From the IMG/VR virus record IMGVR_UViG_3300028025_000090: a stretch of DNA of 64,000 nucleotides. One strand, 5' to 3'. Both the position numbers and the translations under genes were made by a program. The DNA is from a virus. Positions 1 through 64,000 of this stretch are shown here, one piece after another. The notes beneath the pieces were generated by a model, which saw only the letters and a list, made by a program, of their open reading frames with translations, had not been told where the DNA came from and made no database searches. The first letter of the stretch is position 1; every line of letters starts with the position of its first letter.

Positions 1-159
1 GTTCGGTCTTGGCATGGATAACAAGTGCAATTTCCTCTCTGCTCTTAGCAATCCATCGCAACGTGAGAAATTCATCAAGCGGGGAGATTTGGTTCTTAGC
101 AACTGATCCCTACGCTCCCCCCCCCCTCCCTAATTAAAAAACTAGAATAAAATAATCGC

Positions 160-552
160 ATGAACGAATCACGAATGTATTTCTTCGTTATGTATAACCT
201 TTCAGGGATTCAAAAAGGAATCCAAGCAGGTCACGCAGCAATCGAATATCAACTGGAACACGGTAATAAAAAAGTTTATAAGGACTTTGCAAAATATCAC
301 AAGACATTCATCATCTTGGATGGTGGTGGGTCAGAAGATATGAAATCGCGCCTGATTGAATTGGAATATTTCAAAGTTGATCATGCACCATTTTATGAGC
401 CTGATCTGAACAATTCTTTGAGCGCAATCGCTTTTATTGTTCCTGAAAATATCTATGGTATGGATATTAAAGCAATCGATGATCCTATCTTTGTTACCAG
501 AAATGAAGAATTCGCACGGTATCTCAAATCTTTCAAATTAGCAAGTAATTAA
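160..552 (+). CDS. Peptidyl-tRNA hydrolase (Pth2-like) family protein
   Basis: IQAGHAA...KTFIILDGG...FYEPDLNNSLSAIA matches the Pth2-like pattern; follows motif at 137. Confidence 0.6.
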   Translation: MNESRMYFFVMYNLSGIQKGIQAGHAAIEYQLEHGNKKVYKDFAKYHKTFIILDGGGSEDMKSRLIELEYFKVDHAPFYEPDLNNSLSAIAFIVPENIYGMDIKAIDDPIFVTRNEEFARYLKSFKLASN

Positions 553-560
553 AAAATAAA

Positions 561-827
561 ATGAACGTAAAAACAGAACTAAAAAAAATCGGTGGAGAAA
601 AATTTTTAAATGAAAAAGATTTAAAGGATTTTGGGAAAGCAGAGAAAAAAATATATGAATTGATGTGCGATCTTGAATGGCATTCTGCCACTGAAATAAT
701 CAATGTTAGTGGGCAAAGAGAAGGATTGAGAAGACTTCGAAATCTTAGAGATAAAGGATTGATCATAGAAACTAAAAGACAATCTGAAAGCAGAGACTTC
801 TCATACAAAATGTCCTCCAAACTTTAA
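561..827 (+). CDS. Small winged-helix-like DNA-binding protein
   Basis: WHSATEI...GLRRLRNLRDKGLIIE; coupled to upstream ORF. Confidence 0.45.
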   Translation: MNVKTELKKIGGEKFLNEKDLKDFGKAEKKIYELMCDLEWHSATEIINVSGQREGLRRLRNLRDKGLIIETKRQSESRDFSYKMSSKL

Positions 828-865
828 AATGAACTGTAATTAAAAAACTAGAATACACTAAACAC

Positions 866-1360
866 ATGTCCAATACAACCAAAACACAATCGCTGACTGC
901 TGAAGAATCTATTGATCGCATTCTCAATGCTACGGGTCAATTTGTAAAAGTAGTCTGGAAATCGAATCCGACTCCTGCTGCTGCTCACAAGAAAGCAGGT
1001 ATCGTTCTGGAGAAACATACAAGTGCGGTATGCCGTGCTGGTATCAACTTCGCCAATCTCTCATCGGTGCAACAAGGCATCGCAGAAGGTACCCGTGGTG
1101 AAGTGCAGGAACTTCCATGGGGTCAATGGAAAACATTCCCATATATCATTGAGCATAAAGATGCTGAATATGTGCGTCTTTATCCAACTGATTCTCGCTG
1201 TGAGACTATCTATTTTGTCAACTATGTGAAAGTTGATAAGGAAACTTATGCGAGCTATCTGACTCCATCGGAAGCGGCAAAAATGTCCTCTGGTGAAAAA
1301 CCTGAGTGCTTCACGATCAAGCGTGAAAACATTCTCTCCACTGAAGATTTCGGTGGCTAA
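866..1360 (+). CDS. Phage hypothetical protein
   Basis: 164-aa ORF directly after motif; RAGINFANL...LPWGQW...YVRLYP. Confidence 0.8.
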   Translation: MSNTTKTQSLTAEESIDRILNATGQFVKVVWKSNPTPAAAHKKAGIVLEKHTSAVCRAGINFANLSSVQQGIAEGTRGEVQELPWGQWKTFPYIIEHKDAEYVRLYPTDSRCETIYFVNYVKVDKETYASYLTPSEAAKMSSGEKPECFTIKRENILSTEDFGG

Positions 1361-1454
1361 TCTGTAGGTCTTGGCTTATTCCCTCTCTCCCATAGCCAAG
1401 GGGACTCATATCAGAGAGGGAATTACTTTTAAAAAACTAGAATAGACTCTTCAC

Positions 1455-1784
1455 ATGCACGTTGCCGAAGCTATCCAACACCTCAAAAAAGTTCTTCCTT
1501 ACATTCACACCATCGAGCCGATTGGTAAGAATCTATTCACTGTCAAGTATGCAGCGTGGGTGATTGATGAAGAGAATATGACTGCTCGCAAATTGATCAA
1601 ATGGGCGAAAGCACACAGTTCTGAAAACAATCAGAATACCAAAATCAGGAGCATCATCAAAAAGACAGACAAAAAGATGAATCGTAGGGAAACCAAAAAA
1701 GCTATCAAATCCGAAGACTTTGATAAGATTCCTCAACATGGCAAGGTTGCCATGGAAGACTCTGGATTGGCACAAGATTTATGA
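1455..1784 (+). CDS. Hypothetical basic protein
   Basis: ORF directly after motif. Confidence 0.75.
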   Translation: MHVAEAIQHLKKVLPYIHTIEPIGKNLFTVKYAAWVIDEENMTARKLIKWAKAHSSENNQNTKIRSIIKKTDKKMNRRETKKAIKSEDFDKIPQHGKVAMEDSGLAQDL

Positions 1785-1794
1785 AAACAAGATT

Positions 1795-2016
1795 ATGGAC
1801 AATGTAAAACACTACGACGAAATGAGCGATTGGCAACGTGCAAGCGCAATCCATTCTGCTCGTTACATTCTGGAAGATGTGAGCATGGAGAAATTGGCAG
1901 AAATTACTGGTCTTCCCATGGGTGTGATTTCAGCAGCATTCAAAATCATTTTCGTATCGAAAGATGCGGTGGATGAACCGAAGAGAACGACAAGACCAAT
2001 TAGAATTAAAAACTAG
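1795..2016 (+). CDS. Hypothetical protein (start revised from 1720)
   Basis: In-frame ATG after upstream stop; ends RIKN* inside the motif. Confidence 0.7.
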   Translation: MDNVKHYDEMSDWQRASAIHSARYILEDVSMEKLAEITGLPMGVISAAFKIIFVSKDAVDEPKRTTRPIRIKN

Positions 2017-2096
2017 AATACACTTGAGACATGACAGTGAAGAGGAAAGACCTTGGAGAATTTATCAGAAAGACAACCATTTAAAAATGCAACAAT

Positions 2097-2300
2097 ATGA
2101 TCAAATTTAAAATTATATACAGTATTAATAACGTTACTTACGATGAGTATGGTAGGTCAACAGGTAACACATTGGAACATGAATTGAATAAATTTTTATG
2201 TGATAAAAAAATACAGTTCCTTTCTATCAATCAGGTTGCGAGTGGAAGAAGTGATCACCACGTAACAACAACAATCGCGTATAATATAAACGATATTTAA
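2097..2300 (+). CDS. Hypothetical protein
   Basis: Follows degenerate motif TTAAAAATG at about 2080. Confidence 0.65.
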   Translation: MIKFKIIYSINNVTYDEYGRSTGNTLEHELNKFLCDKKIQFLSINQVASGRSDHHVTTTIAYNINDI

Positions 2301-2344
2301 CTTCTTTAAATACGACCATTTAAAAACTAAAATATACTAACGAC

Positions 2345-2566
2345 ATGAATGATCGGGACTACATTCTTAATGGTAATTATCAAAAGCTTGATGCGCTTTA
2401 TGAACGCTTGAAAAAAGCGGAAGATAAGCTTGAAGATGCTGAAAAAAATGTGATACACAAATATATCCATGTGACACCTGACTTGTGGTATGAAATTATT
2501 TCTTCGATTAGCGACAAGGATTTATTGACAAAGGTTGCGAAAGTGAAAACGAACCATATTAGATGA
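2345..2566 (+). CDS. Hypothetical protein
   Basis: ORF directly after motif. Confidence 0.75.
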   Translation: MNDRDYILNGNYQKLDALYERLKKAEDKLEDAEKNVIHKYIHVTPDLWYEIISSISDKDLLTKVAKVKTNHIR

Positions 2567-2625
2567 TCATCGAAGAGAAGAAAAATCATCTTTAACCGAT
2601 TAAAAAACTAGAATACAATTGAGAC

Positions 2626-3120
2626 ATGACAGACGAACAAAAAGAAAATTTGAATACCAAGATCGCAGCAATTCGTGATGAGAATTACAGCAATTATGGA
2701 CATTCCACTGTCTTCGATTATCATAGTGATACGATTGATAGTCGCGATATCCAAGAAAGGATCGACGAACTTCAATCCGAATTTGATTCTCATGTGGATG
2801 AATACGAAGAATCTGATGGTGAAGAAGATGCAGGAGAAGACCTCCTGAATTGGCTAGAAGAGAATGGTGACGAATTCGTGACACTTCTGGAAATCAAAGA
2901 AGAGGTGGAGCAATATACCAGTGAATGGGATAGCGGAGCTTTTATGATTGCTGATAATCACTTCGAATATTATGCGCAAGAATTTGCAGAAGATACAGGT
3001 GCAATTGATAGAAACGCAAAATGGCCTCTAACACATATTGATTGGGATGAAGCAGCAGAAGAATTGAAATGTGATTATTCGGAAGTTACTATTGCTGGTA
3101 AATCATATTGGATTCAATAA
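2626..3120 (+). CDS. Acidic antirestriction (ArdA-like) candidate
   Basis: Very D/E-rich; YAQEFAEDTG...HIDWDEAAEEL resembles the ArdA C-terminal pattern. Confidence 0.5.
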   Translation: MTDEQKENLNTKIAAIRDENYSNYGHSTVFDYHSDTIDSRDIQERIDELQSEFDSHVDEYEESDGEEDAGEDLLNWLEENGDEFVTLLEIKEEVEQYTSEWDSGAFMIADNHFEYYAQEFAEDTGAIDRNAKWPLTHIDWDEAAEELKCDYSEVTIAGKSYWIQ

Positions 3121-3142
3121 AAAACTAGAATACACTTGAGAC

Positions 3143-3901
3143 ATGACAAACAACCTTACTACCATCGCCAAAGCATTCCGTCACAACACTGGCAAGTCTT
3201 TTCTTGACTCTGGTGATCACTATGGTCGTCACTATGAAAAACCTCCCATTACTGATGAGACTCCATTGGTATCCATTGATACATGGAGAACGGAAATCAA
3301 TGCCACAATCGACACTGCTCGCTTTCTGGCTGAAACCTGTGAAGTCGATACTGAACTTCAAAATCAATTTGATAAGTGGGTTGAACTGGAAGAGAATTCT
3401 GAATTGAATTGGTTCGAAGCGGGAGAGACATTTGCTACAGAAGTGTTAGGTCTAACACAATTGGCGAGAGACAATACTTACAATGGTGAGAATGATTTAT
3501 CTCAAACGTATGTTTGGGAAGTCTATGCCGATGAGGATGACGGTGATTGGATTTACAATGACGATGCTCTGATGGTCGTTTATGCTCACACTGGTTGCGA
3601 TGTGCGCGGTGGTTATGCTTATCCTTTGTTCCTACGATGCCAAGGAGACTACGCTATTCCCATGGATTTGGTAGCTGAATTTTTCATCACCGATGCTCGT
3701 TTGAATGGTGAAGACTTGGAAGACGAAGCATGTCGATCATTGGATGAACAATGGCAATGTGGCTATACTTCCAATCCTGCTTACCATATGTCCAAGGACA
3801 TTGAGCGCATCTTCTCATTCACCAAGACAGTGAACACAGTGGTCGTGAAGCTGACAAGCGGTGAGATTGTCAGAATCATGGCAGGAGCAAGAACATATTA
3901 A
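3143..3901 (+). CDS. Acidic phage hypothetical protein
   Basis: 252-aa ORF after motif; FLDSGDHYGRHY...HTGCDVRGGY. Confidence 0.8.
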   Translation: MTNNLTTIAKAFRHNTGKSFLDSGDHYGRHYEKPPITDETPLVSIDTWRTEINATIDTARFLAETCEVDTELQNQFDKWVELEENSELNWFEAGETFATEVLGLTQLARDNTYNGENDLSQTYVWEVYADEDDGDWIYNDDALMVVYAHTGCDVRGGYAYPLFLRCQGDYAIPMDLVAEFFITDARLNGEDLEDEACRSLDEQWQCGYTSNPAYHMSKDIERIFSFTKTVNTVVVKLTSGEIVRIMAGARTY

Positions 3902-3923
3902 AAAACTAGAATACAATTACATT

Positions 3924-4253
3924 ATGGACATTCTACAAATCATTAAAAACCTTAGAGACAATCTCTGGGCTAAGTATGGCAATCCTCTTGCTAACTATAA
4001 AAAGACTCAAGACGATGTTCATATGACTTACTATGTTGGTAAGTTGATGGAAGAGCAAGGACACGAATATGTGATGCCAGCTGCTATCAAAGGCGAGAAC
4101 GAAGATCGTGTTTATTACTCTGAGCGCGCTCTACACGATGCGTTCCTTGCTGGTCGGCTCTTAGCTAGAGCAGACAGGAAAACACTGAAAGCTGAATTGA
4201 TCATAGAACTGAAAGCGCAATTGCGTGATGCGGTTGATGATATCGAACTCTGA
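3924..4253 (+). CDS. Hypothetical protein (start revised from 3861)
   Basis: ATG 6 nt after TACAAT of motif. Confidence 0.75.
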   Translation: MDILQIIKNLRDNLWAKYGNPLANYKKTQDDVHMTYYVGKLMEEQGHEYVMPAAIKGENEDRVYYSERALHDAFLAGRLLARADRKTLKAELIIELKAQLRDAVDDIEL

Positions 4254-4265
4254 TACAATTACAAT

Positions 4266-4436
4266 ATGCAAATAGGAACAATTGGTAATTATTATGGCTC
4301 TTTATATGTGACCACTGATGGTGGAAAATTTTTCTGGAGTATTGAAAATTATAGTGGAAATAATTGGGAAGAAATTCCTGAAAGTCTTTATAATGAGCTT
4401 GTGAAATTTCAAGAATCACTTAAAAAACTAGATTAA
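4266..4436 (+). CDS. Short hypothetical protein (56 aa)
   Basis: Translated by hand MQIGTIGNYYG...LKKLD*; fills gap between cassettes. Confidence 0.65.
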   Translation: MQIGTIGNYYGSLYVTTDGGKFFWSIENYSGNNWEEIPESLYNELVKFQESLKKLD

Positions 4437-4445
4437 AATTTGGAC

Positions 4446-4643
4446 ATGATGAAGATCGTCAAACTCGACATGGAGCATGTCAATAAAGGAACTCCCACAC
4501 ATGAACTTCCTGTTATCTTCAAAGGTAATAAGAAGCAATGTGAAGGTTTACTCAAACGCTATCAATTTGTAGAAGAAAGCAATCTCTATGGAGGTTACTG
4601 GAACGACGAAGAACAAAACAGTTATTTTATTATACCAGCATGA
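4446..4643 (+). CDS. Hypothetical protein
   Basis: ATG 6 nt after TAAAAT of motif. Confidence 0.7.
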   Translation: MMKIVKLDMEHVNKGTPTHELPVIFKGNKKQCEGLLKRYQFVEESNLYGGYWNDEEQNSYFIIPA

Positions 4644-4852
4644 AAAGACTCACTAAAGAAGAAATAGAACGATTCGCAACTGATTCCACAAACAAGGATG
4701 CTGTATGGAATTTCCTTGGCACTGCTCATCACTGTGGCAATTATGTCAATGCGGTTGCCAATCTGTTAGACGATGCGGCATTGTATGGTTGGAACAATTT
4801 GACTGTGATGGCAATCTATGAGGGATTGAAATACGCAAATTTAAAAAACTAG
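4640..4852 (+). CDS. Hypothetical protein
   Basis: ATGA overlap with upstream ORF; ends NLKN* in motif. Confidence 0.7.
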   Translation: MKRLTKEEIERFATDSTNKDAVWNFLGTAHHCGNYVNAVANLLDDAALYGWNNLTVMAIYEGLKYANLKN

Positions 4853-4866
4853 ACTACACTTGGGAC

Positions 4867-5412
4867 ATGACAACGACACGAAAAGTAATCGAATCAATCG
4901 ATCTTGAAAAACACGGGCAAGAAGTCCATGGAAATGAGGATCTTTGTAATGTATTTGGTATCTACGAATACTTATATTTTGATGAACGGATCAAAATGGT
5001 GTTTGTTCGCCCTCATCTTTGCACAGACTCTTGGGTTGGTGTTAGAGCATACTTTCTTGATGGAGAATTCGTAGCAATCTCCTCACAAGTTGGTCGAAAA
5101 TGGGATGAAGAATTTAAATTCGTCTCCAACGAAGCAGCAATGAAAGTTAAAGATTATGTATTGTCTTTCGTAGAACCTCGATACGATATTAGCATTGCTG
5201 ATGATCTGGATGCCGAAATTGATGATTTTTATACCGTTGAGTATGCTGAACAAATTCTACACAAGCATGGTATATATCAAGGAGAACGTGTTGCAATCAA
5301 ACGCAAGCATAGAAATTGGAATGATTTTTACACTGCAACGATTATGGTGAATGTAAAAGAATGCGATGTGGATTGTCGCGAAATTCAATTGGCTTACGTC
5401 GATCTTTCTTGA
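4867..5412 (+). CDS. Phage hypothetical protein
   Basis: 181-aa ORF after motif. Confidence 0.8.
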   Translation: MTTTRKVIESIDLEKHGQEVHGNEDLCNVFGIYEYLYFDERIKMVFVRPHLCTDSWVGVRAYFLDGEFVAISSQVGRKWDEEFKFVSNEAAMKVKDYVLSFVEPRYDISIADDLDAEIDDFYTVEYAEQILHKHGIYQGERVAIKRKHRNWNDFYTATIMVNVKECDVDCREIQLAYVDLS

Positions 5413-5434
5413 AAAACTAGAATACAATTGAGAT

Positions 5435-5581
5435 ATGACAGCGCAAAGAAATCCAATCAATGGTAGTATCACGATCACCACGATTAAATTCAAACGACTG
5501 ATCACAAGGACTTTCTACGATTATACGATGGACGAAGCATTGGAAGAATTCAAAAGCTATCTTAAATCTCTGAAAAAATGA
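5435..5581 (+). CDS. Short hypothetical protein (48 aa)
   Basis: ATG 6 nt after motif hexamer; translated by hand. Confidence 0.6.
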   Translation: MTAQRNPINGSITITTIKFKRLITRTFYDYTMDEALEEFKSYLKSLKK

Positions 5582-5817
5582 AAAACAAATTTACAACCCA
5601 AGAAGTGTGGCGATACGTGGAAGGATTCATGTCTAGCCAATCGAATAGTCAAGAGCTATCCATGAATGAAATCCTTTCCATGCTGAAAAATGCGTTGGCA
5701 TGTATCGAAGATGGTGATGATGGTCTTGTTGCTTATCTTGATCGCATGGAATACTACAGGAATATTCAGTTGGAACAGATGGTAAGAGTATCTTCTTCGA
5801 TAAAAACTAAAGCATAA
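5578..5817 (+). CDS. Hypothetical protein
   Basis: ATGA overlap with upstream ORF. Confidence 0.7.
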   Translation: MKNKFTTQEVWRYVEGFMSSQSNSQELSMNEILSMLKNALACIEDGDDGLVAYLDRMEYYRNIQLEQMVRVSSSIKTKA

Positions 5818-5824
5818 TCGGGAC

Positions 5825-6010
5825 ATGGAAAATTATTCAAAGATTGAAAAACCAATCGAAGCTACTTTATACAAGAAAAACAAACCACCAGTATCTTGTT
5901 GTGTCGTGGGAATCAAATTAACTAGTTTGGGTATTATGTTGGAAGTAATGTCGTCTTATGGATTAGAAATGGTTAATCCTGATGATGTCATTCAGAATTT
6001 TAAAAACTAA
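5825..6010 (+). CDS. Hypothetical protein
   Basis: After motif; ends NFKN*. Confidence 0.7.
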   Translation: MENYSKIEKPIEATLYKKNKPPVSCCVVGIKLTSLGIMLEVMSSYGLEMVNPDDVIQNFKN

Positions 6011-6024
6011 AGCATAATTAGGAT

Positions 6025-6234
6025 ATGATGACATACTCACTGAATCTTGAAAATTGGGGACATTATCCTCAAGCTGAAAATATGTTAGGTCGTTACATCG
6101 AAGAGCAATCCAATGGTCTTTACAACGAAGAACATCGTAAAGTATTTCATAACAAAAAAATTAGCAAGCTGAAACAAGAGAAGATACGCGCATTTTCTGA
6201 TGCATTGCATCGCACTCAATTTGGCGCACCTTAA
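6025..6234 (+). CDS. Hypothetical protein
   Basis: After motif. Confidence 0.7.
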   Translation: MMTYSLNLENWGHYPQAENMLGRYIEEQSNGLYNEEHRKVFHNKKISKLKQEKIRAFSDALHRTQFGAP

Positions 6235-6255
6235 AAACTAGAGCATAATCAACAC

Positions 6256-6474
6256 ATGACAATTAAAAGCGTTCTCATTTGGCCAGAAGAAATTTGTTTG
6301 GGGTGGCATTCATCCGCAGAAAACAAATCAGAAGATACCCACTATTCTCAATCAGCAGCAGAAGCAATCTGTATGATGCTAATCCGCAAAGGATTTGGTT
6401 GTGATGGTAAGGTGTTCCCTCTAAACGCCAGAGTCGAAATCGATGGCGAGGTCGCATGGCAGTGGAAAGATTAA
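6256..6474 (+). CDS. Hypothetical protein
   Basis: After motif. Confidence 0.7.
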   Translation: MTIKSVLIWPEEICLGWHSSAENKSEDTHYSQSAAEAICMMLIRKGFGCDGKVFPLNARVEIDGEVAWQWKD

Positions 6475-6495
6475 AAACTAGAATATACTTAGGAC

Positions 6496-6846
6496 ATGAC
6501 AGGACGGGACATGACAGGAGAACAAAATGAATTCATTAAAAATCATTTCTTCAGAAATTATGATGATCATGGTTGGGATAATATCGCACAGAAGCTTCTC
6601 AAAGATGGGAAATGTATTGTTGCGGGAAATAGCAAATTGTGGCATGGTGGTGTGGGTAACTTTATCAAATGCACCCCTGCTGAAGATGCTATTGGTTGTT
6701 CTTTACTAACATTCGATAAAGAATCTTTTTTACAATCGGTATGGGTCAAAGAGCAAGTTGAATACTATTTGAAAGAATTGACACATCAAATTGATTCTTT
6801 ACGAGATGAGCGATATGCAATCGAGAATCTACTATTAAAAAACTAG
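6496..6846 (+). CDS. Hypothetical protein
   Basis: After motif; ends LLKN*. Confidence 0.75.
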   Translation: MTGRDMTGEQNEFIKNHFFRNYDDHGWDNIAQKLLKDGKCIVAGNSKLWHGGVGNFIKCTPAEDAIGCSLLTFDKESFLQSVWVKEQVEYYLKELTHQIDSLRDERYAIENLLLKN

Positions 6847-6860
6847 AATATACTTGGGAC

Positions 6861-7031
6861 ATGACAAGAGACGAATTACTACCAATCATTGAAAAGATGG
6901 AACAATACGGTGGAAGCTTTGCGAAATCGCTGGCAGTTGCCATGCGTTATGCTGATTCAAACAATCTTCAGCGCATTGTGAATGCCTTCCCCGAAATGAT
7001 TGAAAGCTACTCAGAATTTTTAAAAAACTAA
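6861..7031 (+). CDS. Short hypothetical protein (56 aa)
   Basis: After motif; YGGSFAKSLAVAMRYADSNN; ends FLKN*. Confidence 0.7.
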   Translation: MTRDELLPIIEKMEQYGGSFAKSLAVAMRYADSNNLQRIVNAFPEMIESYSEFLKN

Positions 7032-7045
7032 ATTAGAATAATAAC

Positions 7046-7342
7046 ATGAACATCGACAACATCGAAAAAGCATTATTTATCAAACAAAGAATTGACAATA
7101 ACAACATCGCAATTAAAAAAATTGATTCTCTCCTCGCGAAATATCCTAATGGAAACTCCGATGGTAAGTCATTCAATGGAGATGGTAAAATTTACGGTCT
7201 TCATTTGGGAGAGTATAAAGATGGTAGTGGAATTTCGATTGAACTTACTGGTTCCTTGATTCAAACCCAATTATTGGAAAATGCGATGCGATTATTGGAA
7301 GCTCAAATCGAAAATGATATCAAAGTTATCGAATCTCTATAA
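7046..7342 (+). CDS. Hypothetical protein
   Basis: After motif. Confidence 0.75.
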   Translation: MNIDNIEKALFIKQRIDNNNIAIKKIDSLLAKYPNGNSDGKSFNGDGKIYGLHLGEYKDGSGISIELTGSLIQTQLLENAMRLLEAQIENDIKVIESL

Positions 7343-7365
7343 AAACTAGAATACACTAAAAGCAC

Positions 7366-7500
7366 ATGAAATACATCTATCGAATCTGGAACTTCTTTTC
7401 CCCACCTGCTACTCCCACCTATGGTTGGAAAATCCTTGAACAACGGTCTTGGCTAGATAAACAAGTCCAAGAACAATTATTGAAACAAAGAGAATATTGA
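7366..7500 (+). CDS. Short hypothetical protein (44 aa)
   Basis: After motif; translated by hand. Confidence 0.5.
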   Translation: MKYIYRIWNFFSPPATPTYGWKILEQRSWLDKQVQEQLLKQREY

Positions 7501-7501
7501 T

Positions 7502-7684
7502 ATGACAAATCAGGCAAAAATAAAACAATTGGTGAAGAATGTGGAAGAACGTTCTCGTGAATACAATGGTGGAGACATCTGTTATCCTTTCATTGTTGGT
7601 TGGTTGGAGAGTGCAATGACAAATATTCTGGAGTATAACAGATCACTTGATTCAGAACTGGAAAAATCAAAATTTAAAAACTAA
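7502..7684 (+). CDS. Hypothetical protein
   Basis: Coupled to upstream ORF; ends KFKN*. Confidence 0.7.
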   Translation: MTNQAKIKQLVKNVEERSREYNGGDICYPFIVGWLESAMTNILEYNRSLDSELEKSKFKN

Positions 7685-7698
7685 AATATAATTACATT

Positions 7699-8079
7699 AT
7701 GACAATTGCCAAACAATTAAAGATCAAAGAATTTCCATTTGAAATCAAAGATTCCAATGGTAAAGAGATTTACTGGGAGGACTCCAATGGATATTGGTCA
7801 AAGCGTGAATTCGATTCCAAGGGTAATCGGATTTACTTCGAGAACTCCTATGGATTCTGGGAAAAGCGTGAATACGATTCCAAGGGTAATAAGATTTACT
7901 TTGAGGACTCCGATGGATATTGGGTAAAACGTGAATTCGATTCCGAGGGTAAAGAGATTTACTACGAGGACTCCAAGGGAAAAATCATTGACAATCGTAC
8001 CAAAACGGAAATCCAAAAAGCCATCGAACTCTTGACAAAAGAAGGATTGCTGGTAGATGGAAAGATTCTTAAAAACTAA
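7699..8079 (+). CDS. 21-aa-repeat protein, paralogue 1 (3 units)
   Basis: MTIAKQLKIKEFPFEIKDS head, xxIYxExSxGxWxKRExDSxG units, KAIELLTKEGLLVDGKILKN tail. Confidence 0.9.
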   Translation: MTIAKQLKIKEFPFEIKDSNGKEIYWEDSNGYWSKREFDSKGNRIYFENSYGFWEKREYDSKGNKIYFEDSDGYWVKREFDSEGKEIYYEDSKGKIIDNRTKTEIQKAIELLTKEGLLVDGKILKN

Positions 8080-8093
8080 ATTACAATTACATT

Positions 8094-8474
8094 ATGACAA
8101 TTGCTAAACAATTAAAAATCAAAGAATTTCCATTTGAAATCAAAGATTCCGATGGTAATCAGATTTACTGGGAGAACTCCAGTGAATTCTGGGCAAAGCG
8201 TGAATTCGATTCCAAGGGTAAAGAGATTTACTGGGAGACATCCGATGGAGCTTGGATAAAGCGTGAATTCGATTCCGAGGGTAATCGGATTTACTACGAG
8301 AACTTCAAGGGATATTGGGAAAAACGGAAATACGATTCCAATGGTAAAGAGATTTACTGGGAGACTTCCAATGGAGTAATCATTGATAATCGTCCTAAAA
8401 CAGATGTGCAGAAAGCCATCGAACTCCTCACAAAAGAAGGATTGATCGTGGATGGAAAGATTCTTAAAAACTAG
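8094..8474 (+). CDS. 21-aa-repeat protein, paralogue 2 (3 units)
   Basis: Same head, tail and unit. Confidence 0.9.
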   Translation: MTIAKQLKIKEFPFEIKDSDGNQIYWENSSEFWAKREFDSKGKEIYWETSDGAWIKREFDSEGNRIYYENFKGYWEKRKYDSNGKEIYWETSNGVIIDNRPKTDVQKAIELLTKEGLIVDGKILKN

Positions 8475-8488
8475 CGTAATATAACGAC

Positions 8489-8722
8489 ATGGTAACTGAT
8501 AAACAGTTGATTCAATGGGCAAGACACAGATGTGCAAGCAAAAATAGCTCTCCTGAACACGAACTATTTGCTGAAATTACATCACGATACGAAGCGTCTC
8601 TATACATTTTGGATAATGTTTCTCGACATTGTTTGATGTTTAGCAATGATCGCAAGATTTTCATGGAAAATCTTATAATTTGGGCTAAAAAATATAATAA
8701 TATACCACATGCCCAAGATTAA
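8489..8722 (+). CDS. Hypothetical protein
   Basis: After motif. Confidence 0.65.
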   Translation: MVTDKQLIQWARHRCASKNSSPEHELFAEITSRYEASLYILDNVSRHCLMFSNDRKIFMENLIIWAKKYNNIPHAQD

Positions 8723-8832
8723 AATATATCTCGATACAAACCGAGCTAAGGGATTCCCAATCTCTGAAAAGAATCGTAAGCGGTCTTTTTTGTATAGACT
8801 TTTACGAAAGATTTGGTAAGTATCATAATAAC

Positions 8833-8927
8833 GAGGGTGTACCAGAACGCACTTCTAATGCGTGGACGTTTAAATATACTGTAATTGGATATGTCCTATG
8901 TAGGTTCGAATCCTATCATCCTCGCCA
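8833..8927 (+). ncRNA. tRNA-like RNA, anticodon UCU (Arg), no D-arm, enlarged extra arm
   Basis: Acceptor GAGGGTG/CATCCTC + G-CCA; anticodon arm ACGCA-CTTCTAA-TGCGT; T-arm GTAGG-TTCGAAT-CCTAT; only 7 nt between acceptor and anticodon stems. Confidence 0.75.
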
Positions 8928-8928
8928 T

Positions 8929-9846
8929 TTATTTCCTGATAAAATATCCTCTAGGTGGGTAATCTACAATACCATATGATCTACACCACTTTCTAATGGC
9001 ATTATCAGACACTTCATATTTTTTTCCTATTTTCGTGAATGGTAATTCCCATAGTAAATTCTCCAATTCTTCTTTACTAGGTTTTATTCGATGTGAATGT
9101 TGTTTGATTGCAGCACATTGATTACACCTACAAGCTGTTTTGGATATATCAATACCACAATCAATACAACATTTAACCTTCTTTGTTATTGGGATATAAT
9201 TAAAATAATCAAATTCAACTTTAACATTCGCATTTGATAACTTATCTATAAAATCACCCCACTTATCTAAATTGAAACATGCTGAATAATGAATCTCATA
9301 TACATCCCATCCATTAGCTTCTAACAAATCATGTCTTTCCTGATAGTAAGCTTTCAATGTTCCATCTCTTTCATAATGCTGATTACCATTGATTTCTAAT
9401 GCTATCATCTTATCAGGTAATGCTATATCAATAGAAAACGATCTACTATCAATTTCTGGTTGATACTCTTCTATATATGATATATTCAATTGTGTTAGAA
9501 ATTCTTTTACTTTCTCACAAGGTTTTGATTTGAACTTGTCTTTATTTCTCCATGGATGTTTATCAGGATTATCTTTTAACCATTGCTTTCTCTTCTCTGA
9601 TAGATTCCTTTTTGTTTCATCTGTATGTTTTTTTCTTATGTTGATATTTTCATTGACGATGAACAATTTTTGTTCTCTCGCATTTTTAAGTGCTGCATAT
9701 GGTAATTTATATTCTTTCCTTAATTTCGACATTGTAACGCCTCTATCGTGTAACTCTTGAATATGATTCCAGTCGTATCTATCTTCCAATTTACCCCATC
9801 GCAACTCATTCATGATTTTTGCTCTATCTTTATCAATCGAACTCAT
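8929..9846 (-). mobile_element. Free-standing homing endonuclease (NUMOD3-like motif + PD-(D/E)XK DUF559/Vsr-like domain + Zn ribbon + HTH); start revised from 9927
   Basis: RKKHTDETKRNLSEKR; FSIDIALPDKMIALEINGNQHY; CIDC...CNQC; TAAATA-N5-ATG upstream; opposite strand to array, between two tRNA-type genes. Confidence 0.75.
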
Positions 9847-9939
9847 ATTATTATTTATCTCCAATGTTAATATTTTCACTCTATCCAGTAAATAAAGATA
9901 TTGACATTCATAAAAACTAGAATACACTTTACATACAAT

Positions 9940-10011
9940 GCGCTTGAAGCATATCGGTCATGCAGCCGTCTCATAAACGGCAGAAAGCAGGTTCAACTCC
10001 TGTCGGGCGTA
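9940..10011 (+). tRNA. tRNA with CAU anticodon (Met or Ile2)
   Basis: D-stem GCAT/ATGC, anticodon arm GCCGT-CTCATAA-ACGGC, T-arm GCAGG-TTCAACT-CCTGT; weak acceptor with G-U pairs; no CCA; bounded by two array motifs. Confidence 0.8.
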
Positions 10012-10045
10012 CTAATTTATTAAAAAACTAGATTACAATCAGGAC

Positions 10046-10363
10046 ATGACAATTGCACAGCAACTTAAAATCAAAGAATTTCCATTTAAAATCAAAGATT
10101 CCGAGGGTAATCTGATTTACTCTGAGAACTTCAGTGGATATTGGGTAAAGAGTGAATACGACTCCGATGGTAATAAGATTTACTTTGAGAATTCCGATGG
10201 ATTCTGGGTAAAACGTGAATACAATTCCGAGGGTAATCGGATTTACTATGAATCTTCCTATGGAACAATCGTTGATAATCGCCCTAAAACGGAAATCCAA
10301 AAAGCCATTGAACTTCTCACGAAAGAGGGATTGATCGTAGATGGTAAGATTCTTAAAAACTAA
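10046..10363 (+). CDS. 21-aa-repeat protein, paralogue 3 (2 units)
   Basis: Same head, tail and unit. Confidence 0.9.
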   Translation: MTIAQQLKIKEFPFKIKDSEGNLIYSENFSGYWVKSEYDSDGNKIYFENSDGFWVKREYNSEGNRIYYESSYGTIVDNRPKTEIQKAIELLTKEGLIVDGKILKN

Positions 10364-10377
10364 AATATACTTGAGAC

Positions 10378-10557
10378 ATGACAACACAAGAAATTAACGA
10401 TCTGGAAAGCACATTTGATAATGTGGCAATTGAAATTTTCGATGCTCTACGTGATCATCCTGACTATCTTTCGATTAAAGTTAAATTCGATTCAATGCAA
10501 ACAATGATGCAGAAAGCTATCGGAGAAAAATTTCCTGATAGTTGGATGGCACAATAA
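10378..10557 (+). CDS. Short hypothetical protein (59 aa)
   Basis: After motif; translated by hand. Confidence 0.65.
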   Translation: MTTQEINDLESTFDNVAIEIFDALRDHPDYLSIKVKFDSMQTMMQKAIGEKFPDSWMAQ

Positions 10558-10571
10558 AAAACTAAAATACT

Positions 10572-10925
10572 ATGGGATTATTCAGTTGGAAAACACAAGA
10601 CACAGATCGCTCAATCCCCTGCGAGGGAGCAAGCAGACCTACTTTCAAAGTGGTGATGCACGACAACAACGGTAAAAAATGGATTGAAGATTGTTATGAG
10701 GGTTACGGTGTTTTTGGAGGAAAGGATTACTACGAACTTCTAGCAGAAATGAATGGAGAAGAACGGAGTGATTTAGAATCAAGAGAGGACGGTATCAACA
10801 TCGCATTTGGGAAAAAACCATTCATTGCGCCCAACCTAACAGAAACTGAGGATTGGGAATGGATCGACGAGAAACCTAAAAATTGTGAATACCAAGGGTA
10901 TTTCTACGACGACGAAGATTTTTAA
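10572..10925 (+). CDS. Acidic phage hypothetical protein
   Basis: MGLFSWKTQDT...YEGYGVFGGKDYYELLAEMN; after motif. Confidence 0.8.
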   Translation: MGLFSWKTQDTDRSIPCEGASRPTFKVVMHDNNGKKWIEDCYEGYGVFGGKDYYELLAEMNGEERSDLESREDGINIAFGKKPFIAPNLTETEDWEWIDEKPKNCEYQGYFYDDEDF

Positions 10926-10950
10926 TTAAAAACTAATATATCATAATAAC

Positions 10951-11112
10951 ATGCAATCTATCATCAAGCTTATTATAGCACCTTCAATTTATGGCGTATT
11001 GTCAATCATTCATGCGATTGTTGGCACTCCATACAATTTCCAAAATGTTGCGCTAACAATCATTCTATCAATCGTGGTGTTTTTGGCTATTGATAAAATC
11101 TTTGGGAATTAA
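10951..11112 (+). CDS. Short membrane protein (53 aa)
   Basis: After motif; two hydrophobic stretches. Confidence 0.55.
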   Translation: MQSIIKLIIAPSIYGVLSIIHAIVGTPYNFQNVALTIILSIVVFLAIDKIFGN

Positions 11113-11134
11113 AAAACTAGAATACAATTGAGAC

Positions 11135-11506
11135 ATGCGATTCAATAACACCGCAGAATTCCCTCAGTGGGTCAAGGATTACAAATTCTCACAGGATACC
11201 TATCCAACAGGGTATCAAGAGATTGCCAACGAATTGAAGGTCAAGGGTAACGAAATGGCTAAAAAATGGCGTGGTGTTGGCTTGAAAGAAATGCCTTTCA
11301 CACGATGTGAAATTGACAACAAGTTGGGATGTGATTACGATACGTATGAGACTTATCAAGTCTTTTGTGCATCCAAAGGTTCTCGCCCATCAGAGTGGGA
11401 TTATTTACATGATTCTGATGATCAGTATGACTTTTGCCGAACTGGTCATTTTGAAGAGGCACAAATAGGAGAATGGTATCTGGTAGTGGGATTTGATTTT
11501 GATTAA
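11135..11506 (+). CDS. Hypothetical protein
   Basis: After motif. Confidence 0.75.
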   Translation: MRFNNTAEFPQWVKDYKFSQDTYPTGYQEIANELKVKGNEMAKKWRGVGLKEMPFTRCEIDNKLGCDYDTYETYQVFCASKGSRPSEWDYLHDSDDQYDFCRTGHFEEAQIGEWYLVVGFDFD

Positions 11507-11529
11507 AAACTAGACTAATATAAACGCAT

Positions 11530-11817
11530 ATGGAATACGAATTTGTAGAAGAAGCTTTCGCAGCAAAAAAACGGATTGAAAAGAATTCAATATTACATTC
11601 TCTATTACTGGAGAGAGTCAACGAAAGTGAGAAATTCTCACCTATAGAAAGAAAATATCAATTTGGACAAGACTTTGGTTCTCTAACAATTAGCGATGGT
11701 CACGATTTTCATCTTGATTTGGGTCAAACAGGGTGTAATAAAACAATCATCGACGCAATTCTGGATATTCTGGAGAAGAAAGTGGTAGAAGACAAGGAAT
11801 TCATCGAAAATATTTAA
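11530..11817 (+). CDS. Hypothetical protein
   Basis: After motif. Confidence 0.75.
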   Translation: MEYEFVEEAFAAKKRIEKNSILHSLLLERVNESEKFSPIERKYQFGQDFGSLTISDGHDFHLDLGQTGCNKTIIDAILDILEKKVVEDKEFIENI

Positions 11818-11839
11818 AAAACTAGAATACAATTGAGCC

Positions 11840-12061
11840 ATGACATTACAAGAACATATCGCTTACCAAGAAGACAAGATTGATCGCCTTTATGAGCAGT
11901 ATTATCAGACTCAGGGTTATATTCACAAAGAAACAAGTATCAATTCTCATTTGAAAGCGGGAACTTTATTGGAATTGGTGAAACAACTCTATTCTTTAGA
12001 GATTGAGTTACGCTCTGCCATTGACACTCGCATGACACTTATCAATATTAAAAGCAAATAA
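11840..12061 (+). CDS. Hypothetical coiled-coil protein
   Basis: After motif. Confidence 0.7.
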   Translation: MTLQEHIAYQEDKIDRLYEQYYQTQGYIHKETSINSHLKAGTLLELVKQLYSLEIELRSAIDTRMTLINIKSK

Positions 12062-12085
12062 AAACTAGAATACAATTACACCATC

Positions 12086-12421
12086 ATGAAAGTTACTACA
12101 GAAAACGTTATCAATGCCATCGTTCACGAACAAATCAGCCATCGTGGAGGTGGAGTAGAGATTGATCTGAGCCAATTCGGATTCCCCGATGGTTCTCTCA
12201 TGTCTGCTTATCAAAATTACCTTGGTGGTGGTATGCTGGGAGCAATCCAAAGCGATCACAACATGTTCCGCATGGAATTCACCAAAGCACAAGAGAAAAA
12301 GATTGAGAACTTGTCAGAGATTCTCAAGCGTTATCTCCATGATCAAACGAATCATGAGGATGATGAATGGGAAAGCGCAACATATTTCCAAAATCAAATG
12401 CGACCAGCATCAGCTTATTAA
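12086..12421 (+). CDS. Phage hypothetical protein
   Basis: After motif; MSAYQNYLGGGMLGAI. Confidence 0.75.
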   Translation: MKVTTENVINAIVHEQISHRGGGVEIDLSQFGFPDGSLMSAYQNYLGGGMLGAIQSDHNMFRMEFTKAQEKKIENLSEILKRYLHDQTNHEDDEWESATYFQNQMRPASAY

Positions 12422-12445
12422 AAACTAGATTACAATTACACCATC

Positions 12446-12691
12446 ATGAAATACTTACCGACTATCGACCTCTGGAATCCCGCTGTGAATTATGCTGTTC
12501 GCACAGGACAATTGAAATTGCAGACAGGACAATGGGTAAAATGTGGCAATGAGAAGAAATCCCGCTTCGTTTGTGTAAAGCCTAAGAGCGGCACAATCTG
12601 GGCAAGCCATTGGCAGGGAGATAGCAAAAGCACCAATGAGCGTTTCAAAACGTTGTTGGAAGCGTCCAAAGGAATTAAAAAACTAGCTTAA
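12446..12691 (+). CDS. Hypothetical basic protein
   Basis: After motif; KLQTGQWVKCG...SRFV. Confidence 0.75.
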   Translation: MKYLPTIDLWNPAVNYAVRTGQLKLQTGQWVKCGNEKKSRFVCVKPKSGTIWASHWQGDSKSTNERFKTLLEASKGIKKLA

Positions 12692-12700
12692 TATTGAGGC

Positions 12701-12874
12701 ATGACAAAAGAATTAACTGAAAAATACCTTGAAACAGCAATCAGAAGAAAATCTTATCTTCTTGATCGTATCTCAAAAGTGAGAGATATTCTTGAAGAAT
12801 TGGAAAACGATCTGGAAGATGTGGAGAATGAAATCCAAGACTTGCAAAGCGTTTTAAAAACTAAATTAAAATAA
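12701..12874 (+). CDS. Short coiled-coil protein (57 aa)
   Basis: After motif; translated by hand MTKELTEKYLE... Confidence 0.6.
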   Translation: MTKELTEKYLETAIRRKSYLLDRISKVRDILEELENDLEDVENEIQDLQSVLKTKLK

Positions 12875-12878
12875 TCAC

Positions 12879-13163
12879 ATGGCAAACAAATACATCGTCG
12901 ATTTAGAATTGACAAATTGTGGAGTAGAGAAAGTCGCTACTAGACTGGTATCTGCTAAGGATGAAACGGAAGCATGTATGGAAGCATTGCTGAATGAAAT
13001 CCACAATGCCATTGGTAATGGAGCAGAATGGGATGAAGATGATGAAGGTGAACCAACATACGAAAAAATCCTTGATTTTAATGGTGAATGGGTTTATACT
13101 GTATATAAAGTGACTCACATCGAATCAGAAGAAGAATACAAGATTCTGGAAAAGTATCTGTAA
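12879..13163 (+). CDS. Acidic hypothetical protein
   Basis: After motif; D/E-rich. Confidence 0.75.
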   Translation: MANKYIVDLELTNCGVEKVATRLVSAKDETEACMEALLNEIHNAIGNGAEWDEDDEGEPTYEKILDFNGEWVYTVYKVTHIESEEEYKILEKYL

Positions 13164-13188
13164 TTAAAAACTAAATTACAATAATCAC

Positions 13189-13506
13189 ATGACAATCGCC
13201 AAACAATTAAAAATTAAAGAATTTCCATTTGAAATCAAAGATTCCAATGGTAATCGGATTTACTACGAGAACTCCGATGGATATTGGGTAAAGCGTGAAT
13301 ACGATTCCAAGGGTAATAAGATTTACTACGAGGATTCCAAGGGATATTGGGCAAAACGGAAATACGATTCCAAGGGTAAAGAGATTTACTTTGAGAACTC
13401 CTATGGAACAATCATTGACAATCGCCCCAAAACAGAAATCCAAAAAGCCATCGAACTTCTAACGAAAGAGGGATTGATTGTGGATGGTAAGATTCTTAAA
13501 AACTAA
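13189..13506 (+). CDS. 21-aa-repeat protein, paralogue 4 (2 units)
   Basis: Same head, tail and unit. Confidence 0.9.
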   Translation: MTIAKQLKIKEFPFEIKDSNGNRIYYENSDGYWVKREYDSKGNKIYYEDSKGYWAKRKYDSKGKEIYFENSYGTIIDNRPKTEIQKAIELLTKEGLIVDGKILKN

Positions 13507-13520
13507 ATTATAATTTACAC

Positions 13521-13670
13521 ATGGACACGCAAGATATTATTACACGACTGAGAGACATCTCATTGGATGCTGATTGTGCTACAGGTTCATTCAAAAATGA
13601 TTCTCTGGTAGAAGCATTGGAAGACATTGTTCTCTCTATCGAACTACTGATCAATGATATTAAAAACTAA
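13521..13670 (+). CDS. Short acidic protein (49 aa)
   Basis: After motif; ends DIKN*. Confidence 0.6.
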   Translation: MDTQDIITRLRDISLDADCATGSFKNDSLVEALEDIVLSIELLINDIKN

Positions 13671-13692
13671 ATTAAAATAACGACACACTATT

Positions 13693-14172
13693 ATGGGACT
13701 AGACATGTATATTAAACGCACGAATCGCACCGATCACACAATCGAAGAATTGGAGGCGATTGACGACAACTGGGACATCAATCCAGAAAGCGAGGAAGTT
13801 GCACCTTTCCTACCTCTTCGTGAATATGAATTCTCCAAGGGTGCTTTTAGTATCTTTCATGAGGAAGCATATTGGCGCAAATTCAATGCTCTCCACAACT
13901 GGTTTGTCGAGCGTGTGCAAGATGGTATTGATAAGTGTCAGACATCAGAACTTCATAAAGAAACCTTTGTCGAGTTGTTGAACGATATTCAATCCGTCTT
14001 GGGTGGTGAAGTTGTCGAGGATTTAGAGCCTGTCTCTGGCTTCTTCTTCGGTTCTACTGAGAAAGACGAATGGTATTTTGAGAGTATGCGTAAAGCAAAA
14101 GAGAAAATCGAAAGTCTCATCAAGAATACTGACTTCAAGAAGTATCGCTTATTCTACCATGCAAGTTGGTGA
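13693..14172 (+). CDS. Phage hypothetical protein (MGLDMY type)
   Basis: MGLDMY...YWRKFNALHNWFV...GFFFGST...YHASW. Confidence 0.8.
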   Translation: MGLDMYIKRTNRTDHTIEELEAIDDNWDINPESEEVAPFLPLREYEFSKGAFSIFHEEAYWRKFNALHNWFVERVQDGIDKCQTSELHKETFVELLNDIQSVLGGEVVEDLEPVSGFFFGSTEKDEWYFESMRKAKEKIESLIKNTDFKKYRLFYHASW

Positions 14173-14204
14173 TGCTCGATAAAAACTAGATTACAATTGA
14201 GCTT

Positions 14205-14414
14205 ATGAAAAAGCAATATATCATAATCCAATTGGAAACCAAAGAGAGTCAAGTTCCTGATGGTTATCACATGACTACGAGAACAGAGTATTTTGGTGTT
14301 ACTAATGGTTATCCTATCACTTTCGATACACTGGAAGAGGCGGAAAAAGAATTGGCAGCGTGGATTGGTAAATGGTCTAAATACACGATCATTCCCCTTT
14401 ACACTCAAGATTAA
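14205..14414 (+). CDS. Hypothetical protein
   Basis: After motif. Confidence 0.7.
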   Translation: MKKQYIIIQLETKESQVPDGYHMTTRTEYFGVTNGYPITFDTLEEAEKELAAWIGKWSKYTIIPLYTQD

Positions 14415-14435
14415 AAACTAGAATAGAATCAGGAC

Positions 14436-14822
14436 ATGCAAAAGATTAGCACAACACAATTCGGAGAAGTCAAAGTCACCATGTTTCTCTCCAACACCAA
14501 AAAACCTACATGGTCAAACGGTGATCATGATCATTATCGAGTGAAGATTGGACATGAAGGAAAATCCCACACTTTCGATTTTTGGGGTAGTATTGCCAAT
14601 AAAGAAAATAATCAATTGGAGAATGTAAAAAATGCTCTGAATTGCTTTGCCAGTGATTGCGATCTGGGAGAGGGAGAATTCAAAGACTTCATCTGGAAAA
14701 CAGGTGGATTCGAAGATTCGAAGAATTTGAAAATCTTCAAAGCTTGTCAGAAATCCCATAAAGCAATGAAACGCTTGAACATTCCCAACAATGTTTCCCT
14801 TGGATGGTTGGACGGAGAATAA
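14436..14822 (+). CDS. Phage hypothetical protein
   Basis: After motif. Confidence 0.75.
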   Translation: MQKISTTQFGEVKVTMFLSNTKKPTWSNGDHDHYRVKIGHEGKSHTFDFWGSIANKENNQLENVKNALNCFASDCDLGEGEFKDFIWKTGGFEDSKNLKIFKACQKSHKAMKRLNIPNNVSLGWLDGE

Positions 14823-14875
14823 AAACTAGATTAGAATTTGTATCACCGCAGGACACCAACAACGAAACATAAGAC

Positions 14876-15055
14876 ATGAACATCACCATTACATCGAATG
14901 CAATCAATGACGGCAAACAGCACGTTCTTAAAGTGCCTTTTCTTGGGACATTTACCGTCGATCAAAAAGACCGTAATCGCGCCATCGCTTACGTATTGAG
15001 TAATAATAAGAGTGATTCGCTTTACTTTTTACGTAAATTGAGTATTGAATGCTAA
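14876..15055 (+). CDS. Short hypothetical protein (59 aa) with a longer (about 35-nt) leader
   Basis: Translated by hand MNITITSN...IEC*. Confidence 0.55.
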   Translation: MNITITSNAINDGKQHVLKVPFLGTFTVDQKDRNRAIAYVLSNNKSDSLYFLRKLSIEC

Positions 15056-15095
15056 TAGAAAATAACCCAATTAAAAACTAAAATACAATAATCAC

Positions 15096-15539
15096 ATGAC
15101 AATAGCACAGCAACTTAAAATTAAAGAATTTCCATTTGAAATCAAAGATTCCATGGGTAATACGATTTACTTGGAGGACTCCAAGGGATATTGGTTTAAG
15201 TGTGAATACGATTCTAATGGTAAAGAGATTTACTATGAGCAATCTGATGGATATTGGGCAAAACGTGAATACGATTCCAAGGGTAATCGGATTTACTGGG
15301 AGAACTTTAGTGGAGCTTGGATTAAACATGAATACGATTCCGATGGTAACAATACTTACTACGAGAACTCCAATGGATATTGGGCAAAGCGTGAATACGA
15401 TTCTGATGGTAATCAGATTTACTGTGAGAACTCCGATGGAACAATCATTGACAATCGCCCCAAAACGGAAATCCAAAAAGCTATCGAACTTCTCACGAAA
15501 GAAGGATTGATCGTAGATGGAAAGATTCTTAAAAACTAA
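15096..15539 (+). CDS. 21-aa-repeat protein, paralogue 5 (4 units)
   Basis: 147 aa = 105 + 2x21. Confidence 0.9.
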   Translation: MTIAQQLKIKEFPFEIKDSMGNTIYLEDSKGYWFKCEYDSNGKEIYYEQSDGYWAKREYDSKGNRIYWENFSGAWIKHEYDSDGNNTYYENSNGYWAKREYDSDGNQIYCENSDGTIIDNRPKTEIQKAIELLTKEGLIVDGKILKN

Positions 15540-15553
15540 ATTACAATAATCAC

Positions 15554-15871
15554 ATGACAATAGCACAGCAACTTAAAATCAAAGAATTTCCTTTTGAAAT
15601 CAACGATTCCGAGGGTAATGAGATTTACTACGAGGACTCCGATGGATATTGGGTAAAACGTGAATACAATTCAAAGGGTAATCTGATTTACTTGGAGGAC
15701 TCCACTGGATATTGGGTAAAACGTGAATACGATTCCAATGGTAATGTGATTTACTACGAGAACTCCTATGGAACGATCCACGATAATCACCCCAAGACCG
15801 ATGTACAGAAAGCTATCGAACTCTTGACAAAAGAGGGATTGATCGTAGATGGTAAGATTCTTAAAAACTAA
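15554..15871 (+). CDS. 21-aa-repeat protein, paralogue 6 (2 units)
   Basis: Same head, tail and unit. Confidence 0.9.
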   Translation: MTIAQQLKIKEFPFEINDSEGNEIYYEDSDGYWVKREYNSKGNLIYLEDSTGYWVKREYDSNGNVIYYENSYGTIHDNHPKTDVQKAIELLTKEGLIVDGKILKN

Positions 15872-15885
15872 AATATAATTACATT

Positions 15886-16203
15886 ATGACAATAGCACAA
15901 CAACTGAAAATCAAACAGTTTCCTTTTGAAATCAAAGATTCCGAGGGTAATCGGATTTACTACGAGAACTCCTATGGATATTGGGCAAAACGTGAATACA
16001 ATTCAAAGGGTAATCTGATTTACTTGGAGGACTCCAAGGGATATTGGGTAAAACGTGAATACGATTCCAATGGTAATGTGATTTACTACGAGAACTCCGA
16101 TGGAACGATCCACGATAAACGTCCCAAAACAGATGTGCAAAAAGCCATTGAACTTCTCACGAAAGAAGGATTGCTGGTGGACGGTAAGATTCTTAAAAAC
16201 TAG
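15886..16203 (+). CDS. 21-aa-repeat protein, paralogue 7 (2 units)
   Basis: Same head, tail and unit. Confidence 0.9.
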   Translation: MTIAQQLKIKQFPFEIKDSEGNRIYYENSYGYWAKREYNSKGNLIYLEDSKGYWVKREYDSNGNVIYYENSDGTIHDKRPKTDVQKAIELLTKEGLLVDGKILKN

Positions 16204-16217
16204 AATACAATTAGGAC

Positions 16218-16490
16218 ATGGAAATTACATCCGATACAGATATTCTAACGGTCAAGAAAATCCTCAAATCAATGGGTTATAAAATGAAGACCAAAAGATT
16301 CTCATGGGGTAGAAATGTCATCTATCATCATATAGAATCGGGACAAGATAGAACTGGTAATGTATATACAAAAGAGACTATAGAAAAGTGGTTGCCATTG
16401 AATAGGTGGTTGACTGCGAACCAAGAAAATCTCCTTGTAATTGCTAGGAAAAATTGTCTTTATGGTATGTTAGAAGGTGCGACAAAATGA
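16218..16490 (+). CDS. Hypothetical protein
   Basis: After motif; flanked by a 30-bp direct repeat. Confidence 0.7.
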   Translation: MEITSDTDILTVKKILKSMGYKMKTKRFSWGRNVIYHHIESGQDRTGNVYTKETIEKWLPLNRWLTANQENLLVIARKNCLYGMLEGATK

Positions 16491-16532
16491 CACAGGTGGA
16501 ATCGAAATTAAAAACTAGAATACAATTAGGAC

Positions 16533-16709
16533 ATGGATACATTAGACTTTATTATGGCAGTAGAAGAAGGAAGCATGGACATGGACACTTTCGTGGAGAA
16601 TGTTCAGGACTTCGTGAACAGTGGAATCTGGAAATCTCTACAGGGATCATGGCAACGCATGGTTTATCAATGGGCTGAATCTGGATATTGTAATGTCGAT
16701 TCTCTCTAG
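16533..16709 (+). CDS. Short acidic protein (58 aa)
   Basis: After motif; SGIWKSLQGSWQR. Confidence 0.65.
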   Translation: MDTLDFIMAVEEGSMDMDTFVENVQDFVNSGIWKSLQGSWQRMVYQWAESGYCNVDSL

Positions 16710-16958
16710 CAGAAAATGCTTTAGCGGTGGTGAATCAACATGATTAAAAACATTGATAAATCAAGGAAAAATGGCGTGACAAAATGACGCACTTACTGCG
16801 ACAAAATGACACAGGGATAGACGGATATAGAAATAAAATAAAAAATAAATTAAACTTTTGGTAACATGGTAAAATCCTCTCCCTTGGTGGTTCTTGGGAG
16901 AGGTAAACCAATCCACGAAATAAAACACATTTAAAAACTAGCTTAAACTTTTGACATC

Positions 16959-17126
16959 ATGAAAAACATACTCACTATTTTAACATCTGCTGCTATCACA
17001 TTGTCTCCCACTTTTAGCCTTTGCGCGTTCTTCATCTATGGTGGAAGAAATGCAGTGTTCGATGCAATCTGCTTTCTGGTATTTGGAGCTACTTGCTACA
17101 CTCTCGCATTACTCCGACACAAGTGA
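16959..17126 (+). CDS. Short membrane protein (55 aa)
   Basis: After motif; hydrophobic. Confidence 0.55.
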   Translation: MKNILTILTSAAITLSPTFSLCAFFIYGGRNAVFDAICFLVFGATCYTLALLRHK

Positions 17127-17158
17127 AACGCATTTAAAAACTAGCTTAAACTGATACC

Positions 17159-17401
17159 ATGCTCAACATCACCATTGATCCGAAAGAAATCCGCGCTGAA
17201 TATCGTAAAGACCAAGGTGGTCGCGGATGGTTGTATATCTCAGTTCCTAACGGATGGGATGACGTATCGAAATTGTGCAAGAAAGTTCTCACGTATGATG
17301 GGCGAAAATTCCTTTACAGTGGATGGAATTCCGATAGAAACGATTGTTTCTTCAAGGAAGAACTGGTAGGAAGTTCCACGGTGGTAGCACGAATCAATTA
17401 A
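17159..17401 (+). CDS. Phage hypothetical protein
   Basis: After motif. Confidence 0.75.
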   Translation: MLNITIDPKEIRAEYRKDQGGRGWLYISVPNGWDDVSKLCKKVLTYDGRKFLYSGWNSDRNDCFFKEELVGSSTVVARIN

Positions 17402-17422
17402 AAACTAGAGTAAACTGATAAC

Positions 17423-17608
17423 ATGAAGACCTACATTATCACAGTAAAATCAATCGGATATGACACGATTGTCCTGCGAGTCAATGCATCAAATCTAACA
17501 TTTGCCAAATCCTATAAAACAGAAGCAATTCAAAAATTTGCAGAAGTGAATGACATTTGTTTTGCCGATGCTAAAATGTTAGGTTCCATCTCCATCCTTA
17601 AAAACTAG
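17423..17608 (+). CDS. Hypothetical protein
   Basis: After motif; ends ILKN*. Confidence 0.7.
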   Translation: MKTYIITVKSIGYDTIVLRVNASNLTFAKSYKTEAIQKFAEVNDICFADAKMLGSISILKN

Positions 17609-17622
17609 AATAAACTGATAAC

Positions 17623-17802
17623 ATGACAAGACAATACACCAATCAACTACTGGAAATGATCGACAACGGAATCCTTGATGCTGAAACGGTTCTCCGTTCG
17701 TGTCTCTCTTATATGTCCGAAGCAGAAGTGCAGGACATGGCAGAATCCGAGGGATTCATCGAAGAAGAGGAAGAGGACGAAGAAGAGGACGAAGAAGAGT
17801 AA
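17623..17802 (+). CDS. Short protein with poly-E/D tail (59 aa)
   Basis: After motif; ends EEEEEDEEEDEEE*. Confidence 0.7.
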   Translation: MTRQYTNQLLEMIDNGILDAETVLRSCLSYMSEAEVQDMAESEGFIEEEEEDEEEDEEE

Positions 17803-17811
17803 AATCCTCCC

Positions 17812-17902
17812 TCAGTCTCAATAAGGACATTTTCAGAATCCTTGTATCTACAATGAAAAAAGTCATTTTGCTCTAGGACTATTTGAATCTTATTGAGACT
17901 GA
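17812..17902. repeat. 91-bp element with 14-bp perfect terminal inverted repeats
   Basis: TCAGTCTCAATAAG (17812-17825) / CTTATTGAGACTGA (17889-17902). Confidence 0.75.
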
Positions 17903-17929
17903 AGTTAAAAACTAGCTTAAACTGATACC

Positions 17930-18100
17930 ATGACCACATCAGAACGCAACAGAGTCAAAATTCAATTGTATATTAAGAACAAAAAGATGTTTGCGTTGAC
18001 ATATGGAGGAGAAAAACTCTCTCCCATAATCGAAGAAATTCTTACGAATGAACTTGAAAAGGAAAATCCAAGAGACTTGGACACCTTATTATCCAATTAA
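17930..18100 (+). CDS. Short hypothetical protein (56 aa)
   Basis: After motif; translated by hand. Confidence 0.6.
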   Translation: MTTSERNRVKIQLYIKNKKMFALTYGGEKLSPIIEEILTNELEKENPRDLDTLLSN

Positions 18101-18119
18101 AAACTAGAATAAGATTTCA

Positions 18120-18222
18120 ACAGAGCGTCATCTAAATGCTAGGATTCTGGAACTGGGAGATATTCGTCTAAATTAGGACACCCGACATCAGACAATGAGA
18201 ATTTGCAACTCTCCGCTCTACC
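18120..18222 (+). ncRNA. Non-coding cassette, putative structured RNA
   Basis: Between two motifs, no ATG at the expected position; closed by AGAGCG/CGCTCT; contains tRNA D-arm-like CGTCTAAATTAGGACA. Confidence 0.45.
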
Positions 18223-18249
18223 TTTTAAAAACTAGAATAAACTGATACC

Positions 18250-18582
18250 ATGACCAACACCGACCTACAACAACCAAACGATCTATCAGACAAAGGCAAA
18301 CAAGCACATGCTGCAATCGTGGCATTTCTTGAGAAGCACAAGCTCACATACACAGGAGGATGCAAAGCGTTCTATTCCCCCAAAGAGTGGGAGGAAAGGA
18401 AAGAGGACTACGGATGCGATAGTGTGCTTGTCGTGGTGCATGATGGCGGCGATCACGGAGATGCTTTCTCTTATGATCGTGGGAATTACAAGATTCTTGA
18501 TAAGATGTATGAACTTCTGAAACCACTGGGATTTTACAGCGAACAATGCACCTGCTGGTATAGCGCAATCTACCTTGCTTAA
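18250..18582 (+). CDS. Phage hypothetical protein
   Basis: After motif; LVVVHDGGDH...CWYSAIY. Confidence 0.8.
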   Translation: MTNTDLQQPNDLSDKGKQAHAAIVAFLEKHKLTYTGGCKAFYSPKEWEERKEDYGCDSVLVVVHDGGDHGDAFSYDRGNYKILDKMYELLKPLGFYSEQCTCWYSAIYLA

Positions 18583-18606
18583 AAACTAAAATAAAATCAT
18601 AACGTC

Positions 18607-18888
18607 ATGAAAACAATCACATTACGCGAAGCATTTGAAATTCTTGAAAACGCCGCAGCAGTCATCATTGATGACACTGTAACATACCCAACACTTGATG
18701 ATTTAATTGGATCAGATGAAAACGAGTTCCTTCACATTGGCTGGGAGGTTGATGACTTAGGATACACCGCAATTTTTCAAGAAGGGGATAACCAATTCGT
18801 CAAAGTATCAGGATCGAGCCTTTTCATGGTAGATGATAGGGGGGAAGAAACACAAGTTTCTATTTTAATTCCTGCAAATCTTGCTTAA
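18607..18888 (+). CDS. Acidic hypothetical protein
   Basis: After motif. Confidence 0.75.
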   Translation: MKTITLREAFEILENAAAVIIDDTVTYPTLDDLIGSDENEFLHIGWEVDDLGYTAIFQEGDNQFVKVSGSSLFMVDDRGEETQVSILIPANLA

Positions 18889-18909
18889 AAACTAGACTAA
18901 CATTGAGCC

Positions 18910-19107
18910 ATGAAAGTTCGACCACTTGAAAATTACCGCCTGTATGGGACTGCTATTGTCCTTGACAACACGAAAGTTTACTCTGCTTCTCGTGCGGAGA
19001 ATCAGCCCAACTGGAAAGAAAAGGGATTGATTTTTGTGCATGAGTCAGATGATGATGATTGCGTAGGTATTCTTCTCTGTGCAGGGGAATACGAAGTTAA
19101 AAACTAG
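18910..19107 (+). CDS. Hypothetical protein
   Basis: After motif; ends EVKN*. Confidence 0.7.
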   Translation: MKVRPLENYRLYGTAIVLDNTKVYSASRAENQPNWKEKGLIFVHESDDDDCVGILLCAGEYEVKN

Positions 19108-19121
19108 ACTAACATTGAGCC

Positions 19122-19292
19122 ATGACAAAAGAACTACAAGAAAAACTAGAGGCTGCTCGCGCTGCTCGTGCTGCTGCTTATGCTGCTTATGTTGCTGCTC
19201 GCACTGATGCTGATGCTGCTCTTGATGCTTGGGCTGCTGCTGATGCTGCTTATGATGCTGCTCTTGCTGCTGCTGATGCTGTTAAAAACTAG
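19122..19292 (+). CDS. Ala-rich low-complexity protein, copy 1 (56 aa)
   Basis: MTKELQEKLEAARAARAAAYAAY...AVKN*; paralogue of 22721..22924. Confidence 0.7.
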   Translation: MTKELQEKLEAARAARAAAYAAYVAARTDADAALDAWAAADAAYDAALAAADAVKN

Positions 19293-19306
19293 ACTAACAT
19301 TGGGAC

Positions 19307-19465
19307 ATGAACCACCTCGTATTTATTATCCACAAAGGATTCGTAGCATATCGCATGAATGGTCAACAAGGTTCTCACCCTATCGGTGACGACACAGCGC
19401 AAAGCGTCATTGACTATCTCAAGAAAATGATCAAATTCAAAACATTCGAAATCATCAACCATTAA
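19307..19465 (+). CDS. Short hypothetical protein (52 aa)
   Basis: After motif; translated by hand. Confidence 0.6.
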   Translation: MNHLVFIIHKGFVAYRMNGQQGSHPIGDDTAQSVIDYLKKMIKFKTFEIINH

Positions 19466-19486
19466 AAACTAGATTAAACTTTAAAC

Positions 19487-19600
19487 ATGCAGGAATTATT
19501 TATACCATCACTCATTATGTCTTTCATAGCAATCGGTTCACGCCATATCTTGATCTATGCCATCGCAGCAATCATGTGGTATCTGACAATCATCGGGTAA
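19487..19600 (+). CDS. Short membrane peptide (37 aa)
   Basis: After motif; hydrophobic; ends TIIG*. Confidence 0.55.
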   Translation: MQELFIPSLIMSFIAIGSRHILIYAIAAIMWYLTIIG

Positions 19601-19647
19601 TTAAAAACTAGACTAAACTGATAACGTAACCAACACCAACATACAAT

Positions 19648-19869
19648 ATGAAATACATCGTCGCTCGCATTCACAATAACTCACTAGGTAGTGTTATTGA
19701 AGTTTCTTCTCAAGAAGAAGGAAAAGACATCATTCGCGGTATGGCTGAAGAACAATTCAATCGCCCTCTTACGGATGATGAAATTGACCACTTGGAAAAC
19801 AATCTGGAAATTTACAACGAAGAAGATTCTGATAATATCTTTTGTTTCTCACTCGGCATCATCGGGTAA
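19648..19869 (+). CDS. Acidic hypothetical protein
   Basis: Flanked by 52-bp direct repeat; ends GIIG*. Confidence 0.75.
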   Translation: MKYIVARIHNNSLGSVIEVSSQEEGKDIIRGMAEEQFNRPLTDDEIDHLENNLEIYNEEDSDNIFCFSLGIIG

Positions 19870-19920
19870 TTAAAAACTAGAATAGACTGATAACGTAACC
19901 AACACCAACTACTGACCACC

Positions 19921-20163
19921 ATGACAAACCAACAAATCATTACAAAATTCGTAAATGGAGCAACCACTGGCAAGAACTCCAATCGCTCTCTCTTTATTGA
20001 GGGTGATACCATCTACTCATATGGGTATCACTTCCCCCTCGCTCGTCGGAATAGCGATGGCACTTTCTGGGTAAATCCCGACAAGTATAGCGTCACCACC
20101 AGCAAGCAACAAGGCATGGTGCGCTACACAATCACCCGAAACGGGTCAAAATTTTCGGTGTAG
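19921..20163 (+). CDS. Phage hypothetical protein
   Basis: IYSYGYHFPLA...YSVTTSKQQ. Confidence 0.75.
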   Translation: MTNQQIITKFVNGATTGKNSNRSLFIEGDTIYSYGYHFPLARRNSDGTFWVNPDKYSVTTSKQQGMVRYTITRNGSKFSV

Positions 20164-20237
20164 TCATGGCAAGTCCCCTCTCTTTCGTGGTAGGAAGAGA
20201 GGGGCAACCTTTTTAAAAACTAGACTAGAATAACACC

Positions 20238-20546
20238 ATGACGCTAGAAGAACTTACCAAAAAACGAGATGATTTATATGTCAAAATCGCAGATGCTAAA
20301 GGCGATGAGTTGGATGGTTATTTCGATGAAGTGTGGAAAATTGAAGATCAGATCGAAGAGATCGAAAATCCCCCAATCCCCCCCTTGTCGATTGAATCTT
20401 TCGAGAGTGCATACAATGTCGAGCGAGAGTATGAACGTTTTCGGGATGAATATGGTGATGCCGCTGCACTTTATAGCGGGTATTTACGATATCATTACGA
20501 CACCTATTGCTTATTCCACAAGAAAGGCACTCGGTTCAGCTTTTAA
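20238..20546 (+). CDS. Acidic hypothetical protein
   Basis: After motif. Confidence 0.75.
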   Translation: MTLEELTKKRDDLYVKIADAKGDELDGYFDEVWKIEDQIEEIENPPIPPLSIESFESAYNVEREYERFRDEYGDAAALYSGYLRYHYDTYCLFHKKGTRFSF

Positions 20547-20567
20547 AAACTAGACTAAACTGTTACC

Positions 20568-20642
20568 ATGCCTGACATCACTGACCTATCCGACAACGAC
20601 ATCCAAGACCTGATTGACTTCATGCAAGGTGTGACAAAATGA
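20568..20642 (+). CDS. 24-aa peptide
   Basis: After motif; stop supplied by the 17-bp GACAAAATGAC site. Confidence 0.4.
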   Translation: MPDITDLSDNDIQDLIDFMQGVTK

Positions 20643-20692
20643 CGCACCTGAAAAAGCAATCCATTTAAAAACTAGCTTAAACTCTTACTACC

Positions 20693-21016
20693 ATGAAAAA
20701 CAATTGGAAACCAGTAATTAAATCGTTCTTCGCAATCGCTCTCAACCGTGGGTTCACTCTCCATACAGTGGACAATGGCGGGGGAGAGGATGTTCTCATG
20801 AACAGCATCAAAGAAGCTGTGGAAGAAGTCACTGCCACAGATGAGTCTCACGTGGTTCTAAAAGACCCTACTGGCAAGCGTGTGTGGTTCTATCTGGTTC
20901 TCGGCAATGAGCCATATGAAACGATCTGCAACTATTCCGTGCATGATCTAGCAGACAAGGTGCAAGAAGAGTTCTCAGACAAGTGGGAAGACAAACGATG
21001 CCCCCAGATCGCTTAA
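20693..21016 (+). CDS. Phage hypothetical protein
   Basis: After motif; YLVLGNEPYETICNYS. Confidence 0.8.
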   Translation: MKNNWKPVIKSFFAIALNRGFTLHTVDNGGGEDVLMNSIKEAVEEVTATDESHVVLKDPTGKRVWFYLVLGNEPYETICNYSVHDLADKVQEEFSDKWEDKRCPQIA

Positions 21017-21040
21017 AAACTAGACTAAAATCTTACTACC

Positions 21041-21244
21041 ATGACAGAACACACACAAGCAGTTGACAAAGCAATGGCTAAGTATCCAAAGGCAAAACGC
21101 ATCGCGGTGGAGAACTTCACCTTTGGGCAACAAGGGAAGGGGATGCCTTTCGGGGTCGCCATGAATCTGGATGCGGATGCCCGTTGCTATGGGTGGAAGC
21201 CCGACACCGTGAAAGCCATCAAGATGGTCTTGAATGGTCGATAA
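21041..21244 (+). CDS. Hypothetical protein
   Basis: After motif. Confidence 0.75.
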   Translation: MTEHTQAVDKAMAKYPKAKRIAVENFTFGQQGKGMPFGVAMNLDADARCYGWKPDTVKAIKMVLNGR

Positions 21245-21268
21245 AAACTAGACTAAACTGATTGCACC

Positions 21269-21433
21269 ATGACAAACCAATCACGCTACTCAATCCAAGT
21301 CACCTATCCAAGTGGAGTAATTGCCTACATGTCCTTTCGTGGACGAACGGAATGGTGCTATTCACAAGCCCGTCACCATCTGAAAACTTGGGTACATGTT
21401 CACGGGATCACCCCAAAGATTGTTAAAAACTAG
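21269..21433 (+). CDS. Short hypothetical protein (54 aa)
   Basis: After motif; ends IVKN*. Confidence 0.65.
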   Translation: MTNQSRYSIQVTYPSGVIAYMSFRGRTEWCYSQARHHLKTWVHVHGITPKIVKN

Positions 21434-21450
21434 AATAAACTGTTACTACC

Positions 21451-21738
21451 ATGACCACTAAAAAAGAAATCAAATTAAAAGACGGTTCAACGCTCGCCAA
21501 AGGCTTGCCAGTATCATTCATCGCTGGCAAGGATAGCCGTTGCCTAGTGCATTCTCCCGCTCATCCTGAGCCATTGCAAGTGCGCATCACAAGCGCATTC
21601 AAAGCACCTTCCATGGCTTCTCTGGAACGCTGGGGAATGGATGGCGTGTGCAAGACTCCCACGGGTAAGCGTGTCGAGCCTGATGGATATGGCAGCGATG
21701 GTAGCCCATCATGGCTGCTGGTTTTCGGACTCATCTAA
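21451..21738 (+). CDS. Phage hypothetical protein
   Basis: After motif; CKTPTGKRVEPDG...PSWLL. Confidence 0.8.
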   Translation: MTTKKEIKLKDGSTLAKGLPVSFIAGKDSRCLVHSPAHPEPLQVRITSAFKAPSMASLERWGMDGVCKTPTGKRVEPDGYGSDGSPSWLLVFGLI

Positions 21739-21798
21739 AAACTAGGGGGGAGCGCATCCCACACGCTCATTTAAAAACTAGAGTAAGCTGTTACTACC

Positions 21799-21963
21799 AT
21801 GAAATACAACGTAACTAACATTCAATGGGATACTGATGGTATCCCTAACAAATCCCTTCCGACAAGCATCACCATTGAAGTGGAAGATGAAGATGATGTG
21901 ATAGATGATCTTTCCGATGAATATGGCTTCTGCATATTCTCTGCTGACATTGAAGAAGCGTAA
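21799..21963 (+). CDS. Short acidic protein (54 aa)
   Basis: After motif; D/E-rich. Confidence 0.65.
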   Translation: MKYNVTNIQWDTDGIPNKSLPTSITIEVEDEDDVIDDLSDEYGFCIFSADIEEA

Positions 21964-21991
21964 TTAAAAACTAGACTAGACTGTTACTACC

Positions 21992-22264
21992 ATGACAACC
22001 ACACTTATTACTGGCAATACATATCCCGTCAAAGACCAAATCAAAGCTCTGGGAGGGCGATGGAACTCAGTCCGCAAAGGCTGGGAAGTCCCCTCAGATA
22101 ACGCTGGGGAAGCGCAAGCACTGGTCGATGGCGCACCACGCTCCAGCCGTAGCAGTGGCAACCGCTACGTGTCATACGAAGTCCGCACCAGCGGTGGCAC
22201 GTTCTATCGCAATTACAACGGACGTTGCGAGGATGCACCGTGCTGCGGATGCTGCACCTTTTAA
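21992..22264 (+). CDS. Phage hypothetical protein with Cys-rich tail
   Basis: TYPVKDQIKALGGRW...RCEDAPCCGCCTF. Confidence 0.8.
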   Translation: MTTTLITGNTYPVKDQIKALGGRWNSVRKGWEVPSDNAGEAQALVDGAPRSSRSSGNRYVSYEVRTSGGTFYRNYNGRCEDAPCCGCCTF

Positions 22265-22288
22265 AAACTAGACTAGACTGATCGTGTT

Positions 22289-22498
22289 ATGAAAATTCAC
22301 CTCGTTAAAAAAAGACATTGCTGGTTGGAATATCCACTTTTTGCTTTACAAGGTCTTTTCACTATTTTAGATGGTTTGATTATGTTGTTCTCTATGGGTT
22401 TTTTAATTTCCTCGTTTGCTCTCACTATCTGCAAAGTAAGAACTGAATTTCATTTCAAGCGACTGAAAAAGGAAAGGAAATTCCTTTCAAAACATTGA
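22289..22498 (+). CDS. Membrane protein, AT-rich inserted cassette
   Basis: Hydrophobic core; flanked by 23-bp direct repeat. Confidence 0.65.
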   Translation: MKIHLVKKRHCWLEYPLFALQGLFTILDGLIMLFSMGFLISSFALTICKVRTEFHFKRLKKERKFLSKH

Positions 22499-22720
22499 AC
22501 TGCGACTGATACACACTGCTGCACCTTTTAAAAACTAGAATAGACTGATACCATGACCACTAACACTTTATTCACTGTGGGCGGGATGGTTCTCGCCTAC
22601 GCAGTCACGCGAGACGCTGCCATTGCGATCTGCACCTTCGCTCGTCGCCCCGTTCGCTGGGGCGATGAATTGATCGGGGGAGAATACGCCATTTAAAAAC
22701 TAGCTTAAACTGATTACGTT

Positions 22721-22924
22721 ATGAAAAAAGAACTACAAGAAAAACTAGAGGCTGCTGCTTATGCTGCTTGGGCTGATGCTCTTGCTACTTATGATGCTGC
22801 TGATGATGATGCTGCTGATGCTGCTCGTGCTGCTCGTGCCGCTTATGCTGCTTCTCGTGCTGCTTCTCTTGCTGCTCTTGCTGCTGCTCGTGATGCTGCT
22901 GATGCTGCTCTTGCTGCGGTCTAA
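22721..22924 (+). CDS. Ala-rich low-complexity protein, copy 2
   Basis: MKKELQEKLEAAAYAAW...; after motif. Confidence 0.7.
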   Translation: MKKELQEKLEAAAYAAWADALATYDAADDDAADAARAARAAYAASRAASLAALAAARDAADAALAAV

Positions 22925-23086
22925 CAGATCGTGGGCTTTTAAAAACTAGCTTAAACTGATACTACCATGACACTTGATACCAACAAATGCAAGGGACTTC
23001 CGATGGGAGTCCGCAACCGCAAGCGCACAATCCTAACCAAGATCATCCGCTGGTTCGTTTAAAAACTAGACTAAACTGTTACTACC

Positions 23087-23293
23087 ATGAGACTTCAAAC
23101 CATCATCAATCAATTCAGTCTTCTCACGCGCATCTCCACCAGCGGCTGCACCATCGTGGAAGCACCTATCGGCACGGAGTATCGCCGCTATCTGTTTAAC
23201 CTTCAGGACTACGTGGTGACAGGCTGCGCTGGAGATATGGTGTGGCTTAGTCCGCGCCAAGGTTTCGGTGGTGGTGTCCCATATGGCAATTAA
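23087..23293 (+). CDS. Hypothetical protein
   Basis: After motif. Confidence 0.7.
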   Translation: MRLQTIINQFSLLTRISTSGCTIVEAPIGTEYRRYLFNLQDYVVTGCAGDMVWLSPRQGFGGGVPYGN

Positions 23294-23510
23294 AAACTAG
23301 CTTAAACTGTTACTACCATGAAAGTATATATTGCTTATGTCTGTGGCTACGCTTCCATCCGCGAGATGGGAACTGATAGCATTCTCCACACCTTCAATGG
23401 CAAGCGTTCTTTTGAACAGCATCTTGCCGAAGCGAAAAACATTGCCAGTTCCCGCCAGTGGGAACTGGTTTAAAAACTAGCTTAAACTGATTACGCAACC
23501 AATACCAATT

Positions 23511-23747
23511 ATGAGAAAAGGATACGGACCAACACACGTCAGCTACCACCTCCCCCTTGAGAGATTCACCGAGATGGTGAAGAACGGCATCAACATCGCT
23601 CAGGGAGTTGATGACAACAACAAGGTGCTTTACACCGCACTGCCAAAGAATTTATCGGAAAATTCAATTAAAAGAATTTTCGACGATGCGGATTGCGTCT
23701 GCTACCACGGAGGTGTTCAGATGATCATCCCCCGTCATCTTGCTTAA
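23511..23747 (+). CDS. Hypothetical protein
   Basis: After motif with slightly longer leader. Confidence 0.7.
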   Translation: MRKGYGPTHVSYHLPLERFTEMVKNGINIAQGVDDNNKVLYTALPKNLSENSIKRIFDDADCVCYHGGVQMIIPRHLA

Positions 23748-23807
23748 AGACTAGGGGGGAGCGCATCCTACACGCTCATTTAAAAACTAGAGTAAACTGT
23801 TACTACC

Positions 23808-24020
23808 ATGATTACTGTATTGACCATCGAAGACCTTAAAGCAATCGTCGCCAAAACATCCCCGCGCCTTAGTGCGCTCGGAATCGTGTACGCAATCATC
23901 AATGATGATACTGATGAAGAAGTCACAAGCCGATATCCCACAATTGAAGAAGCGTGGGATGAGTTCAAAAAAACTTGGGTTGTCGGGACGTTCACCGTTC
24001 TCACAATCTATAGATCCTGA
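23808..24020 (+). CDS. Hypothetical protein
   Basis: After motif. Confidence 0.7.
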   Translation: MITVLTIEDLKAIVAKTSPRLSALGIVYAIINDDTDEEVTSRYPTIEEAWDEFKKTWVVGTFTVLTIYRS

Positions 24021-24049
24021 TTAAAAAACTAGACTAAACTGTTACTACC

Positions 24050-24289
24050 ATGAATACCATGACACACACCGCCACCACCGCCGACAAGAACTTCATCGTT
24101 GCCTTCCACGACTGGCAAGGCAATCGCCATACAGTGCAAGTCAAAGCTTCCGATAAAACGTCCGCATACGATGCGGCGTGGAAATGGATTGAGGAAAATC
24201 GCGGCGACCAACTCGAAATTGAGTTTGCGGGTGTTAAAGAGATTTTCTATCTCAAGGACATCATCGCAGAAGCACTGGCTGCAAATTAA
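24050..24289 (+). CDS. Hypothetical protein
   Basis: After motif. Confidence 0.75.
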   Translation: MNTMTHTATTADKNFIVAFHDWQGNRHTVQVKASDKTSAYDAAWKWIEENRGDQLEIEFAGVKEIFYLKDIIAEALAAN

Positions 24290-24309
24290 AAAACTAGAGT
24301 AAACTAGCT

Positions 24310-24405
24310 CTGTCAACCCCTTCCAACTATCGCGAAGGGTCAACCTGAACCATCAACTACCCCGTCTCTCCCGACTACAGGGAGGGGCGGGGCAACCAAT
24401 CTGCT
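24310..24405 (+). ncRNA. Non-coding cassette with two GC-rich hairpins
   Basis: Between two motifs, no ATG; CCCTTC/GAAGGG and CCCCGTCTCTCCC/GGGAGGGGCGGGG stems. Confidence 0.5.
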
Positions 24406-24435
24406 TTTAAAAAACTAGAGTAGACTGCTACTACC

Positions 24436-24654
24436 ATGAATTACATCACTCCAGAATACGACTTCACAGGACGCTGCACTCCATCGGAGGAAGCACAACG
24501 CAAGGAAGCGCAAGCGTTCGCCGCCTATCGCGAAAAGGAAGAAGCTAAAAAATTCAAGGTGCGCGATGCCTTCGGGTTCTCCCGCTACGCCACCTTGGAA
24601 GAAGCGCAAGCGTTCGCCGCCACCCTCAAGAATGCAGAGATCATCATCCTATAA
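24436..24654 (+). CDS. Hypothetical protein with internal EAQAFAA duplication
   Basis: After motif; 21-bp GAAGCGCAAGCGTTCGCCGCC occurs twice. Confidence 0.7.
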   Translation: MNYITPEYDFTGRCTPSEEAQRKEAQAFAAYREKEEAKKFKVRDAFGFSRYATLEEAQAFAATLKNAEIIIL

Positions 24655-24683
24655 TTAAAAAACTAGACTAAACTCTTACTACC

Positions 24684-24929
24684 ATGACCACCATGAACAC
24701 CACCTGCCTTATCAATCGTGCCGTTCTCGACGGATCATCAGGGTATCAAACTCAAGAAGTGATTGCCGAAGTCAATCATCTCGGACATCTTGTAGAGATT
24801 GTCTTCGAGTCGGGATGCTTCACTCGACTTCTGCCTGATGAAGTTTATGACCTTATTGATGACGGTGAAGTTCACTTCACTGATGCGAACCACGGTGGTT
24901 CGCGAGTCATCACACTCGGTTGGATCTAA
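24684..24929 (+). CDS. Hypothetical protein (last cassette)
   Basis: After motif. Confidence 0.75.
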   Translation: MTTMNTTCLINRAVLDGSSGYQTQEVIAEVNHLGHLVEIVFESGCFTRLLPDEVYDLIDDGEVHFTDANHGGSRVITLGWI

Positions 24930-24941
24930 CATCTAACATCT

Positions 24942-24978
24942 AACGCCCACGGTCTAACAGATCGTGGGCGTTTTTTTT
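24942..24978 (+). terminator. Intrinsic terminator closing the array
   Basis: AACGCCCACG-GTCT-AAC-AGAT-CGTGGGCGTT followed by T-run; preceded by (ATCTAAC)3 at 24924-24944. Confidence 0.85.
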
Positions 24979-24991
24979 GCGTACTGATAGT

Positions 24992-25073
24992 CTAGTTTTT
25001 TAATTAAACTTTTTAAAAACTAGGGGGGTCTGTTTGGATTTGCTTTAGTTTTTAAAAACTAGGGTAGGGGGGG
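24992..25073. repeat. Inverted and palindromic copies of the array motif with G-runs
   Basis: CTAGTTTTT (24992) ...AAAAACTAG (25015-25023); perfect palindrome TAGTTTTTAAAAACTA (25046-25061); G6 and GGGTAGGGGGGG runs. Confidence 0.9.
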
Positions 25074-25212
25074 TGTATGCCATGGCTAAATAATTTTTTA
25101 TATAATTCTTGGAAATTCGCCCATTGAAAAAAATTTTTTTTATATGAAATTTTCCAATTTTCCTATATTCGCGCCCTCCTCAAAAAATTTTTTTTGGGTA
25201 TTTTTTAGCGAA

Positions 25213-26067
25213 TCACATAATGGACATTGTTCTCATATGCTTACCAATCATGACATTGAACATTTCATCTAGAGCATATTTGAATTGATTAATATATTCC
25301 CTAGCTTCGTCTTCATCTTCCAATCGATAATTACGTGCTGTCGATTTACCCCATGCTTGTTTGTTACTGTCTTGTAGAATTTTTGGGGGATCATTGAAGT
25401 CCAATTCTCCATCATGTAGTAACCAATAGGCAAATGCTTCGTGATAGAATTCTGCGGGTCTTACGAGCTTACCCATTCTTGCGCTACGGAACTTACCGAT
25501 CTTTTGGAAGAAGTCTCTTACATAATAATCAGATGAATAGCGTAAATCTCTGGAATTACTTGTGTTTATATTATAAGCTTGTTCAAAAAGATTTTTGAGG
25601 ATGTTTGATATGTTTCTATTAATATAATTTAAATCATTATTCCTTCTAAATGTCGCTGCAAAGCTATGACCGATTCTATGAGCGATTGTCCATGGTGTCA
25701 GAGGGACTTTTTCTGCTGCTGCGTTATTGGTGAAGAATACTGTGATTTGGTCGTTCTGTGGTTCGGGGAAATCTTTACCTACTTCCAGACCCAAATGTTC
25801 TTTTACAAATTCGGGAGTCACTAGACCTTTTTCTGCTTCTTTCCATGCATTGGGTAACTTTACGAAATATAAATTAAAATCCCAATTACCAATTCGATTG
25901 AAAGTATTTTCCAATTTCTTCAGACCAGCAGGAGATGACAAAATACCAATGGATGCTTTGTCATAACCGTGTCTGTTCTTTCTGTCCTCCCACTTACCAA
26001 TCTTTTGGAGATTGGTCAGAGCCATTTCTTGGTAGATTTGTTGTAGGGAGATTTCGTCTCTATTCAT
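25213..26067 (-). CDS. Hypothetical late protein (HRxGH, degenerate zincin-like)
   Basis: 284-aa ORF; TAAATA-N5-ATG; PWTIAHRIGH...EFYHEAFAYWL. Confidence 0.7.
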   Translation of the reverse strand: MNRDEISLQQIYQEMALTNLQKIGKWEDRKNRHGYDKASIGILSSPAGLKKLENTFNRIGNWDFNLYFVKLPNAWKEAEKGLVTPEFVKEHLGLEVGKDFPEPQNDQITVFFTNNAAAEKVPLTPWTIAHRIGHSFAATFRRNNDLNYINRNISNILKNLFEQAYNINTSNSRDLRYSSDYYVRDFFQKIGKFRSARMGKLVRPAEFYHEAFAYWLLHDGELDFNDPPKILQDSNKQAWGKSTARNYRLEDEDEAREYINQFKYALDEMFNVMIGKHMRTMSIM

Positions 26068-26106
26068 TCTATTATTTAATCAATAGACCATTCATCTTCT
26101 TTCATT

Positions 26107-27210
26107 TTAAGGGAATAGCTGTTCTTGGTGGAAAAAATAATAAAGCCCAACCTGTGAAATAGTCAAAATGATGAATGCTGCAATGACCCATCCCGTAGGA
26201 ATCAGGAAATCTGTGTCTTTATACATTGTCCATTCATGGGATTGGAAGTCTTTGCGAACAATCGCTTTCAATTCTTTTAGGATATCATCGTTTACGGGAT
26301 TTGTTAAGAACAGGGTTTGGATATTTTGTTTCACCAATTCACTCTTCGACCAACCAAAGACATAGCACCAATCAGCGGAAGCGTTTTTAGTTCCTCCATG
26401 ACAGATCACCAGATCATTCTTTTTACCGTTTTGCCAGTGAGCCTGAATATATTTTGCTTTTTCAATACTATCTGTCTTTACTAGAATGAGGTTGACATGT
26501 TTCTGCGGTCCGAGCGCACTGTTCATTTTGTCCCAATTCCAGATATCAATGGCAGTGTCACCAATGATTCTTGATGAACTGAATGTGGCATTGTCGGGAT
26601 AATTTGGTAGTCCCATTTTTTGAGCCTCTTCTTTGGAGATCTTTTGATAATTGTGTAGTGTTTTACTATTTTTCAGAGGGTTCATCCATGTTCTGATTTC
26701 CGTCACAGGGTAATCACAAAATTCAGGATCATCATTCACATAAGAAATATAATCGTTTCTATCACCGCTATCATAATCAGGACGATAACCCTTTTCCACG
26801 GAGATTCCGTGCTTTTTAGAAATCTGATCAAAGAACCAAGGCTCGATATCATACCTACCCAAAGTCGTTTCCACCCACCATTTGGGGTAATGTGTCTCCC
26901 GTTTTGTTTCAGGGACTGTGTATGATGTGGTGTTGCCTTTGCTGTCAGTAGAATAATGTGTTACCAATTCTATCCACTCTGCTTCCCACTTGGGAATATG
27001 AACTGCTTTTTCAACCTTTCCTGAATGAGTCTCTGTATCTCTTTGATTGGAACACTTTGACAAACCCAAGACCATCGAAATTGTCACCAGAGCAGCGGCG
27101 ATTCCCACACCGCTTTCTCTGATATCAATCGTATGGAATTTAATCCATGCGAAAACCCCCGCCGCAACGGGGATAATCATCAATAAGAATAACCAATATC
27201 CGAATGTCAT
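26107..27210 (-). CDS. Membrane protein (N- and C-terminal TM segments)
   Basis: 367 aa; hydrophobic ends; coupled to LemA-like gene. Confidence 0.75.
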   Translation of the reverse strand: MTFGYWLFLLMIIPVAAGVFAWIKFHTIDIRESGVGIAAALVTISMVLGLSKCSNQRDTETHSGKVEKAVHIPKWEAEWIELVTHYSTDSKGNTTSYTVPETKRETHYPKWWVETTLGRYDIEPWFFDQISKKHGISVEKGYRPDYDSGDRNDYISYVNDDPEFCDYPVTEIRTWMNPLKNSKTLHNYQKISKEEAQKMGLPNYPDNATFSSSRIIGDTAIDIWNWDKMNSALGPQKHVNLILVKTDSIEKAKYIQAHWQNGKKNDLVICHGGTKNASADWCYVFGWSKSELVKQNIQTLFLTNPVNDDILKELKAIVRKDFQSHEWTMYKDTDFLIPTGWVIAAFIILTISQVGLYYFFHQEQLFP

Positions 27211-27770
27211 TACTTGATCCAGTTGGAGTTATCTTCCCCTGTTTGGAAATTCTCTTTGGTTTCCGCACTTGTCACGATCACGACTTGGATTTCCTGTTTA
27301 CCAAACATCTTGAGAATGATGCCTGATGGGAATTGAGTGATCATATCGTCTCCTTGTCTTTTGATTTCCAAAAGACGGGTTTGAGAGAATTGCCAATCCT
27401 TACGACCAGCCACAATGATATTCTGTAGATTAGTCAAAGTCTTGACTTCCGTAATCGTCGGAACCGCTTCTTGAACCATACCCACAGTCACCAATTGACC
27501 TTCTCCTGCTGTGTTACCCCCTCTTGCCTTAGCGTAACCAGTAATAATATTCGTCAGAGCTTCCACTTCCTTATCGGATACAGATGCTGCTTCTCGAATC
27601 GCCTTTCGTGTATTATCCAACACGTTCTTATTATCTTCCTGTGTAGCTTTCGCCAAATTCTCCAATTTCGTGTAGCCATTGAAGCTACCGATAGCGGAGA
27701 ACAAGAAGATAAGACCAAGGAAGACAACGCTTCCACCTACGACCAATGATGTAATTAATGTTTTATTCAT
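27210..27770 (-). CDS. LemA-like membrane-anchored protein
   Basis: N-terminal TM, helical body, ITQFPSGIILKMFG C-terminal pattern. Confidence 0.5.
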   Translation of the reverse strand: MNKTLITSLVVGGSVVFLGLIFLFSAIGSFNGYTKLENLAKATQEDNKNVLDNTRKAIREAASVSDKEVEALTNIITGYAKARGGNTAGEGQLVTVGMVQEAVPTITEVKTLTNLQNIIVAGRKDWQFSQTRLLEIKRQGDDMITQFPSGIILKMFGKQEIQVVIVTSAETKENFQTGEDNSNWIK

Positions 27771-27779
27771 TTCGCAAGT

Positions 27780-27807
27780 ATCTTACCCTAGTTTTTTATT
27801 TTGTCAA
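27780..27807 (-). promoter_or_regulatory. Sigma70-type promoter containing the array motif in its spacer
   Basis: Minus strand TTGACA-aaataAAAAACTAGgg-TAAGAT (16-nt spacer) 9 nt before ATG 27770. Confidence 0.7.
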
Positions 27808-27812
27808 TAGGG

Positions 27813-27841
27813 TTGACAAATCAGAATCTTGTGGTTAAATA
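27813..27841 (+). promoter_or_regulatory. Promoter of tRNA cluster
   Basis: TTGACA (27813)-N16/17-TTAAAT/TAAATA just upstream of first tRNA. Confidence 0.65.
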
Positions 27842-27851
27842 CTTACTCAAT

Positions 27852-27923
27852 TGCGGGGTAGAGCAGTGGTAGCTCGTCTGGCTCATAACCAGAAGGTCGT
27901 CAGTTCAATCCTGACCCCCGCTA
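27852..27923 (+). tRNA. tRNA-Met(CAU), initiator-like
   Basis: Cloverleaf; loop CTCATAA; 1:72 mismatch; no CCA. Confidence 0.9.
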
Positions 27924-27929
27924 CAGAAA

Positions 27930-28000
27930 GCGTCTTTGATGTAATGGTAACATGCCTTCCTTCCAAGTAGGTTACGTGGGTTCGAGTCCCACAAGACGCT
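27930..28000 (+). tRNA. tRNA-Gly(UCC)
   Basis: Cloverleaf; loop CTTCCAA; no CCA. Confidence 0.9.
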
Positions 28001-28055
28001 CATTTAATAAAAAAACTTGAAAAAGTTGAACTAAATGCTAAATACTAATAACAAC

Positions 28056-28118
28056 ATGAAATACGAACAATATAATCAAGAGAAGGCAGCGACACCGAAT
28101 AGGTGGCGGCGTGAATGA
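28056..28118 (+). CDS. 20-aa leader peptide MKYEQYNQEKAATPNRWRRE
   Basis: Translated by hand; preceded by TTGAAA(28017)-N16-TAAATA(28039); followed by terminator. Confidence 0.6.
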   Translation: MKYEQYNQEKAATPNRWRRE

Positions 28119-28148
28119 TTATGTTTTAAATACATATTGGATTTCGCG

Positions 28149-28174
28149 CCTCATCTGAAAAGATGAGGTTTTTT
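28149..28174 (+). terminator. Intrinsic terminator/attenuator inside the tRNA cluster
   Basis: CCTCATCT-GAAA-AGATGAGG-TTTTTT. Confidence 0.85.
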
Positions 28175-28250
28175 ATTTTAGAGGTGAACGAAGCAACCTG
28201 AATGGCTAGAGAGTGGTGAAAGACTAATAGAAAATGAAATATATTTTAAT

Positions 28251-28323
28251 TCCCAAGTAGCTCAGTTGGTAGAGCGCGTGACTGTTAATCACGTTGTCGT
28301 AGGTTCGATCCCTACCTTGGGAG
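28251..28323 (+). tRNA. tRNA-Asn(GUU)
   Basis: Cloverleaf; loop CTGTTAA; no CCA. Confidence 0.93.
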
Positions 28324-28328
28324 CAGAA

Positions 28329-28404
28329 GGGTGTGTAGCTCAGTTGGTAGAGCAAGAAGCTTTTAACTTCGTGGTCATAGGTTCAAATCCTGTCACACCC
28401 ACCA
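28329..28404 (+). tRNA. tRNA-Lys(UUU)
   Basis: Cloverleaf; loop CTTTTAA; CCA encoded. Confidence 0.93.
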
Positions 28405-28405
28405 T

Positions 28406-28480
28406 GCTTCTATCGTCTAATGGTTAGGACAGGTGGTTTTCATCCACCAAATAAGGGTTCGATTCCCTTTAGAAGTGCCA
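28406..28480 (+). tRNA. tRNA-Glu(UUC)
   Basis: Cloverleaf; loop TTTTCAT; CCA encoded. Confidence 0.93.
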
Positions 28481-28482
28481 AT

Positions 28483-28553
28483 GCCTCCATAGTTCAATGG
28501 TAGAACCCCCGATTTGTAATCGGGAGATACAGATTCGAATTCTGTTGGAGGCT
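28483..28553 (+). tRNA. tRNA-Thr(UGU)
   Basis: Cloverleaf; loop TTTGTAA; no CCA. Confidence 0.9.
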
Positions 28554-28586
28554 CTTGACAAAATAATTTTTATGATAAGATTGGGC

Positions 28587-29114
28587 ATGAAGAAAACAAA
28601 TTTGATATTATTACATGCATATGAGATTGGATATAGATGTGATGAACAGGGGAACGTTAGTTCAAAAAAAGGAATCATAAATCCTTATATCAATAGTAAT
28701 GGATACTTATCTTTTTCAGTGAAAGTGAGTCCACCAATCCATCACAAATTGGCATCTAAAGCTGTGCCTGTTCACAGACTACAAGCATATCAAAAACATG
28801 GTGATGAAATTTTCGGTGAAAACATTCATGTGAGACATCTGAATGGGAATCCTCTAGACAATTCATACGATAATATTTTAATTGGTAGTGTATCAGAAAA
28901 TTCTTTGGACAGACCAAAACATTCAAGAATAAAAAACGCTATCAATGCATCCAATAAAATTAGAAGATTCACAGATTCTGAGATATTGGAAATCAAAAAA
29001 TTTCATAAAGAAAACAAATCAACGTATAAAGAAACGATGAGTAAATTTAATATTAGCAGTAAAGGATCATTACATTACATATTGAATACTGAATACGTAA
29101 CAAACAAAGGGTAG
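28587..29114 (+). mobile_element. HNH homing endonuclease (start revised from 28497)
   Basis: VHRLQAY...VRHLNGNPLDNSYDNI; own TTGACA-N15-TAAGAT-N5-ATG promoter; inserted between tRNA-Thr and tRNA-Tyr. Confidence 0.85.
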
Positions 29115-29193
29115 GTAAAGCCAGTGGCTCTGGCAGTCAGACTGTAAATCTGATCTCTTCTGAGGGGTGGATCGATACCACACCTGCCCACCA
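29109..29193 (+). tRNA. tRNA-Tyr(GUA)
   Basis: Loop CTGTAAA; long variable arm; CCA encoded. Confidence 0.92.
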
Positions 29194-29196
29194 TAT

Positions 29197-29272
29197 CGGG
29201 AGTTGATGTAACTTGGTAGCATGAGGCATTTGGATTGCTTTCGTCAGAGTTCAAATCTCTGGCTCCCGACCA
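29197..29272 (+). tRNA. tRNA-Pro(UGG)
   Basis: Loop TTTGGAT; CCA encoded. Confidence 0.88.
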
Positions 29273-29281
29273 TTTTTCAAA

Positions 29282-29355
29282 GGGTCATTAGCTCAATTGG
29301 TAGAGCGGCTGTTTTGCAAACAGCGGGTTGTGGGTTCGAGTCCCACATGTATCCA
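29282..29355 (+). tRNA. tRNA-Ala(UGC)
   Basis: Loop TTTGCAA; G3-U70 present; 1-nt bulge in acceptor stem; no CCA. Confidence 0.85.
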
Positions 29356-29364
29356 CATTTTAAT

Positions 29365-29438
29365 TGGGCGTTAGTGTAATGGTAGCACCGCAGATTTTGA
29401 TTCTGTTAGTAGAGGTTCGAGTCCTCTACGCCCTACCA
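29365..29438 (+). tRNA. tRNA-Gln(UUG)
   Basis: Loop TTTTGAT; CCA encoded. Confidence 0.9.
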
Positions 29439-29479
29439 CAATAACTCCAATTTCTCAAGTCAATAGATTAAATAATATT

Positions 29480-29854
29480 ATGATAACATTTTCAAAATTT
29501 TTCGAATTGTTTTTAGAAAATTACAATGAAGTTCGAATATATAATAGTATGGTTCGTCTCCCTATGGATAAACCTTATGGCTTTTGGATGGATAAGCACG
29601 GTAATTTCGCAGTCGTTAAAGGTGGAATGGGATCACATGAAAAAATTGGTAAATTGATTTTGGATCAACTTGATATAGATTCAGGGGGGAGTGTATATGA
29701 AACATTATTCGAAAATGGTTGGGTTCGTGTCATGTTAGACAGGAATAAAACATATTATGAAAAATCTCACATGAGATCATTAACTCCTATTCAAAAACGT
29801 AATTTATCTTTTATTAACGAATTCTACGAATTAAAAGGAGTGGAAGAAGGTTAA
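29480..29854 (+). CDS. Hypothetical late protein
   Basis: TAAATA-N5-ATG; GFWMDKHGNF. Confidence 0.8.
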   Translation: MITFSKFFELFLENYNEVRIYNSMVRLPMDKPYGFWMDKHGNFAVVKGGMGSHEKIGKLILDQLDIDSGGSVYETLFENGWVRVMLDRNKTYYEKSHMRSLTPIQKRNLSFINEFYELKGVEEG

Positions 29855-29861
29855 TATTTTT

Positions 29862-30335
29862 ATGAGAACATTCTTAGAATCCTTTTATGATATCCAAGAG
29901 CTATCTCCGAATAGTAAGCTACAGGATATCTTGAATACTCACTATCTCAAAGTCTATCGTTCATCGGCTCGTCCCAATAAGAGTGATTATACTTCAGGTT
30001 CTCATGCAGGAACTAAACAACAAGCTCTAATTCGTGCCGATTATATGATCAATGATGAAGGGAAATACGACAAGTATTATCTTTATGAATTGACGATTCG
30101 AATTGATAAAGTGTATCCCAAGTTACTATCTGATGATGGAACAGATCATGGATATGATTATGTAAAAGATTTAGGTGATTATGATATTGCTTTCTATAAA
30201 AATACAGGAGAAGGTGATATCAGAAACGAAAATCTTTCCATTATCATCATCAATCCTGATAGCGTGGTTGAATCTAAAATGGTCGAAGAGATCGATGGAG
30301 AGTATTTAACAGCAATGCAAGACGAATTATATTAA
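29862..30335 (+). CDS. Hypothetical protein (weak ADP-ribosyltransferase-like pattern)
   Basis: KVYRSS...GSHAGTKQQA...LYELTI; resemblance only. Confidence 0.3.
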   Translation: MRTFLESFYDIQELSPNSKLQDILNTHYLKVYRSSARPNKSDYTSGSHAGTKQQALIRADYMINDEGKYDKYYLYELTIRIDKVYPKLLSDDGTDHGYDYVKDLGDYDIAFYKNTGEGDIRNENLSIIIINPDSVVESKMVEEIDGEYLTAMQDELY

Positions 30336-31451
30336 TTATTTAAATTTTATTCTGGATTTAGCTTCTTTATCACCCAACTCATAACCCATTTTAGGAAGTG
30401 CTAAGTGTTCTTTACCAATTTCATAACCACCATAAGGATCGACACCATCTTTACTAACGCTTCTTAAATGTTCCGCATACTCTTTATCTTTGTTGGTCGC
30501 ATTTGTATATGTCGGCATCATAACGCTTCTACCGTCAACTAAAACAAATCTTATTCTCTTACCTTTAAAAATAGCTTTGGCTGCTGCTAATTGCACCCAA
30601 TCATCCCATAGTCTTTGAGACGCATCTGTTTTAGTAAACTCGCCAATTTCTTTAATAAAATTAATATAATCTTTCAATATCTGTTCGCCTTTTGGTGTTA
30701 AAATATCAGTTTTAACTTTCTTTATATTTCTGAAACCAGGGGATTCTACTTGTTTTCCACTTTTATTAGTTATAGATAATGGGAATCCATAAACATCTGC
30801 GTTGATATTATCAATACATCCTATTTTTCCTGCCAATAGTTGAACTGAGAATCCAGCTTTAATGGTGGCAGCACCTTGAAAATATCTATTTAAAAATCTA
30901 TACAATTCAAATTCATCATTGATGAGTCCTTCGCCATATATTTTTTTGTATAAAAATTCTCTATTTCTCCATAAAGCTCTGATATGATTAGCTGCTCCTC
31001 TATAAAACCAAGCTTTTACTGGTTCTTTTTTACCATCTAATCCAACTATAAATTCAATATCTTTTTCAGAAGCATCTGTAGCTTTCACATAAGCAGCATA
31101 AACAGGGTATAAATTTCTAAATCTCGGCCAACTTGAACCTATCGTCCCAACAACAAGTCCCAAAACATAAAACATGTTTTCTGGACTCTCACTTGCAAAT
31201 TTTTTAATACCAGGAATTATATTACAAAATGAAGAATCCGCCAACATTAAATCTGATTGATTAATTGTTATAGTGTCTTCTTCACTTTTATCAGTGTTTT
31301 TTTTATTGATTGGTATAACAACATCAACACCCGCGACTTTAGTAACCATGTGATTCGGGTTTTTTTCAGCAGCGACAGCAGGGTCAAATGCTTCTAAAAC
31401 AATTTTATATTTTTTATTTCTTTTTTCGAAGAATTGACTAAAATTTATCAT
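30336..31451 (-). CDS. Hypothetical protein with HhH glycosylase-like motif
   Basis: FQGAATIKAGFSVQLLAGKIGCID (Lys...Asp spacing as in HhH-GPD/OGG); TAAATA-N5-ATG. Confidence 0.3.
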   Translation of the reverse strand: MINFSQFFEKRNKKYKIVLEAFDPAVAAEKNPNHMVTKVAGVDVVIPINKKNTDKSEEDTITINQSDLMLADSSFCNIIPGIKKFASESPENMFYVLGLVVGTIGSSWPRFRNLYPVYAAYVKATDASEKDIEFIVGLDGKKEPVKAWFYRGAANHIRALWRNREFLYKKIYGEGLINDEFELYRFLNRYFQGAATIKAGFSVQLLAGKIGCIDNINADVYGFPLSITNKSGKQVESPGFRNIKKVKTDILTPKGEQILKDYINFIKEIGEFTKTDASQRLWDDWVQLAAAKAIFKGKRIRFVLVDGRSVMMPTYTNATNKDKEYAEHLRSVSKDGVDPYGGYEIGKEHLALPKMGYELGDKEAKSRIKFK

Positions 31452-31482
31452 ATCATTATTTAACCTTTTATTAAATATTCAC

Positions 31483-33003
31483 ATGGAAAAATTTCATAAA
31501 TTATATCGTCAACTCATGCGCGAGTATGTGGAAGACTTCGATCAGAAATGGGATAAAGCTGTTTCCGAATCGGAGGAGCTTCAGGTAGCTCTTGATTTGA
31601 TGAAAAATATCAAAGCAAAATTAAAAGGTGAAATTTATATCGTCGGTGGTGTTCCTCGTGATTTGCTCATGGGTAACGCAATTGATGATGTGGATTTGGC
31701 TACCAATATTCCTGTAGAACAATTGGAGAAACATTTTGAATTGAGAAATATTTCTAAGAACGATTCTCAACCAGTCTATGCTATCCTATGGAAAGGATAT
31801 GTTTATGATTTGGCAAAATTTAGAACTGATTCTGGTGATATTGGTAGGCAAGCGAATGTCTCAACTGAGACTGATTCCTTTCAAGCTGATACAGAACGCA
31901 GAGATTTAACAATCAATTCTTTCGGGTTGGATGAGAATGGTAAGATCGTAGATTATCAAGGTGGTCTGGATGATTTGAAAAACAAAATCGTTCGTGCTGT
32001 AGGTGATGCCAAGAAGAGATTCATGGAAGATGCTACAAGGATTCTTCGCGTTTTCCGATTCGCTGCCAAGATGGATTTTGAAATTGAAGACGATACTAAA
32101 AAAGCAGCAATCGAATTGAAATATTTGCTTCAAGATCCGAAAGCTATTTCCAAAGAAAGTATCTCGAAAGAATTTTATAAGTCTGCCAAGACTGGTAGAA
32201 CTCTTGCCAACTTCTTGAAAAAATTACAAGACACCAAAATTCTCCATGACATTCTTCCTGAATTTACAGAGATGGAAGGTTTCGATCACGATCCTCAACA
32301 TCACCCTGAAGGAGATTCTCAAGTATTGGGACACATCTATGAGTGTCTGAATGCTTCTCCCTACAAAGATCCTATTATTAATCTTGCTGTATTATTCCAT
32401 GACTTTGGGAAAGCTACGACTAGAGGGAAAAAAGATAATGGATTTAGTAGCTATCATGGTCACGAAGCTGCTGGTGTTCCCATTGTCGAAGGGATATTTG
32501 AGAGACTAAGATTCAATGAATTGTCTCAACAAGATAAAAAGAATATCTTAGCGGCAGTGGATAAACACATGCTCGTTCATAATCTAGACAAACTCAATAT
32601 TAAAACACTGACTAGACTGATCCAAAATCCTGCATGGGAAACCATCAAAGCAGTTGGTTATTGCGATGAAGCATCGAGAGGCTCTGGTCTTTTCAATGAA
32701 AAAGAATTTTGGGATAAAGTTAAAAGAGCAGAAGAAAAAGTATCCAACATCGGTGGATCGGAAGATGAAACAAGAAAACGTCTCAAGCAATATTTCAGTG
32801 GAAATAAATTGATGGAATGGTTTCCAGTTCTCATCAAAGACAAATCCAAGTTCAAAGATATTACAGCAGCACTGCAAGAATATACTCTTGAAGAGTTGAA
32901 TGCTGGTAGGGAACCAGATGATTCGGAAATGAAGACAATCGTTGCTGGTATTCTAAAGAAGAATCAATTTAATGAATGGTATAATTATTACCAGAAAAAT
33001 TAA
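31483..33003 (+). CDS. cca: tRNA nucleotidyltransferase (CCA-adding) with HD domain
   Basis: IVGGVPRD...DVDLAT, RRDLTINS, EDATRILRVFRFA, HHPEGD, LFHDFGK. Confidence 0.92.
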   Translation: MEKFHKLYRQLMREYVEDFDQKWDKAVSESEELQVALDLMKNIKAKLKGEIYIVGGVPRDLLMGNAIDDVDLATNIPVEQLEKHFELRNISKNDSQPVYAILWKGYVYDLAKFRTDSGDIGRQANVSTETDSFQADTERRDLTINSFGLDENGKIVDYQGGLDDLKNKIVRAVGDAKKRFMEDATRILRVFRFAAKMDFEIEDDTKKAAIELKYLLQDPKAISKESISKEFYKSAKTGRTLANFLKKLQDTKILHDILPEFTEMEGFDHDPQHHPEGDSQVLGHIYECLNASPYKDPIINLAVLFHDFGKATTRGKKDNGFSSYHGHEAAGVPIVEGIFERLRFNELSQQDKKNILAAVDKHMLVHNLDKLNIKTLTRLIQNPAWETIKAVGYCDEASRGSGLFNEKEFWDKVKRAEEKVSNIGGSEDETRKRLKQYFSGNKLMEWFPVLIKDKSKFKDITAALQEYTLEELNAGREPDDSEMKTIVAGILKKNQFNEWYNYYQKN

Positions 33004-33224
33004 TCTTTGTGCCATTTCTCCATCTTGGAGTAATATTCTGGATCTTCTTCCACATGTTGTTTAGCAATCGTTTTTGCTAACTTCTTTCCTAACTTTGTTT
33101 TTCTCTTAGAAGGATTGATATGCTCTTGTTCTACTTCTTCCCCTTTGGAAACCTCTGGTTTAGGGAGATCTTTTTTCTTAACTTTTTTGAAGTAGTCATT
33201 AAAGAAATCTTGGAATTTTTTCAT
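33000..33224 (-). CDS. Small phage protein (DUF5661-like)
   Basis: EQEH...KTIAKQHVEEDPEYYSKM. Confidence 0.45.
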   Translation of the reverse strand: MKKFQDFFNDYFKKVKKKDLPKPEVSKGEEVEQEHINPSKRKTKLGKKLAKTIAKQHVEEDPEYYSKMEKWHKD

Positions 33225-33228
33225 ATTA

Positions 33229-34056
33229 TTAGTGTTCAGTGTTCTCGCTTAATTTTTTACGATATCCATATTCAGCAACAGATGGGTATCCACCTGTAAC
33301 GTGTTTAACTTCTAATGGATCAACTCCTCTAAATTCCCACACCACTTTTTTCTCAAATGGTGTCATGTTGAATCCAGTATGCGCTCTCATTAGAATATCA
33401 ACAATCTCATCATGTGACAATTCTGGATAGATTCTACTCTTCAATTCTTTAATTTCACCAGAAGAAGAATCTCTATAGGTGTCTCCATCATAATTAAATT
33501 TGGAAGAATCGGAAGCAACCCAAAAAAGATCAGTTGCTTTAAAACATTTTTTTAATTCTTGGATATATTCAGGGGTGATATCTTTTTCTCTACACCAGAA
33601 AGCAATGACTGAGACATTTTTTTTAAGTGTTTCACTTTCAATACTTTTCCAGATTCTCCCTGATTGACTTTTTATTCTCGTTTCTCCCATCGCTTGAGAA
33701 CGTTGGTTCTGATTGTAGAAATCTAAATCAGACTTATTCATTTTGCCACACACTTTAACATCATAAGACTTCAACACATTTTTAGTATTATCAGGATATT
33801 GAAGTGCTTCTTTCAACCCATTGAAAATGAATAAGTGAGTTGCTCCAGTGTGTAGGATAACATTTCCAATTTTAGAAAAGGCATAACCATCGGAATGATC
33901 ATAAACACCACCGTCAAATTTCAAAGAATCGGGATTGGATTTGTTCGATGGAATTGTGACATTTTCAAATAATACAACACCTCTGGTAGCTGCACGTTCC
34001 TCCAGAATTTTATTATAAAGTTCTCTGATGTTTAATTCGTCTCTCATGTCAACCAA
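33229..34056 (-). CDS. Hypothetical protein
   Basis: 275-aa ORF in a minus-strand gene run. Confidence 0.75.
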   Translation of the reverse strand: MVDMRDELNIRELYNKILEERAATRGVVLFENVTIPSNKSNPDSLKFDGGVYDHSDGYAFSKIGNVILHTGATHLFIFNGLKEALQYPDNTKNVLKSYDVKVCGKMNKSDLDFYNQNQRSQAMGETRIKSQSGRIWKSIESETLKKNVSVIAFWCREKDITPEYIQELKKCFKATDLFWVASDSSKFNYDGDTYRDSSSGEIKELKSRIYPELSHDEIVDILMRAHTGFNMTPFEKKVVWEFRGVDPLEVKHVTGGYPSVAEYGYRKKLSENTEH

Positions 34057-34331
34057 ATTTCTTCTGTTTGTTTAAATTTATCTATCAATAATTCCAAATT
34101 TTTAGATTGAAAATTACAATCAATCATGGTCTTTACAGTGTGCCTATTGTTGTTATTACAGAATGATAATTTGTAATTCAAATCAGCCATTTTAGGCTCG
34201 TGTTCAACGATCATCAGGAATGTATCATACATTCCTGATGGAAGGGGAATTGGATCGCCTGTAAAAATAACTTCCACTCCATCACTATTTGGAGCATTAC
34301 TCATATATTCTTTAGGATAAATTACTATCAT
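34044..34331 (-). CDS. Hypothetical protein
   Basis: Coupled ORF. Confidence 0.7.
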   Translation of the reverse strand: MIVIYPKEYMSNAPNSDGVEVIFTGDPIPLPSGMYDTFLMIVEHEPKMADLNYKLSFCNNNNRHTVKTMIDCNFQSKNLELLIDKFKQTEEIWLT

Positions 34332-34942
34332 CGTGCTAATTTCATGTAAACAACCACTGTTTCAGCATTTCGGTCAATGTTGCCATCGTCGTCAAGAGAA
34401 TAGGAAATACCATTGAACACTGGATAAGGCATTGTATCATCGTTTTTATCTTTGTCAATAACAAAACCATTTCGACTGTAGAGTCTGAATAATTTTTTTG
34501 GTATGATATTGCCATCACCATCTTGTTCCGCAAAACAATCCAAACGTCTAGCACCATTTTTAATAGCACTTTTTACTGCCGCATCTCCCGAAGATTCTAT
34601 GCCAGAAAAAACCGAAACCAATTCATCACCCTTTTTGATGCAATATCCGCTGGTATTGTTTGGTCCGATAAAACATTTCATCTCTGCGTATTCTTCGGGA
34701 TCATAAATGGTGATGTTATTTTTAATATCTTTAAACCATTCATGTTCTTTATGTTCGGGGTCAGCACGTTTAGTATCCGATTCCATGTAAGCATTGATGA
34801 TTTTATAAAATGATCTCCAATCAACTTTTTTAAATTTTTCAGAATCTTCAGGTGTTAGTTTTCTACTGATTTTTAATTGTTCAGGAGATAATTTACCAAT
34901 GTCTGAGAATGCTTCCCAGAAAAAATTATAGAATGTCTTCAT
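34328..34942 (-). CDS. Hypothetical protein, GNAT-like pattern
   Basis: ELVSVFS...AIKNGARRLDCF...LYSRNGF; TAAATA-N5-ATG. Confidence 0.35.
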   Translation of the reverse strand: MKTFYNFFWEAFSDIGKLSPEQLKISRKLTPEDSEKFKKVDWRSFYKIINAYMESDTKRADPEHKEHEWFKDIKNNITIYDPEEYAEMKCFIGPNNTSGYCIKKGDELVSVFSGIESSGDAAVKSAIKNGARRLDCFAEQDGDGNIIPKKLFRLYSRNGFVIDKDKNDDTMPYPVFNGISYSLDDDGNIDRNAETVVVYMKLAR

Positions 34943-34963
34943 TTTATTATTTAATAAAAATTT

Positions 34964-35242
34964 TCAACTATCTAGGTATTTGTCAATCACCATGGTGAAA
35001 TAATCCGCAAACCAACAAATAGATGATGCGTAAAATCCCCAAAGAGGGATTAGGAAAGGTGTGCCTGACCAGAACATCCCGAAGAAACATCCTACCCAAA
35101 AACCGAGACACATGCAACACTTAAATAATTTTTCAAAGAAATCATTTTTAGATAAATGCTCACGAATAGGATTTAGAATTGATCCGTATTTCAGGATCAG
35201 ACAAGCACCAATTAATACAAAAGATTGAAACCAAAGACTCAT
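34964..35242 (-). CDS. DUF1360-like membrane protein
   Basis: KLFKCCMCLGFWVG between TM segments. Confidence 0.55.
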   Translation of the reverse strand: MSLWFQSFVLIGACLILKYGSILNPIREHLSKNDFFEKLFKCCMCLGFWVGCFFGMFWSGTPFLIPLWGFYASSICWFADYFTMVIDKYLDS

Positions 35243-35439
35243 CCTAGAATAAGTTTTTGGTCATCAATCGTTTTCACACCATCTGAAATCAGGAGTGCTT
35301 CTTCTTTTCTCACGATAATTTTGTTTCCAAAATCATCTGTGATTTCTACCATGCCGTCTGTAAGTTCAGTTACTACTGGGCAACCTTGCTTTTGTTTGCA
35401 GCACAACTTAACACTATTATTTGTTAATACTTTAATCAT
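35239..35439 (-). CDS. Small hypothetical protein
   Basis: CCKQKQGCP; TAAATA upstream. Confidence 0.7.
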   Translation of the reverse strand: MIKVLTNNSVKLCCKQKQGCPVVTELTDGMVEITDDFGNKIIVRKEEALLISDGVKTIDDQKLILG

Positions 35440-35517
35440 AACAAAATTATTTATCCAAAGATTTGAGAAATCAATGATTTTTTATCTTTCAAATTATAAA
35501 CAAATACTTTTTTCATA

Positions 35518-36198
35518 TTAATAGCCCCATGCTTTCAGAGTATGTTCGAATGGATTACCGTCGATGTTTTTCACAAGCTGTAGCATTTCGTCAGCAATAT
35601 CGCGAATTTCTTTTTGAGCATGTTCGCTGCGACGAAGCTTGATGAAGTTGGCGAAAGAACGCATGTTGAACATAACGTCTCCTTCAATTTGACTGTTGTA
35701 AGTCTTGAAGAAACGAGCGGATTCTTTTGCGCGTTTGCGTCCAAGAACAGGCTCAAGGTCTTTTAGACAAGAATGATAGAGCTTATTACCTAATTCCGTA
35801 TACCCTTCGAGAATTTGCTTCCACGTTTCATAACCACCAATAAATTCTTCAACATCTTTAGGTTGAGATAGAGACGCATTGATACCAATCCAGTCATCAG
35901 GAAGATAAAATTTATCTTCTTTTAGTTCTTTGTATCGAGCGGACTCAGCATTGATGGATGCAATACGATGTTTAAGCAAATGAATGTGACTAGCGATTTC
36001 CGTATCAACTAGGAAGTGAACCACTCCCTTTTCAAACGGTGTCTCATGACCATTGTTCCATAGCATGTCAATTAGTTTTGGGATTCGAGATTTCTTATCC
36101 TCTGTCAAATCGCGACTCGTAGATGTCCATGCACTGCAAGCAATAATTTCGTCGCTTCCATAATGCCCTAGTAAGGTTACTTTATTTTTATTATTCAT
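35518..36198 (-). CDS. thyX: FAD-dependent thymidylate synthase
   Basis: GHETPFE, KHRIASINAESARY, HAQKEIR. Confidence 0.95.
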   Translation of the reverse strand: MNNKNKVTLLGHYGSDEIIACSAWTSTSRDLTEDKKSRIPKLIDMLWNNGHETPFEKGVVHFLVDTEIASHIHLLKHRIASINAESARYKELKEDKFYLPDDWIGINASLSQPKDVEEFIGGYETWKQILEGYTELGNKLYHSCLKDLEPVLGRKRAKESARFFKTYNSQIEGDVMFNMRSFANFIKLRRSEHAQKEIRDIADEMLQLVKNIDGNPFEHTLKAWGY

Positions 36199-36201
36199 AT
36201 T

Positions 36202-36579
36202 TTATTTTTTCTCAACAATAACTTTCATAAACATTGGATAATTCTTGATCCGTTGTTGTGCGATTTTGAAATTAGCACAAAAAACATCGATTACAATATT
36301 ATTTTTACCTAATTTTTTAGAAGCAGATCTAGCTTTCACTGAACTACCAGTATCAATAGCAGTTGTAGTTAGACCCATTTGTGGTATTTTTACTTTACTA
36401 CCATATGAAATAATTCTAGGATCAACTGCCACTGTTTTACCACAGATCGGTTTTTTTCCAGTAGCGGTTTGATAACCAACTTGACCACCATTGTTTGGCC
36501 AATAGTATGTAATTCTCGCCATATATTCTTCTGAATAGCAGAATGTGGTTAATAATGATGCGATAATTATTTTCAACAT
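36202..36579 (-). CDS. 3D-domain cell-wall protein with signal peptide
   Basis: VAVDP...AIDTG...IDVF; TTGACA-N16-TAAGTT-N6-ATG promoter. Confidence 0.8.
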   Translation of the reverse strand: MLKIIIASLLTTFCYSEEYMARITYYWPNNGGQVGYQTATGKKPICGKTVAVDPRIISYGSKVKIPQMGLTTTAIDTGSSVKARSASKKLGKNNIVIDVFCANFKIAQQRIKNYPMFMKVIVEKK

Positions 36580-36628
36580 GTTTCCAACTTAACATATTTT
36601 TTTAATTTGTCAAGTACTAAATAATAAT

Positions 36629-37036
36629 ATGGGTGAATTAAATAAAAATGTTTTTCCAGATACCATTAAATTAGAAGATTTGGGCATCATTAAAGGAACG
36701 AGAAAATTTCGTCTTTTGGCAGATTTTCGTTGTTATTTTAAAGGTAAATTACTTACTATCCCTAAAGGATTTATCACAGATGGAATTTCCGCTCCTAAAT
36801 TTGCATGGCCTATTATCGGACCTTACGGACCTGCTTTCCCCGCTGCTTTGATTCACGATTGGTGTTTCTCTCCATTTAATAAAGAATATAATTGGAAAGA
36901 ATCGAATTGGCTCTTTTTAGAATTGATGAAGGAAGCTGGTGTCGGTTTTACTATGAGATGGACTATCTATTCTGCTGTTGTGGCAGGATCATATCCCATA
37001 TGGTTAAAACGGATTGAAAGTTACGGTGATAAGTAA
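36629..37036 (+). CDS. DUF1353 family protein
   Basis: IPKGFITDGISAP...AALIHDW; TAAATA-N5-ATG. Confidence 0.8.
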   Translation: MGELNKNVFPDTIKLEDLGIIKGTRKFRLLADFRCYFKGKLLTIPKGFITDGISAPKFAWPIIGPYGPAFPAALIHDWCFSPFNKEYNWKESNWLFLELMKEAGVGFTMRWTIYSAVVAGSYPIWLKRIESYGDK

Positions 37037-37040
37037 TAAT

Positions 37041-37616
37041 ATGAATAGCGAAGAAATTAAAAAAATGCAGAAAAAAATCGGTGTTGTTGCTGATGGATTC
37101 TGGGGTCCGAAATCGCAAGATGCTTGTAAAAAATATTTGCGTTCATTGATGCCTAAAAACAATCCATGGCCAAAAAGCGATCAAGCATCTCTAAGAAAAT
37201 TTTACGGAAATCCAGGAGATGAATCAAATCTTGTAACGGTCACTTTACCATATCCTATGTATTACGATGGCAAATTAGTCACCAAAACTCGCGTCAATAA
37301 AAAATGTGCTGATTCTTTATTGAGAATACTCACTAATATTAAAAATATAATCCCAAAATATCCTGATATTAAAAATGAAGCTGAAGATTATGGTGGCATT
37401 TACAATTTTCGTTTGAAGCGTGGTGGTTCTTCTTATTCCCTACATGCTTACGGTGCTGCCATCGATTTAGATGCTGATGAAAATACTTTCCGCGATAGTT
37501 GGCCGATGAAAGCGGATATGCCGCTGGAAATCATGGAAGAATTTGCAAAAGAAGGTTGGATATCTGCTGGTGCGTTTTGGGGATATGATGCTATGCATTT
37601 CCAGGGGACTCAATGA
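37041..37616 (+). CDS. Endolysin, M15-family peptidase with peptidoglycan-binding N-terminus (start revised from 37014)
   Basis: ADGFWGPKS; SLHAYGAAIDL; DAMHFQ. Confidence 0.88.
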   Translation: MNSEEIKKMQKKIGVVADGFWGPKSQDACKKYLRSLMPKNNPWPKSDQASLRKFYGNPGDESNLVTVTLPYPMYYDGKLVTKTRVNKKCADSLLRILTNIKNIIPKYPDIKNEAEDYGGIYNFRLKRGGSSYSLHAYGAAIDLDADENTFRDSWPMKADMPLEIMEEFAKEGWISAGAFWGYDAMHFQGTQ

Positions 37617-37619
37617 TAT

Positions 37620-38297
37620 TCATTTATCTTTGGGATACCAATTGATATCAGGACTTAACACACTATCAACTCGTAATCCTTCTGCGTATTCTTCATCCCA
37701 CGCTTCTCTATTCATACAAGAATCATCGTCATCATGATCCCAATGATGAGGTGGTTTAAATTTACCTTCAACTGGAACAATCCACATGTAGAAAGGATTC
37801 ACGCTCACTCTTTTAACTATTGCTGGTTCTCCATTGTATTCAATTTTTCTACCCTCGATTTCTTCTCGCCAAAATCTAGAATGAAAATTAATCGGTCCTT
37901 CTGTGAATTCGATTAGAGATGCTTTAGCTTTATGGTAAGCATAATCTTCCGATCCTCCAAATTCGAAAAAGGGGACACCGTTTCTACTAATCACAGTATT
38001 ACAAGTAAATCTAACACTGGTTTCATCCCATTTGGTTTTAGTCCACGCCTTTTTTGTTTGTGAAATTTCCCAATTTGGAGCATTCCCCCTTACACCATAA
38101 CAATTAATGACTTCGATATCTAAATCATCGGGAACGAAATAATCCTTTATTTTTTTGTAGCGTGGTTTAATTTCATAACAAGCATAATTCTCATTATTAT
38201 AACCATCATATCTTACGATTTGATACGGTTTGTCATACAATTCAAAATCCCAATCGATGTAGCTTGGATTTTTTTCCAATAGTTCTCTATAAGTCAT
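37620..38297 (-). CDS. Phage hypothetical protein (start revised from 38330)
   Basis: TTGACA-N16-TAAGTT-N5-ATG points to MTYRELL start. Confidence 0.75.
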   Translation of the reverse strand: MTYRELLEKNPSYIDWDFELYDKPYQIVRYDGYNNENYACYEIKPRYKKIKDYFVPDDLDIEVINCYGVRGNAPNWEISQTKKAWTKTKWDETSVRFTCNTVISRNGVPFFEFGGSEDYAYHKAKASLIEFTEGPINFHSRFWREEIEGRKIEYNGEPAIVKRVSVNPFYMWIVPVEGKFKPPHHWDHDDDDSCMNREAWDEEYAEGLRVDSVLSPDINWYPKDK

Positions 38298-38366
38298 GAA
38301 TGAACTTACTACGGAAGTATCATTTGTCAATTATTTATCATCAATCACCATTGGTGCTAAATTATA

Positions 38367-38411
38367 AAAAATACCCGCCAAAGTGTGCTTACAAGTAGAG
38401 GCATGGCGGGT
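38367..38411 (-). terminator. Probable intrinsic terminator
   Basis: ACCCGCCA/TGGCGGGT stem followed by T-run on minus strand. Confidence 0.6.
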
Positions 38412-38419
38412 CTGCTAAA

Positions 38420-38737
38420 TTATTTAGTTGGGTTTAATCTTTCCTTTAATTTTGCAAATGCGTTTCTTATGGCATTATCAATATTATCGGAATTTCCCGT
38501 GCATTCATCTTCAACATCTTGGATGATTTTTAAAATTCCTTCCAATTCTTCTTCTTGTTCACCATAAACGTGGGAAGTCACCATTGGAGGTGCTATTCCA
38601 ATTATTTGTTTATTATAAGATAATTTATTACCAGCTTCTTGGGGGACTTCTTGCTTCGGAACTCTTTGAGGTGGATTGAAACCACTTTGATATTCCAGAA
38701 TCAAATCAGCATAGACTTGTTGTAAAAATTTATCCAT
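38420..38737 (-). CDS. Hypothetical late protein (start revised from 38770)
   Basis: TAAATA-N5-ATG. Confidence 0.7.
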   Translation of the reverse strand: MDKFLQQVYADLILEYQSGFNPPQRVPKQEVPQEAGNKLSYNKQIIGIAPPMVTSHVYGEQEEELEGILKIIQDVEDECTGNSDNIDNAIRNAFAKLKERLNPTK

Positions 38738-38785
38738 GATATTATTTAATTTGATAACATAGATTTCCATGTTAAATAATGATAT

Positions 38786-39424
38786 ATGAAAAGATGGGGA
38801 TATCGAAACGAGGAGGAGAAAGAGGAAAACAACTCAAATATACCGAATATCATCATAACATCTGCGAATGAAGAGCAAACCGTTGTTAATAGTGGTATTC
38901 GAGTCATTAATAATAAAATTTTGTTTTATGCTGATATTGATGAAGGGTCTGTTTTGGAATTGAACCGTGTTTTGCTTGAACTGGATTGTAAATTACAGAG
39001 CATTAAAAGCTTTGATGATAATTATGAACCTATTATCCATCTCCACCTTAATACCTTTGGAGGTGTTATTTTTGCAGCATTTTCTACTGTCGATACAATC
39101 CGTAGATTGAAATCCAAAGTCTATACGTATGTTGATGGTAACACCGCATCTGCTGGAACTCTGATTAGTCTGAGTGGTTCTAAAAGATATATGGGACAAC
39201 ATGCTCATTTCCTCATTCACCAATTAAGTTCTGGTGTCTATGGTAAGTTTTCGGAAATGGAGGATGAAATCGCCACATGTACCAAATTGATGAAGGTTCT
39301 GAAAGATTTTTATAAAAAACACACCAAAGTTCCAATGAAAAAATTGGATGAGCTTATGAAGCGAGATATTTGGTTGGATGCTCAAGAATGTCTTGATTAT
39401 GGAATCATCGATGAAATTCTCTAA
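38786..39424 (+). CDS. clpP: ClpP-like protease
   Basis: LHLNTFGG, TASAG (Ser), FLIHQ (His), RDIWLDAQECLDYGIIDEI. Confidence 0.88.
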   Translation: MKRWGYRNEEEKEENNSNIPNIIITSANEEQTVVNSGIRVINNKILFYADIDEGSVLELNRVLLELDCKLQSIKSFDDNYEPIIHLHLNTFGGVIFAAFSTVDTIRRLKSKVYTYVDGNTASAGTLISLSGSKRYMGQHAHFLIHQLSSGVYGKFSEMEDEIATCTKLMKVLKDFYKKHTKVPMKKLDELMKRDIWLDAQECLDYGIIDEIL

Positions 39425-39528
39425 AAAAGGGGGTTGATTTTTTATCGGCTCGTGGCATATTTAGCGAAACGAACGATAAAAAAATAAAAGAAAAACGAGG
39501 AAAAGTAGAGGATAAGTAATAGACGATT

Positions 39529-40503
39529 ATGAGCATTTTTGACGAGCAAGTTAGTAGAAAACCGAACAAATATCCATGGACAACACAATTTATTGAGGCT
39601 ATGCATCAAGGATTTTGGACTGATAAGGAATTTAGTTTTAAAGCAGATTACCATCAATTCAAAACGATTTTGGATGATAAAGAACGAGAAATTATTGTCC
39701 GCACACTGTCGGCAATCGGACAGATTGAAGTAGCAGTGAAAACATTCTGGTCAAAGCTTGGGGAAAATCTTCCCCATCCATCTTTGTCTGATTTGGGATT
39801 TGTCATGGCAAATGTTGAAGTGATCCACAATAATGCCTATGAGCGTCTTTTGGATGAACTCAACATGGAAGATATTTTTGAAGAAAACCTTAAACTTGAA
39901 TGGATTCAAGGTCGTGTGAAGTATCTCAAGAAATATACGCATCGTTTTTATAAAGATTCCAAGAAACAATATCTTTATGCTTTGATTCTTTTCACTTTAT
40001 TTGTCGAGAATGTTTCCCTGTTTAGCCAATTTTATGTGATCAATTGGTTTGCTAAAAATAAAAATGTTCTCAAAGACACTGATCAACAAGTCCGTTATAC
40101 ACGGAATGAAGAAGCAATTCATGCAATGGTCGGTATGAAAATTATCGATACAATTCGCGAAGAGCATCCAGAATTATTTGACAAAGAGCTAGAAGAGCGT
40201 ATACTACACGAAGCAGAACAAGCTTTCATTGCTGAAAGTAAGATCATTGACTGGATGGTTAATGGTATTGAAGAAAAAGGTCTGTCAGCACCAATTTTGA
40301 AAGAATTTATCAAGAACAGAATAAATGAATCTTTGGTTGGAATTGGATTCCCTAAAGTATTTGAAATTGATACTGATCTTCTCGATGAGACATTTTGGTT
40401 CGATGAGCAAGTTCTCGCTCCAAACATGACAGACTTTTTCCACTCAAGACCTGTTGAATACGCTAAAAACACACAATCTTACGACGAAGACGATTTATTT
40501 TAA
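39529..40503 (+). CDS. nrdB: Ribonucleotide reductase class Ia beta subunit
   Basis: EVIHNNAY, VENVSLFSQF, RNEEAIH, DFFHSRPVEY. Confidence 0.95.
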   Translation: MSIFDEQVSRKPNKYPWTTQFIEAMHQGFWTDKEFSFKADYHQFKTILDDKEREIIVRTLSAIGQIEVAVKTFWSKLGENLPHPSLSDLGFVMANVEVIHNNAYERLLDELNMEDIFEENLKLEWIQGRVKYLKKYTHRFYKDSKKQYLYALILFTLFVENVSLFSQFYVINWFAKNKNVLKDTDQQVRYTRNEEAIHAMVGMKIIDTIREEHPELFDKELEERILHEAEQAFIAESKIIDWMVNGIEEKGLSAPILKEFIKNRINESLVGIGFPKVFEIDTDLLDETFWFDEQVLAPNMTDFFHSRPVEYAKNTQSYDEDDLF

Positions 40504-40506
40504 TAT

Positions 40507-42159
40507 ATGACAAGAGAAAAATACTACTGGTTAAACGAGGATTCCATTAAATTCTTGGAACAAGGTTATCTCCGCGAGGGACAATCTCCATTTGAGAGAA
40601 TTCAAGAAATTGCTAATACTGCACAAAAAATACTCGGTATTGACGGGTTCGCTGATAAATTTATTGATTACATGTCTCGTGGCTTTTATAGCCTTTCTAC
40701 CCCTGTATGGATGAATTTTGGTAACGAAAGAGGTAATCCTATTTCTTGTTTCAATTCTCATATTGGTGATAGTGTTGAAGATTTCCTAATTAAACAAGCT
40801 GAAGTGGGAATGATGACTAAAGTTGGCGGTGGAACGTCTGGATATTTTGGAGACATTCGCCCAAGAGGATCTAAAATTTCTACTGGTGGCGTTGCAGAGG
40901 GTTCAATTCGATGCATGGAACTATTTGATAATGTGGCTAAGATCATTAGCCAAGGGAGCGCACGTAGAGGCAGTTTTGCGGCATACTTGCCGATTGACCA
41001 TGGAGACTTCGATGAGTTGATGAAGATTCGCTCTGAGGGGCATTCTATTCAAGAGATGTCTATTGGTGTTACGATTCCAGAAGGATGGATGCAATCCATG
41101 GTTGATGGTGATAAAGAGAAAAGACGCAGATGGGCTTCAGTAATTAAGAAACGTTCTGAGACTGGTTATCCTTATGTGTTCTTCACTGATAATGCCAATA
41201 ATCAAGCTCCACAGGTTTACAAAGATAAAAAATATAAAATCAATGCAAGTAACCTTTGTTCAGAGATTTTTCTACCATCGACTAAAGACGAATCTTTTGT
41301 TTGTTGCCTTTCCTCTTTGAATTTGCTGTGGTGGGATGAAATTGAAAAGACAGATGCTGTTGAAACAATGGTGATGTTTTTGGATGCCGTTATGACGGAA
41401 TTCATCGAAAAAACAAAAGGCAATCGCTTGATGGAAGCTGCTCATAATTTCGCTAAGAATCATCGTGCATTGGGCATGGGTGTTTTGGGTTATCATAGCT
41501 ATCTTCAATCTAAAATGATTGCATGGGAAAGTATGGACGCTCATTTCGAGAATATCGACATCTTCCACAAAATCCGCTTACGTGCTGATGAAGCAACGAA
41601 AGAACTCGCTACGATGTTTGGTGAGCCTGAAGTATTGAAAGGTTATGGTCGTCGTAATACAACGACTATCGCTATTGCTCCTACTACAAGCTCCAGCTTT
41701 ATTCTTGGTCAAGTGAGTCCTAGCATTGAACCTCTTAACAGTAATTACTTCGTCAAGAATCTTGCCAAAGGTCAATTCACTTATCGCAATCCAAAACTCG
41801 AAGAATTATTGAAATCTAAAGGTAAAGATGATAAAGAAATTTGGAAGAGTATTTTGATTCATGGTGGTAGCGTTCAACATCTCGACTTCCTCACAGAACA
41901 TGAAAAGGATGTTTTCAAAACATTTGCAGAACTTTCCCAGAAAGAAGTTGTAACCCATGCTGCTCAAAGACAACCACATATCGATCAAGGGCAATCTCTC
42001 AATTTGATGATTCCTGCTGGCACAAAACCAAAAGAAATTAATGAATTGATGATCTTCGCATGGGAGCAAGGAATCAAATCTTTGTATTACCAACGTTCAT
42101 CAAATCCTTCACAGGAATTATCTAGATCGATTATGACATGTAAATCTTGCGAGGGTTAA
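40507..42159 (+). CDS. nrdA: Ribonucleotide reductase class Ia alpha subunit (no N-terminal ATP cone)
   Basis: PISCF, GGGTS, SNLCSEI, VCCLSSLN, AIAPTTSSS, C-terminal CKSCEG. Confidence 0.95.
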   Translation: MTREKYYWLNEDSIKFLEQGYLREGQSPFERIQEIANTAQKILGIDGFADKFIDYMSRGFYSLSTPVWMNFGNERGNPISCFNSHIGDSVEDFLIKQAEVGMMTKVGGGTSGYFGDIRPRGSKISTGGVAEGSIRCMELFDNVAKIISQGSARRGSFAAYLPIDHGDFDELMKIRSEGHSIQEMSIGVTIPEGWMQSMVDGDKEKRRRWASVIKKRSETGYPYVFFTDNANNQAPQVYKDKKYKINASNLCSEIFLPSTKDESFVCCLSSLNLLWWDEIEKTDAVETMVMFLDAVMTEFIEKTKGNRLMEAAHNFAKNHRALGMGVLGYHSYLQSKMIAWESMDAHFENIDIFHKIRLRADEATKELATMFGEPEVLKGYGRRNTTTIAIAPTTSSSFILGQVSPSIEPLNSNYFVKNLAKGQFTYRNPKLEELLKSKGKDDKEIWKSILIHGGSVQHLDFLTEHEKDVFKTFAELSQKEVVTHAAQRQPHIDQGQSLNLMIPAGTKPKEINELMIFAWEQGIKSLYYQRSSNPSQELSRSIMTCKSCEG

Positions 42160-43749
42160 TTAACCCTTGACAGGTGTTTTCTTCTCATGTAATTGCGCAT
42201 AGGACTGAGCAACAGTGTTATGCGCATTTATTTTATTTTTATGAGCATCTTTACGAACGTCTTCGTTTGATTCCATGAGTTTAAGAGGAATATTATTGAA
42301 ATGGTGACTATGTGGATAAGTCACGATCAAATCATGAGTTGCTTTAGCATAGACTGGATAAAATTCTCCAGCGATGTTACATTCACCGATTACCAATTGT
42401 CTGTCTTGATCGATAGCAAATTTACCAAACACTACTGTATTTTCAGTTTGCTGCACTTCTAATGGCGCAGTAACGTGTTGAAGGTATGTTTCACCCTCTA
42501 CTGCCAACCCACCCCCTACAATTAAATTATTTTTAATTCCCATGGAAGATTCGACATACACTTGTCTATTTGTCCGAAGAATGATTGTCTTGAGGGATTG
42601 TATCTCGACATTACTCTCCGATGCAAGATGAACACCATGGGAAGCATTCAAATTAATTTGTTTGAAACCACCTCGTAAAACAGTTCCTCCCATTTCAAAA
42701 GAACCAGTGGTTTTCATAGAAATACCACCAGAACCCACGATTCTATTGAAAGAATTTCCGACAATTACGTGATCCTTACCACAAGGAAAATTAGAAGAAT
42801 TATCAACTTCTTCGACTAGAGGAACATAATCATGATTTTTATAAATCCCTTTATCGGATACTAACATTTCAAATGGTTGACTTCTACCCTTTTCATCAAT
42901 ACGAACTGATGGGAAATCATTGAAGACTGCTCCAATTGTTTCAAATTTATTTCTTTTGGTGATAAGATGTTCATCCCCACCATCACCCATTTTTTCTTCA
43001 ATCTTGGTTAATTGTTCCTGAGCATCTAAAAATTGTTTATCGATGTCCAATGCATCTTGATCTTTATCCCATTCGCCATTTTCCGTTGCAGCAGATTTGG
43101 AAGCACCAAATTCTAAAACACCTGGAGCTTGAGATCCAGCACCACCAGCACTCTTTTCGATATTTTCAAGAGTAATTGATTCTTCTTTTGCTGATTTTCC
43201 ACTTCGCTCAGTAACAGGAACATACGTAGCCACTTCATCAAATTTTGATGTTCTATAAGGTGTTTTGGTATATCCTTTGAATTTATTCTCTACTACAAAT
43301 ACCTTGGAACCGATGACAGGGTTATCATCGCGACTTCCCGATGGAGAATTGGACACACCATTAGGCAATGATAAACCACCTCTTTTTATTTTAAATTTTG
43401 AATTGTTATCAGCAATAGGTTTAACCAAATCTTTCCACTCTTGGAATGCTTGAATTTCTGATTCATCTATAAATCCTTTGTAATTATAAACCGTGCCACC
43501 AACTCTTTCATTTTTTCCACCTACTACGAATTCACTGGAATCTCCTTTTATGGTATCAAATTTATCATTCAATACTAAAGTTTGTTTATTATTTGTCGCA
43601 AATTCAGAATTCGATACATTGTTCAGCAGAATATTACTACCCGATCTTTGAGAAATATGTAGAGATTCATTATCAGTTGTATTGTTGATAACAATCGCTC
43701 CACCTCTTTGGTTTAATACTGTGCGGTTTCTATATTTCTTTTTAGACAT
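42160..43749 (-). CDS. Baseplate hub/spike protein, gp5 C-terminal-like
   Basis: Beta-repeat-like segments, C-terminal HSHHF metal-binding-type motif, directly after gp5 OB-fold gene. Confidence 0.55.
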   Translation of the reverse strand: MSKKKYRNRTVLNQRGGAIVINNTTDNESLHISQRSGSNILLNNVSNSEFATNNKQTLVLNDKFDTIKGDSSEFVVGGKNERVGGTVYNYKGFIDESEIQAFQEWKDLVKPIADNNSKFKIKRGGLSLPNGVSNSPSGSRDDNPVIGSKVFVVENKFKGYTKTPYRTSKFDEVATYVPVTERSGKSAKEESITLENIEKSAGGAGSQAPGVLEFGASKSAATENGEWDKDQDALDIDKQFLDAQEQLTKIEEKMGDGGDEHLITKRNKFETIGAVFNDFPSVRIDEKGRSQPFEMLVSDKGIYKNHDYVPLVEEVDNSSNFPCGKDHVIVGNSFNRIVGSGGISMKTTGSFEMGGTVLRGGFKQINLNASHGVHLASESNVEIQSLKTIILRTNRQVYVESSMGIKNNLIVGGGLAVEGETYLQHVTAPLEVQQTENTVVFGKFAIDQDRQLVIGECNIAGEFYPVYAKATHDLIVTYPHSHHFNNIPLKLMESNEDVRKDAHKNKINAHNTVAQSYAQLHEKKTPVKG

Positions 43750-43751
43750 AA

Positions 43752-44477
43752 TTAATTTTCAAAATCGGAAGGGTAGTAAGGGGAGATGTTGGATTCGTTA
43801 TCGGTTCTATTGATAAGTGTAAGGCTTCTATAATCTTGAATAACTCCGAAATAAACGGGGAAATTCAAATCACCCATATAATGGAAAACCCATACTTTAG
43901 AACCAACTTCAGGAACGCCCATTAGTCCTTTTGTTTTATTACTAAATTTTTGTGATTTGTAACCAAATGAATATGTATTACACTTCACAGAAAATACATC
44001 AATTGGTTTGTTGAAAGCGTCTCCCATGATAGTATCTTTGTTTTCATAGATAAATGCTGGTGAGAATGATCCTGTTTGTAATGTTGGGGGTTCTTCATCA
44101 TTCACTTGAAATCCTTCTTCATAATTACAATCAGAAATAGTTGAAATACTATCTTCGTCGTTTTGGTAATATCGAGCATTTCCCGATTCACCGATTATTG
44201 GATAACATGGTTCTGCCCATGGGATAGTATTGGCTATTTCTTTGAATATTGCAATGTCATTCCAATTATCAGTTGGATTATTGACACCTGCAATTTTAAC
44301 ATTGATCTCATCGTATTCTTCAAACCAATTATCAAAAGGTTGGTTGGATAATTCGGGAATATAAATTTTTACTCTATTCAATTTCAAAGGGTCATCGTTC
44401 TTTACGACAATACCACTATAAAATGATTCATCAGTTCTTTTAGATTCTACACCAGAACCACTACCCCTATTAAACAT
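43752..44477 (-). CDS. gp5: Baseplate hub gp5/VgrG N-terminal OB-fold protein
   Basis: GIVVKNDDPLKLNRVKIYIP, PWAEP, VPEVGSKVWVF...DLNFPVYFG. Confidence 0.75.
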   Translation of the reverse strand: MFNRGSGSGVESKRTDESFYSGIVVKNDDPLKLNRVKIYIPELSNQPFDNWFEEYDEINVKIAGVNNPTDNWNDIAIFKEIANTIPWAEPCYPIIGESGNARYYQNDEDSISTISDCNYEEGFQVNDEEPPTLQTGSFSPAFIYENKDTIMGDAFNKPIDVFSVKCNTYSFGYKSQKFSNKTKGLMGVPEVGSKVWVFHYMGDLNFPVYFGVIQDYRSLTLINRTDNESNISPYYPSDFEN

Positions 44478-44493
44478 ATTATTATTTAAGAGA

Positions 44494-44520
44494 AAAGCAC
44501 ACGAATCAACCGTGTGCTTT
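44494..44520 (-). terminator. Intrinsic terminator
   Basis: AAAGCACACG/CGTGTGCTTT stem with T-run. Confidence 0.7.
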
Positions 44521-44552
44521 CATATATAAATAAAGAATAAGAGTGCTTATTA

Positions 44553-45005
44553 TTAATATCCTAACAATCTCTTTCTACGAGTATCAGGAGTAGATACAGA
44601 GAATGTTTCAGAGAATGATGCTGTTGGAACATTTGTAACGGTACTCAAGAACGTGAACACAGAATATGAATTATCAGTATTCACGATAGCCATTTGAGTA
44701 TTGTGAAGCGATGCTGGAATATTAAATCTCGAACCGAGAACATTCACTGTGACATTTGGATAAGCAGCAAGTGAGAATGCAGATGCAGTGTTAATGGTAG
44801 AACCTACTGAAAATTCAACAGGATCGAATGCAATACCCACATCAGTAGTGGACAGAGAAACCACACCTAATTGTCTAGTGGCGACGACCACATTAGCACC
44901 AGAGAGGAATGTAACACCTGTTGCAGAGAGTATTGTGTTGGTAAGATTAGGATTACCAGTTTTTGCAGCGGACAGAAGGTTTTGTTGGAACGTAAAAATG
45001 CTCAT
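44553..45005 (-). CDS. Hypothetical structural protein (start revised from 45020)
   Basis: TAAATA-N5-ATG; S/T/A/V-rich. Confidence 0.7.
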   Translation of the reverse strand: MSIFTFQQNLLSAAKTGNPNLTNTILSATGVTFLSGANVVVATRQLGVVSLSTTDVGIAFDPVEFSVGSTINTASAFSLAAYPNVTVNVLGSRFNIPASLHNTQMAIVNTDNSYSVFTFLSTVTNVPTASFSETFSVSTPDTRRKRLLGY

Positions 45006-45033
45006 GTTATTATTTAGCAAAATTGATCAAATT

Positions 45034-45558
45034 TTAGAAATTACGTTGAAGATGGATTTCCGTTTCATCACCATTTTTCTGTTCATCAGATATTTCAAAA
45101 TTTTCAATTCGGGGAACTAGATATTTTTTATAAAGAGATGTTCGGTTATTACCTTTAGATGAAAAGGTTAAATTTTGAACTTCATAATTATCTCCATCAT
45201 ATTCCACGAAATAATTTGTAATTTCAATTACTGTAGCGAATACGCGAAATGCATTACCTGTTCCCGTTTTTTCAATATTTGTCTCGTAGCCACCATCTCC
45301 TTTATCTTTTTCAACAACCCCGAATGCAATTTCCCAGTATTTGTCATTGTATCTGTTTTGCTTTGCATACCAAATGTATGGAACACCTTCATCTGTTTTG
45401 AAATGTATTATTTGAGTTGGTGTAAGAACATCTTTGGGATATTCATCTCCACTATCATCCCAATCATCTACGACTTCTTCGGTTTTGAACGTATTCTTCC
45501 AAGGGTATGGATTATCAAGACTTTCGTGGATTTGGAAAAATTGATTGAATAATTGCAT
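45034..45558 (-). CDS. Phage hypothetical protein
   Basis: TAAATA-N6-ATG; TGTGNAFRVFATVIE. Confidence 0.75.
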   Translation of the reverse strand: MQLFNQFFQIHESLDNPYPWKNTFKTEEVVDDWDDSGDEYPKDVLTPTQIIHFKTDEGVPYIWYAKQNRYNDKYWEIAFGVVEKDKGDGGYETNIEKTGTGNAFRVFATVIEITNYFVEYDGDNYEVQNLTFSSKGNNRTSLYKKYLVPRIENFEISDEQKNGDETEIHLQRNF

Positions 45559-45583
45559 TGATATTATTTAACGTATAAACGAG

Positions 45584-45615
45584 GAAACCCGATGCTCTTC
45601 GGTGCATCGGGTTTC
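45584..45615 (-). terminator. Terminator after major capsid gene
   Basis: 12-bp stem GAAACCCGATGC/GCATCGGGTTTC. Confidence 0.75.
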
Positions 45616-45650
45616 ATAAATTTGATTAGCGTGTCTGCTAAGAGTTAGAC

Positions 45651-47120
45651 TTACAGGTAAGTGCTAACAGAACCAGGAGTAAACGCAGTACCAAGACCTT
45701 TGACAATGATCAGGTGATAATAAAGATTAGCACCGAAGATATTGTTTACGATACCATAACGGGTCATGAGTCCAACGCGAGGAGCGAAATCATTCGGTCC
45801 AATTGTGCGTTGCACCATAATCGGGATGTATGGGCAGTAAATAATACCTGTGTCATAGTATTCAGAACCTTTGTAACCCAACAGAGCATACTCAACACCG
45901 CCACCACCGTTAGGAGGATTGGTGTAGTAGTTATTATCTCTATAGAGTGAAGTGTTCTGAACTTCAGTCCGAGTATCACGATAAACCGTCCAGCGGCTAC
46001 CAACCGTACCAACTTTAGCAATACCTACACCAGCCGTGGAAACAGTTCCATTAACTTCAAAAACTTTGAAGTCAGGAAGCATTTCGAGGATGCTGCAAAC
46101 ACGAGGAGTTGCGATAACAAAGTTAGCAGCACCTCTACGGTTACGAGCAGCCATACGACCACTTTCGATAAGCAAACGTTGATAGAAGGTAAGGTTTCTT
46201 TCAGCAGTCCAACGACCATCCGCACTAACAGGACTCCAGATGGAGAAACCTGCGCCAGCACCAGCATTGAAAGCAGTTTGGATCATACGCATCACAACTT
46301 CACGGTCGATCTCAGCTTGGATCTCATACGACATTGCATTCGTAAGTTCTCCATCGATATCGATACCGTTCATGTTTTTGATGTCTTGTTCCAACTCTAC
46401 ACTCCAACGAGTTGCAAGTCTACGTGTTCCAGCTTCAACAGCAGTTTTGTCAAACTTGAGTTCGATTTGAGGGATTTTACCCGTCAATTCGTAGTTGCTC
46501 AAGAGTTCAGCAATACCACGGTCTTGATCTGCGAATGTCCATTCGGCATGACCCGAAAGGAAACCAGCAGATGTGCCAGTGAAACGTGTGTCCAGAAGTT
46601 GATAACCAAGTTCGTCGTTCGGAAGACCAGTGCTACCTTCGTAGGCACTAGAACCGTTTGAACGGTAGTTAGTTCCGTTCGATCCTGCACTCTTACCGTC
46701 GATATCCATATTGCTAAGGGTATCGCCTTGATAAGCGTAACGAAGAGCGAAAGCAAGACCAACAGGACCGCCCATAGGCTGAACGCCTACGATCTCATTG
46801 GAAATCAATTCAGGGAAAGTGCGTCGAATCATAGGAATCAGAATCTTTGGAAGACGAGCATCACCAGTAGCATAGGAGTCGCTGTTAGCGATACCATTGC
46901 CAATGTTAGTCGTTGCACCAAACACACCACCGCTAGCGGCAGTATTGGATTCTTGAAAGCACCACTGTTCTTGGTTCTCAAGCAGCATAGCGGTAGTCTT
47001 GTAAACGTGTTCGTTCTGGATAGCAGGAATCGAGTTCGAGCTATAGTCCAGCACTTTACGCCATTTAGCGACTGCGCGTTGCATTTTTGAGCCATTTAAA
47101 TCAGTTTGTGGGATATTCAT
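45651..47120 (-). CDS. gp23: Major capsid protein (T4 gp23-like)
   Basis: TAMLLENQ, IVGVQPMGGPVGLAFALR, ELEQD, EIQAEIDREV, YCPYIP, GLMTRYG. Confidence 0.97.
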   Translation of the reverse strand: MNIPQTDLNGSKMQRAVAKWRKVLDYSSNSIPAIQNEHVYKTTAMLLENQEQWCFQESNTAASGGVFGATTNIGNGIANSDSYATGDARLPKILIPMIRRTFPELISNEIVGVQPMGGPVGLAFALRYAYQGDTLSNMDIDGKSAGSNGTNYRSNGSSAYEGSTGLPNDELGYQLLDTRFTGTSAGFLSGHAEWTFADQDRGIAELLSNYELTGKIPQIELKFDKTAVEAGTRRLATRWSVELEQDIKNMNGIDIDGELTNAMSYEIQAEIDREVVMRMIQTAFNAGAGAGFSIWSPVSADGRWTAERNLTFYQRLLIESGRMAARNRRGAANFVIATPRVCSILEMLPDFKVFEVNGTVSTAGVGIAKVGTVGSRWTVYRDTRTEVQNTSLYRDNNYYTNPPNGGGGVEYALLGYKGSEYYDTGIIYCPYIPIMVQRTIGPNDFAPRVGLMTRYGIVNNIFGANLYYHLIIVKGLGTAFTPGSVSTYL

Positions 47121-47182
47121 ATATATTTGACTTTCTATTCACATTTGTTCAGGAATTAATTCCTCATAGTGCGGGGTGGAAA

Positions 47183-48067
47183 TTATCTTCTGAATTCCAT
47201 CGTTTGAAGGATACTCAGATAAGGATCATTCTCCTCTACATCATTACTTACCTTTTCCGTGATAATTTTTTGATTTTTCACGAAATCTGGCTTATGTTTA
47301 CGGTTTTGGAGAGCTTCTTCCTTGATTACTTCAAGTTGTTTCTTCTCTTGTTTTTCAAAAAGACGCACTGTGTAATCGAAATTTTCTTTGATAAAGGTAA
47401 GAGACTTGTCACCAAGAGCTTTCTTAATGAAGTTCTTTTTAGATTCAGGATACTTGGAAGTCTTACCTTCGAGGAAGAGTTTAACTTGTGTGTTATTTTT
47501 CTCTTCAGTGATAACTTTGAGATTGCTCTTCAAAGAAGCGTTCTCATTACGAAGTTTGTCCAATTCAGTTTTACCTTGAAGAATTGCATCGGAAACGGAT
47601 TCTTTCATGACAGCAGAATCAATTGCAAACACTTTGCGAAGATTCTCCAACACATTCATAGCGGTTTTATTCTTAACTGCTTGCTCAATATCTTTAGCAG
47701 GAATGGATTCATTCAAAAATTCTTCCAAATATGCACTAACAGACTCAGTGAGTTGTTTTTTGAATCTAATCAAATCACCTTGTTGTTCTCTTTCGTATTT
47801 CTTAACAACTTTAACCAATTTGGTGGTCTTATCTCTGTCAAAAGCTTCCATCAATTTTTTCATTTTGATGGTGCGATCTTTATCAAGCGATTCCATGACC
47901 GATCCCAATTTAGCAGCATACACTTCATCCTGTTCAACCAATGCAGCTTCAACTGCAAGATCTACTTTAGCTTCCAATGCTTTTTGGATAGCACTAACGG
48001 ATTCGTCGGAAAGACCGAGACTTTTTTGAACGTCTTCAGAGAAAAGATTCTGTTTGTTTTTCTTCAT
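47183..48067 (-). CDS. gp22: Prohead core scaffold (gp22-like)
   Basis: Coiled-coil, E/K-rich, directly upstream of gp23; TAAATA-N5-ATG. Confidence 0.8.
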   Translation of the reverse strand: MKKNKQNLFSEDVQKSLGLSDESVSAIQKALEAKVDLAVEAALVEQDEVYAAKLGSVMESLDKDRTIKMKKLMEAFDRDKTTKLVKVVKKYEREQQGDLIRFKKQLTESVSAYLEEFLNESIPAKDIEQAVKNKTAMNVLENLRKVFAIDSAVMKESVSDAILQGKTELDKLRNENASLKSNLKVITEEKNNTQVKLFLEGKTSKYPESKKNFIKKALGDKSLTFIKENFDYTVRLFEKQEKKQLEVIKEEALQNRKHKPDFVKNQKIITEKVSNDVEENDPYLSILQTMEFRR

Positions 48068-48104
48068 AATATTATTTAGAGATTTGATATAACTTTTTTA
48101 TGTT

Positions 48105-48557
48105 TTAGAACAAAGGTTTTTCAATTTCTTGAGAAATTTTCTCTTGAATCTTGTTATTGATGGTATCTTTCAGATATTTATGAGCGTTTGCATGATCATC
48201 AGTCATGATAGCTTCGATAAATTTGATGATAGATGCGGACTCGTTGAGTCCTTCGGGTTTTTTACGATCATAAGAACCTTTACCTTTTTTGGGTTTCTCA
48301 ACTTTAGTTGCTGGTGCAAATCGTTTACGGTCTTCCACTTTAGGTCCTTCGAAAACAGTTTTGCCACCTCCCTGTTTCATTTTTTTAGTCACAGATTGTT
48401 CATCTTCTTCTTTTTCAGTCTTGAGGAATTTTTTAATTTCTTTTTTTGGCATTTCTTTGGCTACTTTTTTAGCTTCACCTGATACACCTTTTTGTCCTTT
48501 TTTGGCTCCCATTACAGCACCAAAAAATTTTTTTTGTTTTTCCGTTTTAGATGGCAT
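48105..48557 (-). CDS. Prohead-core-region protein: DUF3008-like N-terminus, ArfA-like motif, gp67/68-like C-terminus
   Basis: MPSKTEKQKKFFGAV; VEKPKKGKGSYDRK; position between gp21 and gp22. Confidence 0.45.
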   Translation of the reverse strand: MPSKTEKQKKFFGAVMGAKKGQKGVSGEAKKVAKEMPKKEIKKFLKTEKEEDEQSVTKKMKQGGGKTVFEGPKVEDRKRFAPATKVEKPKKGKGSYDRKKPEGLNESASIIKFIEAIMTDDHANAHKYLKDTINNKIQEKISQEIEKPLF

Positions 48558-48565
48558 ATTATTAT

Positions 48566-49231
48566 TTAGATACTATTGATAAATTTTATGATTTGTTGAC
48601 GGAGATACGACTCGATATCATGTTTCGGGAGAGTTTTAATGGTCTTTTCAAAATTTTCATATACTTCTTCAAAAGAACCGTCTTGTTCAACAACGTATGT
48701 TTTACTTTCCAAAATACCATTAACGAATGCTTTTGGATAAGATGGATCTGCAACAGCATCAATAGCTACCAAGTGCATATTTTGAACTAGATTGTAATCA
48801 TTATTTTCCATCAATTGTCCCAATGCACGAGTGGACATACCGACTTTAACGCCATCATTGATAAGCGCACGGAGGATCTGACCAGTAGGTGTTGACAAGA
48901 CTTTCGCTTTACCAACAAAATAATCATTAACTTCAGTCAATTCTGTTACCAAATGGCAAGCTCTCTCCAGATTAACATCAGCACTAGTAGGGTGATTCAA
49001 CTCACCCATCGCTCTACCTGGAAGAACCATCTCATTGATATATCTTTGAACTTCAGTTCTCGTATCATCAAGTTTATACATTCTTTTATTTTTATTCACG
49101 CTATTGCAACCGATGAACGGTCCTTTAACATAAAGATTGGATGTACTGTTTCGATTGGATTGTTCTTCGATAACTTCAAAGTTATCAAACACATCAGGAT
49201 TCTCAGCAATTAATTTAAGTTTCAACGCCAT
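48566..49231 (-). CDS. gp21: Prohead protease (gp21-like)
   Basis: NKNKRMY, GELNHP, KVGMSTRALG, DAVADPS. Confidence 0.93.
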   Translation of the reverse strand: MALKLKLIAENPDVFDNFEVIEEQSNRNSTSNLYVKGPFIGCNSVNKNKRMYKLDDTRTEVQRYINEMVLPGRAMGELNHPTSADVNLERACHLVTELTEVNDYFVGKAKVLSTPTGQILRALINDGVKVGMSTRALGQLMENNDYNLVQNMHLVAIDAVADPSYPKAFVNGILESKTYVVEQDGSFEEVYENFEKTIKTLPKHDIESYLRQQIIKFINSI

Positions 49232-49264
49232 GATATTATTTATGTTTAGTGATTGTAAATTCTA

Positions 49265-49726
49265 TTAATTTAATTCTTTTTCTGTAATAATAATAAAATC
49301 CATGCCATGCTTCTTCGCGAATTCTTTGGCAAATGCCCATTTATCACAATTATTCTTCCATGCTACTTGTTCATAAAGCAGATTGGATTTCTTTTTATTT
49401 TTAGTAGCTTTTGGTTCTTGGGTCTGTTTCCAAGGTTTAACCTCTATGAGATATTTTTTAATTTTATCGCCTTCTTTTATTTTTACATAAGCATCAATAA
49501 AATACTTACGATTTTTCCTTTGAACACTATCGAAATAAGGAATAGTAATTTCTTCGCTATTCCATTCCAAAACATTCACATTATTATCTGCCCATCGAAA
49601 CAATTTCAATTCTAAACCAGATCGAAAAATTATATTATCTAATTTACCAATATACTTTTGAGGATTTTTAGGGGCAAAAAATCCTTGTTTAAATCTCGAA
49701 TCTTTTTTTAAAGGTAGATTACCCAT
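49265..49726 (-). CDS. gp4: Head completion nuclease (gp4-like)
   Basis: PKNPQKYIG, FRSGLE, EWNSEE, YFID, LIEVKP. Confidence 0.9.
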   Translation of the reverse strand: MGNLPLKKDSRFKQGFFAPKNPQKYIGKLDNIIFRSGLELKLFRWADNNVNVLEWNSEEITIPYFDSVQRKNRKYFIDAYVKIKEGDKIKKYLIEVKPWKQTQEPKATKNKKKSNLLYEQVAWKNNCDKWAFAKEFAKKHGMDFIIITEKELN

Positions 49727-50076
49727 TATACCATATGATCAGGCTCCACAATCTGAGGCAACAAAGCAATAAGCTCTTCCTGTGTCAATTCTTGAACATC
49801 AGGAAATAATCCTTGTCCGATTGCCTCAAGTAGTCTTAATGACCATAGAGCGGTATATGCCTTTCTTCCGTCAGCGAGATCAGTAAGAGAAGCTGTTTCA
49901 GGAAATCTCAAAGCTCTTAATCTTGTATGCTCAGAGTCATCCCAACCACATGCTATAGTCGTTACTGTTAAAAGTCCATCTGTTGCTTGTTCACCATACT
50001 GCTCATTGAGTGTTGGTAATTGTGCTACTAGTGCTTCCTGAAAAGCGAATGTTTTGAATTCTGTTGAGTATTTCAT
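49726..50076 (-). CDS. Hypothetical protein
   Basis: Coupled ORF. Confidence 0.7.
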   Translation of the reverse strand: MKYSTEFKTFAFQEALVAQLPTLNEQYGEQATDGLLTVTTIACGWDDSEHTRLRALRFPETASLTDLADGRKAYTALWSLRLLEAIGQGLFPDVQELTQEELIALLPQIVEPDHMV

Positions 50077-50106
50077 AATGTTATTTTAGCTTATTAATTG
50101 GATATG

Positions 50107-50895
50107 TCAATATACCCACTGAAACAATCTATCTTCGAATAGTGTATTTCTCAATAAAGTTTCTATCGTTTTATAATCAGATTGCTGAAAAATATTGTTA
50201 TTTATATGCATCAAAAATGAATTTATACCACCAGCCATATAAGAAGAACTGGAATTTGATGTTAGCCCTGTAAGTGTTTGTGTTGTTGTGCTATAATTTA
50301 ATCCGATTGTATTTGGGTTTGAAATGTAGGCTGTTGTAGCACCAGCAACGTTTCTGGAAAATCCAGTAAATGCTACGAAATCTCTGTTATTAAAAGTTCC
50401 TATGTTACCTCTAAAAGCGGTAGTACCCTTACCTACATCGAAATAATCAAACCAAGTAGTGTTAGTTGATACAGTTCCGATTAACCAGCCACCAGCATCG
50501 ACATTGTGACCAATTAAACGTTGATTTGATGTAGAAAATAAACCACCGACACAACACATAGTGCCAGAAAAATTATTAGGCACATAAGTCAAACTTGTAA
50601 AATCGACACGAGTGGTTATACCATTCTGTGTCCACCCTAAAGCATTTGAAACAGACCCATTATAAACACCTAAACCTCCAAGACCGTATATAACATTACC
50701 TTTACCAGCATTATGAATGCTTCTCATAGGATAACACACCATTGAATTCCATAGACCAATCTTTTTAATTTCAACGACAAACTTATTAATCTGCTTTAAA
50801 TTTTCAGGTAAAATAGTAACTCCACTACCTGCCTTAACTCTAGCAGCATAAGCAATAGTATCTTTATCTAATCCATATGTTCTTGTTTTTGGCAT
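50107..50895 (-). CDS. Virion lectin/LamG-like protein, paralogue 1
   Basis: Shared N-terminal module (INKFVVEIKKIGLWNSMVCYPMRSIHNAG) + beta-rich domain. Confidence 0.55.
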   Translation of the reverse strand: MPKTRTYGLDKDTIAYAARVKAGSGVTILPENLKQINKFVVEIKKIGLWNSMVCYPMRSIHNAGKGNVIYGLGGLGVYNGSVSNALGWTQNGITTRVDFTSLTYVPNNFSGTMCCVGGLFSTSNQRLIGHNVDAGGWLIGTVSTNTTWFDYFDVGKGTTAFRGNIGTFNNRDFVAFTGFSRNVAGATTAYISNPNTIGLNYSTTTQTLTGLTSNSSSSYMAGGINSFLMHINNNIFQQSDYKTIETLLRNTLFEDRLFQWVY

Positions 50896-50896
50896 A

Positions 50897-51739
50897 TTAT
50901 GGCAATCCTAATCCTTTCCCAATTGTTGTTTTAATTAAACGATACAAGTTAGCATCCTGTATATCTGAAACTAGACTATTTGTTAAAAATGCAAAAGAAG
51001 CTGTTAAGTTTAGAGGTGTATTATATCCTCCAAATCTTACAAAACTTGGAGTGGAGGTATTCCAATCGTTGCTCGCTGATCCCTGACTTACTTGATTGGT
51101 ATTAAGCGTGAAACGACCTGTTGTACCCGAGGTAAGTCTTATAGAAAAGTAATGCCGCCCTGTTCTAGTAAATGGAGTAGATGCACCACCGCCAACATTT
51201 TGCACACTTACTGAAGCTTGAAACCATGTTCCTATATATGTGCTTATGTTTTGAGCAGACGGAACTGACGATGTGCCAATAGCAAACTGCCTTCCATTAA
51301 TAGAGGTTTGAGCAGTAGCCCAATACCCAGCATTATTACCTATATCGGTATCGAGTTTTAATACTGCTCCATGAGCAACAGGAGCTACACCAATATCTCT
51401 TATAGGGGTACTAAACAACGGATTACCTGCTGTTGATCTAACAATGCCGTCTACACTCCAAGTAGCAGCATTTAATAGGGTAGCATCAGCACCTACTTGC
51501 TGACCTCCACCTAAACTTAGAGCATTAGCTCCTGATCCTATATTATGAATGGATCTAAAAAGGTAGCATACCATAGTATGCCATAGCCCTAAATCTTTTA
51601 ATCCGATAATAAAATTATCAATATCTACAGCATCACTATTAGTTATTGGACTCAATCCAATAAGTGATCTATATGTATCAACTTTATTGAGATAACGTTT
51701 GGTATCTATATCAAATGTATATTTTCTTTCTGTTGGCAT
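50897..51739 (-). CDS. Virion lectin/LamG-like protein, paralogue 2
   Basis: IDNFIIGLKDLGLWHTMVCYLFRSIHNIG; ends TTIGKGLGLP. Confidence 0.55.
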   Translation of the reverse strand: MPTERKYTFDIDTKRYLNKVDTYRSLIGLSPITNSDAVDIDNFIIGLKDLGLWHTMVCYLFRSIHNIGSGANALSLGGGQQVGADATLLNAATWSVDGIVRSTAGNPLFSTPIRDIGVAPVAHGAVLKLDTDIGNNAGYWATAQTSINGRQFAIGTSSVPSAQNISTYIGTWFQASVSVQNVGGGASTPFTRTGRHYFSIRLTSGTTGRFTLNTNQVSQGSASNDWNTSTPSFVRFGGYNTPLNLTASFAFLTNSLVSDIQDANLYRLIKTTIGKGLGLP

Positions 51740-51740
51740 A

Positions 51741-52619
51741 TTATGGCAATCCTAATCCTTTCCCAATTGTCGTTTTAATTAAATTGTAGACACCTGAATA
51801 TTCTGTTGTAGTAATAGCTCTATTAGCTAAAATCATGAGACTCATAGTCCCTTGAAAATAGTCGCCTGAACCTGTCTGTCCGTTTCTAGCACCTATTCCC
51901 ATAGTAGGAAAAGTTGTATTATTAAAAAACGGTAAAGTCTTATTACTGATTGTAGTACTTGCATTAAGAGAAGTTGCTAATCCAGATGTTGTAGCTTGAC
52001 CAAATGCGAGGTAATTAACATGCATTTGTGCTGTATTGTAAGTTAAAAGTGTTCCAGCCGCTGCATCACCTGTAGCACTTGTAGGCGACGAATTAAAAGT
52101 AAAATAATACCTCTCAGCAACGCCAGTACCAGTCAAATAAGAATGGTTTTGTACATTAATGCGCAAACCTCTTGTAGACACAGTAGCTCCATCATTACCG
52201 AGTAACGCTCTACCTGTGGTTGTGAAATCTGGTTGGTGTAAGCAGATCATGCTAAATCCTGTAACTACAGGACTATTTAAAAAGTTGGGAATTCTTATAT
52301 ATTGAGAACTAGCAGCAGTGAAGCTTATACCAGATAGCCCCCATGTAGGGCTATTCTGCGCGATCCCATCAAACTTACCTATACCGCCTAAACTTAATAC
52401 ATTTGATGTGCTTCCTATATTATGCTGACTACGTAAGGGATAAGCAATAATGTTTTGCCATAAATTTAACTGCTTTAATCCCTTAACAAAATTGTCTACA
52501 TCTGCTACATCAGTAGGAGCTAATTCTCTACCATAGGTGTATAACTTTTGAAGGTATTGCTTTGTCTCATTTTGTAACCCATATGATCTTTTCTCTGTAT
52601 TATAATATCTTTTTGCCAT
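51741..52619 (-). CDS. Virion lectin/LamG-like protein, paralogue 3
   Basis: VDNFVKGLKQLNLWQNIIAYPLRSQHNIG; YFQGTMS; ends TTIGKGLGLP. Confidence 0.55.
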   Translation of the reverse strand: MAKRYYNTEKRSYGLQNETKQYLQKLYTYGRELAPTDVADVDNFVKGLKQLNLWQNIIAYPLRSQHNIGSTSNVLSLGGIGKFDGIAQNSPTWGLSGISFTAASSQYIRIPNFLNSPVVTGFSMICLHQPDFTTTGRALLGNDGATVSTRGLRINVQNHSYLTGTGVAERYYFTFNSSPTSATGDAAAGTLLTYNTAQMHVNYLAFGQATTSGLATSLNASTTISNKTLPFFNNTTFPTMGIGARNGQTGSGDYFQGTMSLMILANRAITTTEYSGVYNLIKTTIGKGLGLP

Positions 52620-52622
52620 ATA

Positions 52623-53567
52623 TTAGGGTAGTCCGAGGTTTGAGCCGAGGGTTGATTTGTATAAGGAGAAAAATAAGATTTGATCTGAAATTGTTATTCT
52701 CTTAGTTATTAGACCATTAAATGATATGTTACCATAATAGGGTACAGTATTTGATCCTCTATTTCCAATTTTATATGCGCCTGTTGGGAATGGTCTAGGA
52801 CCAGCACCTGGTGTGACAGTCAAATTGACTCCGTTTAAATTGATAATGGTGTCAGTATTATCTGTAGATGTTCCAATATAATAATAATTGCTACTAGATA
52901 ATGTTGCTCCAGCAGTAGTATATCCAGTAACATAATTAGTAGCACCTCCGTCATCCCCTAGTGAAGTATACCACGTTATAATCTCATTTGTTAATCCTGC
53001 CGTACTCGATCCTAATGTTATTCCTGAGAACGACTTACACCCAACAACTGATTGAGCATTACTCGAAGCAGTTATTGTAGACAATGGAGAAATGATAGTC
53101 AATGTCGTGGCGATTGAAGGTAATGTACCAACATCAATAACACCTGTAGTAGAAGTATTTGGAAATGTTATACTATTTGCTCCCCATGTTGGACCATTAG
53201 CTATTGTACCATTATAAGTTCCCAATCCACCTAAACTATATACGGTTGATCCAGTTCCAATATTCTGGTAATTTCTCAGCGACCAGCAGACCATATCTTT
53301 CCATAGATTAAGAGATTTTACACCTCTTGTAAACCAAAGCACTTCACATCTTCCTAAAGGATCAGTTACTCCTGCTCTTGTAAGATAAGCATCACCATCA
53401 GTATCATTAAATCCTAGACTAAATCTTGACCAAACACCAGATCTCTTCAAGCTCTCTACTCTATCATTGATAGTTTTTATAGTAGAAGGAGATACATTGA
53501 TACCATTCTCAGCCTGAAGACGGTTGATATATGCTTTAACTTCATTTTGTATCCCGTAGTATTTCAT
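52623..53567 (-). CDS. Virion lectin/LamG-like protein, paralogue 4
   Basis: N-terminal module present twice; KIGNRG...YYGNIS; ends STLGSNLGLP. Confidence 0.55.
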   Translation of the reverse strand: MKYYGIQNEVKAYINRLQAENGINVSPSTIKTINDRVESLKRSGVWSRFSLGFNDTDGDAYLTRAGVTDPLGRCEVLWFTRGVKSLNLWKDMVCWSLRNYQNIGTGSTVYSLGGLGTYNGTIANGPTWGANSITFPNTSTTGVIDVGTLPSIATTLTIISPLSTITASSNAQSVVGCKSFSGITLGSSTAGLTNEIITWYTSLGDDGGATNYVTGYTTAGATLSSSNYYYIGTSTDNTDTIINLNGVNLTVTPGAGPRPFPTGAYKIGNRGSNTVPYYGNISFNGLITKRITISDQILFFSLYKSTLGSNLGLP

Positions 53568-54103
53568 TAATTAATCTTATATACTTCGACTTTAGACCAA
53601 GCACCATCAGGTGTACCAACGATTACTTGCGCGGAATTAGACGAATACGCTTGAAAGGTGAGATAATCAGTGGAACCATTTAAGTATACAATAGCATTAG
53701 CGTTTAAAAATGTATTGACCGATGCCGTGCCATTGATTGGCTGTTGAGTCAAAGCAACCGCTGATCCCGTTCTTAAAATTTGTATATTATTTTGATTGCC
53801 GCTACCTGCTGTACCTGATTGCCAAGCTATTTGATAACTAATAAAATAATAACCTGGCACTGTCGGTGTTATTCTTGTTGCAGATAATCCAAACACTGAT
53901 ACCCATAAATTAGGGTCGTTTTTAATATAATCAAATAGTATAGGAGTATCTGAAGCGTTATTAGCAGTTTTATTAGCTGATAACGATGCTGTTACAACAT
54001 AGTCTGTATTTGATGCTATATCACCTGAAACATTAAGCGATCCATTGACACTTAAACTTGTAGTTCTAGTAATACTTGGTGAACCTGAAAAGTTAATAGG
54101 CAT
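53567..54103 (-). CDS. C1q/TNF-like fibre-tip domain protein (start revised from 54121)
   Basis: ITPTVPGYYFISYQI...IVYLNGSTDYLTFQAY. Confidence 0.6.
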   Translation of the reverse strand: MPINFSGSPSITRTTSLSVNGSLNVSGDIASNTDYVVTASLSANKTANNASDTPILFDYIKNDPNLWVSVFGLSATRITPTVPGYYFISYQIAWQSGTAGSGNQNNIQILRTGSAVALTQQPINGTASVNTFLNANAIVYLNGSTDYLTFQAYSSNSAQVIVGTPDGAWSKVEVYKIN

Positions 54104-54105
54104 AA

Positions 54106-54846
54106 TTAAACTCCCTCCCAAAAAATGTATTGATTCGATAATCCAGATAATGTATTAACTGAAATATCCCCTTTGTATCTATCATCAGAAAACTTCTCTC
54201 CTCTACCATCAAATGCTGCTGATCCTGGATATAGTATAAAGTTAAATGAGTTTTGGTTACATCCTAGACCATATTTAACATATAGTGGTTGTGTTCCTAG
54301 ATTTTGTCCGAATAGTGTGATTCTATTTGAGTTTGCTGAAAGAACCTGAGTACCTACTCCTGTTAGAGCAGTCCCTAGAGTCGCACCACTAAGATAGTTG
54401 GAAACTGAACCATAGCCAATATCAAATGTAGTAACACTATCAATATCTTTATCTAAGTCTCCTTGTAGTGCCATTGCCCCACCTGTCTGCGCATCAATAG
54501 TAATAAATGCATTTGTGCCTGTTAATGCTGGTATAGCAGATACAGAAGTGACAGGTGAGTATGAAGTTGCATCAAAATATTTTGCATAGACTGGTGATGT
54601 TAAATCATCGATAAATATCTGAAGTCTATCAGTACTCAACATTGAGGTTGTTGTAGCACTGAGAGTGAGAACATTACCTGTTAGATATCCACCCTTGGTT
54701 GGATCTGCAAAATTATAAATTATAGTATTACGTGTTACATTGGTGATCAACAAAATTTGATCTAATGTAATATTTGGATAGCTAGTAATCTGCACTCTTC
54801 CTATTGGAGATGCTGAAAAGGCATATGTTGTTGTTAAGGTCTTCAT
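54106..54846 (-). CDS. Virion structural protein
   Basis: ILLITNVTRNTIIYNFADP; in fibre gene block. Confidence 0.6.
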   Translation of the reverse strand: MKTLTTTYAFSASPIGRVQITSYPNITLDQILLITNVTRNTIIYNFADPTKGGYLTGNVLTLSATTTSMLSTDRLQIFIDDLTSPVYAKYFDATSYSPVTSVSAIPALTGTNAFITIDAQTGGAMALQGDLDKDIDSVTTFDIGYGSVSNYLSGATLGTALTGVGTQVLSANSNRITLFGQNLGTQPLYVKYGLGCNQNSFNFILYPGSAAFDGRGEKFSDDRYKGDISVNTLSGLSNQYIFWEGV

Positions 54847-54870
54847 TATCTTTCGTTATTTAGTATGATA

Positions 54871-56859
54871 TTATCCAACTGCAATAGCCATTGCAATAGC
54901 AAATGTTTCAGCAGCAAGTTTCGCCCCATTCGAGTATACATTACCACTGGCACTAATATTTCCAGATACAGTAAATCTCTCATTAGGTGTAGATGTATGT
55001 ACTCCAACATTAGGAAAATTTGAATTGACCCCTCCTACATGTAAAACTTCTATGTTTTGGTCAATATCGTAAAACGATGCAATATCGCCTGTTCCGCTAT
55101 TACCTACCCACATAGCTGGACCAGCACCTATATGAACAACACTTAATGCGCTGGTTACAGAGAATATAGTATTGTTAAAGGTAGTTGTTCCAGTTGCAGT
55201 TAGATTACCTTGAATAGTAACGTTGTTGTTGAATATCGTAGAACCTGTTACAGTTCCGCCAGATAGAGGAAAGAACTTAGAATTTGTGAAATTTACAGTA
55301 GCGTAGTTTGCGCTGTTAGACTGATATATAACACTGGTGTTATAAGCATCATCCCAGTTAGCACTATTAGATCTTACTAAAGTATTAACATAAGTATCAT
55401 CACCACCACCGCCGCTTGAAAATATCGTTAAAAGATCTACACCAGCAGACAAATACTGACCAGTCACATTTAGATCACCATTTATCGTGCCGCCATCTTG
55501 GTATTGAGTAGCATTTGTTCCACCACCAGAAGCATAAACCGCTACATATTTTCTTAAATCGGTTTTATAATTTTCAAATTTATCGTGAATTTTTTTATTC
55601 CAATCCTTTTCAATAGAGTCCCAATCTTTAACAATTGGTTCACCTTTTTTGGATTCTAAAATATATTCAACTGGTTTTTCATTTTTGATTTTACGAATCT
55701 CAGAAAGCAATCCATTTCTACTTTCTTGAATAAGATCTTGAAAATATTTTCTCGCTTCATCTGTAATATCTAAAGTTTCTTCCTTTACTAAGGATAATTT
55801 TTCATTGAAATATTGTGTGATTTCTTGTTCTGTTTCTGAGATTTTATTATCAAATTTCTCAGAAATCTCTAAAATTTTCTTATCGACATTTCCTACACGA
55901 GAAAGAGCTTTTTGGACACCTTTGTTCAAGGAATTATTAAGTTCAATATTGGCATCACGAATTGCATCCAATTCCTTATTAACACCTTCAATTAAAGAAA
56001 CATCAGCTTTTTCATTCAATTTATTGTTGAGATTTTTATCAATTTCTGATACCTTTTCAACAATTTCTTCTGCAATATCTTTTAATTCTTTATCAACTTT
56101 CGGGTTGATATTACTTTCGTATAATTCTTTGACTAATTTTTTAACAGACTTATCGATCAGCTTGGAAGAATTTTGAAAGTTCTTGCCAAGAGATTCATTT
56201 AGATTGTCAGCAATATCTTGAATTTTAAGATCAATACTTTCACGAATCTCATCAAATTTATAATCATTATCTGAAATTAATTCATTTTTAATTTTTCCAG
56301 AAATGATAGTAAATTCATCTACAAGATTTTCTCTTGCCGATTCCAAATATTCCTTGAGAGCTTTTTCTTTTTTTCTACTCTCATTTTTAATATCTTGAAT
56401 ATTTTTCGCTTTATTATGTTCCAAAATTTCAAGAGATTTCTTTACAGCATTTCTCTTTACTCTTTTTATTTCTTCAAGAATTTCTTGTTTTTTATCTTCG
56501 ATAATTTCAGAATTATCAAAATTTTCTTCGATAAGCTCTTTGACATCTAAATCTTCATCTTCTTCATTCTCAATATTTGATTCAAAGATTTCAACTGGTT
56601 CGCTTTCTGAATTAAAATAAATTTCTTGTTTCCCTTTCAGAAGTAAGAAAGGATATTGTGCTTTTTCGTTTCCTTCCTCTACAAGAATAGATACGATTGG
56701 ATTTCCGTTTTCTTCGGAAATCTTTTCAGCCACATATTTATTTTCGTTTATCTGCACCTCAAAAACACCGAAAAAGACTTCTTGAAAATCTTTAACTTGA
56801 AGGATGTTCAGAGGAGAGTTAGACGAGGTAATTTTTACCTCTTCGCTAAACAGTCTCAT
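54871..56859 (-). CDS. Long coiled-coil protein with fibre-like C-terminus
   Basis: E/K-rich central coil then SGGG...GGTINGDLNVTG repeats; TAAATA-N6-ATG. Confidence 0.6.
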   Translation of the reverse strand: MRLFSEEVKITSSNSPLNILQVKDFQEVFFGVFEVQINENKYVAEKISEENGNPIVSILVEEGNEKAQYPFLLLKGKQEIYFNSESEPVEIFESNIENEEDEDLDVKELIEENFDNSEIIEDKKQEILEEIKRVKRNAVKKSLEILEHNKAKNIQDIKNESRKKEKALKEYLESARENLVDEFTIISGKIKNELISDNDYKFDEIRESIDLKIQDIADNLNESLGKNFQNSSKLIDKSVKKLVKELYESNINPKVDKELKDIAEEIVEKVSEIDKNLNNKLNEKADVSLIEGVNKELDAIRDANIELNNSLNKGVQKALSRVGNVDKKILEISEKFDNKISETEQEITQYFNEKLSLVKEETLDITDEARKYFQDLIQESRNGLLSEIRKIKNEKPVEYILESKKGEPIVKDWDSIEKDWNKKIHDKFENYKTDLRKYVAVYASGGGTNATQYQDGGTINGDLNVTGQYLSAGVDLLTIFSSGGGGDDTYVNTLVRSNSANWDDAYNTSVIYQSNSANYATVNFTNSKFFPLSGGTVTGSTIFNNNVTIQGNLTATGTTTFNNTIFSVTSALSVVHIGAGPAMWVGNSGTGDIASFYDIDQNIEVLHVGGVNSNFPNVGVHTSTPNERFTVSGNISASGNVYSNGAKLAAETFAIAMAIAVG

Positions 56860-56901
56860 CTTTTATATTTAGTCAAATGATTATTATGTCAATTATAATT
56901 A

Positions 56902-58044
56902 TTAAAAAACTGAAAAACCAACAGGATCGAAATCTCCGTAACCACCTTCGATTAAGAACTGTTCCAATTCTTTCTTTTCTGCGACACCTTCTGACAAAAT
57001 GGAATCACCATTGATAGAACCACCACCAGGTAAATTCACACCATTAATTTTAGTGAGAATCCTTCCCCACATGACTTTACACAAAGCAGTGGAGTATTCC
57101 AATACCCATTTTTCTTTTACCAAATCTCGAAGCGGTTTTTCCACATAACATTCCAATAAACCATAGAATGTGGTGTTTTTCGGCTGTGGTATCAAGCGTA
57201 AATATTGTGTTCTAGGATCGAAATGAATATCTCTTCTTGTGGCAAACATTTTTTCTCTGGTATCGATCCAATCTTTGACAGTATGCCAAGAAAGAATATC
57301 GAAACCATAATTCCCAAGAGAATATGCGTGATATGATTGTTGTGCCATAGTTTGCTCCACGGAGAACAATGTATTCACACCAGTCGTAGAACCTTCTTCA
57401 AACGATACGACATCAACAACTTTTCGATAATCCATGATGTCATAATCGAACATATTGTTGTATGTGCGAACATCTGCTTGTGGTTCACATTGAATAGTGA
57501 AAGGTTTTTGATAAGATTGTTGAAACAAGGAACTTAAAGAAGGATTGAATCCAACGAATAAGTCATAGGTAGCTTTATCAATAATTTGCATGGATGTAAT
57601 ACCATCGGATGGAACTACAGCACTCAAAGACGATGAAGAAGCAAAATAAGAATTTGGTATGGTAGACAAGGAAACATACAACACATCAGGAATTTTCACT
57701 TCATAATCAGGATTAGGTCCGAGTTTCTTATCATTTAATTTTTCCGATGGTGTGTATCCAGAATTTGCCACGGTGAAGAGAGTGTCCAATCTGATTCCTT
57801 TACCACTTTCATACAAGTTACTATCAAAAATTATATATTCTTTTGAATATCCAGCGTATTTCGTATAAAAATCTGTTGCCATTGAAATCGCTTCATGAAG
57901 TTGGTCATAATGCAATTCAACATTGATCATCGGATGTCCTAATAATCTCAAGATTCTTTCTCCCAAACGTTGATAACACTCGATCTTTGAATTAAGATTA
58001 GTGGACATGAAAGCTGAAATCGGTTCTATTTGACAGAGACTCAT
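56902..58044 (-). CDS. gp13: Neck protein (gp13-like; start revised from 58089)
   Basis: LGHPMINVEL, WVLEYSTALCKVMWG...LPGGGSING; TAAATA-N5-ATG. Confidence 0.88.
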   Translation of the reverse strand: MSLCQIEPISAFMSTNLNSKIECYQRLGERILRLLGHPMINVELHYDQLHEAISMATDFYTKYAGYSKEYIIFDSNLYESGKGIRLDTLFTVANSGYTPSEKLNDKKLGPNPDYEVKIPDVLYVSLSTIPNSYFASSSSLSAVVPSDGITSMQIIDKATYDLFVGFNPSLSSLFQQSYQKPFTIQCEPQADVRTYNNMFDYDIMDYRKVVDVVSFEEGSTTGVNTLFSVEQTMAQQSYHAYSLGNYGFDILSWHTVKDWIDTREKMFATRRDIHFDPRTQYLRLIPQPKNTTFYGLLECYVEKPLRDLVKEKWVLEYSTALCKVMWGRILTKINGVNLPGGGSINGDSILSEGVAEKKELEQFLIEGGYGDFDPVGFSVF

Positions 58045-58072
58045 ATTATTATTTAATAAGCTAAATAATATT

Positions 58073-58369
58073 ATGTCATTTGAATCCAATAATGGTTCTA
58101 TTTATTATCAACTTTCTTGCGGTGTCCCCACTGTTTCAGGGTGGAACGCTAATACTAATGATGGTTCCAAATATTATTACCTATCTTCCAACGATTTCAT
58201 ACTTTGGGGTCAAAGCACTGTTTTCACTCATCCATCAGCTAATAATGGTAGTCAATATTATTTTTATGTGTGTAATAAATCGACTGATACTGGTTGGTCT
58301 GCATTGTCTAACAATGGGACTAAATTTTATTATAATTCAGCATTTAATTGTGTCAGCTTTTGCGAATAA
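58073..58369 (+). CDS. Small late protein with two-fold internal repeat
   Basis: NNGSxYY...GW...NxGxKyYY twice; TAAATA-N5-ATG back-to-back with gp13 promoter. Confidence 0.7.
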   Translation: MSFESNNGSIYYQLSCGVPTVSGWNANTNDGSKYYYLSSNDFILWGQSTVFTHPSANNGSQYYFYVCNKSTDTGWSALSNNGTKFYYNSAFNCVSFCE

Positions 58370-58377
58370 ATAATATC

Positions 58378-59052
58378 ATGGATTTATGGATTTTCCTAAT
58401 GCAGAACGCGCAAACTATTTCAATTGTTATTGGATTGGTAAGCACCTTTTTGGTTTTTTTCAAAAAAATTAAAAAATTTATTATTAAAAAATATGAACAA
58501 CATAAAATTTATAGTAAATCTAAACATGAAATACCAGAAATTTTACAAGAAATTAAATTAGGAATCGGTAATTTAGATACTCGAATGAAGAATGTTGAAT
58601 ATGAAATCTCCCCTAATGGTGGTGGTTCCATGAAAGATTCTCTGAAAATTATCAAAGCAGAAATAGAAGCAATGTTTTGGTTGAACCCAAAACCATCTTT
58701 CCGAACTACTTCCAAAGCAATGAATATTCAAGTTAATGAAGCATATTGTCATTTGTGTGCGACATCATCGGAAGAATTACTTCGTTTGAATTGGAAAAAT
58801 TTCATAGAAGATGAAAGTCAATTGGACGATTACATGCGTAGATGGGAAGAATCTACCGATGCCTTTTCACAATTTGCTGGTAAATTAAAATTTAAAAATT
58901 CTCGTGGAGAATCTATGGGGGAATGGCTAGTAAAAGTTCGCCCTCTCGGATCAATAGAAGAAGGACGGGATTATTTGTGGAACGGTTCAATTTATCCGTT
59001 TGATCAGAAATCAAAAGAATGTGCTAGGAATTTTAATATTCCTCTGAATTAA
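58378..59052 (+). CDS. Membrane protein (holin-like NGG motif) fused to PAS-like domain (start revised from 58348)
   Basis: N-terminal TM, PNGGGSMKD, then FRTT...QVNEAYCHLCATSSEELLRLNWKNFI. Confidence 0.5.
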   Translation: MDLWIFLMQNAQTISIVIGLVSTFLVFFKKIKKFIIKKYEQHKIYSKSKHEIPEILQEIKLGIGNLDTRMKNVEYEISPNGGGSMKDSLKIIKAEIEAMFWLNPKPSFRTTSKAMNIQVNEAYCHLCATSSEELLRLNWKNFIEDESQLDDYMRRWEESTDAFSQFAGKLKFKNSRGESMGEWLVKVRPLGSIEEGRDYLWNGSIYPFDQKSKECARNFNIPLN

Positions 59053-60872
59053 ACTGGTGGTGCTTCTTCTGCTGGAGGTGCTTCTTCTGCTGGAGGTGCT
59101 TCTCCACCGCCCAAATCAGCTTCTTCGCCACCTCCTATAGCGGCTCCACCACCTCCGAAGTCTGGAGGCATACCGCCTCCACCGCCTCCACCGCCACCTA
59201 AGTCGCCGCCTTCTCCTCCCGCAGCACCTTCAGCTTGTTGCGCTGCAAGTTCTTTCCAGTTAGGCCCGTTAGCTTTAATTTGTTCAATTTCGTATAGGAA
59301 CTCTGCTTCGTTTCTCAAGAAGTGACGATTAGCAAGAATATCTGAATCTTTCCAATCCAAATATTTTTTCATGGCAAAGGTTTTGGAAACGAATTCACTG
59401 TTTGTAATACTGGTAAAGGTGTTAATTTTTAGTTCAAGCTTTTGACTTTCTCTCATGTCATAGAAATTCGTCGGAACATTAAATTCCACTTGAATATTAT
59501 CTTCGAAAAGATCGTATTCTTCGAACATTTCTTTAAATTTGAGATGAGTGACAAATGCTCTTTTGATACCTTGAGCAAATCTTTGTTGTTGACGAATGAT
59601 CATCTTCGCAAATTTGAGTTCTTCACGAAGCATTTCTGTTCCATCATTATATCCTGTTTCACTATTCAAACGAGAAGTAGGAGTCTTCAGAGAACGATAA
59701 AGTTTCTTGATGAACCAATCTAGAGGCTCCATATTACCATCTGATTGTTGACCACCAAATGTTTCAACAGTTGTTGCTTCTTGTCCTTGTCTTTTAGCAA
59801 ACCAGAAAGAATCCAAAGTAGATTGTGGTGCATATTTTTTAACGACATCACTTTGATCCAAATCGAAAGTCTTAGTAGACCAATATTGAGATTGTAATTT
59901 TCTCAGATATGCTTCAGCTTGAGGAACTGGCAATCTACCAACATCAACATTGAAAAGGAAACGAAGAGGGGCATGAACCATTCTATGGATAACCACAGAA
60001 TCTTCGATCATCGAAAGCTGTCTGTAAGCTCTACGGCAATTCTCAATGAAAGGAATAATAAAATCTTTTGTTTCATTATATTGTCCACTATTCACATAAA
60101 GAACTTGGTTCTGTTCAAATGGAATATATTCATACCGTTCAACTTTTTTATTATCGATGCTAGAAAAAATAGGCTTCTTGTAAATAAATGCTTTGACTAA
60201 CATCGTCTGGATGTTGTCATAAACAGGATCGAATTGATCAGCAGGAAGATTTTTAATGGCAACGACACCTTGTTTGATGTAATCATCTTTTAGAATAAGT
60301 TCAAAAAAGAGTTCACCTTCAACGAGAAATTGTCGGAAATAATGCCATCCATTATCATCCAAATCCAACATGGAACAGAATTTAGAAAATTCTTTTTGTA
60401 ATTCTTCTTTTTTCTCTGATTCCAAATCAGCATTACGGAAATTAAGAGTTACGATCTCTCCATCTTCATCGACGTTAATAGTTTCGTCACAAATTTCATC
60501 CAAAGCATCTGCCACTTCGGAGTAAGCAGCAATCATACGGTAGTCTCTAAGACGACCTGGTTTTTCCTCTGATGCTTGGGAATACATCAAATCCGTAAAG
60601 GATTTGTCTTGGTAAATAGCAGAAAACGCTGTGTTATTCCAGTCGTTATTAAGAGCTACAGAGTTCTTAGCAATCGCTTCAGGTCTGCGTAACCCGATTT
60701 TTTGGAAATATTTATATTTTGTATTCTTTGCTTCATCAGGAGTTTGCTGAAGAAAATTCCCACGATTCTTCAAATAGGATTGCATATTCCTATCGAAAGT
60801 GGAACCCTTGCCGTCACTTCCTTGGTATTGATTATTTGATGATGGGGTTGTTGAACTTCCGACTCCTGCCAT
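59049..60872 (-). CDS. gp20: Portal protein (gp20-like)
   Basis: EVADALDEI, IEDSVVIHR...APLRFLFNVDVGRLP, FIKKLYRSLKTPTSRL; Gly-rich tail. Confidence 0.95.
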   Translation of the reverse strand: MAGVGSSTTPSSNNQYQGSDGKGSTFDRNMQSYLKNRGNFLQQTPDEAKNTKYKYFQKIGLRRPEAIAKNSVALNNDWNNTAFSAIYQDKSFTDLMYSQASEEKPGRLRDYRMIAAYSEVADALDEICDETINVDEDGEIVTLNFRNADLESEKKEELQKEFSKFCSMLDLDDNGWHYFRQFLVEGELFFELILKDDYIKQGVVAIKNLPADQFDPVYDNIQTMLVKAFIYKKPIFSSIDNKKVERYEYIPFEQNQVLYVNSGQYNETKDFIIPFIENCRRAYRQLSMIEDSVVIHRMVHAPLRFLFNVDVGRLPVPQAEAYLRKLQSQYWSTKTFDLDQSDVVKKYAPQSTLDSFWFAKRQGQEATTVETFGGQQSDGNMEPLDWFIKKLYRSLKTPTSRLNSETGYNDGTEMLREELKFAKMIIRQQQRFAQGIKRAFVTHLKFKEMFEEYDLFEDNIQVEFNVPTNFYDMRESQKLELKINTFTSITNSEFVSKTFAMKKYLDWKDSDILANRHFLRNEAEFLYEIEQIKANGPNWKELAAQQAEGAAGGEGGDLGGGGGGGGGMPPDFGGGGAAIGGGEEADLGGGEAPPAEEAPPAEEAPPV

Positions 60873-60902
60873 ACTTATTATTTAGGGGGATTTGTCAATT
60901 AT

Positions 60903-61982
60903 TCAATGAGAACTTACCCATCCTGCATCATTAGCAGTGATAAATATCGCATTTCCATTAAAATTATTAAAATAATCAGAACTTAAAGAAATTGTAGCGA
61001 TATTATCATTCACCACCGTAATCACATTCTCTGGTAATTGATAAGCAGAAATCGTGGGAAACTTGGCAGTATCGATCTCCTTATAAATCAATTCAGGAAT
61101 ATTTGTGTTTGCTGACAGATACCAAGTGTTATTGTAACCGAATCGCTTCCCATAGAATTGGAAATTTCTTTCATTCAACTCAGTTACAATCAAAGAATCT
61201 TCTTGATGGATACCATTGATGAAATAATTGGTGAATTCTGGATACGCACTAATCGATACGCTTTCTGTTTGAACACCTTCTGCACTGATAGCATCGAAGA
61301 GATTGTAATCACAAAATCTATTACTGACAGCTAGAGCATGGAAATCTGCATTAACCACATAGATCGGTGCTTGAGTTTGGTTATAATCTTTGAACAACCA
61401 ACCTTTGACTGTGAATGATGTGGATGCAGAAATTCTCCATTTTGTATCAGGTGACAAATCTTTGGGATTTTCATAGGAAATATCACCTGACCATTGAATT
61501 TCCGAACGAATCTCATCAATAAATGGTAGATTAAATTTCTCAGGAATTTTCCAAGAAACGATAATATATGGATTGCAATTTACGACGAAATTCTGGATGA
61601 TCTGATCCAGATCTTCTTTGAAGTAACAAATGATGTTCACATCCAGAGTGAGATTTACTGGAATTGGTGTTGGAATTTTAGCAAGTCTATTGCTAGAATC
61701 CAACTGTTTTCTATACAGAAATTGATCTTTATTTGAAATCCTAGAAGGATCACGAGCTAAACTTGTCTGCTCAATCGTTACTACTGGCAGTGTCAGTGTC
61801 TTAGCTCTATCAGAAAGATCATGAAGGACACGGTGTTTAGGTCCGTTTACATACCGAACTTCAATTTTCTCCTTCGATTGTCTGGTTTTCGCATCGTAAC
61901 GATACACGAAAGCATCGTCAAATGCTGCAACAAACATATTGAGGAGTTGGGAATTTTCGAAAAAGTAATTATAGTCCTTCAC
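60903..61982 (-). CDS. gp15: Tail terminator/sheath stabiliser (gp15-like)
   Basis: FVAAFDD...EVRYVNGPK, LPVVT...RDPSR, PIPVNL...DLDQIIQNF. Confidence 0.85.
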   Translation of the reverse strand: MKDYNYFFENSQLLNMFVAAFDDAFVYRYDAKTRQSKEKIEVRYVNGPKHRVLHDLSDRAKTLTLPVVTIEQTSLARDPSRISNKDQFLYRKQLDSSNRLAKIPTPIPVNLTLDVNIICYFKEDLDQIIQNFVVNCNPYIIVSWKIPEKFNLPFIDEIRSEIQWSGDISYENPKDLSPDTKWRISASTSFTVKGWLFKDYNQTQAPIYVVNADFHALAVSNRFCDYNLFDAISAEGVQTESVSISAYPEFTNYFINGIHQEDSLIVTELNERNFQFYGKRFGYNNTWYLSANTNIPELIYKEIDTAKFPTISAYQLPENVITVVNDNIATISLSSDYFNNFNGNAIFITANDAGWVSSH

Positions 61983-61991
61983 TCATAATAC

Positions 61992-62216
61992 TTAATCAAC
62001 ATCAATGTATTTAGCTTTAATCACATTATCGGCAATATCAGATAAAAGTTCAGATGCATAGATTTGGGGGTCGTCTGATTGACAAATAATCTCTCCACTG
62101 AAACAATTATATTCTTTGAAAAAATCTATTACTTTATCAAAAACGATATTGCGAATTTCTTCGGAATCTTCATATTCCACGATAGTATCTGTATATAGGT
62201 TGTATTGTTTTCTCAT
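61992..62216 (-). CDS. Hypothetical acidic protein
   Basis: Short ORF between AAA ATPase and gp15. Confidence 0.65.
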   Translation of the reverse strand: MRKQYNLYTDTIVEYEDSEEIRNIVFDKVIDFFKEYNCFSGEIICQSDDPQIYASELLSDIADNVIKAKYIDVD

Positions 62217-62220
62217 ATTA

Positions 62221-63363
62221 TTAAAAATTTCCAAATCCAATCGCTCTTTCTTGTTGCTTCAAAGGTGAGTCAAATTCTTCAACATTGAAGACATCACACA
62301 GAGCAATTTCATCATCAAAAATATGGCTGATACCGCAATGTTCTCCCAAACGATTGGCATCTTTTACTGAAAGTTTACCAAAATGGTGAGAGATGTGGAG
62401 TCTTCCTTTTCTCAATAAAGCTGAATCAATTGCTTTGATATCAGCATTCATCGTGGCAACCACTTTGATTTTCAGTGAGTCCTTGAGGAAACCATCAGTC
62501 AAGTTCAACAAATTTGTTGTTGCTGAATTTCTATCACCACAAAGAATTTGTTCTGCGTCTTCCACGATCAAAGTGCATCCTTGATTCTGTAACATGAAAG
62601 AAACGAAGCTTGGTTCTGATATAATACTAACCATCGAAGGTGGAACATAGATAACATCATTCTCACATTTCGTGATCATGTTCTTGATGAAGTTCGTCTT
62701 ACCACATCCAGGAGGTCCGTAAAATACCATGAGATTATTTGATTTATCGTCAAAGAATTTCATGATCTTTTCATATGGAAATTCGTCTCCATAATACAAA
62801 GGATACTCCCCGTCTTTAATTTCAATATTATTGAAAGTGGTCTTTTGTTTATACAAACCTTGAGCATTCTGAGCGATCATGTAAAAGTTCTTCTCCGAAT
62901 CGGGAACGAAAAGAACGTTCATATCAATTAACTCCCCTAACAATTGTTCGATAGCATTTTTATTTTTAAGAAGAGGGCAAAATGATATGGAAACAACTCC
63001 GCTTTCCAAGCCAACAAATTCCACATCTTCATCATCCTCTTTATCAATTTTGTTTTCAGGTAAACCGAAATTACAACGAACCATCAAATATAAAAATTCG
63101 TTGAAATAATATCCAGCTTTGAAATCATTGATTTTATATTGATGGGTGACATCAAATTTCCATTTTCTGAAAAGATCATGGATATCATTAAGTCTTCGAG
63201 CATCTACTAGATAATCATCGAGAATAATAGTGTTCAGAGAAATATTTCCAAACTTCTGTTCAAATTCTTGAGGATAGTCAGAAGGATTCTTAAATTCACC
63301 AACTGAATTCACCCAATAGGTTCTCTCCAGTGCTTTTTTGATTGTTTCTTTTAATTTGCTCAT
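62221..63363 (-). CDS. AAA+ ATPase
   Basis: GPPGCGKT, LIVEDAE, LLNLTDG, DSALLRKGRL. Confidence 0.9.
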   Translation of the reverse strand: MSKLKETIKKALERTYWVNSVGEFKNPSDYPQEFEQKFGNISLNTIILDDYLVDARRLNDIHDLFRKWKFDVTHQYKINDFKAGYYFNEFLYLMVRCNFGLPENKIDKEDDEDVEFVGLESGVVSISFCPLLKNKNAIEQLLGELIDMNVLFVPDSEKNFYMIAQNAQGLYKQKTTFNNIEIKDGEYPLYYGDEFPYEKIMKFFDDKSNNLMVFYGPPGCGKTNFIKNMITKCENDVIYVPPSMVSIISEPSFVSFMLQNQGCTLIVEDAEQILCGDRNSATTNLLNLTDGFLKDSLKIKVVATMNADIKAIDSALLRKGRLHISHHFGKLSVKDANRLGEHCGISHIFDDEIALCDVFNVEEFDSPLKQQERAIGFGNF

Positions 63364-63364
63364 A

Positions 63365-64000
63365 TCAGTTAAATCTGTCTAGGAAGAACTTGGGAAGCTT
63401 CTTCTTGTTTCTATTAATAGCATCAAAAATGCTCCCGTCAAGTATATATGTTTCACACCAGTCATCATGGGCGCGAACACTACGACCACAAGCCTGAAGC
63501 AGAGTCTTGAGCATAGCATTACCATACCAATCCTTATCAATTTTCATCAGCTTCTCTACTCGAACATCTTTTGTAGGGAGCCATGGTGCTTTCAGAATGA
63601 TTTGGAAGCGAGACAAATCACCTTTCAAATCCACGCCATATGTCATTGACGGAGATACCAAAATGGTCGGTTCGCTGGACGATTCATGGATTTCCAAAAG
63701 CTGTTCATTATTCACTCCCGCTTCTCTACAAAGCAAACGATCTGATTTTATATTTTCTCGAATATAATCTGCCAAATATTGGGTGTGTGTATGAATGATA
63801 CCCTTTTCATCTTTATGATGTTCCATAATACCTTTGATCTGTTTCACCAAAGTTGGAAGCATGGATTTTAGATTTTGGAAATTTAATTTCTGTTTCGCCA
63901 TGATGTGAATTGGTGACTTCTCTGGATTGAAGTCTGTTCCAATATGGATATATTCATGATCTTTAATACCAAGAGCTTTACAATAAGCATCAGGATCAAT
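63365..64000 (-). CDS. DinG/XPD-like helicase, C-terminal part (5' end outside window)
   Basis: ILVSPSMTYGVDLKGD, KAPW, LLQACGRSVRAHDD; frame open to window edge. Confidence 0.85.
   Translation of the reverse strand: MDPDAYCKALGIKDHEYIHIGTDFNPEKSPIHIMAKQKLNFQNLKSMLPTLVKQIKGIMEHHKDEKGIIHTHTQYLADYIRENIKSDRLLCREAGVNNEQLLEIHESSSEPTILVSPSMTYGVDLKGDLSRFQIILKAPWLPTKDVRVEKLMKIDKDWYGNAMLKTLLQACGRSVRAHDDWCETYILDGSIFDAINRNKKKLPKFFLDRFN

What the first reader, a model, noticed from the sequence alone, without database searches (positions are those of the whole stretch)
28017..29438. Candidate multi-tRNA-sensing attenuator controlling the phage tRNA operon
Seen: a 20-codon ORF (28056-28118, MKYEQYNQEKAATPNRWRRE) sits inside the tRNA cluster ahead of a strong terminator (28149-28174). 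Residues 2-15 use only K,Y,E,Q,N,A,T,P, and all eight occur. The eight tRNAs downstream of the terminator are exactly Asn, Lys, Glu, Thr, Tyr, Pro, Ala and Gln. Gly, whose tRNA is upstream, is absent from the peptide. GGCGTGAA (28108-28115, last codons) can pair with TTCGCGCC (28143-28150), which overlaps the base of the terminator stem; an inner TATGT/ACATA helix lies between them. Established: trp/his/ilv attenuators use this geometry, where a stall early in the leader frees the antiterminator and a ribosome at the stop codon blocks it. Inference: the phage may sense shortage or cleavage of any of eight host tRNAs (e.g. by anticodon-nuclease defences) and switch on its own replacements. A crude equal-frequency estimate for 14 residues all from 8 given amino acids is 0.4^14, about 3e-6, which ignores composition bias. 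I know of no described attenuator whose output is the tRNAs it senses.
Basis: partly seen in the sequence, partly recalled or inferred. Interest (0 to 1): 0.92.

Follow-up and report, generated by a model that had tools for sequence, protein, structure and literature searches.

The report
Leader-peptide attenuator gating phage tRNA genes
A T4-like phage places a tiny translated "test" gene and a switchable transcription stop in front of eight of its tRNA genes, and the test gene is written in the amino acids those tRNAs carry, so the phage probably makes these tRNAs only when ribosomes decode those codons slowly.

Summary

**What is in the window**
- The 20-codon ORF (28056-28118) starts 11 nt after a sigma70-like -10 element.
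- A strong terminator follows at 28148-28179.
- Codons 2-15 use exactly the eight amino acids of the tRNAs downstream. This is the longest such run after any of the 2,642 ATGs in the window; the next longest is 9.

**New structural evidence**
- Codons 15-20 (28100-28115) can pair with 28143-28157 over 15 bp. This covers the whole 5' arm of the terminator. Only 0.4% of shuffles pair as well.
- A region 1:2 hairpin shows a G-C to U-A compensatory change, and the terminator stem shows a U-A to C-G change.

**Comparison with relatives**
- In nine related leader variants from metagenomic phages the ORF keeps its frame and stop.
- An Ile codon (ATT) appears only in phages that also carry tRNA-Ile(GAU).
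- A Ser codon (TCA) appears only in the phage that carries tRNA-Ser(UGA).
- Many tRNA genes have been replaced among relatives (60-70% identity), while the leader stays at least 81% identical.

**Exceptions**
- Two recent tRNA losses or mutations left the leader unchanged.
- Some tRNAs have no codon in the leader.
- One Cys codon lies on a truncated contig, so its tRNA set cannot be read.

**Status**
- Nothing is tested experimentally.
- This scan has reported the same design in other phage genomes.
- I found no published description.

The parts
27813..27841 (+). Promoter of the upstream tRNA pair: TTGACA, 17-nt spacer, TAAATA. It has the same -10 type as the leader promoter.
   Evidence: Read from the sequence. 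The pattern is conserved in relatives and was used to find L026.
27852..28001 (+). tRNA-Met(CAT), with an unpaired 1:72 position as in initiator tRNAs, and tRNA-Gly(TCC). Both lie upstream of the switch, outside its control.
28017..28044 (+). Leader promoter: TTGAAA (28017-28022), 16-nt spacer ending in TG, then TAAATA (28039-28044).
   Evidence: One search lists it in a slightly different register. In L002 homology starts exactly at the -35 element. The spacer varies while both hexamers are conserved.
28056..28118 (+). Leader ORF of 20 codons. Codons 2-15 (28059-28100) are the sensor. Codons 16-20 encode region 2 of the RNA switch.
   Evidence: ATG, frame and TGA are kept in 9 variants, including one in-frame codon insertion. 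The ATG lies 10-11 nt after the -10 element, so the 5' UTR is about 4 nt. That fits a phage in which 71 of 77 genes lack a Shine-Dalgarno motif.
28069..28125 (+). Closed (anti-antiterminator) domain. It has an outer A/U stem, 28069-28078 with 28116-28125. Its inner region 1:2 helix pairs 28090-28096 with 28102-28108.
   Evidence: MFE fold, z = -4.0. Pair 28091-28107 changes from G-C to U-A in L026 and L028.
28100..28157 (+). Antiterminator (regions 2:3): 28100-28106 and 28108-28115 pair with 28143-28157. It has 15 bp and one bulged base (28107).
   Evidence: Duplex energy is -20 kcal/mol. Shuffles average -11.5 (sd 2.4), 0.4% are as good, and none of 653 genomic 80-mers reaches it. All internal substitutions in relatives keep pairing, and the bulged base varies.
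28148..28179 (+). Intrinsic terminator (regions 3:4): 9-bp stem, GAAA loop, T-tract.
   Evidence: Pair 28151-28166 goes from U-A through U-G to C-G across relatives.
28180..28250 (+). Conserved spacer between the terminator and the first tRNA. Its invariant core lies at 28213-28231. The function is unknown; it may be a weak phage-type promoter or a processing site.
   Evidence: The core is invariant in all variants. It scores 3.2 bits on the PWM of the phage's dispersed promoter motif, against 17-28 bits for true sites. No sigma70-type promoter is conserved here.
28251..28554 (+). tRNA-Asn(GTT), Lys(TTT), Glu(TTC), Thr(TGT).
28587..29114 (+). HNH endonuclease gene inserted in the tRNA block.
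   Evidence: Pfam HNH_3, E = 4e-8. It is absent at this site in L001.
29109..29438 (+). tRNA-Tyr(GTA, low-scoring), Pro(TGG), Ala(TGC), Gln(TTG).

Best explanation
This is a ribosome-mediated (leader-peptide) transcription attenuator that controls read-through into a phage tRNA operon.

**Shown by sequence and computation**
- A promoter is followed within about 4 nt of the likely transcript start by a 20-codon ORF.
- The RNA can adopt two mutually exclusive folds.
  - In the closed fold, region 1 (28090-28096) pairs with region 2 and an outer A/U stem forms. Region 3 is then free to form the terminator with region 4.
  - In the open fold, region 2 (28100-28115) pairs with region 3 (28143-28157) and takes away the whole 5' arm of the terminator.
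- Sensor codons 2-15 encode only amino acids whose tRNA genes lie behind the terminator. This relation is kept in relatives whose tRNA sets differ.

**Inferred mechanism**
- If the ribosome reads the leader quickly, it reaches the stop codon and covers region 2. If no ribosome loads, regions 1:2 form. In both cases the terminator forms and the tRNA genes are not transcribed from the upstream promoters.
- If the ribosome stalls on a sensor codon because the cognate charged tRNA is scarce, it covers region 1 and the outer stem but not region 2. The antiterminator then forms before region 4 is made, and RNA polymerase runs into the tRNA genes.
- The new phage tRNAs relieve the stall, which gives negative feedback on tRNA supply.

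**Open points**
- Whether the shortage normally comes from a codon-usage mismatch, host shut-off or tRNA-cleaving defences is open.
- Whether all sensor codons act equally is also open. The folds favour codons 9-15.
For: 1. **Architecture.** Promoter, ORF, terminator and then eight tRNAs lie in that order. No conserved sigma70-type promoter lies between the terminator and the first tRNA.

2. **Start codon.** The ATG is placed like the starts of real genes in a phage with near-leaderless, Shine-Dalgarno-free genes. ATG, frame, length and stop are kept in nine variants, including an in-frame 3-nt insertion. The peptide itself changes freely: 6 of 19 residues differ in L025. That does not fit a functional small protein.

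3. **Composition.** The run of 14 in-set residues is the longest after any of 2,642 ATGs. P is 1.4e-5 from proteome frequencies and 3.6e-4 from local base composition.

4. **Co-variation with the tRNA set.**
   - L025, L037 and L038 carry tRNA-Ile(GAU) and have ATT at codon 15.
   - L026 carries tRNA-Ser(UGA) and tRNA-Ile(GAU) and has TCA and ATT. Its 15 sensor residues use exactly the 10 amino acids of the 10 tRNAs before the next protein gene.
   - Under random drift from the window's sensor, the chance of staying within the phage's own set is 0.033 for L025 and 0.025 for L026.
   - The chance that the two new residue types are exactly Ile and Ser is 0.015-0.033.

5. **Antiterminator.** The 15-bp complementarity is significant: 0.4% of shuffles and 0 of 653 genomic 80-mers reach it.

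6. **Covariation in the RNA**.
   - The terminator pair 28151-28166 changes from U-A to C-G.
   - The region 1:2 pair 28091-28107 changes from G-C to U-A.
   - The four internal changes in the antiterminator all keep pairing.

7. **The switch is conserved.** In constrained ensembles of five variants, the terminator probability is 0.88-0.98 with no ribosome or with the ribosome at the stop. It falls to 0.02-0.3 for stalls at about codons 9-15.

8. **Conservation.** The module is 81-99% identical across relatives (94-99% in the window's closest relatives), while many flanking tRNA genes are only 59-70% identical.
Against: - There are no expression data.
- At equilibrium the open and closed states are nearly isoenergetic once region 4 exists (-21.9 against about -21.5 kcal/mol). 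The model therefore needs kinetic trapping.
- Stalls at codons 2-8 lower the terminator probability only to 0.4-0.9. The Ile codon sits at the 3' edge of the effective window.
- Tracking is one-directional and imperfect.
  - L001 lost tRNA-Ala to an HNH insertion but keeps two Ala codons.
  - L023 carries a Thr-type tRNA with anticodon TGA and an unchanged leader.
  - tRNA-Glu has no codon in the leaders of L025 and L038.
  - tRNA-Cys has none in L037 and L038.
  - Cys and Val tRNAs follow MazG in the L026 phage without leader codons.
  - L028-type leaders have a Cys codon, but their contigs end before the tRNA set is complete.
- The invariant block after the terminator could be an unrecognised promoter. 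That would make part of the tRNA expression independent of the switch.
- All homologues come from one phage lineage, so the Ile and Ser matches are one evolutionary event each.
- A-rich sequence favours both these codons and this tRNA set.
Confidence: 0.7

Rival explanations
1. The module is an independent small gene, for a peptide or a small RNA, with its own promoter and terminator. The tRNA block behind it is transcribed from an unrecognised promoter in the conserved spacer. The ORF uses only codons served by phage tRNAs because it must be translated when host tRNAs are depleted, or for no functional reason.
For: - Homology starts at the -35 element in L002 and ends right after the T-tract in L012. 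These are module-like borders.
- The core of the downstream spacer is invariant and weakly resembles the phage's dispersed promoter motif.
- T4 tRNA clusters are known to hold small stable RNAs (own knowledge).
- The fold has the two-hairpin look of a small RNA.
Against: - The peptide sequence is not conserved, but the frame and the in-set rule are.
- A small RNA would not need an ORF or codon tracking.
- No other ORF in the window shows a comparable in-set run, so general adaptation to phage tRNAs does not explain it.
- The 15-bp complementarity to the terminator arm has no role in this reading.
- The spacer scores 3.2 bits on the promoter PWM, against 17-28 bits for true sites.
Confidence: 0.12
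2. It is an attenuator, but it reports general translation capacity, such as ribosome availability, coupling to RNA polymerase or global starvation. It does not report the supply of the particular tRNAs. The codon match would then be a by-product of A-rich, unstructured coding sequence together with the AT-rich codon preference that also decides which tRNAs the phage carries.
For: - Each amino acid has only one to three scattered codons, not runs.
- Early codons have little effect in the fold model.
- Local A-rich composition raises the per-codon chance of an in-set residue to 0.57.
Against: - The Ile and Ser codons appear only where the matching tRNA genes are present.
- TCA and ATT are the codons read by anticodons UGA and GAU.
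- The GC-rich region 1 codons (Ala, Ala, Thr, Pro) are also in the set, and they stay in the set when rewritten to Ser, Thr, Ala, Pro in L026.
Confidence: 0.12
3. It is chance. A fortuitous short ORF lies in the spacer of a tRNA cluster, and the terminator simply ends the Met-Gly transcription unit.
For: - Short ORFs are common in A-rich DNA.
Against: - Several independent lines argue against chance: the composition P of 1e-5 to 4e-4, the conserved frame, the tracking of two tRNA gains, and the significant and conserved alternative pairing.
Confidence: 0.03

Closest known systems
Leader-peptide attenuators of amino-acid biosynthesis operons (trpL, hisL, leuL, pheL, and the multivalent thrL and ilvL of enterobacteria)
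   Same: - A promoter-proximal short ORF carries the regulatory codons.
- Alternative 1:2, 2:3 and 3:4 hairpins end in an intrinsic terminator.
- The stop codon is placed so that a terminating ribosome covers region 2.
- The signal is ribosome stalling for lack of charged tRNA.
   Different: - The output is tRNA genes, not enzymes.
- Eight to ten different amino acids are represented by one to three scattered codons each, not by runs of one to three amino acids.
- The element is phage-encoded.
- The start is near-leaderless and has no Shine-Dalgarno motif.
- The codon list changes along with the gene content of the operon.
pheST (pheM) leader attenuator of E. coli phenylalanyl-tRNA synthetase (own knowledge)
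   Same: A leader-peptide attenuator whose output is a component of the translation apparatus matched to the sensed tRNA.
   Different: It senses one amino acid and controls a synthetase, not tRNA genes.
T-box riboswitches
   Same: tRNA status decides between a terminator and an antiterminator upstream of translation-related genes.
   Different: T-boxes bind uncharged tRNA directly and have no ORF. No T-box or any other Rfam family matches here.
Small stable RNAs inside the T4 tRNA cluster (species 1 and 2; own knowledge)
   Same: A short non-tRNA transcript is encoded within the tRNA gene cluster of a T4-like phage.
   Different: Those RNAs have no conserved ORF, no codon match and no known switch. 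Here the ORF and the switch are the conserved features.
Leader-peptide attenuators in front of phage tRNA clusters, reported earlier by this scan on other genomes (unpublished AI notes)
   Same: The design is the same: a short ORF written in the amino acids of the tRNAs behind it, followed by a terminator/antiterminator switch.
   Different: - Most of those notes concern other phages, many of them giant phages or flavobacterial-type phages with several clusters.
- This is a single unit in a distant T4-like phage, with a different leader sequence family.
- I did not test those reports.

Membership tests
Ribosome-mediated leader-peptide transcription attenuator | A short ORF lies directly downstream of a promoter and upstream of the regulated genes. 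| tested here: met
   The promoter is at 28017-28044 and the ORF at 28056-28118. Both are conserved in nine variants.
Ribosome-mediated leader-peptide transcription attenuator | An intrinsic terminator lies between the ORF and the regulated genes. | tested here: met
   The terminator has a 9-bp stem and a T-tract at 28148-28179. One pair shows a compensatory change.
Ribosome-mediated leader-peptide transcription attenuator | An antiterminator is mutually exclusive with the terminator. | tested here: met
   The 15-bp pairing 28100-28115 with 28143-28157 covers the whole 5' arm. Only 0.4% of shuffles pair as well. Substitutions in relatives keep pairing. This is in silico evidence only.
Ribosome-mediated leader-peptide transcription attenuator | An anti-antiterminator (regions 1:2) is overlapped by the ORF, and the stop codon is placed so that a terminating ribosome masks region 2. 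| tested here: met
   The helix 28090-28096 with 28102-28108 shows a G-C to U-A change. A ribosome at the stop gives a terminator probability of 0.88-0.98.
Ribosome-mediated leader-peptide transcription attenuator | The regulatory codons are cognate to what the operon supplies. | tested here: met
   The sensor residues are a subset of the downstream tRNA identities in all eight complete, intact clusters. Ile and Ser codons co-occur with the matching tRNA genes.
Ribosome-mediated leader-peptide transcription attenuator | The classical members carry tandem runs of the regulatory codon. | tested here: not met
   Each amino acid has one to three scattered codons. This is a difference in design, not a requirement of the mechanism; trpL has only two Trp codons.
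Ribosome-mediated leader-peptide transcription attenuator | Read-through rises when the cognate charged tRNA is limiting. | not testable with these tools
T-box riboswitch | A specifier loop and the conserved T-box sequence are recognisable with the Rfam model. | tested here: not met
   No Rfam match at E <= 1 in 28002-28250.
Independent small RNA gene | Conservation is explained by RNA structure or a seed region alone, with no constraint on a reading frame. | tested here: not met
   The frame, ATG, stop and the in-set rule are kept through 10 or more substitutions and one in-frame insertion.

The most novel reading that the evidence does not exclude
The leader may be an evolvable 'checklist' sensor of decoding capacity. 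Each time the phage adds a tRNA gene to the operon, a cognate codon is recruited into the leader. The physiological trigger would be loss of host tRNAs during infection, including cleavage by anticodon nucleases or other tRNA-targeting defences. The operon would then be an inducible counter-defence. A CCA-adding/HD repair enzyme is encoded 2 kb away.
Probability: 0.2. Interest if true: 0.95.

Novelty: new variant of a known kind. Interest (0 to 1): 0.85.

Why it matters
- How phages control their tRNA genes is essentially unknown. The debate on why phages carry tRNAs (codon compensation or escape from tRNA-targeting defences; PMC10264068, PMC11464382) treats these genes as constitutively expressed.
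- A leader-peptide attenuator whose output is the tRNAs it senses would be a direct supply-and-demand feedback on decoding capacity. It extends a textbook mechanism to a new class of genes and to as many as ten amino acids at once.
- It would also give an experimental handle. The leader lists which tRNAs the phage treats as limiting. The switch could serve as a compact reporter of the availability of specific tRNAs.
- The idea can be tested cheaply in a reconstituted transcription-translation system.

Tried and rejected
- **Rfam.** A search of 27000-30500 at E <= 1 found only tRNAs and noise.
- **Cultured phages.** blastn against INPHARED found only tRNA matches. No cultured relative carries the leader.
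- **Chance pattern hits.** A metagenome pattern hit (L022) and a genome pattern hit (L027, an archaeal MAG) both lie inside unrelated genes.
- **Distant relatives.** Distant relatives of two flanking proteins (L003, L015, L016) have no tRNA cluster at the corresponding site.
- **Trans targets.** I looked for targets complementary to the leader's 5' part. There is nothing beyond 11-12-nt chance matches.
- **MFE register of the inner hairpin (register b).** It is rejected because relatives break it. Register a is kept.
It is not conserved.
- **A sigma70 promoter between the terminator and the first tRNA.** Each locus gives only a site of its own, not conserved; in L011 and L002 the -10 lies inside the tRNA.
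- **The phage's dispersed promoter motif in the spacer.** The score is weak, 3.2 bits.
- **Analogous leaders in larger tRNA arrays.** A crude scan of more distant relatives (L035, L036, L040) found none convincing.
- **The second tRNA cluster of the L026 phage.** It has individual promoters and no leader.
- **Missing end of the L028-type cluster.** I tried to find it through MazG relatives. The contig from the same sample (L040) belongs to another phage.
Full report
**1. The observation**

- Window 28056-28118 is a 20-codon ORF.
- Residues 2-15 use only Lys, Tyr, Glu, Gln, Asn, Ala, Thr and Pro, and all eight occur.
- A terminator follows, with a 9-bp stem at 28148-28156/28161-28169, a GAAA loop and a T-tract to 28179.
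- Behind it lie tRNA-Asn, Lys, Glu and Thr, then an HNH endonuclease gene (Pfam HNH_3), then Tyr, Pro, Ala and Gln.
- tRNA-Tyr (29109-29193) is called only at a relaxed ARAGORN threshold and not by Rfam.
- Upstream lie tRNA-Met and tRNA-Gly with their own promoter.

**2. Is the match more than chance?**

| Null model | P that 14 residues all fall in the set |
|---|---|
| Amino-acid frequencies of 77 long ORFs in the window | 1.4e-5 (1.9e-6 if all eight must occur) |
| Bases drawn at the local composition (50% A) | 3.6e-4 |

- Empirically, among all 2,642 ATGs on both strands the run of 14 is the longest. The next is 9.
- A-richness favours both these codons and the kinds of tRNA an AT-rich phage carries. 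It is therefore a partial common cause, but it does not explain the run.

**3. Context**

- The portal protein is 30% identical to gp20 of KVP40-type phages, so this is a distant T4-like phage.
- Only 6 of 77 long ORFs have a Shine-Dalgarno-like motif.
- Genes are instead preceded at fixed distance by promoter-like motifs. One motif occurs 79 times, with the ATG 11 nt (45 times) or 14 nt (21 times) behind it.
- Near-leaderless, Shine-Dalgarno-free starts are thus the rule here.
- The leader has TTGAAA, a 16-nt spacer ending in TG, TAAATA, then 11 nt and the ATG. Its -10 element is of the same type as that of the tRNA-Met promoter.
- An ATG about 4 nt from the transcript start is therefore a credible start in this system.

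**4. Relatives**

- Pattern and protein searches recovered the module in metagenomic phage contigs.
- There are nine distinct leader variants.
- ATG, frame and TGA are kept in all of them. The only indel inside the ORF is one whole codon.
- Sensor peptides and the tRNA genes behind the terminator, up to the next protein gene other than inserted HNH genes:

| Locus | Sensor peptide | tRNA set behind the terminator |
|---|---|---|
| window, L011, L024 | KYEQYNQEKAATPN | the eight |
| L002 | KYEQYNQNKPATPN | the same eight |
| L025 | KYQQYNQNKPATPI | the eight plus Ile(GAU) |
| L037 | KYEQYNQNKPATPI | the eight plus Ile and Cys |
| L038 | same peptide as L025 | the eight plus Ile and Cys |
| L026 | KYEQQYNQNKSTAPI | the eight plus Ser(UGA) and Ile(GAU) |

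- In L026 the 15 sensor residues use exactly the ten amino acids of those ten tRNAs.
- The tRNA-Ser of L026 is a class II tRNA with a long variable arm, called at the default ARAGORN threshold.
- ATT is present only where tRNA-Ile is present. TCA is present only where tRNA-Ser is present.
- Random substitutions applied to the window's sensor, in the observed numbers, stay inside the phage's own set with probability 0.033 (L025) and 0.025 (L026). The chance that two new residue types are exactly Ile and Ser is 0.015-0.033.
- These phages share ancestry, so Ile and Ser count as one event each.
- Peptide identity is poorly kept. There are six replacements and one synonymous change between the window and L025, so a functional small protein is unlikely.
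- Many tRNA genes have been replaced by unrelated versions of the same identity. Between the window and L011, Lys, Glu, Thr, Tyr, Gln and Asn are 60-70% identical. The leader module is 94-99% identical in the window's closest relatives and 81-82% in the L025 and L026 groups.

**5. Exceptions**

- L001 lost tRNA-Ala to an HNH insertion and keeps two Ala codons.
- L023 has a Thr-type tRNA with anticodon TGA and a 4-nt insertion, with an unchanged leader.
- Some tRNAs have no codon in the leader:
  - Glu in L025 and L038.
  - Cys in L037 and L038.
  - Cys and Val, which lie behind MazG in the L026 phage.
- L028, L029 and L030 carry a Cys codon at position 3. Their contigs end before the cluster is complete. 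Their closest relatives L026 and L039 have tRNA-Cys behind MazG.
- In L012 homology stops right after the T-tract, 102 nt before the contig end. That tail matches nothing else.
- The rule that holds is this: every sensor codon has a tRNA behind the switch. The converse holds only mostly.

**6. RNA switch**

- The free RNA folds with z = -4.0 into a long hairpin plus the terminator.
- A duplex search showed that 28100-28106 and 28108-28115 pair with 28143-28157.
  - The pairing is 15 bp with one bulge at -20 kcal/mol, and it covers the entire 5' arm of the terminator.
  - Shuffles average -11.5 (sd 2.4). Only 0.4% reach -20, and none of 653 genomic 80-mers does.
- With a ribosome on codons 9-11 and RNA transcribed to 28158, the full antiterminator is the minimum-energy fold.
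- Across five variants:

| Ribosome position | Probability of a complete terminator |
|---|---|
| No ribosome, or at the stop codon | 0.88-0.98 |
| Stalled at codons 2-8 | 0.4-0.9 |
| Stalled at about codons 9-15 (depends on the assumed footprint) | 0.02-0.3 |

- With the shorter footprint, the edge of the responsive zone in the window falls between codon 15 and codon 16. That is where the in-set residues end.
- Comparative support:
  - Terminator pair 28151-28166 goes from U-A through U-G to C-G.
  - Region 1:2 pair 28091-28107 goes from G-C to U-A in L026 and L028. This also rejects the register preferred by the energy model.
  - The four internal substitutions in the antiterminator all keep pairing. 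The bulged base varies, and only terminal pairs are lost.
- Once region 4 exists, the open and closed states are nearly isoenergetic. The switch must therefore work kinetically, as in classical attenuators.

**7. What remains unclear**

- The 70 nt between the terminator and the first tRNA contain an invariant 19-nt core (28213-28231).
  - No sigma70-type promoter is conserved there.
  - The core scores 3.2 bits on the PWM of the phage's dispersed promoter motif, against 17-28 bits for true sites.
  - It may be a weak promoter, a processing signal or part of the read-through RNA.
- No transcript data could be obtained.

**8. Comparison with what is known**

- The element meets the structural criteria of leader-peptide attenuators. 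It differs in its output (tRNA genes), its multi-amino-acid sensor without codon runs, and its near-leaderless start.
- It is not a T-box.
- Searches of the paper library for attenuation or leader peptides in front of phage or other tRNA genes found nothing. The library is incomplete.
- This scan has already reported the same design on other phage genomes, and two first-reader notes describe homologous leaders on other DNA. These are unchecked AI notes and are not counted as evidence here.

**9. Verdict**

- A ribosome-mediated attenuator that gates a phage tRNA operon and whose leader lists the operon's tRNAs is the best-supported reading (confidence about 0.7).
- The defence-sensing version is possible but untested.

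Noticed in passing
window 1-25100, + strand: A promoter-like motif (AAAAACTA, then a TAnnnT-type hexamer) occurs 79 times. Nearly every copy precedes a small ORF, with the ATG 11 or 14 nt behind it. Only 6 of 77 long ORFs in the window have a Shine-Dalgarno-like motif. Most other genes have TAAATAAT-like sequence directly before the ATG.
   Followed up: partly
window 27852-27924: tRNA-Met(CAT) upstream of the switch has an unpaired 1:72 position (U.U), a hallmark of bacterial initiator tRNAs. The second tRNA-Met at 9940-10012 has a paired 1:72. An initiator could not be sensed by elongation stalling, which may be why it sits outside the switch.
   Followed up: partly
window 28251-29438 compared with L011, L002, L025 and L026: Many tRNA genes of the same identity are only 59-70% identical between close relatives, and their order differs. 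The genes are evidently exchanged while the identity set is kept.
   Followed up: partly
window 28587-29114; L011 969-1650; L001 3837-4424: Different HNH endonuclease genes are inserted at different places in the tRNA cluster in different relatives. In L001 one has replaced tRNA-Ala.
   Followed up: partly
L023 5189-5264: The homologue of the window's tRNA-Thr carries anticodon TGA instead of TGT, plus a 4-nt duplication in the variable region. It could be a recoding tRNA, a dead gene or an assembly error.
   Followed up: no
window 31483-33003; L031 6219-8264 and beyond; L038 5177-8050: A CCA-adding enzyme with an HD domain is encoded 2 kb from the tRNA cluster. In relatives it is a 957-968-residue protein that also has a NUDIX domain.
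   Followed up: no
L026 552-765 (- strand); L028 4859-5014: Unexplained non-coding spacers of 215 and 157 nt lie inside the tRNA blocks. One is between Ala and Ser, the other between Tyr and Pro. They have no tRNA or Rfam match above threshold.
   Followed up: no
L012 1-102: In one relative the sequence after the leader terminator is unrelated to the conserved spacer and tRNAs, and the contig ends 102 nt later. It is either a variant with another gene behind the switch or an assembly artefact.
   Followed up: partly
L041 (G006:140900-142600, - strand): The 197.7-kb relative has a second tRNA cluster (Leu, Met, Ile(TAT), Leu). Individual dispersed-motif promoters stand before single tRNAs, and there is no leader. 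A structured 150-nt stretch lies behind a TTGACT...TAAATACT promoter.
   Followed up: no
L025 3994-3999; L026 about 1680 (- strand): A full dispersed-motif promoter just upstream of the leader promoter is followed by a one-codon (ATG TAA) or two-codon ORF.
   Followed up: no
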